DNA of 64,000 nucleotides from Rhizodiscina lignyota (taxonomy: Eukaryota), in contig ML978121.1 in NCBI GenBank assembly GCA_010015805.1, forward strand, positions 3,410,001 to 3,474,000. Direction: 5' to 3'. Made by a program: the position numbers and the translations under genes. Under the pieces are notes generated by a model. It was given only the letters and a program-made list of their open reading frames with translations, did no database searches and was not told where the DNA came from. Each line of letters opens with the position of its first letter. The stretch's first letter is position 1. Shown here one piece after another: positions 1 through 64,000 of the stretch.

Positions 1-668
1 GAATATCGGGGCAAGGGGGTGGCCGAAGGAGCTCCTCCTGCGAACTCTAGAGGGTCGCGTGGAAGAAACTCCGCGAAGAAGTCCGAAGTCGATGGTGTTT
101 GTGAAGAACCGGGTAGGGGCGAGGGAGCGTAGAGAGGCGAGGAAGGCGAATAGTGTGGTGAGAGTGATGCTGGGCGCTCGCGAGCTCCCTGGACAGCAAT
201 GGGATTGCCTTCTACGAACTCTGGATTTCTGGCAGGTTGTTGCGGAGCGGTGATCGATAGTGCTCGTGGCACACTGCGGGAGGGCGAGGTGTTGGATTCT
301 TGTGCACCGGAATCTTGTGAACCAGACTCTTGCGAACCAGACTCTTTTGAACCAGAATCTTGTGAACCGGAAGCTTGTGAGCCAAATCTCCTCTCCAAGA
401 GTGTACGTCTTCCCGCGCGCTCGTTGGCTTCGTAGTCGAGATTGCGACCTGCGAGTCTGAATGCCCAGTGTTCACGAAGTGCTGGTGGGTCCCTGTGGTC
501 CTCGCCGCCGGGCTCCATTTCCTCGTAAGACCTCTGTAAAGGAGTTAGAAAAGGCAGGCAACGCGCAGTGACGCTTGGAGTGGTGTTGCGGAGTGTGGAA
601 GTTAGACGTGTGAATTGCCTTACCTTCGCAGACCGAACGTAACTATCGACCGTCTCGCTGAGAGACAT
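1..668 (-). CDS. Hypothetical Ser/Pro-rich protein, 3'-truncated by the window edge
   Basis: ATG at 668 (MSLSETVDSYVRSAK), intron 623-534 (GTAAGG...CTAAC...CAG), then a frame open to position 1 (RSYEEMEPGG...SGSQDSGSKESGSQES...). A CT-rich 5' leader lies at ~670-790 on the minus strand. Confidence 0.6.
   Translation of the reverse strand, partial: MSLSETVDSYVRSAKVRQFTRLTSTLRNTTPSVTARCLPFLTPLQRSYEEMEPGGEDHRDPPALREHWAFRLAGRNLDYEANERAGRRTLLERRFGSQASGSQDSGSKESGSQESGSQDSGAQESNTSPSRSVPRALSITAPQQPARNPEFVEGNPIAVQGARERPASLSPHYSPSSPLYAPSPLPGSSQTPSTSDFFAEFLPRDPLEFAGGAPSATPLPRY
295..385 (-). repeat. 15-bp coding tandem repeat, about 5-6 copies, encoding SGSQ(D/E)
   Basis: Plus-strand units such as tcttgtgaaccagac, tcttgcgaaccagac, tcttttgaaccagaa and tcttgtgaaccggaa. 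Confidence 0.85.
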
Positions 669-1409
669 GGGTGAGGAGTGCTTGCGATCAACGCAGAGGT
701 GTAAGAGAGATGAGGTTGAAGAGAAGTGATGTGTAAGGAAGAAGGCGGAAGAAAGGCGTAGTGTAGAGAAGGAAAGAGAGAGAGTTGCGCCGACGAGAAG
801 TGGGTTGTGCTGCGGTGGCGCGCACAGTCCAGGTTTTCCGTAAACGATATCGAGGTGGTCGGCCCGCAGCTACTTCATCAATAGGCCCGCCACCTACATT
901 TACTTTTTCCTATTGTCCGCGGCTTTAAGAAAAGCGAATGGCTGGCCGCTCAATAAAAGGCGGCGCAGTGCTTGCCATTCTTCTGGGCGACAATGGCAGT
1001 TTGCTTTTCATTCTCAACCGGTTTGGGAAAACGCCACGCCCACCGATTGGGAAAACCTCACGGACACTTCACGATCTCACTCCCTATCCCCGCCACGTGA
1101 CCTGTGACTTTGTTGTCCATGTCTCAATTGTGCAGGGATAAAACAGCACATTGCGCATGAGATGCAGCCACAGAAAGTGTATTGCTACATGCCGAACGCT
1201 TCGCTTGTAACTAAGCTAACACGCGAAACGCAAAGATTCCATCGCCTGCCAGAACCAGCCAACATGGGCGCTTCGTCAGCAGATATGAAATCAAAGCTTA
1301 ACCAAGGCCGAAAAGAGGCATGTTACCGACTTGAGAAGACGCCATGCAACCTGCAGTATTTTACATCAGTGAATCGCCCCCAGAGAATCCCATACCATAT
1401 CCGACGCCC

Positions 1410-3088
1410 TCATGATGTTGCTCCGAGAACGTTTAGGGCCCCCTCCTCGGTCAATGCCACTAAGGACTGGGCGTTTGCGCCCCAAGTAAGTGAGACCGCA
1501 GAGATGGCCTTTCGGAAAGGCTCTGACCATTTCTTCGACGACTTGGCGTATTGCTGCACTGCGACGCAGCCAGGTCCCGCAACTGCAAGGAATTGTCCGG
1601 TGTAATCCCACTTTGCGGAGATCACTTGACTTCCAATCTCGACCTGGTGAATGACTGCAGCTTTCCGGAGATCCCACACAGACACGCCAGTCTGGCCTCG
1701 GGAAGCGGATGCCAGCCAGATACCGTTTTCAGAGAAGGACAACGCCTGGATAGGACCCTCTCCCTCAAATGTAGCAGCCACTTCTCCAGAAGTGACGTCG
1801 TAGAGTCGAATCTGGCCGCCCTTAGATCCAGCTGCGAACAGGTGACCGTCTGGATGGAATTCGCCACACGAGAGTTCTGCCAACACAGAGTCAGCGCCGC
1901 ACAAGATTTCTGCAAACAGAGTATCGCATTTTCTGATAACGGAATGGTTGGTGACTTACCGGAATCCGTGAGGATTCGGGAAACGACCTTCATGGTCGTC
2001 AGATCGTAGAGCCTGTACACCTTGTCGACGCCGACTGAGGCCAGAATGTCGCCAGATGGGTGTAATGCTATTGCCGTTACTGCTCCAGCATGTGATCCCA
2101 GCTGTAACCCTTCAGAGCTACTCGGCACATCCTCAAAGACTTTGATGGCTCCAGTAGAAGTTGCCACCACTGGTCGAGAGTTCCACCAAAGAGCGGAGGT
2201 GACTGAGCCACCACCAACCTTGAGAGCTTGAATGACCTTCTTCTCGATGAGGGAGTATATGCCTGCAACGCCTTCTGTGCCCCCAACGATAACGATGGCG
2301 CCAGTCGAATTGATCGCAAGCGCTCGTGCACCAGGATAGATTGCCTCTGTAGTCTGTACCGAGTCGAATGACTCGATGGTGTCTGCAGTAGCCCAGCCCT
2401 CCGGTACAGGCCGCTTTCGCCGCGTTTTCGAAAGCCTGCAATGCTGTTAGCAGGTTAATTCACAGTGTCTTTGGAGCACATACTCTGTCTGTGTCGCCTC
2501 CACCTTGGCAGCGATCTCCTGCGGCAATTCCTCCGGAACATCTACTTCCATCTCATCCCCGTTCTCTGCCACTGCCCCCACAGTCACTTGCGACAGCGCA
2601 TCTCTCGCCTCCCCTCTCTCCGCCTGGAGCCTCGCGATGACCCTCAGTGCTGCGTCATATTCGTACAACGCCGTGCTCAACTCTTGCCGTGTCTGCGCCA
2701 GCTGCTGCTTCAGCGTGTACGTTTCCAGCGCTATCGCGTCCCATTCATTTTGAAAGGCTGAGAGGAGAGAAGGGATAGAGGTGAGTGTTGGAGGACGAGG
2801 ATTCACGGCGCGTGTCGTTTTCAGCTCGATGAGATCGTCGGTCGTAAGCTCCTCGCCATTGACTGGATCGGTGCCGTGCTGCGATATGTAGTCCTCTATG
2901 AGTCGCTTCTCGAAGACATGTCCTAGAGGAATATTAGTTAAGTTACGCGCGTGGGAGAGATTGCGATTTCGACGCACCGCTCTTGCGCGAGGCAACAGGC
3001 ACTTGTGGCTGTTCGCCAGATACTGCCAAATCGTTAGCACTGAGGTCATTCAGGAAATCAAAGAGGTTAGCATACTCGCGCAAAGCAT
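1410..3088 (-). CDS. PRP19: Pre-mRNA-processing factor 19 (U-box, coiled coil, WD40 repeats), about 4 introns
   Basis: Spliced N-terminus [32 protein letters not shown] (U-box), Prp19 motif RPPTLTSIPSLLSAFQNEWDA...TRQELSTALYEYDAA, and WD40 repeats (FHPDGHLFAAG, FSENGIWLAS, WDYTGQFLA). Confidence 0.95.
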
Positions 3089-3578
3089 TCTGACGGTGTG
3101 GGGAGCTTGTTGATTTCACGAGTAAACTTCGAATTGCACCCCAGACATTCGCGAACTTTTTAGCGTATCCAAATGTCTTGGCATCACCTTGCTTAGTCAT
3201 TGCCGAATTCCGACTCTACAGATCTCAACCCATTCATTTTTGTCGCGTTTTCTCCGGGCAAAGACACCGGAATCGATAATTTCCGCTTCCTCTTGAGAGT
3301 TGCAATCAACCAGCAATAGTCTCGGAATAGTCTCTATCAGTACCATGACTCAACGTCCCGTAGTCGTAGACTAGCGAAAACAGCGTTCCCGATACCGGGT
3401 AGCACAGATCCAAGGGGAGGATGTCGACATTCAATTGGAATCGAATGGTGCATGCAAGGTCCGCTTCGGGTATAAAGTAACTTCCATGTGACGTTCCTTC
3501 TATCTTTTTCGTACCTTGTCTGCCCCTCATTTCGACTGTTTATGATCTCGGAGTCTGTAAAAACTTCTTGGCATCACG

Positions 3579-4481
3579 ATGGCATCAGATATCGGAGAAG
3601 CCGTTAAATCGCATATCTTCAACCCCAAGTTATCTGATGTTCCACCTGCTTTTAGCGAGCTGCTGGAGAAATACTCTGGCGTCCCTAAAGATGCTCAAAT
3701 CGAGCATATCACCAGCACCAGGAACAAGGCATTCAAACACCATGCGTACCCGTGTCTTGGCCGCTTCCGATTTACAGGACTGGAACTGTCCTCCTTTCCA
3801 AAGTACAGCGACGTCTTGAAGATCCTGAAGCAACCCAATGACTCAGGATCCGATGAGAAGGAACCGCTCTTCATCGATTTAGGCTGCTGTGTCGGCCAGG
3901 ACATCCGCAAGCTCATCCTCGACGGCGCTCCAGTGACTCGCGTATACGGCGCTGACCTCCTACCCCCATTCATCGACATTGGGTATGAGATGTTCCGTGA
4001 CGCAGACAGATTCCCAAGGGACCATTTCCTCGCTCCGGCGAACCTGCTTGAAGACACTCCAGACGATCCACTTAGACGAATGGACGGCAGGTTAACGATA
4101 GTGCACATCAGCGCCGTGTTCCATCTCTTTCAGCTCGACAACCAGACCGTCACCGCCAAGCGCATCATGCGTCTGCTGAACCGCAAGGCGGGCAAGTGCC
4201 TCGTCTTAGGTGCAGATACGGCGAATATCACGTCTGGGTTCTACACGCGTACAAGCGGCACCGTTCGCTACAGGCACAACCTTGAGAGCTGGACCCAGCT
4301 GTGGAAAGATGTTGCAAAGGAGCTCCCCGGTTGCAGTGTTGAAGTGGAGATGCAGCTCAACAAAAGAGACGTTACTACAAGGTTTAACGACATTGAAGTA
4401 GAGCAGAAGAGAAGTCAAGCATATATGGAGGAAGGGTTCAGGTGGGCGGTTTGGTCTGTATGGGTCACCTTCACGGATTAG
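3579..4481 (+). CDS. Class I SAM-dependent methyltransferase (fungal AusD/Trt5-like family)
   Basis: Intronless 300-aa ORF with YPCLGRFRF, SAM motif FIDLGCCVGQDIRKL, GADL, GYEMFRD, VFHLF and YRHNLESWTQLW. Confidence 0.85.
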   Translation: MASDIGEAVKSHIFNPKLSDVPPAFSELLEKYSGVPKDAQIEHITSTRNKAFKHHAYPCLGRFRFTGLELSSFPKYSDVLKILKQPNDSGSDEKEPLFIDLGCCVGQDIRKLILDGAPVTRVYGADLLPPFIDIGYEMFRDADRFPRDHFLAPANLLEDTPDDPLRRMDGRLTIVHISAVFHLFQLDNQTVTAKRIMRLLNRKAGKCLVLGADTANITSGFYTRTSGTVRYRHNLESWTQLWKDVAKELPGCSVEVEMQLNKRDVTTRFNDIEVEQKRSQAYMEEGFRWAVWSVWVTFTD

Positions 4482-4578
4482 AGACTCGGTAAATGGTGTG
4501 GGTGGTGACTTTTCAAATTAGCGATGCGCTCTACGGTCGATGTTCCTGTCGGTTTTTATCAACCCCCATACAGACTGT

Positions 4579-6315
4579 TCAATTCGAATCCTCCTTCTCA
4601 ATGACCAACAGCGACAAGGCATGAATTGGCAGGCTGAGTGACACCTTCGCGCATCCCCCCTCCACATTCAAAGCTGTCGGCTTGCCAAGCGTGGCAAGCA
4701 ATCCGGCAGCCCTAAGCTCCGCGTGCTGCTCGGCCGTAGGATTCTGCGGCGAACCCATGGACATCCACTTCGTGTATGAATTGCTGTGCTCGTTATCGAG
4801 GCGGTAATGCGTCAGCCTCGCATTACCATTCCACGAGAGGCCTTCAACTGCGACGTCGATCTCCGCATCCGGCTTCGGCAGATCGTCGTCGTGGTAGTGC
4901 CATATGAAGACGTACGCCTTGTCCCCGTCGACGCTGGAAATCGCGCCAACGTCCGTCGCATTTCTAACGCCATTTGTAACTACATCTTCCAGTGGCTGCT
5001 GGCCTGAGCTGATAGCCTTGACGCGCGTGCCCGTCATCTTCACGAGCATCCTATGCGCATTTAGGACGGGCTTGTCGATCCTGTTCGTCGTGACGACGCG
5101 GAAGCCGCTGAAGTACTCGTCATGATCGTACTCAAACGCCCACGTGAGAGAGCCCTGGTGGTTGACGCCGTACTTTTTGGAAAGGTCCATTGTCCGCGTG
5201 AAGCCTGCGGCGATGAAGGACGGGTAGAGCAGTCCGTTTCGGTAGCCATACTGTGGGGTGATGCAAGCTGCACAGCCGTCGGGATCCTGTTCGCCGACGA
5301 CGATGGGTTTGGACTTTGTCTGAGGATAGGATGCGATGACTTTGAAAGCGTCGTTGACGTTCTGGAGCTGTGCAGCGATGCCCATCTGCACGTAGCCGGA
5401 TGTGCTACTGGTGTTGATGTAATTGGGAGCACCCTTGGCATGGAAGGACACAAAGTCAAGTGGCGTGCCCTTCTCTCCAGTCGCGTAGTTTGTTCCATCC
5501 AAGCAATGTTCGATGAAATTGCCAAGGTAGTCACCAGAAGGTCCACCAGCAACTTCTGCTCCGCCGACTCTGGCCGTTGGAATGGCTCTGCGGATGCCGT
5601 TGACAGCATAGTCGTGCAACTTGTAGAATTGTGGAATAGTGCCGTTCCAGTATGGAATGTTCGGTTCGTTCCAGATCTCCCAGTACCACGAGTTTACCTC
5701 CTCTAGACCATATCTCTCGAGGCAGTGCTTCGCCCACTGGTAGATCAGCTCACCCCACTTCTCGTAGCTCTTCGGAGGATGAGACCAGCCTGTATAGATG
5801 TCGTTGTATGCGGACGTTGGGGTGAAGTTGAAAAAGTAAGGGAGTGGATTGATAGCAAGTGCCTCTGGCATGAATCCGGCTTGCACATAGGGCTTGACAT
5901 TATTCTTCAGGTACGAATCAAAGATGCGGTCAACTACGGTATAGTTGTAGATTGGGTTGCCTTCGGCATCTTCAGTATAGATATTTGTACTCCCGAACTT
6001 TAGTGTCGTCTCCAAGCCATTACCGGTAGTGAGCAAGTTGTGAGTTCGGAAATATGTCTGATGCGGCCCAAGGTGACCCAGATCGTTCAAAGTGGCCGAG
6101 CCGTCAGGATAGAAGGCATAGTCTGGCTCATCTGCGCCGAAGAATCGGGCTGTCGGTACATATGGTCCCATGGACTGTCCAACATCTACCTGGATAGAGA
6201 CCTGTCGAGCCGTGACGGCAGGCAAAGCTAAAAAGGCGAGGTTCCACAGCATGTTGGAGCCACTGGAAATCATGGCGGACAGATTGAACGTGGAAAAATT
6301 ACCGTAGATATCCAT
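4579..6315 (-). CDS. Secreted glycoside hydrolase family 39 (beta-xylosidase-like)
   Basis: Intronless ORF. Signal-peptide-like MLWNLAFLALPAVTA, so the true start may be this downstream Met. Motifs YFRTHNLL, WEIWNEP (acid/base), FVSFHAKG and VGEQDPDGCAAC (nucleophile region). Confidence 0.9.
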   Translation of the reverse strand: MDIYGNFSTFNLSAMISSGSNMLWNLAFLALPAVTARQVSIQVDVGQSMGPYVPTARFFGADEPDYAFYPDGSATLNDLGHLGPHQTYFRTHNLLTTGNGLETTLKFGSTNIYTEDAEGNPIYNYTVVDRIFDSYLKNNVKPYVQAGFMPEALAINPLPYFFNFTPTSAYNDIYTGWSHPPKSYEKWGELIYQWAKHCLERYGLEEVNSWYWEIWNEPNIPYWNGTIPQFYKLHDYAVNGIRRAIPTARVGGAEVAGGPSGDYLGNFIEHCLDGTNYATGEKGTPLDFVSFHAKGAPNYINTSSTSGYVQMGIAAQLQNVNDAFKVIASYPQTKSKPIVVGEQDPDGCAACITPQYGYRNGLLYPSFIAAGFTRTMDLSKKYGVNHQGSLTWAFEYDHDEYFSGFRVVTTNRIDKPVLNAHRMLVKMTGTRVKAISSGQQPLEDVVTNGVRNATDVGAISSVDGDKAYVFIWHYHDDDLPKPDAEIDVAVEGLSWNGNARLTHYRLDNEHSNSYTKWMSMGSPQNPTAEQHAELRAAGLLATLGKPTALNVEGGCAKVSLSLPIHALSLLVIEKEDSN

Positions 6316-6403
6316 TTTGCAGCTGAACGGAAATGCTCCCCTTTAAACTAAACTAGCGAAGCTGTGAAATATCCGGAATGACTTCACTTTGCTTACCTTG
6401 TCT

Positions 6404-6602
6404 GCGGGGTACGTACTTTTCCAAGCAAAGTTGCTGCATTTGCTCTCGTAAACGTGCTATAGCTTAAGGGGAGCTCCTGATGCTCGGTGTATTTTCCGCC
6501 ATGCAAGGCACAAATCGTGAGGAGTTCTGCCGGGGATCGACGCTGTAGAACAGGTGGAGAGGCATGGATAGATGCTTCCTCGGACAAGAACATTGCGCGG
6601 GG
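6404..6602. promoter_or_regulatory. Cluster of four SYGGRG (CreA/Cre1-type carbon catabolite repression) motifs upstream of the GH39 gene
   Basis: GCGGGG 6404-6409, CCGGGG 6530-6535, GTGGAG 6554-6559 and GCGGGG 6597-6602 within 200 bp. The motif is short and degenerate, so function is inferred only. Confidence 0.35.
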
Positions 6603-7348
6603 AGATATACCATTTTCCTGTTGATGTTAAGAGAGGATGTGATTCCGCTTGATCCAGAAATGCTTGATATGTACTAGAGACATTCAGAAGTTGCTGTTCA
6701 CCCTATGTGAGGTATTTGTTGAAGAATGAGCACTGTATGGAAGGTGTCATCCCCCTGACGAGAGTGTCACGCCAAGGCTTTGGAGTTGGCTTTTCAGAGC
6801 ACTTTCTAGGTTATACCTGGCTGATAATAGAGCTCTCTTTTAACACTTTAGATTTTCCGCCTTGGCGATGCATATGCCCGATGTCGCATGTAAGAAGAAT
6901 AGAGAAGTCCACTCTCAGCTCAAGATGAAAGATTTTTAAGGTACTCGAGTGCGGCGAACTTTAATGAAGCCGAGGACAACATAGCGATGTCTTGGCGTTC
7001 TTTTCCTCAATGAGAAACCCCGAGACGGCCGGATCGCACAACAGGACCATTACAACTCATAATACTCCTTTGACACTGGATATAGGAACTAGTTTAAAAA
7101 ATTGTTTAGTGCAGGTTTTTTAATTACTGTAGATGCATCATTGGCTGAGTTCAAATGGGGGTCAATTTCAGGCTTCAAATGCTCGCTTTTAAGGAAAGAT
7201 GGGACGAAGCTTGGCGCCAAGTATTGAAATATTACACTGTAATAGGTCTAGTGCATGACTTTCCAACGTGCCGAGGTTGACTTTTTGATCCATATCAGAT
7301 TCACCGACTCGCATTCAGAATGTTTTTTCTAACCATGATACGAAAAAT

Positions 7349-7945
7349 ATGGTAGCTCAGGAGCCAGAGCGGCTTCAGAGAGCTGACGTCCCACCTGACG
7401 TCGCACAGCGCTTGCGCAAGATCCCTTGGTGTGCAGAGATCCTCGACGATCCCTCGTTGATTTCCATCTACACCTATTCACGCGAACGGAAAGAGAGCAC
7501 AGAAGACAGCTTGATCGCAGAGACGTTCAAATCCAAGGATACGATCCATACCTGGGAAACTTTCTACAGATATCACAAACCTAGCAGTGACAAGAATGGC
7601 CCAATCGGAGAAACGATCACTATTCTCGGATTCGGTTCAGGCCTGAATGGACATCCGAAACTTCTTCACGGAGGAACGGTGGCTGCAGTAATGGACGAAG
7701 TCATCACTTACCTTGGAGGTCGACATAATTCGCCTGGGATGTCAGGATATACGGCCTTTCTAAAAGTCGACTACAAGAAACCTATCCCAACGCCTTGTAC
7801 GGTTCTCCTGCGGGTGATCATGGAAGGGAGATCAGCAGGAAGAAAGCAGTGGCTCAGAGGCACATTGGAAGATGGAAATGGTGTCATCCTCGCAACGGGA
7901 GAGAGCTTGGTGGTAGAGGTGCCGAAGAATGCTACAAAGCTGTAG
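7349..7945 (+). CDS. HotDog-fold thioesterase (PaaI/THEM4-like)
   Basis: Intronless 198-aa ORF with GLNGHPKLLHGGTVAAVMDE, TAFLKVDYKKPIPTP and GRK motifs. Confidence 0.9.
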   Translation: MVAQEPERLQRADVPPDVAQRLRKIPWCAEILDDPSLISIYTYSRERKESTEDSLIAETFKSKDTIHTWETFYRYHKPSSDKNGPIGETITILGFGSGLNGHPKLLHGGTVAAVMDEVITYLGGRHNSPGMSGYTAFLKVDYKKPIPTPCTVLLRVIMEGRSAGRKQWLRGTLEDGNGVILATGESLVVEVPKNATKL

Positions 7946-8437
7946 CATCGGGGAAGGTGGCTGAGCATGTTCAATGGAGTTATGAGGGAATTAGAGATGA
8001 CATGATAGAATAGGTGGCACGTCATATAATGGAACTCATTCAAGAATATCTCATCCAAGAGAGATGTCCACAAGTGCGCATGGATATGAAAGGCCTCTAC
8101 GTGCAGCTTTCAGGGGCGCCTGCAAAAGTTTGATGCCAAGGCCCAGGCCGTGTTCGGAAGGCGGCAGGCTGCAGGGCAGAAGCAGGCAAGAGCAGGCCCG
8201 CGATGATGCCGTGCATTTCACCCTGCACCTACCCCGAATCTTCCTCTGCCTACTATAACAGCCTATTGATACTACATAGTATACCGCGCGCACACGTTCA
8301 CTCATTGTTCTCACGCTTTTCCTCTTTACTACATTCCTGGACAAACTCATTCTCTTTATACCTGAGCGATCCGCTCATACATCTTCATATCTACATCTCA
8401 CGCGACCAGAGCCTGGTCAGCGCATTGCAAAAGAACC

Positions 8438-10046
8438 ATGTTCAACGTTAAGCAGGCCAAGAAGCCTGTTATCAAAAAAGTCCTCGAGCCTGTCAAGGAG
8501 CCTCCAAAGAAGAAACCGCTTCCTCAGCGTCATCCAAGCCTCTCCACCCCCGCACAAGCACTTGCCCGCGATGCAGCTCGTCGGTCCCCTGCCGTTAAGT
8601 CGCGACCAACGACAAACGGTCATTCCAACGGCCTTAAACCGCGCTCCAAGCCCTCTCCAGCAGTAAGGACGCCAGCTCCGCTCAAGCGCAAAAGACCAGG
8701 GACACCGCTGCAAGTCCTAAGCTCAGACAGCGAGGGAGATGACGACTTCAGCACGGATGGCGAGGTCAAGAGGAGAAAGCAAGCGCCCAAGGTCGATAGC
8801 CTTGAGCCAGACACTCGGAGAGATATATGGACGACAAGTACTCTTGTTTCGGCAGAGGATATAGGCGCGCTCATACACGGCGCTGATCTGACCTCTGGGA
8901 AGCACAAAGCCGCCACTGGCATAGGTCCAGAGTTGTTCAACCCTGCGTTCGGCATCGCAGAGGGAGAAGAAGTACCTGTCTTGGAGCTGCAATATCCCAG
9001 CGCGGCTCCTCCAGAACGGTATGATGTCCAGCCTCTATATTTTAGACTCGATTAGCTGACTATATTTCAGCTTCCAGCTCGTTTATCCCAAAGATGGCAG
9101 CGAATACCGCCCTCTCTATGACATTGTCGACACCATAGAGGCAATCCTCACTCACTACTTCCCACCCTCGCAATCCGCGACACTCACCGACGAGTCCACC
9201 GGCATCCCGCGGCGCTTACGCGTCGCATTCAAAGCTGTCAACCTCTCCGACTTTCGCGCCGTCGTCGACGAATTCAATACACTCATGAGAACGTCTCTTA
9301 AGGACGGTACAATCATTAAGCACCTCTCCACTTTACATCAAGTCCCCATAACCCTCATCGAGCGCATCCTCGAATGCCAGACGTACGAGCGCACAATCGC
9401 ACCGCATGTGGCGGAACTGAAGGTTCCCAAGAAGGACCTGAAAGAGACCAAGAACAACGTCTACGGCGAGATCAAGCCGCGCTTTGCGCACGACATCTTC
9501 CGCGAGACGAAGTTGCGCAGTGGACAGGTCTTCATCGACCTTGGCAGTGGCGTAGGAAATGTCGCTGTGCAGGCGGCGCTCGAGACGGGCGCAGAGAGCT
9601 GGGGCATTGAGATCATGCCGAAGCCAGCAATGTACGCAGTGCACCAGAAGCACGAATTCGAAGCGCGGTGCAAGCTCTGGGGTATCAGACCTGGCGCCGC
9701 GAATTTGGTTACAGGCGATTTCCTCGCTTCGCCGGAGATTGATAACGTGCTGAAGCGCGCGGATGTAGTACTCGTCAACAACCGCGTTTTTGAGGCGGAT
9801 CTGAATAACAAGCTTGTCATGAAGTTCTTGGACCTGAAGGAGGGGTGCCAGATTGTGAGTCTGGAGCCGTTCGTCACCAAGGACCACAAGATCAGCGAGC
9901 GCAACAGCTGGGATCCGAAGAATCTGCTGCGCTTCGTGAAAGAAATGCACTATGGAAGCGATCGCGTGAGTTGGTCGAACGACCCTGGTGAGTGGTGGAT
10001 GGCCGTCAAGGACAGCGAGCCAATGCGGAAGTTCGGACTTGTATAA
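8438..10046 (+). CDS. DOT1: Histone H3-K79 methyltransferase, one intron (~9019-9070)
   Basis: Basic N-terminus, LQYPSAAPPER|FQLV, NNVYGE, VFIDLGSGVGN, SWGIE, DVVLVNN, LDLKEGCQIVSL and VSW motifs of the DOT1 domain. Confidence 0.93.
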
Positions 10047-10449
10047 ATGCAGCATTGTTCTAGTTAACTTGGCTTCACATGTCAGTATTGGTATAGATAA
10101 GCTCGGGTAGCTTGCAAGTTGTATCATTGCATGAGACTTGGATTTGTTGCTGTGCAGCGAGCACGCCTTTTGGTACAATACCATATGTTCGACTTCTAAA
10201 CAGTAGTTTTCCGTCCGACCTTCCCCTTTCGCCTTTGCCTGACTCGTTGTTTCCAACTCCGAAGTGCCCCAAAAACGAGATTATGACTCCAAATACAGAC
10301 AAGAAGAAGAGAATGAAAGCTGCATAGGATGAAGCTCATCCTACAACATGAACAGACGAAGAGAATGCCCGCCCATGACTGGTTTACTCAAGATACGGAT
10401 CCAAAATGAACGAGTCAACCTGGTCATCATCGAAGCAACCAGAACACAC

Positions 10450-13027
10450 TCAATAGGTCTCCTCGTCCTCCCAACTCTGCTCGCTCTCTCTGACGGCCAC
10501 CAACTCAACTCTACCATCCTCACCACGAACCTCCATCACCTCCTCGCCTCTCATCTTCTTTCCCGGCCCCAGCCGTGGGCTTGCATATGACGTTCCAGGT
10601 CTCTTACCCAGCACGCCACTTCCACCCACACGTTGCGCATACTGCGACGCCCTCAGCTTCGCATAGTACACGTCCGCGCCATCAGGCTCTGCATCGCCAA
10701 CCTCAGAAGCAGACTCATACGTCTCCCAGTTCTCGCTGCCGGACACGGTCGTCGGGTTCGTATATCCAGATCCTTGCGATTGCGCCGACACGCTCGATGT
10801 GCCGGAAATCTGGCGCGATTCGGGGCGCGATGCGGCTGCGACGGGTTCGGGGTAGTTGTGGAAGCTATTGACCGAGCCGTAGCGAGAGTGGTGCAGATTC
10901 GTAGGGTCTTCGTGCGCTGGGTTGTATTGGCCTGGTTGGACGCGCGTGTGTGGACGTACCACGCTGCTGTTTAGACTTGCTGGTGCGGAGGGCGTAGCGC
11001 GGTGGCCGAGGTAGCTTTGGCTGTGCATGTTCTCGAGACGGGAGGCAGGGCGCTCGTAACGACGGTCATCGTACGGATCTTCAGGAGCGACGTGTCGGAC
11101 GATGCTGCCGCTGCGCTCGAGCTGCGCGTTTTGGTGGCTGCTTGCGGCGGGCGTGGGAGGGATAAACAGGTCTTTCATCTTTGGTGGAGGCGCACGAGGG
11201 GGTGGTGGACCCATCTTGCGAATTGTGTCGCGGCCGCTTGCGACGGTGCTGTTGGGCGGTGCGCGGCGCTCGGGAGAGTTGTTGCCGTTGGGCATGGTGC
11301 TGAGTGGTACACGAGAGGGGATCTTGGACGGAGATGTGCGGCCTGCAGACGCAGATATAGACTTTGAGAATGTGCCTGGAGTGGGATTCGCTGTGGGAGT
11401 CTTGGAGCGTGGAGGTGGACCGCGAACGGAACCGTCCTTCGTCTTCGTTGGTACAGTCTTTGCCATTGAGGTTGGAGGTCGAGCAGGGGGATTGAGGGCA
11501 TTTGGCGTCTTGCAGCGTGGTGGAGGCGCTTTCTTACTCGATGCATCAAGCTCATCAAGGTATCGCTCGCCGTGGACGAGGAACGGCCTGCCGTACTCAT
11601 CCTCCCAGTTGTCCAACACGTTTCGAAGATCCGCTTCCACCTTTGGTAGCTCTTTCGCGATGCGCTTTCGCATCTTCTCCTCTCGCAGCAATTTTCCAGG
11701 GTCACGTCGTTCACCTTTCTGTCCACGTGCCATAAGACGAGATGCATCTTGGCTCGACGTTGCGAGGTCGTCGCGGTCCTTGATGAGGGAGCGGTACTTG
11801 TCGACCATGGCTAGGATCGGTGCGCGCTGCTCTCTCAGTGCTTCTAGACGGGCAATTTCGGTTTCGTGCGCAGAGAGAAGTGCATCGCTGTATACATCGG
11901 AGAATGCAGGTGTAAAGTCGAGCATTTCTTCTTCGGAGAAGTAGAGGCTATCCCATAGCTCTTGCAATTTGAAGCGCGCATCCTCAACGAACAGATGAAG
12001 ATTCTGGTGCTTCAACTCATTCAGACGTGCTAGTTCATCCTCAAATTCGTTGATTGTACGGAGTCCGCATCCACGGTTACTCGAGAGGAAAGCTCTGCGA
12101 TCGCGTTCCTCGACGCCAAGACGATCCCACAGATCCTCGATCGTTGCTCGTAGGTCTCTCAGTTTCTTCTCTCGTCCTTTCTTCTCGTCAATCAACTTGT
12201 CACGGCGGGTCTTCAGACGTGTGACGTCGTCTTGATGCAAGCCGAGCTGCTCTGGTGCCTCATGTCCATATTCGACGATGGCGTTATCCGTTTGTGCCTG
12301 CGGTGTGCCTAACTCTGCCCACAGCATGACAATCTCATCTGCGAGGGCGCTAACCACATCCCGACGTCGCATGTACTCTTCATAGACTCGCGTAAACTCG
12401 TTGTCAAGCGCAGTCACGTATTTCGGTGAAAGGTCGAACGTGGGAGATATCCTTGCCCCAGGGGACGTCGGCGGTAGCTGTAGTTTCACGAAGGATGGTT
12501 CAAGATGGGATGAATAAGATTCGAGGGCTTCGACAAGTTTCCTGACCTGTTCGTATCGCTCGCGATGGAGCTTGCTGACAACATTGTGCTTCTCTTTCAG
12601 AGCTTGGAGGCATTGCGTAAGCGGATACGTAACTTTCAGGTCCTCGTCATCGACATGATAGCTGTGGTCGTCTTTTGCGCCGTCTAGAGATATTTGCATC
12701 TGTTTGATTGTTGTGATGAGGTTGTTGGCTTCTTCGGCCATTTCATGTTTCTCACTGTGTTTCAGATCAGCGCGCGGACATATTTGGTTCGAGAAGCTCA
12801 TGACCTACTTTGCTACTAGGCGCAACTGATTGTGAAGAGTCTCAGATAGAGCTGAGAAGAGCTGCATGTCTTCGTTAGTTCCGACAAGCCTTTATTGTGA
12901 TGGTTACGATGCTAACCTCTGACTCTCGCGTGTCGCGCTCATGGCTAGGGACGCCAATCTCATCGAACAATTCATGAAGCTTTCCGATAATGGTCGAAAC
13001 CTGCTGCTCCAGATAACTCGTGTCCAT
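10450..13027 (-). CDS. ASE1: Spindle midzone microtubule-bundling protein (Ase1/PRC1/MAP65), 2 introns near the 5' end
   Basis: MDTSYLEQQV start at 13027, MAP65 motifs LQELWDSLYFSEEE, DASRL...RDPGKLLREEKMRKRI and WEDEYGRPFLVHG, and a low-complexity tail with SENWETY. Confidence 0.93.
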
Positions 13028-14135
13028 GACTGTCATGCCAACCAGCGGCTTCGCGTTGTCAAAACGTCATATGCGGCGTGAAATCGGAGTCGGAGTCGTG
13101 CTTGGACACAACAGAAAGGGAAGCTGCAAGCGTCGCGGTCGAAGAACGCGCTGCGTCTATTCGTAACGATCGTAAAGGATGTAGCAGAAGCCGATGCTCA
13201 GCTATAGAAAGCTTTGGACAGTCGCAAGGTCAGCAACATGTACGCGGAGAATATTTGGTAGGTTGAGAGGTGACGATGAGGTCGTTAGTGTACGCGTGCG
13301 GGTTGTGGACATCGGCTGTTGCTGAGGCAACCTTGACCTGCCCGCCCGCCTTGGCGAGACTTCGTCCAGGTGCCTACCTCCTCGCGTCTTACTTTCACCT
13401 TCGCCCAAACAGCACGTCTACCAGCTATATCTATTGAACAGTTCTAACCTTAATCTATGCCTGACGGGGTCGAAGCAGCCAGTATCAAGATAGAGTGCGA
13501 AGATGGACCAGTGTATCATTGCGCACCACTGCTCCTCCGCTACACATTCGCTCAATATGGGAAAGAAAGCAGACAGTGACGTCTTCCTGCATCCTATGAT
13601 GATGATGCCCACGAGCAACAAGGACGACCTCCTCACAGGAAGAGCAAGCTCTGCATCGGCTTCAATTGTGGCATTGATTTTTCTTAGCCCCCATTTACTC
13701 CGCTGCTGTGCCGCATCTTGTCCCCAATTCAAAATATGTTTCAGCCACCGTATTGTTGCCAATAATAACAATGCAGCAGTTGCAGAACCGCCAAGGGCGT
13801 CAACTCGGAAGAGAACAAATGACCACTCAAAGGGCCTTCAGTCTGCCGGGAATGGAGTCCTCGAACAGGCGCTTCCTGTTGCACTTGCAGTTTTTACTCC
13901 CTGCAGTTGCTTATTATTTGAGGTGGCCTGGTGTGACTCTTGATAAATGCTATCATACCATGGCCGATATTTCTTTATTTAAGTAGGCCTTGCGATTTTT
14001 GATATATTCCAGGTTTCGCTCTTCTTCCACGCTGCCAGAGTCGCCGTTGGGGTCTTTCATTCCTCCCTCGGCGTAATAGATCCAGAAACCCACTTCCTTT
14101 GCCTTAACACTAAGTCCTACAGATGGTTCGAAGGG

Positions 14136-17100
14136 ATGTCGCTCTTTTCGACCCATTCCACCAGCGATCTAGAGTCGGCGCGAGAGACCATTGAAGGCAT
14201 TGCTAGAAAGAGGGGAATAATTAGTGACGCTTTCAGAGCACGTGCCGAAACTGAAGCGGCACAAGGTCATCAGGAATTGCTACAGTTCATTCAGGGGGCA
14301 GAAGAGAATCGAACAGATTTTTCAAGGTCACTTCAGATGTCTGTATTCAGCTTTGGTTGCGTTTGCACTGGCTCTCAATACTAAGCATCATGGTGTATCC
14401 TACAGAATATCGACCGATCTATACTCCAGCAAAGCCCGTTTCCTAATGGAAGTCATTCAAAATGCGGATGACACCCAATATCCGCCAGGCACAACTCCAA
14501 CAATTCGAATTAGCGTCGCTAAACAGCGCGTGAAGATTGAGTGCAATGAGGTTGGCTTTACTGAGCAACACATAGAAGCACTCTGCCGCGCTGGGCGGAG
14601 CTCCAAGCCTCTTGGGCAGGGCTATATAGGGGAAAAGGGCATCGGGTTCAAATCGGTTTTCAAGATTGCGAAACGAGCACACATCCGCTCGCCTCCTTTT
14701 TACTTCCAGTTGGATCAAACCCGTGAGCTTGGAATGGTCACTCCTCTCTGGGACGAGGATTACTTCAATTCCCCTGTGGAGTACCAGACTACCATAGTGC
14801 TCGACCAGATCTGCGACACGTCAACTGACTTCTCTGCAACTTTGGAACAAGACTTACGCACCCTTGATCCCGTGGTCATTCTGTTCCTTCGCCGAATCAA
14901 ACGGTTATATCTCACTCGTTATGACTCAGACCATTTCTCTCCTGACAGACTCGCATTTTCGAAGTACTTTCGGGTAGACGACGGCGCTTTCGATAATGTT
15001 GTAACCCTGGTAGACGAGGGTTCCGGTGCACGCTCCCCGTATTACAAATGGGATTTTCCGAACGTTTGGACTGGGAGTGAGCCACGTCGACCCGGTCTGG
15101 TTTCCAACCAAATTGTGCTCTCTTTTCCAGTCGAGCGATCTAGAGATTCCTGGCTCGCTAGGCCTCGGGAGCTGCTGACTTTTGCGTACCTGCCAGTGGG
15201 CAGTTTTGGATTTAAAGTATGTTGCGCCCACATATAGGCAAGTTGTGAGGCTAAAACTTCTCACAGTTCATCATTCAAGCAGATTTCCTCACAACGTCGA
15301 ATCGCCAATCTGTGGATGAGGATAATCGCTGGAACATTAACATTGCGAACGCAATTCCTCGTGCATTCGCCGGCGCTGTCCGCCATTTCAACGAAAGGCA
15401 CTCCAGTCCCACAGGCCTGGGAAAGACGTGGCCGCTTTTCCTCAACTCTGCATATCACTCTCAAAGCCGGTATTGGCGAAATATTCACGAAGGGATCTTG
15501 AACGAGCTTCGAAGCTCACACATTTTGCAAACTTGTTCTGGAAGTTATGCTTTCCCATCTTCGCTGGCATTTATGGATTGGGCCTGCGACAGTAATGGAG
15601 AACCTATGTTCGGCCAAAAGCAGGATTATGTCTCCGCGGACTACCCTCAATCTGTGCGTCCGACTCTGCGTACACTCAATGTCAAAGTTCCGGACTGGCA
15701 ATGGGTGATCGGCCATGCCAGAAATTTGATAGTTGCGGGTTGTACCTGGCAGTGGTTTTCTGATCTCGCCAAGGTGCTTCTAGCTCCCCCTGAGGCACGG
15801 TCTGGCACCAGTTATACAAGGGAACTGTGCAGGATCAATCTTGTCCCGCTAGCGGACAACAGTTGGACTACTGCACCAAATCCGCGAAATCCTGTTTACT
15901 TCCCTCAGAGCTCAGGTGTCTCCATCCCGTCCGGATTGCCCTTGACTCTGGTACATAATGGCGTTTGCGAGTATCCTCATACAATGAGCCTTTTACGCCT
16001 CCTTGGTGTGCGGGATTGTAGTGTCAGCGATGTAGTGGAGCGAATCTTCGATTATCATGACAACTTTTCCATAGCAGACCGCCAAGACATGATTGGACAT
16101 GTCAAATACCTTTTCCACGCCAGAGACCATCTGGGGAATAATAGTATGGACAGGATCCGGTTTGCACCTGAAGATATCGGACGCAACTGGCTGTTTAGAC
16201 GCAGCTGGGATATGTATATTCCAGACTTACCGGACAGCAACCTCCGCGAGCTCTTCTCCAGCTATGAAGGGGTGTTCTTTTTACATGCCGAATATTTCCA
16301 AGGACTCACTAGTTCAGAGAAGGCAGATTTTACTCGCTGGCTAAGTAGTGTCACTTCTCTTGCAACAATCCCCAGACTCAGCTTGACGACAAACGGTTTA
16401 TCGCAGATGCACGGTGATTTCCGCTGGTTGATGGACAACAAAGGCAGCGAGATTATTGGCCTTCTCCGTAAGCATTGGAGGAAATATCAGCCGCAAGCTA
16501 ACCTATCAATTCGTGGAGACCTCGAGCGCCATATTGTCTCTTGCACGAATGGCAGTCGATTGCCATTACGAGAGACATTCTTGCCTCACCCTGCGTTGAT
16601 GGAGAAGAGCCTGGACTACTGCGGCAGAGCTACATGCCCGTTTCTCAGTTTGGCGGGGCCGTGTAACGACTGGATGTTCCTTTCACAGCTCGGAGTGGGC
16701 TCAGAAGAAGACTTGGACTTTTTTCTTTGGGTTCTTAGACAGGATGCTTTTCGAAGCCGGGCTACCGTCCAGTCCGCAAAGAGACTTTACCTTGAGATCC
16801 AGTCAAGGGCGGAATATCAAAGGAATAAAGTGAAGTAAGAAACTCTTCCCAAGGCTTTTCTGGATCAGAAGTCTTCTCTGTACCTGATTGCTGACAAAGT
16901 ACCCCAGTGCTGCATTTCAACGGGATGTAATCGCAACACCGAGTGGCAATTTTGTCAGCGCGAGTAACTGCGTCTATCATGCTCCGCATGCATATTCCTC
17001 TAAGCCCTCCCTCTTCTCAATATATGGCAGTGATCTTACAGATCTATTCCAACGTGTTCTGGACATCCGATCTGCTACCGAACATGAAGTTTTTGAGCTT

Positions 17101-20026
17101 CTGCAACAGTTAAGGTCTGATCCAAGTACGACTATGTTAACGGTTGCGAACGTCTACATGTATCTCCAAAGCTATGGGACACAAAGGTAAGCAAATCGTA
17201 GCTCAAGCTCTCTAAACGTGACCTAACAGCCATTAGCACCGTCCATAATCACTTTTGCTTGTCGCTCTCCATTGCTGTTCCGTCGGACTCAGGAAGTTTG
17301 ACATGGAAGTTGCCCTTTCAATGCGTGTGGGGTGACCACGAATTCTCTCAGAATGGACTTCATCTTCGGTCCAGGATTTCGCTCCAACATATCATGGAGC
17401 GATATCTTTCAGACGCTGTATCCTTCTTCACCGGCATTTTGCGAATTCCCAATGCCGGGATTGACGACCTTTTGGGCGACCTCCGGCTGTTACAGCAAGA
17501 GCACAGTGATGATGCATCTACAATTTTCAGATTGTATGAGAGGATCACAGCACATTGTCGTAGTTCGCGTAACGAGATTAGGTAAGGGTTAGGTCCGGCT
17601 GATTCAGACAATTGTGCTGACACCGAACAGGGCTGCGTTCACGACTTCACCACTGGTTTTCCTCCGCGGTTCCAGCGGAAGTCGTGGGCAATGGCTACAA
17701 CTTAACGAATGCATTTGGAATAGGTCAAACCTTCGCAGCAAGCACGCCCTTAGCCGAACCTTGAGCCAGTATCAAACACTCTTTCGTGAGACGTTGGATG
17801 TCCCAAACGTCACATTGGAGATGTTGGTTGCAGAACTTTGCATCATCACCGCTCTCGGAGACAATGCCGCATCCAACGAGGATCAGTTTCAATATGGTAA
17901 ACGGATTTTGCGCGACATCAATGGCAACGAAGATGTTTTCAACAGCAATGACCGGCTTAGACGGGCTAAGTGTTGGCCATGCCTAACTTCAGCCGGAAGG
18001 CGAACATATCTAGGCATTGGAGAATTCTACGTCAATGACCGTCAAGATGTATTCGAGATCTTTTCCCACTCAAGATCGTTCCTCGATTTTGATTTTGACG
18101 GCTCCCGGAACTTCGTCCCCTTGCTTCGCCATTTGGGCTGCGACTTGTTCTTGTCAGAGAAGGTCACCGTGGGGACGGAAGCTTGTGAGCCACTTCAGCT
18201 TGATGAGGGCCTCGGTCAAGGATATCGAAGAAGAGCTGATGCGCTGTGCAAGTAAGTATCTATCAATAAATAAGGTACCCCCATGTCAGAGCCCCGGCTA
18301 ATTAAAGCTAGATACCTCGAGTACAAAAATGTGAATTCTCCATATGATTTGAGAATCCTGCTGGAGAATTCAACTGTGTGGTTAACCCATAACATTATAA
18401 CTCACTATTCCTTGGGAACTCCAGGGCAATCTGAGTATGTCGAGGCGACAAAAGATGAGGGAGGTTCTAGCGTGCGCGTGAGCGAGACTGCACGCTCTCA
18501 ATGGTCTCTCGAGATCTACCTCTCATCCAACAGAAATAGGCGAAATTGCGCAATGGTGACAGACTTCCCTAGACAACTTGCCATTGCTCTTGGAATTTCG
18601 CTTATTAACATCGATAATGAGCTTCATCATTTCCTTGATGTACCGGTTGAGTCGTTAGAAGAGCTACTCATTAAGAAAGGCGCCGTCGGGGGGCCTTCTT
18701 CCGCATCGAATCAAGCAGAAATCTCAGAAGCACGGGAAGCTGCTCGAGAGACTGAAGGGCTGCAGCAAACCGAAAACGCCTTGTTTACGCCCTCTTCTCT
18801 CGGGCCAGATACTCCTCTGACGGATTCCCGCGCAGAGTCTGAAGCAACTTTGGCTACGCGAGCACCTTCCGGATCCCTCGCACCTCAACCGGCACCATTT
18901 CCTCGCGAGCTACTGTCTGATCAACCTGTTCAACTCGGAGGACAGCTTTCCAGCGGAGAGATTACTTATGCCCAGCCGACACCAGATAATCAGGCGCGTG
19001 GACCCAGTGTGAGAGCAGGTATTTACCATTTTGGAAATAGAAGCCAGAATAGGGATAGACTGGAGCATTTCGCGCAGGCCGCTGATGTGGCAACTAATGC
19101 TCGAGCGTATGTCGCAACACAACCCACGAACGGATCACACGATGGCCGATCGAATGCTCGGCAAGACGCTTTTGATGTTACGGATCTGAGAGCTGCACTA
19201 GAAGATCAGCCATTCCGAGCTCACAATACCACTTCCAACGTGACAGGCGTGAATGGAGCGCGAGACGGATCTCCAACGATCGTGGCTCCACGAGCATCGG
19301 TTGTTACGCAAGAGACTCCAGTGCGGAGGCTGAGGTGGGTTCCAGACCGAAACTCTGACGAAAGAGCTCGAGATTTCGAAGTCGGATTTCTCGGCGAGCA
19401 ATTTGTGAGTTACTCTCAGAACCCCGGCAAGTCCGGCAAACTGACATGTCAACCAGGTATATACATTGCTGCACGATCGGCTTAGCCTACCCAACTTCTC
19501 TGGCGACATCAACTGGACGAGCACTTTGCGCACTCGAGCCGGCTTTAGCGCTTTTGGAAGAGAGATCTCTGATTTCACGTATCGAGATACAGAAGGTGCG
19601 CTTACGCGCTATATGCAACAGATGCGACATCCGTACCCGACGCCAGCTTGGCTCAATACTGCCTGCGACAACGGCAATGCACCGTTGTACAGGCTGGAGG
19701 TGAAAAGCACAACGTCGCAAGATCCTACGACTCAGTTCTATATGAGTGGAAACCAATACGCGTTGGTACGTGCACATACTTGTCTGATGATAAAGAAGAT
19801 ACGTGCTTGGAATAACTGACGAGAATTCCAGGCGAGGCGGCTCCAGGTCACATCAGCTGTGCCTTCTGAGATATACGCGGTCATTCGAGTTTCCGGACTG
19901 GACGCGCTCGAGGAGGGTGCTCAGCACCAGCCGGAGTGGATGGTGTACTTGGATCCGTACAGTCGCAGCGAGGAAGGGATACTGGACTTCTTTGCGCAGA
20001 CGTACACTGTTACGCCACAGCGATGA
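14136..20026 (+). CDS. ~1807-aa sacsin/NO VEIN-like GHKL ATPase with internal repeats and C-terminal DUF3883-like PD-(D/E)XK domain, 9 exons
   Basis: Exons 14136-14338, 14406-15216, 15267-16834, 16908-17186, 17237-17581, 17631-18251, 18312-19404, 19457-19765 and 19832-20026 join in frame (5424 nt) via GT-AG introns. Motifs: LYSSKARFLMEVIQNADD, CNEVGF, IGEKGIGFKSVF, FAYLPV, FIIQADFLTTSNRQ; C-terminal GFLGEQFV, SDFTYRD, LEVKSTT, FYMSGNQY. Confidence 0.85.
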
Positions 20027-20189
20027 GACGCAGGAAATGTTGCAGAGACTGATGACAATACTGAACGGCCGTTTCATTCCATTACTTATCGTGCAAGATA
20101 TCCCCAAATAAACGCCTAACTGAAACTCTGATTGGTGACCCTTATCTATTAGAATGAATGTGCTTTCGTTCCCACTGAATTCATTAACG

Positions 20190-21522
20190 CTACTTGAATG
20201 TGCCCTTCCGCCTCATTGTAGTCTTAAGTGGCTCTCTCCCATGCCGCTTTCTGATATGTCTGAGAAGGTGATCACTTCTCTCAAAGCCTGTTTCGCAACC
20301 TGCTTCGTCGCAGCGATATCGTGAAGGAGAACTGTGCTCGAAGTCCCTGTGCCTTTTGGTTCGCCTATGTCGATTCAAGTCCTTCTGAGTTGCAAATGCG
20401 AAGGTACAACTGTCAAGTGAGCATTTGAATGGCTTCTCGTGGTTGCGATTATGGCGACTTGAGCTTGTTAGTACCGAAGTTGGCTATCGAAGAGTCTTAT
20501 TCTTACTTGAGTGCATGCATATACCCGAATCTTCTACCGCATTCCTCACATCGAAATTGATGCGATGGTGAGCAGTATCCACTACCTACATCGCCGGATA
20601 TGGCGCTGGTGCTTGATGTTGACGATTCACGGCTACTTGACGACAACATGCTCATAGCAGGCTCGGTAATATTTTCGATCCGGTCAGCAACAGAGAATGA
20701 TGACAACGTTCCAAGAGTTTCGTTTTCAATTACCGTGAAGCCTTGTCCGTTCGTATGTTCGCCGATGGCTACCGAAGGAAAGAAAGCGTCAAGATCCATG
20801 TTTGCTTCCGTAAATAGATCCTCCGCGGGATGGAGGGAACCTGTTGGTAGCCACTTGAGTGATTGGTAGTCAGCCTCGCTGTACCCGCTGTATACGTTCA
20901 TAGAGTCAATGGCATCATTGTATACGCCAAAGGCTTGGAAGCTATCCTCTCCACTGAAAAGCTGCGAGGAATTGCCACCTCTGACTGGAATTTGAGATTC
21001 ATGTCGTGGCCAAACGTCCGGCACACTGTGCTCGGTGTGGATGGGATTGTCCTGTCACAGATTAGCAATCGGCCGTCTCCGGGTGCGATTGCAAGTAGGG
21101 TAAACCTTAATAACAGTTTTGTTGTTGTTTGAGGGCGTCGAGTCCGAACTCGACTCTCTTGAGACTGATTGCTGCAAGCTAGCTGCGCTGAAAGCTCGAT
21201 CTCCTGCGACTGGGTGGGGCACAAACGTATAATTTTTGTAAATATTGTGATGCAGAAATGATGGAATGGATTTGGCATGAAGCCCATAAAGGTTCTCGAT
21301 GCTTTTTTCTTCGGACAAACAAATATTTTTGTAATTTTCATTCAAATTGTCTTCGGTACTTAAATTTGTGAAAGGGACGGTCTCGTATAAGTGCCCACCT
21401 GGGGCGTAGGCGTATGTTGGCTCTGGTTGGATTAACGATCCAAAGTCGGAGAATCCGTGGCTGAGTTCCCATAAGTCCCCTTTTAACCAGGCATAATTAG
21501 GATCGTCGTCAGATAGTGACAC
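20190..21522 (-). CDS. C2H2 zinc-finger transcription factor with three C-terminal fingers, 2 introns, apparent GTG start
   Basis: Introns at 21105-21052 and 20506-~20458. Fingers FRCEECGRRFGYMHALNRHNRNH, FKCSLDSCTFAFATQKDLNRHRRTKRH and YRCDEAGCETGFERSDHLLRHIRKRH. The 5' end is uncertain. Confidence 0.75.
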
Positions 21523-24034
21523 TTTGTTGTACGTTGGGAGACAATCAAGTGTCTCCCAGCAGGGAACACTTCAGAGACATCAGCGAACCATAGAAGTTGG
21601 GATTTACACTATTAGCTACTTACAAAGTTGCGGCTTGGGCGCTTTAGATACACTCCAGGCGAAACCCCGGGACGCGCGTGAGAGATGTGTGAGAAGCTGT
21701 GAAGTGATTCCTGTCTCAACAATGCTTGGAGACAGAGGATCCTCCACCGGGGAGTGAAAGCCTCGCTATGGAAGACGAGGAGGAACGTTGTTTCGTAGCT
21801 TTGTCAAGTAATCGGGTTGATCTGTAGTTTAAAAAGACCTTCATTGTGGTGGGGCCTCCAACTCCTGGGGAGCCTCTCGACGTAAGCAAAGAGGCACACC
21901 ATGCAGGTTGCTGGTCACTAATTGGGCCGTTCAGCTAGGCATATTGGAACGGAACGCAAGGCTGAGAAGGGGCCTTCAATATTGGCCAGCAGAGTGCTTC
22001 GCCCCAGACAGTTCACCGAACATGAGATCCGAACACGTGGGGAGAAGCCTCTAAAGAGCTGAGGTGCGATGACATATTTCAACGAGGCACACAATGGGAG
22101 ACATCGAAGAAACAGAGCCGCAAGAAGGGGCCTTCAATTTATGATTGCACTAGATTGTGTTGGTCGTATTTCCAGAATATCGCAGAAAAGCCGTCTCAAT
22201 GAAAATCCTGGCTGACCAAAAAGCGTATTATCGTAGTGTCATTAGGAAATCAATGCTGGATACCATAGAGAAGGATATCGAACTATACTAGTGACTAGCT
22301 CAATGACAGCGTCAATACATTTGTTGGGTTGGTACGGACGACGGGATCTGGACTGCGAAATGTTGGAATTGATCGTTACCTAACCAGCCGAGGAGTTGAG
22401 GAGCAGTGATCAGCCTTGCAGCGGGCCGGTCGACGCTTGGCTTCATCACGCCGAAATGCCTGCTGCGTCTGTATATATGCGAAGTGCAACGGGATACTGT
22501 GGTATATAATCCAGAAATAAACCGCTGACGTTTATTGTAGAGGCATCGCTATGTTGATACTATCCAGACTTCACTCATATCGGATCGAGAAATGTTCTAG
22601 AAGGTCAACTCGCCAATCGTACGTGCATGCCTTAACCTTTGGAACCCCAGCAAATAGCCCGTCCGAACGGGTAAAATCTCTTAAAGTGTGCTAGCTACGC
22701 TGCACCGTCTACAGGCCATCGTTGTGGGGTGCAGAATGCTTAGACGGGGCCAAAGCCAACCGTTTGGGCCTGTGGTTGACTTTACGAAGGTGAGGACGCC
22801 TGAGAGATAAGGCTCGATGATGTGAGAGGTTATAAATGCTGTATTGGAGGGTGGTACAGCTGCGCGTGTGCGGTTTGGGACGAAAGGGATACGCCCTGTG
22901 CATGCGGCACAACCGGAAGATACGCGGCTGGGACAAGGGAGGCGGTAGACTGTATGCGCGACATAATCAGTAAAATACGGAGGGAGACGTTTCCTTGCGG
23001 ATTTCTCGAGTTCGAAGGCGCTGAAGGACTTGAAGAAGTATGTAGATGCTGAGACGAAGTGACTCATGGCACACGAGGCCCAAATCCGCGGAGACCTGAC
23101 CATTTTGCATCGACGGTGAGTCGCGTGTCCTCCCGGCCGGAATTCCCAGCCAATAGCGGAGGCGATTATTCAGAGGTTAAGAATTTGAAGCGCATGACGA
23201 TCCTTGGGAGGAACAGGTAGGTGGCCTTCGCGTCGGCTGATGGACGGGAGCGACCTTGCTTTTGTTACGTACCTGTTACAATGGCTGGCGAGTATCCAAT
23301 AGGTCGCAAGAGGAGAGCGGTCCGATTTCCTAGGGACTCGCTTGTCCAAATGGCAACGTCATGGATACTCATTCGGCAGGAGTTTGGTATGGACTTGTGG
23401 AATCGGCGTGCAGTGGGAGCGTTCCGAGTAGCTCAAGTGTGCCGTGCAGCGTCATTTCTCAAGTAACAAGATCCACATATACAGAAGGGGAATGAACAGT
23501 GCTCGTTTGGGTGCGTGTGCCACCTGTAAAAGGCGCAGCTGGGTACCTGGCGCGCTGGCTAGGGGTACGTAGAGCGCTCGGCAGCGCCCGCGACCCGACT
23601 TCCACCTTGGCCTTATCAGTCGCGTGTGCGCAGGCACCCCACACGCTGCGACCAACACCACGCCTCACTCGCCCTTTCTGCCTCAGCTCGCCCACGCCCC
23701 AAATCGCGCAGCAAATCAAGCCTGTCGTCTGCGTTGCTTTTCTCTCCCTACTGACTTATTCTACTTTTCTGCCAGCACATCGAGCGTTTGTTCTCCTCCC
23801 ATATTTCATCGGCCGCTCTCTATGTCGCCTGCCCAGCGTTTCACACCGCACGCATTTCTATTACGAAAACCGCCCCGGCAATAACGGTCCACCACGTCAC
23901 TTCAACTTCGGCGCACCATTTATTCTGTGCCCGCCCGGCCGAGCATCCTCCTACCACAACCTGCACAAAACCCATCGCCGTCTCCGCATTTGCCAGGCCG
24001 ACGGGCCCAGGCGCATCTCGTCCCACTCATCAAA

Positions 24035-25741
24035 ATGATGGTCCCCCGAGCATATACGTTGCAAAGGAGACAGTCGAAAGGTGATGTGAAGGTCAGCGAG
24101 AAGGGTATAAGCTTTGGATCGGCCCTGGAGATTCCACGACCGCGCTCGGCACCTGTCGTCGTCACCACCAAGAAAGTCCAGAAGGAAGAGAAGATGATAA
24201 GGGGCGATAAGGATGACGGGAGGTCGCGACCGACGACTCCGACGAGGATGGCGAGTGAACCTGTGTCGGTGCCTTCGAAGCCGGTCGTCATCCCTCCCAG
24301 GAGCCCTTCATTGACTGCTGCTGGGTCCCCTCGTCGAAGAAACAACTCAGGAAGCCGACGAAGCTCTCGGCCTGTCGATGATCGTCATAATTCGCGAGCA
24401 ATCCCGGCATCTGTTGCTGCCCTCCTCGCCGTTACTAGTATCCCTCCGCCCAACCCAAATGCCTCTCAACGACGCCGAACGAGTGGTACGAGAGCCTTCC
24501 ATAAGACGTCCATTGATGACTTGCTTCAAGAATGGCGTGAGGACGATTATGGATCATCATCGAACTCCCTCGGTGCTGGTTCGCCAATGGACATACTCCT
24601 CGAGCGCGCGGATGAGTCGGATATTGAAGACGTCTCTGGGAGGTCGCTGTCGCTCCTGGACAACTCGATGGCCGATAATTGCGATTATCTATCATCACGA
24701 TCCGTGTCCAGCGATTCCATTCCTTCTATTCCCGACCTAGTCCACGAGGATCGATCACCAGCCAGCTTAATTGATCCAAGGACGCCAAGCATCAGGTCGC
24801 GAAGGGTCGGAGGTAGTGCTGAGTCCAGGAGCTGGAAAGACAAGATTGTCTCGAGCCCAGCGGCTGAGGAATGCCACCATGACCATCCACTTCTCTCATC
24901 ACCAACACTGGAAGAGTCCCCGATGGGTGGTTTCTTAGACTTCAATGCATCGCTACTCTCAGCACAGCGTTCCAAGTCTTCTGCTCGGGCTCAGCCGAAG
25001 TCCTCTTTCAAGTCCAACCTAACAGCCTCTCTTAACGCCTTTGCATCAAGCTTCCGGTCTTTCTCAAACTTTACCGCTCCATCAATACCACCCGACGATC
25101 TACTGTCTCGCTCTTTCTTCGCGCCAACCTCACCGCAGCGCTTTGCGACTGAAATGCGCCCCAAGTCCTCCGACGGCATTCCTGATCCCGCACTCCGACG
25201 ATATCTCAACCCTACACCGCGGCCCGAACGCGAACGACAAGCACACCAGCGTCGCCTCAGCCTCGAAGAGCAGCACATCAGTGACCTGAGCCTGCACCAA
25301 GAACCCGATTTCGCCGCTGCCGTCAACGCGTCCAGCAGCCTGAACGCAGCGATTGAATTCGAGGGTCCGATGATCCCCATGCAGACATATGGCCCTGGTC
25401 CACGAGGCTCTGTACGTGGCAAGAGGAACAAGAGGTTGCCACCAACGCCGACATCGAAGAACTTGAATACCGAGGCTGGAAGGATCGCAAAAGCTGGATT
25501 GCTATCGGACGAGGTGCTGAGACAACGAGAGCCTAGAGAAAACAGTGATTTCTTGAGGGTTATCGTGCTGGAGATGAACATGCGGCGTGAAGGCAAGCTG
25601 GACGCGAAGGGTCTTGGAAGAGCGAAGGTATGGCTGCCTCCTCGGAAGGCGATCATGGCGGCGCGCCAGGAAGAAGAAGCTGTAGGCGGCATGAAGAAGA
25701 TTCCTGTCAGGTGGGTTGGCGTTGCCATCGACGACGCGTGA
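24035..25741 (+). CDS. Fungal Ser/Pro-rich protein of unknown function
   Basis: Long intronless ORF with ATG in CAAAATG context. C-terminal block RQREPRENSDFLRVIVLEMNMRREGKL...WLPPR...PVRWVG is one I recognise from Pezizomycotina hypothetical proteins. Confidence 0.8.
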   Translation: MMVPRAYTLQRRQSKGDVKVSEKGISFGSALEIPRPRSAPVVVTTKKVQKEEKMIRGDKDDGRSRPTTPTRMASEPVSVPSKPVVIPPRSPSLTAAGSPRRRNNSGSRRSSRPVDDRHNSRAIPASVAALLAVTSIPPPNPNASQRRRTSGTRAFHKTSIDDLLQEWREDDYGSSSNSLGAGSPMDILLERADESDIEDVSGRSLSLLDNSMADNCDYLSSRSVSSDSIPSIPDLVHEDRSPASLIDPRTPSIRSRRVGGSAESRSWKDKIVSSPAAEECHHDHPLLSSPTLEESPMGGFLDFNASLLSAQRSKSSARAQPKSSFKSNLTASLNAFASSFRSFSNFTAPSIPPDDLLSRSFFAPTSPQRFATEMRPKSSDGIPDPALRRYLNPTPRPERERQAHQRRLSLEEQHISDLSLHQEPDFAAAVNASSSLNAAIEFEGPMIPMQTYGPGPRGSVRGKRNKRLPPTPTSKNLNTEAGRIAKAGLLSDEVLRQREPRENSDFLRVIVLEMNMRREGKLDAKGLGRAKVWLPPRKAIMAARQEEEAVGGMKKIPVRWVGVAIDDA

Positions 25742-26686
25742 GTTCAGGCATTGTCAAGAGTTGCAGGCTACAGAGCCGTGGATTATTTTACTGCATAGCG
25801 GGAGTTCTGGACATGGGAAGCATAGCGTTGGATTTGCGGATACCTCACACGTTGGGCTGATGAGGGTCGACTTTGTACGCTGAAGAGATGGCCGCGTTGA
25901 AGCTGAGGGTGCTTCGCTTCTATGTATAACAGCGGGACATCGTGATGTCCGACACTGGGATGGACACTATAGAACTCGTAAAGATGATCAATTATTACTA
26001 CTTACATTGTGCAAGTTCTCGTAGATCTCAAGGCTAGCAGTGAAGGGTGGAGTATAGTAGACGTTCCACAGGTTGGTTCTTGCATGTAATGGCGCATCAG
26101 GTGGCATCCGATGGGCAGAGAGTCCAGCTGGAATGCATAGCCTCGAACAACAAACGAACAAATGCATGAACGAACCAAATCTCCTGAAGAATCAACAACA
26201 CATTCGAATAGAATAGAAGCACGAGAGCACCATCAAAGTGAGAGAAATGTAAGAACAGCCTGATTGCGTGATTGCCGTGCTCATGATACCACGCCTCTTG
26301 CCCTCTCGCTTTTCGTGGCGCGGCATCTCCGCACTGAGCCGCGATGCTGGGTCCAGAAGCCATATCACATGGGCTCTGGAGGATTTTTTCTCTCTCCAAG
26401 CGAACGTTCAGACGATGACAGGCGTTTCTATTTGGGGAACGCACGGCGCTGTAATCAATGCAAGTGATCGACTTTAGTACTGTGGCGAGTCGAAATTTTC
26501 AGCGCGCGTCGAAATACTACACGCGTAAGGCTCGCGTGTGGTGATTGGATACAGCTGGGTTGATGCGTATTGCGAGTCAAGGTCGAAAAACGATATAATT
26601 TATATTATTGTTTCCTTCAGAAGAAACAGTCTAGCATTCCTCAAAGATCCATCAAGCTCATATTTCGCCAGATGTAGTCTTGTTCT

Positions 26687-28400
26687 TCAAACTTTCGCCG
26701 TGACTTTCCAACCCACGAGGGTAATCCGCACAACCCCATACAAGACTGCGCTCAGGAACATGAAGAGTCCCGCGAAGATCTGGAGGCCCCAGAACGTGCC
26801 ATGATGATGACTGAGGATGGCACCGGCGATCGGATTGCCGATGATCATGAAGACTGATACGCCCAGGAACATGAGTCCGAGCCGGACGGGTACCGCCTGG
26901 GGAGTTGGAGTTATCTGCGGAACCAGTGCCGCAGCCTATGTGTGCGTCAGGCGCTCTAAGCTCAAATCGTCGATATGGGATGGACTTACCAGGGCAGGGT
27001 AGCCTCCAATAAAGAATCCATAAAGCGATGCATAGGTTAGAACCACAGCGTTTGAATGCGCAGGAATCCAGCATGCCAGGGTGACGATTGCAACAGCGAG
27101 GACGTTGAGAGTAATCATGTTGAATCTTCCGTACTTGTCACCAAGCATGGAAATAATGAGACGGCCGGGTATGCTCCACGCGTTACATATCGGTAGAATA
27201 TAGCTGGCGAGGTTCGCTGACATGCCCACGGCTGTCCTCGCTTGGACAACCATGAAATTGTACGGCACAAAGAGAACCATCCAGATCGGTATCGCTGCTA
27301 TTAATGTTATGGTATATGTCCGCTCCCGGAATGGGGAGGTCAAATCGTTCAAGGAGATATGTTGTGGATTCGGAGGGAATCGCCCTTTTACGGTGAAGCA
27401 TCCGACGACCTTTGCATACAGTCAGTCTCCAGCGATTGCCTCACAAATAAGTCAGATATACCGCAAAGAACAGGTACACAAATGCTAATGTCCTCACAGC
27501 CCATGGGAAGCCATGAAGCACTAGGACATGTTGCACAAGGATCGGCGTGATGATGGAGCCAAGCGAAGCACCCTGCAAGACGATGCCCATCGCGAGCGCC
27601 TTCCTCTGGGGAAACCATGGAGGTGCAGCGAACAAAGCTGATGAAGACCGTTAGCCCAGTTCAGAGGAATAGAACGCCGCCTGCATACCTGTGTTGTATA
27701 TCAGGCCGGCACCAATGGGCGAACATAAGCCTTGCGAGAGAAAGACCTGATAGAATTCCTTTGCTAAAGAGAGCATCATCAATCCGAATATGTGGAATAA
27801 GGTGCCCACTACAAGAAGTGGGAACGCGCCATAACGGCTAAACAGTGCGCCAACAAATGGACCCTGCGCATATGTTAGATCAATACTGTCAGGCTGCTGG
27901 GCGACTAACCAGGAACCACACGAGTCCGGTTTCGAAAGACTGTGCCCATGCGATGGAACTCGGTGAAAGGTGTCGAAACTGATTTTCCTGATAGTAATCT
28001 TGAAGTACGCCGATTGCTAGCCTTTCGTCAGTCTTCCTTCATGGATGCATCCTTTGAAAACGGCACACAGTATATCCATCCGGTAGATGCAAATCTGCCG
28101 CACTGTCAGATATATGGGCCCTGTAGACTGCGCAGCGATGTCCGGATGCCTTACAAGCAGCAGAAACCGCCAAATATCACAACCCACCCCTGGCCTCCAG
28201 CATCTGCTGGAGCGGGAGGGCCCTGCGACGGCACTTCAGCAGGTACTGCTGAGGCCTGTTTTTCGAGAGTTTCGCCGTCATTGTTGTCTGAGATTATCGG
28301 AGAGTCTGCCTTCTCATCATTCGCATCTGCTGAACGTTAGTTTGAAAGAGTATCGAGCTAGCTGGCAGCTTCAAAATGCATCACCTTTGGTATCAGACAT
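26687..28400 (-). CDS. MFS transporter, monocarboxylate (MCT/Mch) family, about 7 introns
   Basis: Spliced segments GWVVIFGGFC, IGVLQDYYQENQ, SSIAW, FYQVFLSQG, WFPQRKALAMGIV, GFPWAVR, LGDKYGRFN and GNPIAGAIL. Confidence 0.85.
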
Positions 28401-29815
28401 TGCTCGGTGCCGACCTCCTGCAAATGGCGTCCGATTAAACCTGTGCTGTAGTTGAGGCTATCTTAAATGCGCCGTGGGGTATTCGATCTTTAAATGATGC
28501 CAGCATGTGATAGCTCTATGGTGGATAGTGCATAACATTAAGTACGCCGCGGCAGAACTTAAAATTTTGGATGCTGTCTTACGACTCTATAAGCCGATAA
28601 ACCAGCCCAGTCTACTTTAGACCATGCCTGGGCTGCATATGCCATTGCGGCATAGAGTGGATAACCCGGGAATTGGCACTCCATCCCAGGAGCTGATGAG
28701 CGAGATCGTATTGGTGCTTGCGTGTGGCCGTCTTGCCGATGCAGCTATAATAGAAAAAGTCTCCATAGGGAATTTCTCTGGAATTTCATCGGCGGTTTCG
28801 AATTTGGCCTTTCATTTCTTCTGCTATTAATCCATCAAACAGCCAGCTAGACCAGTGTCTATGCTTGCAGTTTGAAACGCAACAGAATGATACTAATTGA
28901 GGAGATAAAGATACAAAGAGACTCCAAAGCCTGACTGGGATATTCAAACAAACGACAAAATTGATATGTAGCCTACTTACTGTATTCGATCCCAGGAATA
29001 AGCAGTAGATGTGGCGGATGAACAGACCGTAGGGCCGGAAACAACTTACACCCATTAGGGAGTGGTCTTCTAGCCATTGTGGGTCTAAAAAGGCAGCCCT
29101 GGCCTCAGATGTCGCGATGCCGTCGATTCTGTGGTGCAACGAGCTTCAGGCGTGGGCGTTGCAAGGTTCAGCGACTTGTTTGGGTAGAAAATGGCGGAAA
29201 GGAGAAGTTACCGAACAAGCCAATTGTATACTAGCTACGAAAGCTTGGCAGCATTTCAATCGAGCAGGGGCGGCCGCTAGTCAAAGCTGGTTAGAGTAGT
29301 GCGAGTGTAACAACCCCAGTTGAGTTGGCTCTCGCACTACTGCTGCAAACTGCTACAAACATTTCAACTTCTCGCAATTATAAGGTGGGATCTCCTACGA
29401 CAATATAAGAGGCTGCACAATTTGGCAGTGGCTGCAATGTTAGTGGTCGGTCAGGCAGCCTGGCTCGACGCTTCACCTATTCCTTTGTCCCAATCATCAA
29501 TCTTTCACTTCGCTTCTCGTACCTCTGGAAGTAATATGCATATAGACCCCCGATAGATGCATGAGTCTCTTTTGGGAATGACATTCTAATACGAGGATCT
29601 ATGCATTGTGTCAGCCCCAATACTCTCCGATCTACAGTGATCTCATAGCCCTTCGGAGAAATTGGGAAGCTCTCTCAGTACCCGAATACAGAAGACAAAA
29701 TTTAAATGAAGGTCGGTAGGGGTCCCTTTAGCTCATGGTTTGGAATATGCCAATACTGTGTCTCCCGCCTTTATCTCCCACGTTCATGCCATAGAGCCTG
29801 ATCGCTCTTTAACTA

Positions 29816-31127
29816 ATGGCGGAGGAAGCACCTCCAGCAGCCAAGGTTCTCAGCTGTATCCAAGCGGGCAGGACGATTCTCCAAGCAATCGAGGACTTTG
29901 CGGAGGATCTGAAGAGTCTCAATCACGAGGTCTGTTTTATGAAGAACATTATTAAACTAAGCCTGACTCTGATAGATTCATTCCTGCCCTGAACTGGCTT
30001 TCGAGGAGTTTCAAGCACATGACAATATTTCCTCGCTCCTTGAGCAGCATGGATTCAACGTGACGAGGCATGCCTATGGCATTGAGACCTCTCTCGAGGC
30101 GATTTACGGCTCCGGTGGTCGATTGGTCACTTTCAACGCAGAGTACGACGCCCTTCCGGGAATCGGTCATGCATGCGGCCACAACCTTCTAGCTACAGCC
30201 TCTGTTGCCGCCTTCATAGCTGTGGCGTACATCGTCCGAGAGAGCACAACACCAGGCCGTGTCCGGCTGCTTGGCACTCCGGCGGAGGAGGGTGGAGGAG
30301 GTAAAATCAAATTGATCGCGGCAGGAGCTTTTGACGGCGTCAACGCATGCTTCCTCAATCATCCGATTCCTGCTACGCTGGGTCCAGTACAGGGTTACAG
30401 CGGCATTGCCGATCCACTTACCGATGCTACTACTAAAGTCTCAGTCACATTCACCGGGAAAGCTGCACATCCAACCATGGCACCTTGGCAGGGAAAGAAT
30501 GCCCTTGATGCTGCCGTTCTCTCACACAACGCAATCTCAATGCTCCGGCAGCAGATAAGGCCTTCAGAGCGCATACATGGCGTCATCAGTAACGGCGGCA
30601 CGCGGACGAATATCATCACTGAAACCGCATGCATGGAGTACCAGTTTCGTGCAGACTCTCGTCCAGCCGTAGATGCTCTTCGGAAGCGCGTTGAAAACTG
30701 CTTCTATGGAGCTGCCACAGCCACTGGATGCTCAGTAGAGATTAAAGAAGGCTTGTCGTATGCGGAAATGCGGATCAACAAAGTCATATGTTCAGAGTTC
30801 GCGGCGGCCATGGAGGGACTAGGAAGTCCTGTAGCATGCAAATTCCAAGACGCAGTATCGCGTGTGCCTGCGTCCGGCGACCAAGGAAATGTCAGCTACG
30901 TCTGTCCTGCCTTCCACGGTGGGTTCTCAATTCCAACAGGCAAAGGCGACTTCAACCACACGCCTGGATTCGCTACCGCCTCCGGGACAGAGGAAGCTTT
31001 CCAGGCGACTCTAGAAGCGGCGAAAGGAATGGCGATTGTTGGACTAAAGGTCTTACAGGACGATGACTTTGCCACACGAGTCCGAGCGGACTTTGACGAA
31101 GACTGCAGAAGAAGAGAGGAAAGCTAG
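29816..31127 (+). CDS. Peptidase M20 amidohydrolase (PM20D2/ACY1L2-like), one intron
   Basis: Motifs IHSCPELAFEE, EYDALPGIGHACGHNL, GTPAEEGGGGK, GKAAH...PWQGKNALDAA, DQGNVSY and NHTPGF. Confidence 0.92.
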
Positions 31128-31205
31128 TGGATGCAAAGATTCGCATCGTATATGGTATCGAATTTATCTTGTTCCATCAATGACTGGTTGTCGCGCAGTC
31201 TCGTT

Positions 31206-32824
31206 TCAACCACCTTTACTAGAAGTCTTTTCGTCAAGAGCGACCATAATCGGGAGCGTGTACTTTATGCTGTTGAGTTTTACCCTGTCTTCAAGTTCCA
31301 CATCAGGATCCTCCAGTTTCATCTAAATCTCTTAGTCAGTTGCTCTACAGTCAATTTTCCGGTACCGGAGTACTAACAGTGAAGTTCATCAGCAAAAACG
31401 GAATCAGCTTCTTCATCTCTAACAGGGCGACGTATCGACCTGGACAGATCCGCTTTCCGCAGCCAAATCCCAGAAATGCTCTGTCCATTTTCTTGACTCT
31501 CTCTTCATCCCCCTCAAGCCATCTTTCCGGTCGGAATTTGTCCGCATCTTCGCCGTATAGATCTTTGTCGCGATGCACAGACTCGGGGTGGCATGCCACA
31601 ATCGTTCCAGCAGGCAAGACCGTACCTGCAATTTCTCGTCCGCCTGCTGGAATAATTCTATCTAGCCCAGAGGCAACGATCGGAAAGAGCCGCATTGATT
31701 CCTTGATAACGGCATCGAGATATCGGAGCTTGGATACTTCCGATGCGCGTGGTTGTTGAGAAAGCAGACCGTCTCTGACAGCTGCTTCTATTTCCTCGTT
31801 AAGCCTCGACATAGCTGCTGGGTTCTTCATCAAAAAGAAAAGAGTAGCAGTCAGCGTCGTTGAAGTCGTATCCGCACCGGCTCCAATAGATGATACGACC
31901 AGGCCCACTACATTCGTGTCGGAAATGGTCGTTGGATATTTGGCTTGACCATCCAGGTATTTCTGCAGAAAGTCCTTATGAGATTGCGATCCTTTCTCCG
32001 CTTTTCGCTTCTGGAACTGTGATCTTGCTAGACTTGCGAGATTGTTGATAGGACTGCCCATCCAGCGCAGAAGTGGGTTCTTGTGAACGAAGAACTCGAG
32101 GTCAGGCAGCGCGCCCCAAGTATTGTAGTACGAGAACCGCTTTTCGACAGTTTGAAGCATGTCGCCGATATCTGTTCCCTTCTCAAGGAAGCCCGGAGAT
32201 TCGCTAAACGCATTGCGATTAAGAACGTCCATGGCAAACAACTGAAACCATTTGCTCATATCGATAGTCTTCTGCTTCCTGAGCGCGGCAAGGAGCAGCG
32301 CTTCCGACTCGTCGACGAATCCTTCGTACTCAAGCACCGCGTTGGGAGTAAACGCCGGGCCAACGCCTTTCATGACCGCGCTCTGTTGCGCTTCATTCAT
32401 GGTCATCATGCTATGCACTAATTTCCCTTGGCTGAGGCCCACCAGGACTTTATATGAAGGTCCCTACGTTGCTTGTCAAATTCAATTATGACAAACTCTG
32501 CTACCGCCTCGAGACGTCTTGGGCTGATAAACTTACCTTCGCGAGCACTGGACTTGTCCCATACACTACATTGACAGCAGCTGGATCGCTAATGCTCACC
32601 AAATTGGGGCCGATGCGAACCAGCTTGCCGTATTGCTCGTGCAATTTGACCAAGGTCGGGCCGTAGAATAGCGTCTTTTGCTGCGCACGCCATCTCCAGA
32701 GGTCTGTAAATGCCGCGAGAAATGGCCCTGGGACAGATCTTAACTTAGAGTATCGTACCAACAAGTGAGTAATAAAGAGCGGAACTGCGGCGAACGCAAG
32801 AAACTGCAATACTACCAAAAACAT
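31206..32824 (-). CDS. Cytochrome P450 monooxygenase, 2 introns
   Basis: N-terminal TM anchor, VPGPFLA, LVRIGPN, I-helix GAGADTT, K-helix ESMR, FRPERW and heme motif FGCGKRICPG. Confidence 0.93.
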
Positions 32825-34256
32825 AATTGCTGAAAGGCACAAGTCGCAATGCCACGAAGAGATACGAAAGGCTAGATAACAGATCCGATAGAAAGTACAG
32901 CAATTGAAGGACCTCGGACAATATTATGTGGCCATCTCTCGTGCATGATGCTCTCTGTGTGTATAGGAGTTGGCCGCTCCTTATCTCGACTCCGCGGTAC
33001 GTAATTACTTGGAGACGTGATATGCGGAAAGACGCATCCGCCCAAGTCACAATGTCACTGCAGGTGCATCTCACCTGCACTCTCCGTTCAATATATGACG
33101 TTCAAAATAGACTTTTGAAAGGGGTAGAGGCTTAAACTGGTATTTCTTTCGAGTCCGTGCATATAAGCGAAGTGCTGGGATAATGCTACTCTATCGTCGA
33201 GCAGTTTGGTAGTTCAGCAGATAAGGGGAGTCTGAGCATTCTCGTTTCAAGAACGGCTACTCCAACCTGTAGCATCTTAGATCGTTTTTGAGTGTTTAAT
33301 TTCATAACGGCACCCTGTGCTATCAGGATCGTTGACCTCCCAGAAGTTGGAACGTGACGATCACGTGCTATGATTGTGGGCGGTTCACGAGACGTGATTT
33401 CGAAGAGCACTCCATACAGCTGAAGGGCAGAAAATAAATTGGGAAGGCAGGATGAAGGCTTTTTTTTTCACGATTTCACATTCCACAGACCACTGGGAGT
33501 TCATGAAGTAGAGAACATGCTCTTCCATTCAACTACCTACTTACCGGCGTTGGATATCGTTGGTTGCCCTCGCTCAAACTCGTCGACTCATTTTTGTCCT
33601 TTCAACCTCATCTGCTTCATCTCCCTTCCACCCATCCACTTGGCCCATAGCAACCGTGTCATCTTCAAACAATTCCACAGAAAAGCAAACGTAGAGTCCA
33701 TTAAAACGCCGGGGAATATGCCATGCCCTTTCCGTTGGAGAGCAAAAAATCAGGAAAAGTGAAGACAGGGGAAGGTGAATCGAGAGCGCTTCGAAGAAAT
33801 TACATGATGGTGTATCTTATCTCTATCGTGATCGTGCTGTATGTTTCGGTCATGACGAAGGGGTTGGATTCGGATATTGTGAATGTTGTGCTGAGAGGTG
33901 GTGCGGATTTGGGTGATGTTGAGGGGTGCTTTTGCAACAAGTCGCAGTTGTGTTGCAAATCGGGGAATGCGTGACATCGATTCGGCCGTTGCAAATGATG
34001 ATGTTCAAGGCGTGCGAAAGTGCTCGTAGTAAGCGGCAATGTGACTCTGTAAGAGAATTGGTCGCTTTGATCTTGCATCGGGAGGGGGCGGCATCGGCGT
34101 ATCTGGGCGAACGTGTGCCAGCTTGTCGTATGACCCGTCGAGGATAGACGGATTGATCCATATAAGGGAGCTAAGATGGGTTCGGCAAGTAACTTCCCTG
34201 ACCATGGGACGTCAACGCAGTGCTACAGGACTTCTGGTGGAGACACTTATGGACAA

Positions 34257-36163
34257 TTACATAGTGTCCATAGAGTCGCCGCCGTTCTGGAAGTTGAAGC
34301 CTCCTTGCTGCTGCTGAGCACCAAAGCCAAATGCATCCTGGCCTTGCTGGGGTGCCAAGTCGTTGATGTCGCCGGCAGCCTCCTCGTCATCAGAGAAGTA
34401 CTTCTCGATGATGTTGTAGGCTTTCATGTAGATCTCCTCGTTGGCATTGTTCTGGCATTCGTGGATCTTCTCCATACCGCCAACTTCTTCGATGAAGAGG
34501 GCATAGCGATTGATCGGGTCGGCATTTCCAGCTTCTGCAGCCTCCTTATCCATCTCACCGACCTTGAGGATATTCTCAAGACCGTCGAGGGCAACCTGGA
34601 TGATCTTGTTGTCTGGACAGGCTAGAAGGTCACACAGCGGCTTGATGGCACCTTGAGATACGAGATAGCGAATTTGCTCCGGCTTCTGCAGACCACCAGA
34701 CGTGGCGTTAGAGATAGCCCAGCAGGCTTCCTTGCGAGTCTTGAAGTCGCCATTCTGGAGAAGGTGGATGAGCGGTGGGATGATATTGGCATCAATCACG
34801 GACTGGATCTGGCTCGAGTTGCCTGCAGTGATGTTGGAGATGGTCCAGCACGCCTCCTTGCGAATGCCATCCTTCGTAGAGCTCAGAAGAGAAAGAAGAG
34901 CCGGAAGGGCGCCGCAATTGATGATCACCTGGGTCTGAACATCATCTCCAGTGACGATATTACCGACAGATCGAAGAGCAGGTGTCTGAACGGAAGTAGA
35001 AGCATGCATCAGCAGCTCCACAAGGCGTCTCGGAATGCCGGCCTCAATGACAGCTTGAATCTTGTCATTGGCGCCATCAGAGAGATAGGAAATGGCCCAG
35101 CAAGCGTCGATAAGGACCTCGTCATCGAGGGAGTAGACCAGCTTCGCCAAGACCGGAAGAGCGGGGGCAATCTGGAGATCGTCAAAGAGCTGTGCTACCG
35201 CCGCTTTTTGAACTTGAACTGCACTTACAGTCTGCCAGTCGGGTTGCGGAGTCTTGCCACGACAGAAGTTGCTGAGAGTCCAGGTGGCATTCCTGAGCAT
35301 GCTCAACTTGCGGCTGTCCCCGAGGAGCGCGAGCAGCGGGCGAAGAGCGCCTTGCTGAAGAACGAAATCGCGACAGGTCGGGCTATCGCCGGCAATGTTT
35401 CCAAGCGCCCACACAGCCTGCTCTCGAACATCTGGCTCGTGGCTGCTAAGCAGCTGCACGAAGATTGGGACGGCACCCGCCTCAATGACCACCTGAGTCT
35501 GCGCTGCAGAACCCGACGCAATGTTTGTGAGGGCCCAGGCAGCCTCGAACTGGACAAGGGTGTGTGGCGAATTTAGGAACTCGACGAAGCGGCTGACAAC
35601 ACCGGTCTCAATTACTCGCTCGATGGGGGGGTTGCGTTCTTTGGAGAGCAGCTTGCGGAACTTCGTGGTCGCTTGGATCTGCTCATCGATTTGGTCGGAG
35701 AAGACGCCTTGCACCATTTGTGGGAGGTCCTCATTGAGCTGCAAGTAGACATAGGGTGAGTAGTTTGAGTATTCCAGGGAACACGAGAGGACTAGTGAAT
35801 TAGGAGACAGCAGATGGGAAAACACTGCGGTGCGCGAAAACACCACGTGAAGCGTGATTTCTCGAGATCAAGTTGATCTCAACAGCAAATACAATGCAAT
35901 AGGGCTGGTGGATATCGAGGGCCACGTACCTGAGCTTCAGTGTTCACGCCCTCGTCGTCACTGTCAGGAGCTGCTCCAAGCGAAGCGCCAGGAGCGTCGC
36001 CATCCCTCGCGATACCTCTGCGCTTGGCCAAATTCTCTTCTCGCTTGGCCTTCCGAATTTCGACCTGCTGCTCCTCACGACGCCTACGAAGCTCGTCCGG
36101 CTTGAAGGTGTTTTTCGCCTTGAAAGTCGTGCGGCGATGCTCGGGGATGTAACGATCAGCCAT
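34257..36163 (-). CDS. SRP1: Importin subunit alpha (karyopherin alpha), 2 introns
   Basis: IBB domain [26 protein letters not shown] and ARM repeats ([54 protein letters not shown]). Confidence 0.97.
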
Positions 36164-37749
36164 GCTGGCGGGTTGGCTTTTTTGACAGTGCAGCTGGTTG
36201 ATGGTTGAATGAAGAATCCGAGAGTCGCGAAGGTGGTAGAAAAAGGAAGTGGTGGGGATGTTTTGAGGTGTTGGTTGTGGGTTTGAGCGTGTAGGACGGA
36301 GGTTCGTGGGGTGGACGTCGCCCAGTGGAGCGTGGAAATTCGCCTGGGCGGCGCTAGTGATGAACCATTACCGCTTTCGGCCGCCAGTGACTCTTAGCGC
36401 GATGGAAAGCTTGCGAGGGCGTGAAGCGCCGCAAACATCATCACAACACCATTGCTGCCTGGAAAATTCACGTTGATTTGTGCCTGCTTGCCTGAAGAAA
36501 TTCTTCAAGCACGTGGGATCCTCCGGCATTCGCGCACTTGCCATGTGACAAACTACTTTCCCACCAGTGAAGCCGTGACGCGTGAGGGCGAGAAGCTCTT
36601 GCACTTCAGGGTAAGTGAGACTATCTCTAAAGCCCGGCGGGACACTATTTGGATTATATATAAATAATATATCCTTGAAGCCCTTGAATTCTCGTTTCTC
36701 TTTTGAGTTTATCTGCATTCTTTTCCGGACCTTCACCCTTGTTGCCAATCAGCTTTGGCCGTAGATGCTCTCCCTTCTCAGGTTCGAGCGACTTGACAAA
36801 TACTTCTCGTATCACTCCTCTCAACATCCCTATACAAATGTCAACTCTTATGGGTATACTTCTGCCGCTCCCTTTTCTCTATGAAACTTGCTATCAAAGT
36901 TATGACGCACCTGCGAGACCAAGCAAAAAGGCTGAAATGTTGGACCTTCTGCGATATATCAAGAGCTTGGGAATCATTCAAGGCGAAGAATGGGCAAGTA
37001 TTTAACACCTCCAAAGACCATTTTGGGGCAGGAGCCGGTCAAGTCGCAGAAGACGGGCCCAGAGAAGATGTCGGCTATATCTGGACCCAACCTTGGAACT
37101 GTGCACAGGAGGTGCCGAAATGGTATTGGTAGGCAAGAAGATAGAAGCGGTATTGTCAATAGTACGGAGGAGGTGGTGAGGAAGACAGATTTGGTGGACC
37201 AGGACGATACTGTGCATGACGAGCCAGGACAACAACGTGTCCGCACCGAGAGAGGGTAACGCTTTGAGGATGACAAATACTCGAACACTGCTATTTAAAC
37301 TTGATCCGAATATCACTTTCCGATCCAGCAATCGCAAGCGCAAAGTCACACTCGAGAAGGACCACGAGGACAGCGAGCTTGATGCTCTGTATGCAATACC
37401 ACTTGCGGCGTGCGCCTCTCATTGATCCAATTCGCTCCGGCTTTCGCCTCCTCGATCTGCGACCGCGTTTCCTCATCCATTGCTTGTCTCAGTGTTATGC
37501 GCCAAAGCCAATGAGCCGCGCTCGGAAGTTGCACCGGGCTTGGGATCTCTTCCACGACTTAAGGCCCACATAGCGAAAAGCTCTTTCGTATCTCTCCATT
37601 CTTTGAGCCGGATTCCACACTCCCTCCCATAGACATCTCGATCTCGCGCCAATCATGGATTCGGGGCTCCAAATTGGTCGTCTCCGGCTACTGCCCTGCA
37701 TGTCCGGATTCCCACTAGCCCTTGCTTCTTGGGCACCCCAAGAGCAGCG

Positions 37750-38200
37750 AGATATAAGTACAGCTTCCAATGGAATAGCGAAGTTGAGGAGAGGATGCTC
37801 GCCAGTCTTGTAGCCAACAAATGGTGATATTTCGCGAAGTCCGCGCGCAGCGTATGAGTGGACTCCACCAATATTTACAGCGATGCTCAGAGAGTATGCG
37901 CGAATAAGTCTTTAATAATTCTGACTTAGTTGGATGGAAGCTGCATAGGCAGGTATAGACAGGCATTTTCAGTGATATCTCGGGGAGATACAGGTGACGA
38001 ATCGTGCTGCCATAGGGTGAAATCCAAGTAGCTAGCCTGATTTGGAAGTGGTGATATCTCATTGATGTCCCCGCGCGGCGTAAGCGGACCCTAGTAATAT
38101 TTAAATCGGTGCTCAAGCAGTCTGCGCGAATAAGTATTTAATTCTCTCCACTTAAGCGAATTGAAGCTCGGACAACACGTAGGAGTTAAGGTTTATGTCG
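37750..38200. repeat. Degenerate tandem duplication with ~226-bp period, 2 copies
   Basis: Anchors TGGTGATAT at 37822 and 38049, and TGCGCGAATAAGT at 37897 and 38123, with collinear AATATTTA, TGCTCA, ACTTA and GAAGCT matches between them. Confidence 0.8.
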
Positions 38201-38608
38201 CGTTTCTATCTATTTAGCTATGTTGTAACGTGGGAAAGGCGGGCATCTCCCGCTCTTCGAGGCAAGCGAGCGCATATCTAAAAGTTCGATCCTATATTCT
38301 TTAGAGTGTATACTACAACTTCCACATTGTTGAAAAGGGTGCATGCTATATAAAAACAGAGTGCATAATTCGTAACTGTCCAGTATCGCACCCTGAAGGC
38401 TTGGTCTAATGTTTTGGCCGCCGTCTATCGCCGTACCGCGACGTACCTACCTAGGTGTAACACGCAATCAACACCACACTCCTAAATGACTTGCTTCAAT
38501 TGACGCGTAAAGCAGCGGTAGAAAGTTTTTCCCTCGTCTTTTTTGCGCTATATAAGTAATCTCTTCTTTGCTCAACCACTCTCTCCACAACAACCTCCAC
38601 CAAACACC

Positions 38609-40679
38609 ATGCCGCCCCCCGCTGGCTATTATGATCTGCAGCGCGTCCAGGACTCGAAAGAGGCCCAGGTCTCGGTAATGGGCGTTGTCGTCTCCTTCGC
38701 CCCGCCCATGAAATCGCAAGGTACCGACCTCACAATGACATTCACACTGCGAGATCCAATGTCATACGACGCGAGTGGTATCCTCCAAGGGTTGAACGTC
38801 CGGTTCTTCAGGCCAAATAAGGACGCATTACCCAAGATTACCGATGTTGGCGACGTAATTTCACTGAGGAAGATGAAAATGACCTCATATAATGGGGTAC
38901 CATTCTTGCTCAGCACCATCAGGACCGAGGCGGTCGTGTTTCCGCGCGACGCGATACCGGACCCTCTCTATATGCCGGTATATAGCACAGGAACGACGAG
39001 GATAGAGCACCGTCTCTCACTTGGAACATACGTGATAACAGTCGCGGAGCAGGTCTACGCGATCGCCCTGCGCGAGTGGACACTCCAAAACCAAGGCATC
39101 TTTCCTCCGAATGTCCCGGCGGCGCCAACAGGACCAGCGGTGGCGCCAACAGGACCAGCGCGCCGAGAGAAGTTTTCATTGCTTCAAGCTGTGGAAGACA
39201 GCAAATTCTATGATGTTGTCGCAGAGGTTGTTAAAGAGTTTCCTACGAGTCTTGGAAAGGACATCTACATCACGGACTACACTCAGAACCCCAAATTCTA
39301 CAATTACCCGGTACCAGACGCCTCGACAGACGATACTCATGGTGTCCCTGGAGACGAATACAATTACATTGGCGCGGCAAAGCGAAACTGGCCAGGTCCT
39401 TTTGGACAGCACGTTCTCTGCGTGACACTGTTCTATCCTCATACAAATGCCAACGTAAAGGTAGATGATATTGTGTACATTCGCAACCTTCACATCAAAT
39501 TGGGCAACAACAGTCAGCACCTTGAAGGTCGTCTTCACCAGGATAAGGGTCGTCCTGAACAAATTGATATCTACAGCATTAACCGTCCGGGTATCAACAA
39601 GATCAACGATTATCGGGCAGGAACCTTGAGGAGCCGCAAGAGTTCTTATTGGGAAAAGCTTGCGGCAGAGGGTTATCAGTGGGCAAAAAGTCAGATGGAC
39701 GAGCATGAAGCAAAGTTTCAGAAGAAGAAGATGGATAAGGCCGAGAAGAAGAGGGAGAAGGCCGAGAAGAAAAGGGAGAGGAAGGAGAAGAAGGCAAGGG
39801 AGGCGAGGGAAAAGGAAGGAAAGCTGGCTCAATACTCAAGCAGAGCAGAAGCAAAGCCGTCCATGGCCACAGAGGGAGCTGTCAATATGGGGACGATGCC
39901 CCTGCGCATTCAAGGCCCGAGCAATCCTCGTGGTAAGTTCACAGCAAGTCATTATTCATGTAACTACTAATGCTCCGAAGTGAAATGTGGCCACCACGAC
40001 AAACCCCTCGTCCGGGTTCACGACATTCTCCACAACCCGAATCGTACCGCTACAGAAAAGGACGGCGAAACATTCGAGTTGCCATTTATCAACATGAATT
40101 GCCGTTCCTTTGTTCGCGTCGTCGACTTCTGGCCACCAGCCATCGAGGATTTTGCCTCATCAATCGACGACCCCGCGTTCAACAATGTCTCGAAACTCAA
40201 CAATAGCAGTCAGATCTCTACCGAGCTTGACATGGAGCTGAGCCAGAGCAACAGGTGGGAGTGGTCCTTCAGGCTCCTTGTCGAAGATGCCCACCCGAAT
40301 CCTGGCGCGACAACCCCGGAATATATGCAATTACTCATTGCTGGAGAGACAGCTGATTATTTGCTTAAGCTGGATGCGGCAGAGTATGTCTTCTTGTTCA
40401 ATGCTCTCTATACCACAATTGGCTAATTTGCGACGCAGTTTGCGGCGTGACAAGGACACGTTGGGCAAGCTTAAGGAGCTCCTCTGGACTCTCTGGGGCG
40501 ACGTCGGAGAACTGAAAGACAAGCACAAGGACCACTTTAACCCGGCCGTGACTCGGCCTTCGAATCTCCCCTTCTACTGCTGCATCCAGGAATACGGAGT
40601 TGTGGATATGCAGTCCCCACTAGTGACGAAGCCGTACAAAAGAATGCATCGGATTGCCTTTACCACCATCAATACTTGA
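38609..40679 (+). CDS. POT1: Telomere single-strand DNA-binding protein Pot1 (OB folds), 2 introns (39933-39980, 40384-40438)
   Basis: OB1 VSVMGVVV...FTLRD...VRFFRP...LPKI...GDVI, POT1PC-like KFYDVVAEVVK...YITDYTQN...WPGPFG, and C-terminal LPFIN...VRVVDFWPPAIEDF...WEWSFRLLVED...LWTLWGD...PFYCCIQEYG. Confidence 0.9.
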
Positions 40680-41113
40680 AGCGAAATTTTGGGATCTCCT
40701 CAATATCTTCCCGATACGAACGAAAGATCCTGTCAAATCCAGTAAAAGTCCCTAGACCGAGTGGACTCCGAAGTCAGATTTGGCTCTCAGCTCAGCCGCC
40801 AATTGACCGGCAGCCTAACCAAAAAGGGGAAACGGCGGATACAGAAGCACGAACCTCAAGCGATGTGCTTAATCACAACCCATCCCACTTTATCGCGTGC
40901 CACCCAGACGCGTTACAGTGGTGTGGTGTGATTGCCAGCGTGTGTTCATTGCTCATTGAAGTTGCGGTGTGTATAAATAGTCAGACTGGTCCACTTACAC
41001 CTTCGATTGTACAATAAAAGCTCTCCATTTCTCCAAAACTGCCTTCAATTGCACCCGCTGTTCCTAGATACCGTCTTCTATCTTTTTGTTCATTGATATA
41101 CTATCCAAAAACG

Positions 41114-41875
41114 ATGCCAAACACAGAGGAACTGCCAATACTCTCCTACGATGAGCTCTACTACGAGCCCCAGCCTCAATCTCGCCTTCTCTCCCTCCCG
41201 ACAGAGATCCGTCTGGAGATATACTATCATCTCCTAATCCTACCATCCGACCTTCCACCCAGCCTCCGAACATTAGCAGGTCGAAACCATCTCTCGTCCT
41301 ACCTCTACAAGCTCTCCTCCTCGTCCTCCGACCATCCAAACCCAGCCGATGCCCTCATCCACCCCCAGATCCTCGCAACCTGCCGCCAATGCTGCGAGGA
41401 AGCGATACCGATCCTCTACAAATGCAACACCTTCACCGCACACCCATCCCTCCTAACCTCCCTGCCCTCGCTGCCACCGCTCCAGAAATCGATAACCAGC
41501 TCGCGCGTCCTGTGCATGATTAGGCGGTGGCACGTACAAGTGCGTCTGGACTGCGACCCGCGCTACTCCCGCGACCAGGTCACGCAGGCGTTCTCGGCCG
41601 CGGAAGAGCTGGAGGTCGAGTGCTGGCAGGCGATGTACGGAGGCGCGGATCCACTAGCTGTGCTGGGCAAGTTCGCGGGAGTCAGGGGAGTGAGACGGGT
41701 GACTGTGAAGGGGAGCATGGGCGCTGATTGGATCAAGAGGATGGAGCAGAGCATGAGGAAGCCGGTTAAGGAGGTCGGAAATGCCAATGTTGAGGAGGGA
41801 GACTGGGGCGTCGTCGAGAGGGAGGTTGTCGGTGGAGGGAGGTGCTACGAGCTCTGGACCAATGGAGGCCGATAG
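41114..41875 (+). CDS. Fungal protein with an N-terminal F-box-like motif
   Basis: Intronless ORF with SRLLSLPTEIRLEIYYHLL, ILATCRQCCEEAIPILYKCNTF, VRLDCDP and GVRGV. Confidence 0.8.
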   Translation: MPNTEELPILSYDELYYEPQPQSRLLSLPTEIRLEIYYHLLILPSDLPPSLRTLAGRNHLSSYLYKLSSSSSDHPNPADALIHPQILATCRQCCEEAIPILYKCNTFTAHPSLLTSLPSLPPLQKSITSSRVLCMIRRWHVQVRLDCDPRYSRDQVTQAFSAAEELEVECWQAMYGGADPLAVLGKFAGVRGVRRVTVKGSMGADWIKRMEQSMRKPVKEVGNANVEEGDWGVVEREVVGGGRCYELWTNGGR

Positions 41876-42247
41876 GCCGTAGCATGCCGGGTTTTTCGCA
41901 AACGTATTCGCGTTGGGGACAAGGGTGGATTCGATACCATAATTAGAGTGTACTTTGCTATTTGTCTTAATTTGATTAGAGCTGTACGATTCATAGAACG
42001 TAATCTAGAGGGTATTGGTGTAGCACAGAAGATGTACAGGAAAGGGAATTGAAGGCACGTGCTTAGAAGAAGAAAAAAGTACACCGAAATGCCGCCAATG
42101 AACTCCTCGCTTTCCTTTATTACCTCCAAAAGGAAGATCTGACGCGCATTCATGCTTACTGCTCCTTCTTTTCCATGGGCCGAATACCGATTCCGTGGCC
42201 CCCGTATGACAGGTCATTAGAGATCCTCACTCATCACCGTATCCGTC

Positions 42248-42923
42248 TCACCCCAGCCATACCACACCGAAGCCGAACGTGCCGAAAAGCACACCTAACA
42301 TATTCCATGTCGGCCTGGTCGCTCCACCGCTCTCTTGTCGCTTCTCCTTGGTGCTCGTCTCGTCTCCGTACCCGATGCTGCCGACGCCAGGGCTTGGCAA
42401 CTGCTGCGGAACCTGCGCGAATGTCTGCGTGTATGTGACAGGAATCCACGTAGGCACCCCATTGACAGCCATTTCCGGCCACTGCGTAGTCACCGTGGGA
42501 TACTGCGTTGGCCCAACGTTCGCGGTTGCTGCGACGCCTTGCGCTGCACCCGTAACGACTTCTCGCTTGCCGATGTCTTCTGGACCAGCGTTGAACGCGA
42601 GATTGATTGGATCTGGGTTGTATGCGCGTGGGATGTTCGGAGCGTGGAGGGCAAATATGGGTGCGGTGGGTTGAGGTTGAGCGGCTCGGAGACTGTAGTA
42701 ATGGTGAGCATACTGGAGCTTCCGCGGACTATGAGATAGAGAAGACGCACTCTAAGTGAGCTTCGTGTGGAGAAAACGCCTCGTTTAATGACGGGTTGGA
42801 GACTGTTGGCTTGGCCGGCGTAGAGAGTGTTGTGGTGGCATCGGAGTCCACCATTATGGCTTCAAGGAAGGATGCCGTGACGGCGGATGGAAGGAGGAGC
42901 ACCGAGAAGAGATTGGCGCGCAT
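42248..42923 (-). CDS. Small secreted/GPI-type cell-surface protein with a KRE1-like motif, one intron (donor at 42750)
   Basis: Signal peptide MRANLFSVLLLPSAVTA, T-rich linker, WIPVTYTQTFAQVPQQLPSPGVGSIGYG (Kre1-type motif), KR dibasic sites and a hydrophobic C-terminus. Confidence 0.7.
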
Positions 42924-44380
42924 CGTGAGCAGGTAGAAGGGTGAGATTGCCCGATGGCTTCCAAACGGCGAGGCGTTGATGCCCGTAATTAGGCCTGCTA
43001 CAAAGCTGTGGTCCTAACTGTGCCTCCTCTTGCAGCGCTGAGTACGAAGGATGTTGCTGTTGAAGAGGGCACTGGTAGACGCAGCCGTTGCTAGAGCGAT
43101 TGCAAACGGCTCGATTCCCTTTCGCTTCTCGTGCCAAACTTGTAAACGCGTAATCCGTGGGGCCGTCGTACAGCTGCTGTGCGCGCACCCGAATGGCGTT
43201 TCGTCTGGGAGTAATTCTCTTCGTCGCCGAGACAACGTATTCTTGTAGGCCGGTGTCGAATTATGTATTCTCGCAGTAGGGACTGGCTGGTTCGTCCAAC
43301 ACCGGGTCAGATTACCGAATTGAAAGGAGCGACTGTGGTTGTTTGTGCATTCAAAGCGACAGGAGGGGCAGCTTCTAGCTGATGAAGACGACGAGCTCTT
43401 GTTCCTCCGATGGACAAACGACTGTGGGATAAACGATAGAAGGAGTGAGGACGCGTAGACAATTCAAATTCCGCTCATCGGCACCCCTTCCACGGACCAC
43501 CTCCCTCAAACAGACGCCCCTTCACATGCCCGATGGAGCTAGGGCGAGGATATGAAGGGTCAGAGGCATGCTTTCTGACGTGGGAATGCTAATTGGCTAA
43601 TTTCTGCACACTGAGGCTCTGCTGCTAATCCTTGTCGGGCAAGGTGCCCGCTGCATCGGTAATTATAACTGGAGGTCCCCTTTAACGTCCTCTGCGGCTC
43701 TGCGGCACTTGAATTGACGACGAAATGCTGCGAAATGTTGAATCGTGCAGAGTTATGAGAGGAATGGCAGACGATTATATATACTTCCTTTGCCATACAC
43801 TAGCCCTGAGCGTCGAGGCGGAGACATTGTCTACATGGCAGATCCAGCCCCTAGATCCCACCACTCAAAGACTGTCAACTCACGGTCGAATGCCATGTAA
43901 ACTATAACGCAAGTCGTGGTTTTCAATAACTCCAGCGTGATTAAATTGATAAATCGAAGCAGGTTCGAGAGCACGAAGAGTGTACACAAGCCGTGGCCAC
44001 CGAGATATTCAACTTCGAAAGGATGAGACCAAGGTGGTGTACAACCACTTTCAGCTCAAAGACAAGCCTTCCTTGTGATCCACGGTACGCTGTCGGCGTC
44101 AACAAAAGTAATAGGCACTAAGAGATGGTGAGCATGTCCCAAGGCGCAGCGTATAATGACTTCCGCACGTGTAAAGCAGCTGCATCATTGGTATTTCGGC
44201 ATCTACCCGACTGGTTACAATTATAGATATAGAGATACCAATTATGGTTTAGCTACCACCTCTGCCTCCGCCGGACAACAGGATGCAAAGTATGTCGGGG
44301 GTATCTGGTTTCAAACCAAGTCCAATTGTCACGTTATTTGATGCCTTGTGCTAGTTACATAATACTTCTGCTGCTTCGCT

Positions 44381-45667
44381 TCACACGCTGCCAAAACCGT
44401 ATTCCAGCAGACCGACAACTAGCAATGCCGCCATTACCAAGTACAGGACGCTGCCGTTCCACACTGGGGGAATGAGATGCGCTCCAGCGCCCTTATGATG
44501 CGTGCCGTTGTTCGACGGGACGTTGGAGCCAGTCGTGTTCGTACCAGGCGGAATGTCACCCTTCGTGAAGAAGAATGTCCTCGCCGTATTGTTGCCAGCG
44601 CTTGGGTCTGGAGCCACAGTCTGGTCAGGAATCTGGCACACGTGATCGATCCTGTCATGTCCGTGGTATTTGCTCAGGCATTGGTCGTTGTAGACTTTCT
44701 GGCGCATCGAATCGGTCGAGTTGAAGTATGCCTTGACATAGCTGACGATCATAACTGCGTCTTCCTTAGGCGGACCGCCGCTCCAGTTCGGGTTGCCGTT
44801 GCTCCAGTGGTTGAGGAAGAGTTGACCAGAGGCTTTGGGAATGTAGTCGGTAATGTCGGAAAGCCATTGACCGTCAGCATAGAATGAGACTCGATTAGGT
44901 GTCCAATCGAAGCGGTATTCATGCACTGCATTGGAAGGTGTGAACGGCAGAGACTTCACAATGAAATCGGGGGTGCCAGCGGCATTGTAGTCTGCAGCGA
45001 CCGACGCGGGTGACTGGAGGACAAGGTTGAGAGGATGATACTCATTCTTGCTTGTCGCATTCGGAGATTGCTGCCACGAAAGATACTCGAGGTCGATCTC
45101 CTGGCTGTCGTTGCGAAACCAGAAGAACGCGCCGCATGTTCCAGGAATGCCGGTCAGCTTGACGCCAATTCTGTATGATCCGTACATCATGTCCGAGCGC
45201 ATGCTAGTAATCTCGCCCATGGGAATAGCGCTGTTAACGGTCTTGCTGCGCACCCAAACCTGCAATCCAGCGTCTCCTCCGAGCACGCTCTCACCGGCCC
45301 AGTCGTATTGATTCTTCATCGGGTTGACAATGACATTAGACCCCATCGCCGCTTTGCCGTACGGACCACGGGCCGCCTTGGGTGTTACGTTGTAGACCTG
45401 CATTGCCCAGCCAGTCTCTTCGCGATTGTTGTAGCTGAGCGCATCTTGGCCGAGGTGAAGGAAGTCGGTTTCTTGAATTTCAGTGAACGATGCATAGCTT
45501 GAGGAGCTGGTCGAGTTTACGGCGTAACCGCATTCGCATATGGCCCGCACTTCAAACTGTTACGAACGTAAAACAATATACTGTAGGTAGAGTGAGAACA
45601 TACCAAAAGGTGTGAGCAGTGATAGAGCAAGCACTGCCGTGCCGAAAATCGAGAGATGAGTTTTCAT
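44381..45667 (-). CDS. Glycoside hydrolase family 16, secreted, probably GPI- or membrane-anchored, one intron (45603-45550)
   Basis: Signal peptide MKTHLSIFGTAVLALSLL, YGSYR, GTCGAFFW, catalytic EIDLE, HEYRFDW, NHWSNG...WSGGPP and a hydrophobic tail. Confidence 0.9.
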
Positions 45668-47568
45668 GATGATGCTATCGCTGGATAGCGAAGATCAAGT
45701 CGACGACCAAAGGCAATGCTTGGCTTCAGAGTTGGTGGAGTTGGTGGAGTTGATCGCGTTGCGGAAGTTGGTTAAAGGTGTTGGAATTTGTAGAATGACT
45801 GGAATCCCAGAGACCTTGAATGAGCGAGCGAGTGTTTGATTCGAAATAGTGAAGTGGTCAAAGGAGTGTTGTCGTGGTGACGGGACGTGTCAAGGGCTGC
45901 AAACACCTGCGTCAGCGAAAAGGAAGGGAAAGAAGAGCTGCGGCGCTTTAGGCAAGTTGGTCGGCCAGATGTTGGATTGTTTATATGGTAGAGCGCATAG
46001 CTGTAATGGGCAAGTGCAACTCGAACCGTGAGGAAACGGCGTGTGCAGCGCGTGGTCGCGTGCGTACTTCATGCGGAAAGAGCAACCACCAAAGGGCTTG
46101 CGAGTAGCTCTCGATGCTCTCCGTCGTGAGCCGTAAAGAAGTTGAGGTTGAACTCCTGTTCAGGCTTGGTGTCGCCGCTGGAAATTAACCTGGAAATTAA
46201 TCTGGAAGAGGCCTGATGTTGCGGGACTCAACACCATCTGTTATGGAAATGGAAATGCACGACATTGTTTCATGCAGGTACCCGTGCACAAAATATATGA
46301 GAATAATTCTCCAGCTTAGATCTTTGCTTTAAAAAATGTTCCCAAAAATAATAATAATTGCAGACAGTGAGGAGCAGTTTGAGCTCCAAAAGAAAAAGAA
46401 AAGCGACGCGAACCCACAGTATATGCACAATGGACGTTCCTGATTTAGGCTAATTCACCGAGCCATACTCACGGAACCAACAAGGTGGTATAAGCCCTGG
46501 TGCCCCCCGCGTATTAGCACCTACGGTTAGGTCAAGCCGTCTTCTTTCTCTGCCGTTAGGATAAGGTGTTCGATTAGGAAGTAAACGCTTTATTATATAT
46601 CCTATAATACTAGTCAGCAATGTGAAGACCCGAACGACAATATCAAGACCCACCACAGCACAGAACACCATGGCTCCAATGCACCTAGCTGAGGCATTCC
46701 GTACTCTCGGGACCTGCACACCGCTTTTGCTGATTTAAAGAGAGCACAATAGAGCATTTCGTACTCAATGGATGAAGTAGACCGTGATAGCGAGACGGTT
46801 GACAAGGCGAGGAACACGTCAATGAGACAACGTAGAAAAGAGATGTCTTAATGGAATAGAGTCTCATTGCTCAGAGACTATTGACGATTCGAGGAGAGCT
46901 CGCCGACTCCAAGTCCAACTCATTGTTACAATCGGAGAACGGCTGAGTAACGGTCGTCATTTGAGAACCAACTCTCTTTCTAATGCATCATCGCCATTGA
47001 ACTAATCGTCGACTCGTCATCTCATTACCAATGCTGTCAGTCGCAGTATCAATCTTCCTCGCCAACCGCCGCCCAAATGTCTCCGGCTCAGCTACCCTCA
47101 GACGCGAGACAACATCGTTTATCTCCCCATCCTCGATCCACAAGACGCATAAGGGATGCCGAATCCAACCAACCCAGTCGCAGACCCCACAAACATATTT
47201 CAGCGCCAACCCCCGTACCCCATACCCATGCCCATGCCCCATCAAGTCCTTCAAAAACGCCGATCTTGACCAACTAAGGAAACCTCCTGAACGTCCTGGA
47301 TTAGGCCGTTGAATGGTAGCAGCGCCCCCCACTGCCGAACTTTAACCTAAAAATCGCTCTTCGCCCCAGAATTAACTCCATTGCTTGCGCGTTCGTTGCT
47401 TTATCGTGGGTGGCGCCTTGGGGACCGTGGGCGAGCAAGATCGTGAAATCGTGAAGAAGTTGTATGGTTGCTGATGCTAGCTGAAAATTGCAAATTGTAA
47501 CATATAAGGTGGAATATACCTGAAACATGAAGAGAGATTTCGCGGTTGCGCGTGTGCGTTCGGGTATC

Positions 47569-50500
47569 TCAAAGGAATCCGGATTCAGACAGAAGCCTAA
47601 TCAAGGAAAACAATTGATCAGCTTCAGTCCAACGCTCACTTCACACCTGCAGCCCAGGAACGGGATCTGCGTTATGTGGTGGGTCTGGCGGTGATATTTT
47701 GTAGATTATGCGAGAGGAAAGGCGCTCTGGAGCCTATGGTCGACCAACCTTGCAATTTTCTCATCCTCCCTCTCCCGTGGCTCGACCTGCAGACTCATCT
47801 CGTACATCTCGTGTACGTCACCCGCGGTCCTCATGTTATTCAGAATGTACTCTTGCAACTCAGGAACTGGTTGCAGCGGATACGGAACTTTTTGGTATTG
47901 TTGAATACCGCTAATGACATCAGCAGTTTTGGCACGCTTGGCGAAGTTGATGAGGTTGGTCTTCTTGATGATCGAGGGGATACCGTCTTCGATAAATGTT
48001 AGGTCGGTAAGGTAGACACCTGATGGAACGCAAGTTAGCCTCTGAAGCTGATACGAGGTATCAATAGCGGTATGCCTGGGATGTGTAATCGCAAGAGAAA
48101 AGGGAATATACCAAAGAAGGGTATGCATGGAGGGTTTGCTTTTGTAAGCGTCTCGCGGTACTCGTTGAAGTTCTTCGTGCTGCCCATGAGCTTGCGCATC
48201 TGTTCCAGAGTGTGCATCGTCTTCGCGTTCACTCCGTTCCACGTTCTCTGAAGACGGTGAATAGGTGCTGTGCCAAGGGCGGAGATAATGGATGTAAGGG
48301 TCGAGAAGTTGTTCAGCTGTCGACAACGCTGTTTGATCGTGAGTATCTGGACGAAAGCTTGGGGAAAGCACACGGGAGGCGCACATCAGCAACTGTAACA
48401 AACCGTTTGATGACCACCACACGATTCTTCACCGCAGGCTGCGCCAGAATCATTTGCGCTACCCAGTTGGTGAGCTGATTACTATGTAAGATCAACTCCT
48501 TCACGTTCTTGGCAGGATCCGCGTCGTCGGCATTCAGTTTCTTCTGCCAAGTCTTGTTGAGGCATTCTGTCGGCTTGATCTTGCCATACAGCCTGCTTTC
48601 AATGATAGTGAGTTGTCTTGCGAACTCAGTCTCGTCGATGTCCAGGAACTTGAGCTTCTTCATGTTCTTTGGCAGGATAGGTTGAGGGGTTTGGGGGTTG
48701 AGTGTGAGGATGAGGCGCTTGGTCGGGATATCTTGCCCTCGAGCTCGTTGCTCGACGGCCTGTATGAGTGGCGTGGCGCCTGGAGTATTTGTTGTTGCTA
48801 CGTGATCCTTTGCGAAAGTGAACACACGTTGGATGAGCTGATGAGCCTCGTCGTTGTCTCCCTCCATCCAATAAGTGTCAAACCAGGATTTGAGAATGTT
48901 GACAACGCGGAATCTAGTCGGCTTCTGCTTCTTGTCAACCCAGGTCTGGTAGTCTTCTGAGGACAGGCTATATCGCGGCTGTATCTTCCATCGCTGTACG
49001 ATCATCTCGAAAAGCTCTGCGCCTGTGGTGAAGGACCGATACGTGAGGAGAAATGTATTGTTGAAAGTAGAGTCGAGACGATCATGCCGAGTAAGCTGTT
49101 CGACAAGAGCGGCCAATGTCCCTCCTCGTAGTATGGGAGGGTTCGTCTTCATGTCATATGCAATCTCTCCCTCATGGTCCAGCCGCAAGAAATCTGGAAT
49201 GTCCTCGGCCACCGGCACTGCTGGAGGAGCAGGCACCTCGCCAAAGAACTTTTTGAGTTTCTCGTTCTCTCCATTCTGGTAATTCTGTGCCGCTGGATCG
49301 ACCGGAGGCTGTGGATGACTCGGTTGAGAAGGGGGCGGGCGCTCCGCAGATATTGACTTCGAACGGCCATGGTCGTAGCTACCATTTCTGGGTTGGTCTT
49401 TGGCAGCTGCTGGATCCACTGCGGGGACCATCTCGGACAACAGCTGCAAAGAGAAGAATACTTGTGATGTTGATGTTTCCAATTCACGAGATATCGCGCG
49501 AACGTTGTTCATGCGATCCTCGAGCGAATCGCCGCGAGTATCTGACCATTCATCGCCCAATGGCGCAGCGACCGCTTGACACGAGAGCACCAACTCTGAT
49601 ATGCTGTCATAAACCTTCTGCTTCTGAACGCTAAAGTCCATGAGCTGGGCACTGGGGAATCCAGAGCCAAGTGCGGAGAGGTTGAGTGATTCGACGGTTG
49701 ATATCCACGGCGCGTAATAGTCGAGTACAGCTTTGCAAGCTTTGCACACTGTATCGCCTATTGCACGATGCTTCAGAGGAGTGATGAGTGTGTCTCGCAA
49801 TACTAATTGCTCGTTAAGCCTTCGCAGTGCGGTAACAATCATGCGCTTGTAGTCCTCGAGGCGCTCCAGTATCTTGTTATCCAAGCGCTTCACCGGCTCT
49901 ATCAACGGCTCATAGTCATCCTGGTCGAGGTAGGATGTCCCAGAACTTGAACTTCCATCTTGCACTGCGACGCCGTTATTCTGCCAGCTACCACCATTGT
50001 AGCTGCCTGCGACGAAGCCTGGAATCAGCCGTGGAATTTCTTCTCCACGCTGGCGCCTAGCAACTTCAACAAAGCCGTACATGCCATTTAGCACACCCTC
50101 AGCCTCTCGAAGACATTTCGCGTATGAGTCTGGAGGTGGCCAATCCGTCGAGGCGATATGTGATGAGAGAACCAGTTTCGAAAACCTTGACATCGTTTCT
50201 CGGAAATGGGGGTAGAGACTTCTGTTGGAGTTGATGATGGAAGGATTGCCAGAGTGATTGTCTGTAGTACCCGAGCCAGCAGCGAAGATGAGTCGAAGGT
50301 GATCTGAAATATCTTCGACTCTCCTCACGAACTCGGACTTGTCGCCTGTATTGATAGTCTGCCTGTAGCGTTCCACAGATCGTCGCATATCCTCTACAAG
50401 CCGGTTCCACGTCAACGGTATAGGATTTACATCATCAAAGAATTTGCGCGACCTTGTTATCGTGGGTTGCGCACCCAGAGCACCGCTTGTGAAGGAAGTC

Positions 50501-51294
50501 ATTGATGTGTCTTGGGTAGGTAATGTCTTCGAGAAGCTGGTATCGGTAAAGCCACCTCGCGCGCGTGAAGTTGGTGAACTTTGATTTAGAGAGTCGACAG
50601 AGGTCGCGGGTGATACGCCGTTGAAGCGCAGTTTGGCTCGTGACTCTACCTTTCCTTCGGCATCTGACGCAGAAGTATCGTAGTCAGTGTCATCTTCCCT
50701 TTCATAGCCGCCTGCCAAAAGCTCAGGTGGTGGTCTTGTTGAGTCTGGGATGTACACGTTCGTACGGTCTCTAGGCCCGTTCTCGGCAGTGCTTGTAGGC
50801 GTCTCAAGAGGTAGCTCCATTGTACTCTGGCCAGTCAGAGTGTTGAAATAGAACAATCGCCCGTCTTGCATTGCCTGCGGGATCCAGAAAGCCGCTTCTT
50901 CCTGCCCTTTGTGCCCGACAATGCCTTCGAGAGGAAGTTCTGTGTCATCCTTGAAATTGCCATCACTGTCCGCATCCTCATATTCGTCACCATCATATTC
51001 GCCCTTTATCTCCGCATCATCTTCCTCTTCCTCTTCCTCTTCTCTTCTCCCACCAAGCTCGTCATACCCATCGTCAATATTCGGTCTAGGCACCACAGCG
51101 CAGTAGTTGCTTGGAAACCACCCTCTCACCCCATTGATCACGCCATCCCACCAGCCACTTTCCAATTGGGTTATAACCTGAATGATATCGCCCTGACGGA
51201 AGGAAAGAGAGGTGCGGTCGTCGGCATCGTAGTCGTAGAGGGCGCGGACATACATGCCGCCAGGAGGCACGACGGTACCGGGATAGCCATTCAT
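47569..51294 (-). CDS. CDC25: Ras guanine-nucleotide exchange factor (SH3, WW, REM, CDC25 domains), 3 introns near the 3' end
   Basis: SH3 VRALYDY...GWWDG...GWFPSNY, WW-like FWIPQ...YFNTLTG, REM FLLTYRSFTT, RasGEF EFARQLT, LNNFS, PPCIPFFGVYLTDLTFIEDG, INFAKR, ending LLSESGFL*. Confidence 0.95.
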
Positions 51295-53313
51295 TTTGGC
51301 CTTTGTGCCCGGCCCAGGCGAGCGTGCTTCAGGCGTGCAACTCAGAACAGACTCTGTCGTTTGCGTTGTCCGTTATGCTGACAGGGAGATGTTGAAGGAC
51401 ATGAGATAGAGGTCGCGAGAGCTCCCTTGCAGGGCCCAGTTTTTCCCTTTGGAGCACGGCTTGCGCGGCGCGGGGAAGAATGAAGGGTAAAAGAAAGGGT
51501 ATTTTGATAATAGTCGGCGGGAATATTGGCTGGGCGAGAAAACAACCAGACGACGAGGCGGGCGCTGCACAAACGTCTTTTCGCGGTGGAGAGAGCTTTT
51601 CGTGACCCGGCTGCCGCAACGGCGGTAGGATAGGGATGCTGGTGCTTGGGGATATTTCGACGCGAGTATTCAGGCGATGGCAGAAGAACCTTGCCTGGCG
51701 ATAATGGGGTAGGGATGTTCGCTCGGCTCTGTCCCACTCCGGTATAGCTGGCTGTTCAGCACAAAGAGCGTCGAGGTCGAGAGTCCGTCAGCAGCAGAGC
51801 GAGCGAGAAGACAATAGCACGTTGCGCGAGGTGAGCAGAAATGTGCGTAGGTGGTGTGCTGGAGTATGGAGACGCGCCGGAGTCGTTCAGGATGCAGACA
51901 GTCGCGTCTAGCAGCTGTATGGCTGAGTAGCCGCCATGGGCCCTTGAGCTTCTGCGAGTCGGTGGCTTCGAGCTCAAAGAAGAAGATTCGCGCTAACTCC
52001 TGTTCGTTGCAAGCACCGCGAATACAGTCAAGGAGCAGCTACGAACCAGAGCGCAGGAGCCAGAAAGTGGATAGGTGCATTTGCCGTGCACCGTGCAATT
52101 GAGCGCGGAGCTGCGGGATCCGCCCGAGAGTCAAAGCACCTTTGCAAACAGGCTTCCATGCCCTTTTGAGCGTCTTATCCTTTTTATTTGTAGCGGTAGT
52201 TAATGCTGCTAGGGCTACCTAGGTAGGTACTGTCCGTACTCCTCGACATGCAATAGTATCAGCAGACATTTGCGGGGCTCGAATATCAACCGCCTCGGGG
52301 CATCCTAAGCTGGCCATCACCACCCTGACAGTTGCATGTGCCTCTGTATGCCACAGACAACTTGTCTTGAGGATGTCTATAGGCCTCTACGGATCATTGG
52401 AACCGTCGATTCAACGCCATTCCCGTCATTTCTCGCATGTGTCGTCCGAGCTCCTTCTCAATATGTGTCAAAAGCGTTACAAGTCCCCTGAAACGGTCCG
52501 ATTTTGGCCCCAGGCACAACTCCACAGGCCGGCTAGTTAGGATCTGGGGAACAAATTATAGATCTTCGAACCGTTAGGGTTGGGCCGATGAACCGATCCC
52601 TGTGCTGGCGTTTGCTGTCGCGTCGAGAAATTGGGAGGAAAAGGGGCAGACGTCCTTCGAAAGCTCTCTTTGGACGCCTCCACCACAAGCCCCCTGCGCG
52701 TCTCCAGCCTTGTCGCGACAATACGTCTGCAAATTTAAGACTTTCAGTCGTGAACGCGTGTTGAACGAGCAACGGAAATCTATATTGGCTACCAACTGCA
52801 AAATGAGCCGATCACTCGGCCCTGTCAATCTATGGCAGAAGATATCCCACTGAGCGCTCAACCATGCTTCTAGCCCCAGCCCCTTGGTCATGGAACAGCC
52901 CCCCAACAATGAGTGCGTACACATTACTCTAGGGCCGCAAGATTAATCCCAAAGCAGATCAAGACCATAACTTTTTGGAGAGCCATTTCAATACTGAACA
53001 CTGGGAGAGGTGGAGGGAAGGCAAGCTGAGCCACGGTTTGTGAGAGATGGCCGCCGAACAATTTTCTCAAAAACAGCAGAGCGATCAGTGTCGCCAGCGT
53101 GCAGAAGACCTTAACGATGCCCCATATTTATGCACCGCCAAGTGAAAGGAAAGGAAATCAGTATGAGAAGAGAGATATCGATCGTACAACTTGAACGCCC
53201 CTCCGTGACTCCGTTTCCATGATCCGTGAGCTGTGATGCGAAGAATGGAGAACTGGAAAGCCACCCTGATCACACCATGCTCTGGGAATGGCTTGCAGAC
53301 TGCTTCGACAACT

Positions 53314-55417
53314 TCACGATGCAAGTGCTCGAGCACCTGGGTTACCGCCTCGTCCGCGGCTTTGGCGGCCCTTTGCTGGGACAGTGCTCCATCCATCATC
53401 TTCCATGGTCTCAGCAGTTGGACTCGCGTTAGCGGCAGCAGCAGAGTGGGGGACTGAACCCTTTCTCCAAGAACCGCTTGGTCCTCGTGGAGGATCGCGA
53501 GTGACCTGCTTCGGCTTCACAGCCTTGTCTTCGACGATGTTGCCATTCGCTGGCGCATCCTCTCCATCGTTCCCCTCTTCTCCAGCATCATTCTCTCCGT
53601 CTTCATCAGTCACACGCCGAAGAATCTCATAGTTTGCGGCAGGGGCCTTCTCTTCTCCCTCTTCCTGGGCATCAGCCCTTCCATTCTCCTGCACCGGACT
53701 GGCCACGCTCTCCTTGGGACTAGAAACCTTTTCAGCTTTCTCCTTCTCTGCTTTGGCCTTGCGCTCCTCGCGAGCCTTGTCATCGGCCTCCTTCTTCTGG
53801 CGCAGCGCAAGCTGTCTCTTCTCTTCAATTTCACGCTCCCTTCCAGCAGTATCGATGGGCTTGGCAGCGCCGAATGGGCTGGCCTTGGAATCGCTTGCAG
53901 ACGCAATGGGGCTTGGCTCGGCCTCAGAGACTGTCCTCTTTTGAAGATTCAGCTTCGGCCTGGAGGTGAGCGGGGCCGCCTGCGCAGGCGAAGATGGTGC
54001 GCTTGGCTCTGGGGTAGGCGAGGTTGACTTCTGCGAAGCAGGATCCGGTCTCATTCTAGCACGCCATTGATTGTCCATGTCGGCGGCAGTCGGAGCCCGC
54101 TCAATAGGTGGTGGACGTTCGCCACGTTCGCCACGTTCACCACGTTCACCTCGTTCGCGAAATTCACCTCTCGGTGGACGAGATCCGTCTTGGCTCCTGT
54201 TCGTCCCTTCACCCCATGCTGGGCTCAGCTTTCTCTCACGAGGAGCCTGCCCTTCCTGCGAGCGGACACGGCCACCCTCACGTCCAGGAGGGGCACCTGC
54301 TTGTGGGGACGCCGGTGGAAGAGGACCCTTTCTCTCCCAATTGCCGAAATCTCGGGTCTTGCCGTCATCATTGAAGGGTGCCTGTCTGCGGCCACCTCTG
54401 TCGCTGCTGGAGTCACCAGCAGCAGGTTCGTAGCCGCGATTGAAGCCACGCTCAGATGGGCGACGCTGCTGGTTGGGGAGATCTGGGAGAGGTCCTTTGC
54501 GAGTCCAGTCGTTCAATTCGCGCGCTTCTGGGCGATCCTTTGCTGTTCCTTTGGTGAGCAAACATCTTTTTGAAATCTAGTGGGGGAAGCGACGCACGTG
54601 GATCTGCCACACTGAGTCTGATATTACGGCCTTGGAATTGGGTTCCATCTTTCTCCAAAGCCTTCTTGAGCCCATCAAGGCTACTGAACTCAACGTATCC
54701 GAAGCCCTTCGGCTTGTGCTCCATCTTGTCCTCGACTATGCGGACATGCGAGACACCGCAGTCCTGGAAGAAATCGTGGACATCGCCTTCGGTAGCATCG
54801 AAAGAGAGGTTTCCAAGATGGGCTGTATATGGAGGCTTCGAAGGGAGAGGCAGTTGCTCACGCACGGCGAATCCGCGATCTGAAAGAAAGTTAGCCTGCC
54901 GAATATCGATACAAGGGCTGCACGCATACTGCTGAAACTTCCCTCACCCATTCCAGGGGCGGTGAATGTTCGACGTTCTCCTCCATAGCCCGTGCGTGAT
55001 TCTAGTGTGATGTCAACTAATTACTCCTTCGAGTTTGTCTCGGCAAGCGTGTCGTGGCGGTTGCACGAGAAGTTCTCGGAATTACTAACCAGCTATAAAA
55101 AGTCAATTCAAAGCGTGTAAGGGGAGTCGCACTATTACTTACTTGTCACCGGCATATCTTCCATTTCATCGGCCCATGATCCCAGAGCTTGATCGTGTTA
55201 GCCATAAGAGCACTGACGCGGGATTCAATTGGAGCGCATACATTGGTCGCCTAGGAAGTCTCCCAGGGACATCTTCTGGTTCTTCTTCGGAGCTATACAG
55301 CAGAGACATGTCAGTAATTGTCCATTTCCCGAGATGAGTTCCGGTCTCAAGGCCTCGAGCCGTCGTTTCTGGAGGCCAGCCTGACGCCGATCGCTCGCGA
55401 GGGAATTACGCACCCAT
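53314..55417 (-). CDS. TIF3: Translation initiation factor eIF4B (RRM), 5-6 introns
   Basis: MAPKKNQKMSLGDFLGDQSLGSWADEMED, RRM PPYTAHLGNLSFD...KGFGYVEF, DWTRKGPLP, RPKLNLQKRT and SPFGAAKPIDT. Confidence 0.92.
54114..54160 (-). repeat. 9-bp coding tandem repeat (RGE)n in eIF4B
   Basis: Plus strand acgttcgcc acgttcgcc acgttcacc acgttcacc tcgttcgcg, encoding RERGERGERGERGER. Confidence 0.85.
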
Positions 55418-56085
55418 GATTGCGAATTCAAGTCAGCGCGCCACAGAGAGCTGCGCGCTGCCTTGGTAGTAGTGTGCGGAGGCTCTTCAACCCTCCGGTT
55501 CGTTGTGGATCGAGGAACAGCACGTTGGATGCGTGAAGTGGTGGTTGAGAGATTCTTCGTTCGAAAGGAAAATAGCGATGTGGTTCGGTCCGTCAAAATT
55601 ACAGTTAGACCTGCGGTTGATGTCCTGATTAGGATTAGCGCATTTACATCTTAACTTTTACTTTACAGAGCAGACCAATCACGTGATCGTGGTCAGTACC
55701 CGACGCCCTGGACCGAAGACAAATAGCTAATGTCAAATTTCTCTAACTTGCAGAGTATGTAGTTCTAAATAACCAACTACATGTCAGTCCCTTTCAGGCT
55801 ATCAACTACTCAGCGTTGATTATTGGTGAGTTTAGCGTCTGAAAATGGAAGATTCTGACAAAACTTTCTACTGCGTTTTCCCCCAATTTTAAGGCTCTAT
55901 TCTACTCTAATATATTTAACAGTCCTTGAAGTTCATATGCGCGCCAAGAACCGAACAGTTCCCGTCGCCGGTGAGGAGCTGGCACAGGCTGGTTGATCTG
56001 GCCGAGCCTCGCGGAGACTCGAGATCTCAGCTCGTGAAGGTTTCAGCTTCTTTTCCATCGCGACCATCTCAGGCCATCAGCAACA

Positions 56086-57732
56086 ATGGCATGGTCTCCA
56101 TCAATCGGTGACATTCTTGCTCTTTACGATCTTGCTCAAAGTATATACGTAGGATGTCGTAATGCACCGGATGAGTTCACGGCCGTACAGATCAATGTAT
56201 GCTCTATAATGTGCTCTGTGAGCGCGATATCCCGCGCTTCGAAAGATAAAAGATCTATACTTAACAGGGACGAAAGCACTCGACGAGACGTCAGGACACA
56301 ATCTGGCATGTGTCACCAGCTGCTTACGCAGGTTAGGGAGGTGCAGAAGAAGTATCCGAACCGGAATATGACTGTGAGCCAAAGGGCAGCGTGGCACTTT
56401 AGTGACAGGGCGAAGCTCTACGACAAAGTTGGACAGCTTGATAAGCTCGTGCAAAACTTCAGCACATTCTTGAACATTGTAAGTATCCAAACTATAGATT
56501 CACGAGCTTGGACCTAACCGATCCAACAGCTTGGGCTTGTCAGTCCGCAAGACATAGAGCCGGAATTTGATAGAACTACGGACGCGAACATCGCCACAGA
56601 TAGTGCTATTTCGAAGTCCGGCAGGAGCGTTTCCAAAGACGATAGGAACATGCTACTTGAATATGCTCGCCACATGAGAGAGTACGAAAGACTCATCGGC
56701 GAACAACCGAATGCAATATCACTAGTTGCTATCCAACAACGTCTAGAATGCTGGACGATTGACACTGTTACCGCGCGAAACAACAGGGACAGCACGATCG
56801 GAATGCCAAAAAAGCAGGAGCGCAGCCAAATACGCTTACAGCAGATGGCAGAAGAGTTTCAAAACAGTACTTTCAGACTTCCTGACGGCGATAGACATGA
56901 ACGAGTCAGGCGTATTCTGGAGCTGCGCAATGTTCGCGAGAACAGTCGCAGCATAAGATGGGTCTATGTAGCTGGTCGAGTCGTTGAGTATGAGTCGATT
57001 GGCGCGGATGACTCCGCCACGCAGACCGTCATGGTAATCATCAGAGCCATGGAGGACGACGCTGAACTTCGTAAAACCAGACCCATCAGGCCCCCGTCAC
57101 GAACTCGTTCAACCGAAAATCTGAGACCACAGTACGACGCCCGCAAGTCCCCGGAGCCAGGTCGGGAGAAAACCCGGGCCATACCACTCCCAGTATCTAG
57201 AGCGCCGCTTCCAGATACTCAAAAATACGAAGCCATAATGACCCAAGCAATTACACGCCCTCAACAGCGGCCTCATGATGGACTACTTAATCCACAGCCA
57301 ACACGAATTGTACGTGTCGTTTCAGACCCAGGACGCAAACCGCATCTGAAGCTACCTCCAGGATCCTCCCGAGGTACCTCACCTACTCCATCAGATATCG
57401 CGAGCGTCACCACAACCAACACAATAATCAAGCGCATACACACCGATGGTCGTTGCAAGTGGGGTGCCAAGTGCATGACACGTCGATGTCCCAACAAACA
57501 CCCGCCCTTATGTGAGCAAGGGGACAAGTGTCGAAGCCTTTCCTGTTTCTATGAACACCCAACCTTATTTTTATGCCCCAATGGAGTAGACTGCAGAAGA
57601 GATCATTGCAATAAGGAGCACGGCAGTCGGCAATGCAAGCAGGACCCGTGTACCGATGATAATTGTGCGATGAGGCATTGCGCTGGACAAAAGGCTGTCT
57701 TAGGATGGTGGGCGATACAGCGCATGGATTGA
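56086..57732 (+). CDS. 531-aa protein with a HeLo/SesA-like N-terminal domain and four C-terminal CCCH zinc fingers
   Basis: Exons 56086-56478 and 56530-57732 (intron GTAAGT...CTAAC...CAG, in frame). N-terminus SIGDILALYDLAQSIYVGCRNAPDEF. Three Cx5Cx4Cx3H fingers and one Cx4Cx4Cx3H finger. Confidence 0.8.
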
Positions 57733-58699
57733 TGAGTCAGCTGAAATGCGGACGCCTTTAGATGGTATAGTTTAAGCACGATCACAATAGAATACATATT
57801 AAATCGTTGTTGCCCTCCGCTTGGGAACAGTGCCAATGGCCCCGCACTCCCATGGAAGTATCAACAGCTCCTGCAGACCCGCCCCATCTATACGACTGCC
57901 AATGAAAGCGGATCGAGCTGCAATTTCACGCGTTGTACCATCAAGCACTAACATACAGCATGTCCGCTCCTGAGGCAGCCGTGATAATGGATTGCTGCAA
58001 AAGTCCCTGGGGCCGTCTCGTAATATAAAATGCTCCGGAGAAGGAGAGACGAGGATGCATTAGCGGCAGGAATCATCGTGATGACTTCATAGTGAGTCCT
58101 TTCCACGTTGGGAGTGTCAAAAAATGTCCAGCCCCTCTAGTCGGGCTTGGAGCCAGAAAGTACAACTCCTTCACGAGTGTGGAAATTGATAGAGATCGAG
58201 AAGCTGCAAGGGAAACTACGAACCGTGGTGCAGGTGTGGCGAGACGAGGAGCCAAGGGCTGACATTGAGATTGAAACAGATCGAGACAGGAGTGTATTTA
58301 GGTAGAGGGAAGGGGTTGAGTGTGAATTAGAGATAGAGATCGAGTGGAAATGCATCATACAGGTCAGGACGAGCGCGAAACGGCACAGCGGGATTGTCTG
58401 CGGGAATCGTGACACTGAGCATGAAAGCAAGGCGTTATCGAGCGGTGATCAAAATGAGACGAGGGTGAGGGCAAGGGAGGAAGGCATGGCTTTTATAGGG
58501 AGTAGAGCGGTTCAGCTGCGGTATTACATTAGGAGGAGCGGAATGGATCTTACGCTATACTACAAGAGGAAAGGTCCCCTGAACCCAGGCGAATTTCCCT
58601 TCGACAGCTTTACAGCATCAGACAACTACTCTTTCACCGGAAACTGCTGGCACGCCGGAACCTCCGTGAGCGCTGTTTTCCTTCTCAAGTCTGTCGTTG

Positions 58700-59618
58700 A
58701 TGGAAGGAAACTCGAGTAGCAATGCCGTCGAGTTTCCGTCGCACCGACAGATGGCTCAGCCGGTGCTGTGGCCTTCCTTGAAAGCAGGTGCATTTGCAGG
58801 TCAGTGTGTTAAACCCCTTACCTCTATCATTTCGTTGCCCAATTCGCAATCGAAGGCAGTGCCGGCGCCTTGATTCATTTTGAAAAGAGCACACGTGTAA
58901 ATGTCTTCTCTTGAGTCATAACGAATGCTCCTCAGACTGCCGGAAACTGACGAATTACAGGCACTGCTGGACTTCTCGTCGGCGGCACTGCAGGTATTAT
59001 AAGAACTAATACTCCTGCTTTATTTGCAATTGCCTCGGGAATCCAATGTAGTCTTTTGGGCACCACATTCTGGGGTAATCGCCGTTCATCACGTCATCGT
59101 ATGGTCTATGGCTGAGAAGTTGATAGCTACGAGGACCAACGTCCTAAATGCGTGGAACACTGGAAACCTTACAAATTCGGACCGTCGGAAGGCTAGTGCA
59201 ATTGCTGGAGCAGTAGCTGGCGGGACAGTTGGAGCTGTTACACGTGAGTCGCGCAGCACATTTGTTCCTCGCTTCTATGTTTTCTTACAATCCGCTAGGC
59301 GGCCCTTCAAATATTCTCCCGGGCATCATTGTTATGTCAGGTCTAGGATATTTGGGCCAAACCGTCTATGACAAGCTTGACGCGCGGAACACGGAGCAAG
59401 TCGCGAAAGGGCCTCAGGAAAAGCTATGGGTGCGAATGGCTAAATCAAAATGGAGCCCGATGAAGGCAATCTCTGATGAAGAGTATGAGGCTATGTTGCA
59501 AGAGAAGATACTCAAGCTTGACGTCGAAATCGCTCTCATCGACGAACGCATCGAGGAGGCGAAGAAGGATGGCAACCTTCAGGCAGTTGCAAAGGAAGAA
59601 ACCAATAGACGGAGCTGA
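58700..59618 (+). CDS. Small fungal membrane protein, Gly-rich TM segments reminiscent of the Tim17/22/23 family, 3 introns
   Basis: Spliced GAFAGTAGLLVGGTAGII, FAIASGIQ, ASAIAGAVAGG, GGPSNILPG, KWSPMKAISDEEY and LDVEIALIDERI. Confidence 0.7.
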
Positions 59619-60827
59619 AGCATTGTATGATTGTGCCTGTAGGTGCCAACTATGCTCGGAAACAAGCCTTTTCTGTTGCAAATGTCCAAATCCGACCTAA
59701 GTCTGCCACCCTGCTTGCTATGCAGACCTCTATGTACAAACATTGTAATCAAACGACCATCAAGATCGCTCGACGACCGACGTCGATGCGAGTATATACG
59801 GGCGGTTTCTCTTGGGTTGTGATCAAGATAGACCCCCTCCATTTAAACCCCTCTCTAAATGTCGAATATTACACTACGTCCTGATGGCACATTGAACGAT
59901 TGGCAACGACATATCCAAAAATGGAATCATCCATTTAGGGTATCTCCCCGGGAAAAGGTACTCCAGCAACGTTACTGTTCGGCTATCGGAAATGCAGTTG
60001 ATTCGACTAGAAAAATGACTAATCGTGGACATGGACTTCTCAATTTGAAAGTTATTTGTGCCAGCCACCTAGAACTGGTATCGGCTAAAATGATTTTTGA
60101 TGGGGAAATTCAAAGGGCTTTGATGTGCCGCGCCTGTCGGCATTTTGCCGAGCCGTCATACAGAACCGCAACTCTTCAATCTTACTACTGCACTTCGCAC
60201 GAAAGAGTCACTTGCTCGCAAGCGAAGATCACCTGGGATTGCCCAAGCATTCGCTTGCGTGGAATTCGCTCTTTCGCGATTTAACCTCAATTCAAGCGCA
60301 TTTCATGCAAGCCGAAATGGAGCCCATTTTCGTCATATCACTGATTCTCCGCACGGTCACGATGCGAATTTTCCATTCGGCGTCTCACTGAATGCATCAT
60401 GTCTGCTGCCTTTGCGGCAAATTTCATAGCTCGTTAAGTAACTACGTTACACTCGGACATCCCCGCTCGACCAAGTTACCTCCGCTCGAAGTACCTTTCG
60501 TATTTCTCCGCACTTTAGACTCCAGGTCATCACCAGCTTCCGCATATGGCTGCCAACATTCCCCTGGAGATCGTGCCTATTTTGATCTGGCAGAATTTCC
60601 CCATGGCCCGGTGACCGCCATGGCATCAAAGCAACGTGAAAGCTTGATTGGCACATCGATTTGACACTGTGAGATCATATGCAAGGGCCATTTGTTCCTG
60701 CGGTTCCCTCCCGCAGTAGTACCACAAGGTAGGACTTAAGCTGGGAGGGGAAAATATTTAAATGCGGGGATATATACCTTTTTCCTGAGCTCGCAGTTGT
60801 CAAGTCGTTCGTTTTCAGGTCTTCAAG

Positions 60828-63696
60828 ATGTGGAAGTTGGCAGTCTTTCTGTTAGCGTTCGCCGCTGATATTCAGATACAAGCATATCGACATGGCGCCC
60901 CCGCATACATAGTAGATCCTCAGCCTCTGTGGCTCTTTAAGGATTGGGTTCCACACCCACAGTAAGTACAGGAGCTTTGCTTTTATCATTCTGCCCCACA
61001 TTGCTCAACACTTTGATTTTCACCTGAGTACGCTCAGGCCAACACGTTGATATCTCAAGAGCTCAGGTATCCACACTGGTCCCTTAAAATCATAGAAGAA
61101 AGAAACCGAAGATTTCCACTCCAATGCTTCCTCCCTCCTTCTGGAGACTGGGTCGATTGGCATATGGTTCAAGCTCTTTTAATTCCTGGGAATCAATTTA
61201 GCCGGCCAATTCGAGCGATTGTGCCCTTCTATGCATATGCTGATCTTCGGCAGGCCCGGGCACTTTGCCAATCGAAATGAGTCGGTCCAGCCATTCAGGC
61301 CACACAAGCCTCCCCACGGCCCTCCCCCATACAACCCAGGAGGCAATTGTGACATCACCCATCCTTCCCCCCAGAAGAAGTTCTGGCTTGAAGACGCACC
61401 CCACGAAGGAACGAGTCCTTTCCTCGTGAGAGGTCACGGATACAAGGTCTTCAGAAATGTGAAGGACTACGGCGCGAAGGGTGATGGCATTACTGACGAT
61501 ACGGACGCCTTCAACGCGGCCATCAACGGTATTCATGCCCATCATTATTACAGTCATTACCTTTTTCATTGACCATTATCAGACGGCGGTCGCTGCTCAG
61601 GTGGCGCTTGTGGCACCGGAACAACAGGACAGCCAGCCTTGATCTATGTGCCGTCCGGAAAATACGTCGTCTCATCGCCAATTCAGCTATACGTAGACAC
61701 CCAAGTCATTGGCGATGCGATAAACCTTCCGACGATAAAGGCAGCGTCGAGATTTTCTCCCAACAATGAGAGCATCATCGCTGGCTTCGACCCCGGGACG
61801 GGTAGCACGACCAACTTCTATATTGGAGTCCGCAACTTGGTCATTGATTCGGGAGCCGTACCAGCGAACGCTTCCGTCTCTCTTCTTAACTGGGCTGTTT
61901 CGCAGGCGACTAATCTGATCAATGTCAACTTCGTTATGCCTGTTGGTAGCCAGCACAGCGGTATCATAATGGACGGAGGCTCAGGTGGAGGCGGCTCTGC
62001 TACATACTTGGGCGATCTTACATTCAGTGGTGGCCTTATCGGAATCCATCTGAACAATCAACAATATGCCTTTAAGAACTGCAAGTTTACCAACGTTGCA
62101 ACAGGTATCGCTGTTCAACATCTGTTTGTTGGCACGTTCCAGGGCATGCATTTCGAAGGATGTGGAATTGGCGTTGACGTTGGCGGTATTGATGATACTG
62201 GCTCTGTCGCCCTTATTGACAGCACGGCAGACAACGTTGGCACGGTTGTCAATGGATCTGCGAACCTGGTATTGGAGAACCTACACGTTACGAATTCCGG
62301 TCCAGTGCTTCGCATAAACGGTACGAACAAGGTGACCGGCAGCTTGGATGAGAAGACATACGTAGTTGGCCATCTCTACTATGACAACAAGGACGACCTA
62401 GTTGCGTCGAAGGGAACATATGTGCCTTACACGAAGAGAGGAGCGTTGACAGATGGGGACGGCCTCTACTTGCAGAAGCCGCAGCCGCAGTATACCGAGT
62501 ACAGTGCCGACGCGTTCGTCTCCGTTAAAGATCACGGGGCGAAGGGTATGTATTTCCTTGCACCAAGTGCAATACTTGGTGGATACAGCAGCTAACCTGG
62601 TGCTGTAGGTGATGGCCAAACTGATGACACGGTAGCGATCAATGCTCTTCTCAAAGCCAATGCCAACTGCAAGATCACATACTTCCCACATGGAGTCTAC
62701 CTTGTCACCGACACGATCTACGTTCCGCCTGGATCTAGGATCGTTGGAGAGGTGTGGTCAACTATTTCCGCGACTGGTTCCAAGTTTGCAGACGAATCCA
62801 ACCCACATGTCATGTTCCAGGTCGGAAAGCCTGGAGAAGTCGGCACTGCAGAAGTCACCGACATGCTTTTCACAGTTGCTGATGTCCTTCCCGGTGCTAT
62901 CATGGTCCAAATCAACATGGCTGGCAAGAACAAAGGAGATGTATCGTTCCACAACTCACATTTCCGCTCCGGAGGTGCGGCCGACTCGAATACGGAGACA
63001 GAGTGCCAGACCGACGGTAAGCCGTGTAAGGCGGCCTTCATGATGTTCCACATCGCGCCAACGGCGCAAATCTACATCGAGAATACCTGGCTTTGGACTG
63101 CCGACCATGATCTTGACGGTGACTATAATCAAGTCATTGGCACCGGCCGCGGCATGTATATCGAGTCCACCAAGGGCGTCTGGCTTGTCGGCACCGCATC
63201 CGAGCACCACGTACTTTACGCTTACCAGCTCTACAACGCACAGAACGTCTTCGTGAGTATGCAGCAGGTCGAAACGCCATACAACCAACCCATTCCTCAA
63301 GCGCCCACACCATGGACGCCCAACCCGGCCTGGCACGACCCCGACTTCTCTGACTGCGATCGTGACTCCACCGGTGCGAGGTGTCATATGCAATGGGCGC
63401 TGAGAATCATTGGCGAGGAGACCAAAACTATCAACATCTACGGCAGCGGCTTCTGGGTCTTCTTCAACAATTATACTCAAGACTGCGGTTCCACGTTCTG
63501 TCAAGAGAACATCGTTGATTTGGAGAACTTGAAGAAAGGTGACGGAGTGGAGCTATACAACCTTAACACTAGGGGTACACAGAACCTAATCACACTTGAT
63601 GGAAATGGCCAGGCCGCTCCGTTCCAAGCTGCTGTGTCTGCGGACAATCCAGGCAGCTGGGGAGCCATCATCGCTGCATACCTCGGGTTTGAGTAA
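60828..63696 (+). CDS. Glycoside hydrolase family 55 exo-beta-1,3-glucanase (two beta-helix domains), 3 or more introns
   Basis: Signal peptide MWKLAVFLLAFAA, YKVFRNVKDYGAKGDGITDDTDAFN, STTNFY, NWAVSQAT, second VKDHGAKGDGQTDDT, ENTWLWTADHDLD, GTASEHH and QVETPY. Confidence 0.93.
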
Positions 63697-64000
63697 GTCC
63701 ACAAGAAAAGTAGGTTACGGATAATTACATCATAGCGATTCAATATCAAGTTATGAACACGTACGGTGAACTTGATTGATTTTAGCAATGGCTCCAAAGA
63801 GCATCGACGTCATGTCTCCGAATCGACTGAACTCAATATTCCAGCACCCTAACTGATTACTGGCAAGTAAACCCGCCATCAACTGACATGATGGCCCCAG
63901 TCATCCATGAGTTGTCTTCTGAAGCGAGGAAGACTGCAGCTTTAGCAATATCTTCTGGCAGTCCGTAACCTCGAAATGGATGAATTTTGTTCAACGCATC

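Follow-up and report, generated by a model that had tools for sequence, protein, structure and literature searches.

Fungi, plants, and animals share one kind of executioner for regulated necrosis, the HeLo, HeLo-like, and MLKL bundles. To our knowledge, the known fungal bundles are activated by an NLR, either within the same chain or via an amyloid motif, and death activity has been demonstrated for HeLo and HELL proteins; we know of no such demonstration for the subfamily described here. The Pfam family PF17111, now named PigL_N after a pigment-cluster protein, and the SesA domains are mostly uncharacterized. The available sections of two papers (PMC9815663, PMC12881547) describe HeLo, HeLo-like, and SesA annotations as overlapping and group them with the MLKL four-helix bundle (4HB), a membrane-targeting death module that models of all three domain types most resemble; PF17111 is cited there as Helo_like_N or HeLo-like (PMC9815663). 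According to the same sections, a C-terminal module in HET-S/HELLP and in MLKL restrains the N-terminal bundle, which acts on membranes once its oligomerization has been induced (PMC9815663, PMC12881547).

The second group of proteins relevant here is the Nab2/ZC3H14 type of CCCH zinc finger protein. As described in PMC3874189, Nab2 fingers recognize adenine by a code in which aromatic residues stand two positions beyond Cys1 and two beyond Cys3, and Cys1 is followed by a basic residue. The PDB entry 5l2l is entitled "Nab2 Zn fingers 5-7 bound to A11G RNA", and RNA-induced dimerization is reported in the accessible part of PMC5388407. Within the literature covered by a full-text search (that outside subscription journals and supplements), we found no paper pairing a HeLo-like or Helo_like_N domain with Nab2 or CCCH fingers.

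The gene described here lies in a 64,000-nt stretch of the genome of Rhizodiscina lignyota (Dothideomycetes, Aulographales), referred to below as the window. It is a real gene with exact coordinates, 56086..57732, and its two exons and phase-0 intron are as previously noted, the spliced translation being identical letter for letter to the annotated 531-aa protein P0003 (NCBI hypothetical protein NA57DRAFT_51716, Rhizodiscina lignyota). Its features are as follows.

56086..57732, + strand: whole gene, start to stop codon; 531-aa product P0003
56086..56478, + strand: exon 1, residues 1-131, with the four long helices that open the HeLo-like / SesA-type domain (translation, AlphaFold2 model, hhalign)
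56479..56529, + strand: intron, 51 nt, phase 0, GTAAGT...CTAAC...CAG (splice signals; P0007 collinear across the junction)
56530..57732, + strand: exon 2, ending at TGA 57730-57732
56530..56700, + strand: residues 132-188, three further predicted helices prolonging the N-terminal helical region (model; hhalign homology to residue 148)
56743..57078, + strand: middle domain of alpha/beta type, residues 203-314, conserved, of no recognized fold or family
57079..57453, + strand: residues 315-439, Pro/Arg/Thr-rich linker, predicted disordered (pLDDT, composition)
57454..57501, + strand: CCCH finger A, residues 440-455; Lys-Trp after Cys1, one adenine-stacking position kept
57511..57558, + strand: CCCH finger B, residues 459-474; Tyr second after Cys3, one position kept; aligns to Nab2 fingers
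57574..57621, + strand: CCCH finger C, residues 480-495; both code positions without an aromatic residue
57634..57678, + strand: CCCH finger D, residues 500-514; C-x4-C spacing as in the final finger of Nab2; both code positions without an aromatic residue
57679..57732, + strand: C-terminal tail, residues 515-531, with Gly-Gln, then stop (4lj0 alignment extends through GQ; Gly-Gln family-conserved)

Exon 1 comprises 393 nt, or 131 codons, from the ATG at 56086, and the 51-nt intron contains the branch-site motif CTAAC; its retention would bring a stop into frame at 56517. Indirect support for the predicted splice junction comes from its canonical signals, from independently annotated homologs (Polychaeton citri, Lophium mytilinum, and Neofusicoccum) that align collinearly through it, and from the profile homology and the structural model, both of which cross it. 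The product, a cytosolic protein from a small family not described before, is built of modules: a helical module, an alpha/beta module, a disordered linker, and four CCCH fingers followed by a tail. We are confident of this anatomy and of the homologies of the modules.

An alignment of 19 sequences yielded an AlphaFold2 model in which pLDDT exceeds 90 across residues 1-310. The part encoded by exon 1 is predicted to be all-helical, as previously proposed for these 131 residues, with pLDDT of about 90 or more and helices at 7-25, 29-53, 63-88, and 97-131; three more follow at 137-147, 150-161, and 167-188. Exon 1 as modeled is not a self-contained domain. The predicted fold is an MLKL-like four-helix bundle, and the top structural match of the N-terminal domain model among 48,161 chains searched was the N-terminal four-helix bundle of MLKL; the HET-S HeLo domain was absent from the best 50 structural matches. 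A best match to MLKL is also the pattern published for HeLo, HeLo-like, and SesA models, as far as the available sections go (PMC9815663, PMC12881547).

At the sequence level, the family profile found no match to MLKL or HET-s chains, and no Pfam model reached its cut-off on P0003. The HeLo model (PF14479) gave E 0.17 on exon 1 (12.1 vs 23.2 bits), and neither PF17111 nor PF17107 gave a line at E<=0.1. When 19 aligned family members were scanned at E<=0.1, HeLo appeared in four, SesA in two, and MLKL_N in one, with none of the 19 above the HeLo-like/SesA cut-offs (best SesA 20.0 vs 26.3 bits in P0014; best HeLo 20.5 vs 23.2 bits in P0013). The HeLo match of P0003 and those of relatives, with E down to 4.5e-4, cover the C-terminal third of the HeLo model; in relatives they extend as far as profile position 199 (of 205), which falls near residue 151. 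More distant matches to the N-terminal domain, all beginning "MSFG", show SesA and PigL_N lines, and one of them, P0032, is above the PF17111 cut-off (31.1 vs 27.2 bits). Comparison of the family alignment with this "MSFG" group, including P0032, by hhalign gave a probability of 99.4% (E 5.2e-21, 146 columns, residues 1-148), a link to PF17111 that is transitive and not independent, the group having been recruited by searches from P0003 (five members via phmmer at E 2.5e-5 to 3.7e-4, and P0047 via the profile search at E 2.2e-13). An independent language-model feature search with residues 1-195 returned Ascomycota clusters in which 16-28% of members carry PF17111 and 15-21% carry PF17107 (scores 0.93-0.95).

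Based on profile homology and the predicted fold, residues 1 to about 190 belong to the SesA / HeLo-like (PF17111) / MLKL four-helix-bundle superfamily. The domain begins at Met1 with a family-conserved N-terminus and has a motif pattern in common with HeLo-like/SesA domains: a hydrophobic helix, Ala-Pro-x-Glu-Phe, and a second helix. The first helix is mildly hydrophobic (mean Kyte-Doolittle 0.9) and bears two Asp residues. The earlier note had assigned this domain to the type found at the N-terminus of fungal NACHT/STAND proteins, which is right at the superfamily level given the hhalign result, the language-model neighbors, and the Pfam lines in relatives; comparison with HeLo, Helo_like_N, and SesA yielded profile homology and an MLKL-like bundle rather than the lack of such a fold. 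The domain also occurs without the middle domain, together with ankyrin repeats in P0029 and with a ZZ finger in P0047.

It had further been supposed that exon 1 leads directly into a Pro/Arg-rich linker and that the gene arose by exon shuffling at the phase-0 intron. The first is wrong, and the second finds no support. Residues 132-314 are predicted to be folded and are conserved in the family, only 315-439 being predicted as disordered, so that about 180 modeled residues, comprising three helices and the alpha/beta domain 203-314, lie between exon 1 and the linker. The PF17111-type alignment crosses the junction to residue 148 and the modeled helices run to 188; exon shuffling is therefore unsupported, because the homology of the N-terminal domain extends past the intron, which lies 308 residues upstream of the first finger.

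Residues 203-314 constitute a family-specific and confidently modeled alpha/beta domain, with predicted strands at 203-213, 219-221, and 225-227, helices at 231-242 and 255-267, a long hairpin at 273-306, and a helix at 308-314 (AlphaFold2). Modeled alone with its alignment, it has a mean pLDDT of 85, and structure comparison with the domain gave no clear fold match. In the family alignment Q231 and L234 are invariant and E204, C205, R229, V257, W275, and A279 nearly so, and the proteins with a middle domain that are complete at the N-terminus all also have the N-terminal domain. The linker that follows (315-439) is 16% Pro, 14% Arg, and 11% Thr, and pLDDT is below 50 over residues 327-436.

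The four tandem fingers (440-514) have the spacing C-x5-C-x4-C-x3-H three times and then C-x4-C-x4-C-x3-H, and the four finger strings quoted in the earlier note are exact, at 440-455, 459-474, 480-495, and 500-514. They are true homologs of Nab2 fingers beyond this spacing. Against PDB sequences, phmmer matched residues 459-519 to C. thermophilum Nab2 (4lj0; E 2e-5) and residues 439-495 to fingers 5-7 of S. cerevisiae Nab2 (5l2l, 2lhn; E 9e-5), and the family profile matched 4lj0 at E 1.6e-17 and 2lhn at E 1.7e-11. A Foldseek comparison of the full-length model with the PDB found the Nab2 fingers only, and weakly (E 0.038). CCCH Pfam models are below cut-off on P0003 (zf-CCCH_2 13.1 vs 25.8 bits), and a zf-CCCH_2-type cut-off is reached in P0009, P0013, and P0015. 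The finger module seems to have been copied from the array at the C-terminus of Nab2, because the C-x4-C of the last finger and the Gly-Gln after its histidine correspond to the extreme C-terminus of Nab2. P0003 itself was rejected as a Nab2 ortholog, having only four fingers and no Nab2 N-terminal domain (PF11517) at E<=10.

All 16 zinc ligands are retained in P0003 and in its closest relatives P0004 and P0005. Scored against the adenine code as given in the available part of PMC3874189, P0003 retains only two of the eight aromatic positions, by a Trp in finger A and a Tyr in finger B, and two of the four basic positions and so does not carry the full code; P0004 and P0005 likewise keep 2/8, in the same places. 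Elsewhere in the family, by the same partial description, the code is retained at 6/6 positions (P0010, P0015), 5/8 (P0008), about half (P0009, P0011, P0013), or 2/4 (P0018), and the seven Nab2-type finger-only matches that were scored keep 7/14 to 9/10. From these counts RNA binding is a fair inference for the family and poly(A) specificity is doubtful for P0003. The earlier comparison with the spacing of poly(A)-binding Nab2/ZC3H14 therefore stands as to homology of the fingers, whereas poly(A) binding itself is weakened with 2/8 stacking positions left. That three proteins share this pattern suggests a shift in specificity more than decay.

An exhaustive phmmer search of 1.84 billion representatives (E<=1e-3) returned 40 matches, in 15 of which the best stretch begins at the N-terminus. 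Seventeen matched in the finger region only, 16 of these being above a Nab2-type Pfam cut-off, and two of them (P0030 and P0031) also pass PF11517. A word-indexed profile search with the family alignment found seven proteins, six of them close relatives; P0045, P0046, and P0047 came from this search. A metagenome locus search with P0009 gave one 25-residue finger match (L001). One candidate relative, P0017 (979 aa, TPR), was treated as spurious, residues 71-136 having matched within its own TPR region. All named family members are Dothideomycetes, and identity to P0003 is 18-30% except in the four closest relatives (66-74%).

Proteins combining N-terminal domain, middle domain, and fingers occur in Lophium mytilinum, Neofusicoccum parvum, and the metagenome or assembly records P0009, P0013, P0015, and P0018. 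The fingers are missing in some members, such as P0007 of Polychaeton citri (348 aa), which ends after the middle domain, and P0014 and P0008, whose contigs are of equal length, look like the two exons of one gene. P0003 lacks any NTPase family in Pfam even at E<=10, as previously proposed, and any repeat family at the same threshold, and is thus not an NLR/STAND protein in composition. NACHT and NB-ARC are absent from the other 39 phmmer matches (17 scanned at E<=0.001, the rest at E<=0.1). The previously suggested NLR-independent architecture holds for P0003 and the relatives scanned, and as far as these profile searches reach the family is small, divergent, and without a NOD domain. One weak nSTAND_NTPase7 line was seen among the other 39 matches (E 0.032, below cut-off).

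The neighbors of the gene are housekeeping genes, with an RRM protein gene directly upstream and genes for RasGEF, importin-alpha, POT1, DOT1, and MAP65. No NLR was found among the long open reading frames scanned in the window (E<=1e-5).

By analogy with HET-S/HELLP and MLKL, the fingers of such a protein would be the ligand-binding input end, binding single-stranded RNA that would be A-rich for most family members. Once several copies sat on the same RNA, their N-terminal bundles would be drawn together, and RNA-templated clustering of this kind is plausible because Nab2 fingers 5-7 dimerize on RNA, as reported in the accessible part of PMC5388407. The clustered bundles would then oligomerize and act on a membrane, with the middle domain restraining or coupling the N-terminal domain and the fingers. 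Since most of the adenine code has been lost in P0003, its own ligand may not be poly(A). This RNA-triggered mechanism is drawn from the architecture, and we consider it possible rather than probable. The mild hydrophobicity of the first helix, the loss of most adenine contacts, and the fingerless members are observations that speak against it, as are the housekeeping neighbors and the lack of an NLR among the open reading frames scanned in the window.

Taken as a whole, a SesA/HeLo-like/MLKL bundle joined to an alpha/beta domain and to Nab2-derived, putatively RNA-binding fingers, and acting as an RNA-triggered executioner, is tentatively our best explanation of the locus. A more specific version would make P0003 a single-polypeptide, NLR-independent sensor and executioner, in which the fingers read cytosolic viral or aberrant single-stranded RNA, the RNA clusters MLKL-like bundles, the alpha/beta domain serves as a latch, and the fingers of the R. 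lignyota clade have been retuned from poly(A). We regard this as unlikely in its full detail; if true, it would give fungi, within one protein, an equivalent of the ZBP1-RIPK3-MLKL route of animals.

The protein could instead serve RNA metabolism and have no death function, the N-terminal and middle domains forming a scaffold or oligomerization platform and the fingers tethering it to mRNA for lineage-specific handling or localization. Only the fingers have a relative whose biochemistry is defined, the Neofusicoccum homolog was automatically named "putative nuclear polyadenylated RNA-binding protein", and the gene sits among housekeeping genes and adjoins that of an RRM protein. Moreover, the largely uncharacterized PF17111 and SesA domains are also found with ankyrin repeats or a ZZ finger. 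However, P0003 has no PF11517 domain and has lost most of the adenine-contact aromatics, the family is patchy and very divergent, unlike core RNA-processing factors, and the nearest structural relative of the N-terminal domain is the death executioner MLKL. On this evidence a role in RNA metabolism is a serious possibility, although we doubt it. We think it distinctly improbable that the fingers are an integrated decoy or guard, mimicking Nab2 as bait for some Nab2-attacking factor of viral, bacterial, or fungal origin, with binding of that factor, not of RNA, freeing the bundle. Such bait would account for the copying of the fingers and even the Gly-Gln tail from the Nab2 C-terminus, and the retention of all zinc ligands while RNA-contact aromatics were replaced alike in three proteins fits a fold kept for another use; zinc fingers at the C-terminus of Sordariales NLRs are discussed as possible integrated decoys in the available text of PMC12258605. 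Yet this analysis found no factor targeting Nab2, and the adenine code persists in most of the family, at up to 6/6 positions, favoring RNA binding as the ancestral function.

Two readings would deprive the locus of such a role altogether. A lineage-specific fusion drifting to loss, with little or no present function, would agree with the degenerate adenine code and the narrow distribution, but the frame is open over all 531 codons and the splice signals are canonical, the four fingers, the 16 zinc ligands, and the middle domain persist in relatives at 63-74% identity, and the models are highly confident; we give this reading little credence. That the gene model is an artefact, joining two separate genes or misannotated, is very improbable indeed. 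Metagenome callers do split relatives at this point (P0006, P0045, P0046, and P0014 vs P0004, P0005, and P0008), but prokaryote-style callers split at introns, the GTAAGT, CTAAC, and CAG signals are present in phase 0, and the junction is spanned by the annotated proteins of Polychaeton citri, Lophium mytilinum, and Neofusicoccum as well as by the profile homology and the helical model.

For fungal immunity, the family would offer a concrete candidate, open to testing, for the direct sensing of RNA. It adds a confidently modeled domain without a recognized fold, and its members offer a natural series of Nab2-type fingers keeping or losing the adenine code that would be useful for testing that code.

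In comparison with described systems, P0003 resembles the HeLo-like (HELL, PF17111) and SesA (PF17107) domains of STAND/NLR and HELLP-type proteins in having an all-helical domain at the extreme N-terminus, but in place of a NOD or amyloid signaling motif it has an alpha/beta domain and zinc fingers. The HeLo domain of HET-S/HET-s (PF14479) shows a weak profile likeness, with a score below cut-off, and P0003 ends in zinc fingers instead of a prion-forming domain. With Nab2/ZC3H14 (S. cerevisiae fingers 5-7; C. thermophilum fingers 3-5) it shares the finger spacing, linker lengths, C-x4-C last finger, and Gly-Gln tail; in contrast to Nab2, it has four fingers rather than five to seven and no PWI-like N-terminal domain or RGG region. 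The Sordariales NLRs with C-terminal zinc fingers, as described in the available text of PMC12258605, have a NOD, unlike P0003. What is new in P0003 is a HeLo-like/MLKL-type bundle partnered with Nab2-derived fingers and a new accessory domain, without a NOD, the fingers being by analogy the putative regulatory partner. A bundle wired directly to a nucleic-acid-binding module would represent a different control logic. In MLKL, it is a pseudokinase at the C-terminus that regulates the N-terminal four-helix bundle and its brace.

Two segments of P0003, the 531-aa product of the two-exon gene, lie between its N-terminal helical bundle and its CCCH fingers (window positions throughout):

56743-57078, residues 203-314, middle domain
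57079-57453, residues 315-439, disordered linker

In the family alignment the first strand of the middle domain opens with an almost invariant Glu-Cys-Trp and its first helix with an Arg-x-Gln. Sequence alignment of P0003 with its two closest relatives, P0004 and P0005, reveals short motifs kept in the disordered linker of all three proteins. A proline motif of the type Thr-(Arg/Gln)-Ala-Ile-Pro-x-Pro occurs as repeats, and a second motif, Gly-Leu-Leu-Asn-Pro...Ile-Val-Arg-Val-Val-Ser-Asp-Pro-Gly-Arg-Lys-Pro, is strand-prone and almost the same in all three sequences. Both are absent from the remoter family members. They may serve for docking or act as short amyloid-like motifs.

Elsewhere in the window the following genes and open reading frames (ORFs) were recorded:

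14221-19485, + strand, run of long ORFs of 338, 527, 220, and 403 aa
41018-41875, + strand, ORF with a DUF7730 match (E 1e-11)
53314-54943, - strand, RRM-domain gene directly upstream of the P0003 gene (RRM E 1e-14)
58000-60300, several ORFs of 130-140 aa, downstream of the P0003 gene

The product of the upstream gene, which looks eIF4B-like, has an RRM domain followed by a long tail rich in Arg, Gly, Glu, and Lys, and two genes for RNA-binding proteins therefore adjoin here. The two genes are arranged head to head, with 5' ends at 54943 and 56086, ~1.1 kb apart. The run of long ORFs is probably a single large multi-exon gene; the first gave a Pfam match to a Sacsin domain (E 3.1e-8), and neither the others of the run nor the 130-140 aa ORFs matched any Pfam family at 1e-5.

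An N-terminal domain of the P0003 type also occurs in two more distant proteins, joined to ankyrin repeats in P0029 of Exophiala aquamarina and to a C-terminal ZZ zinc finger in P0047, a metagenome protein. These architectures show that the bundle partners varied modules other than the NOD, the central NTPase domain of fungal NLR/STAND proteins.
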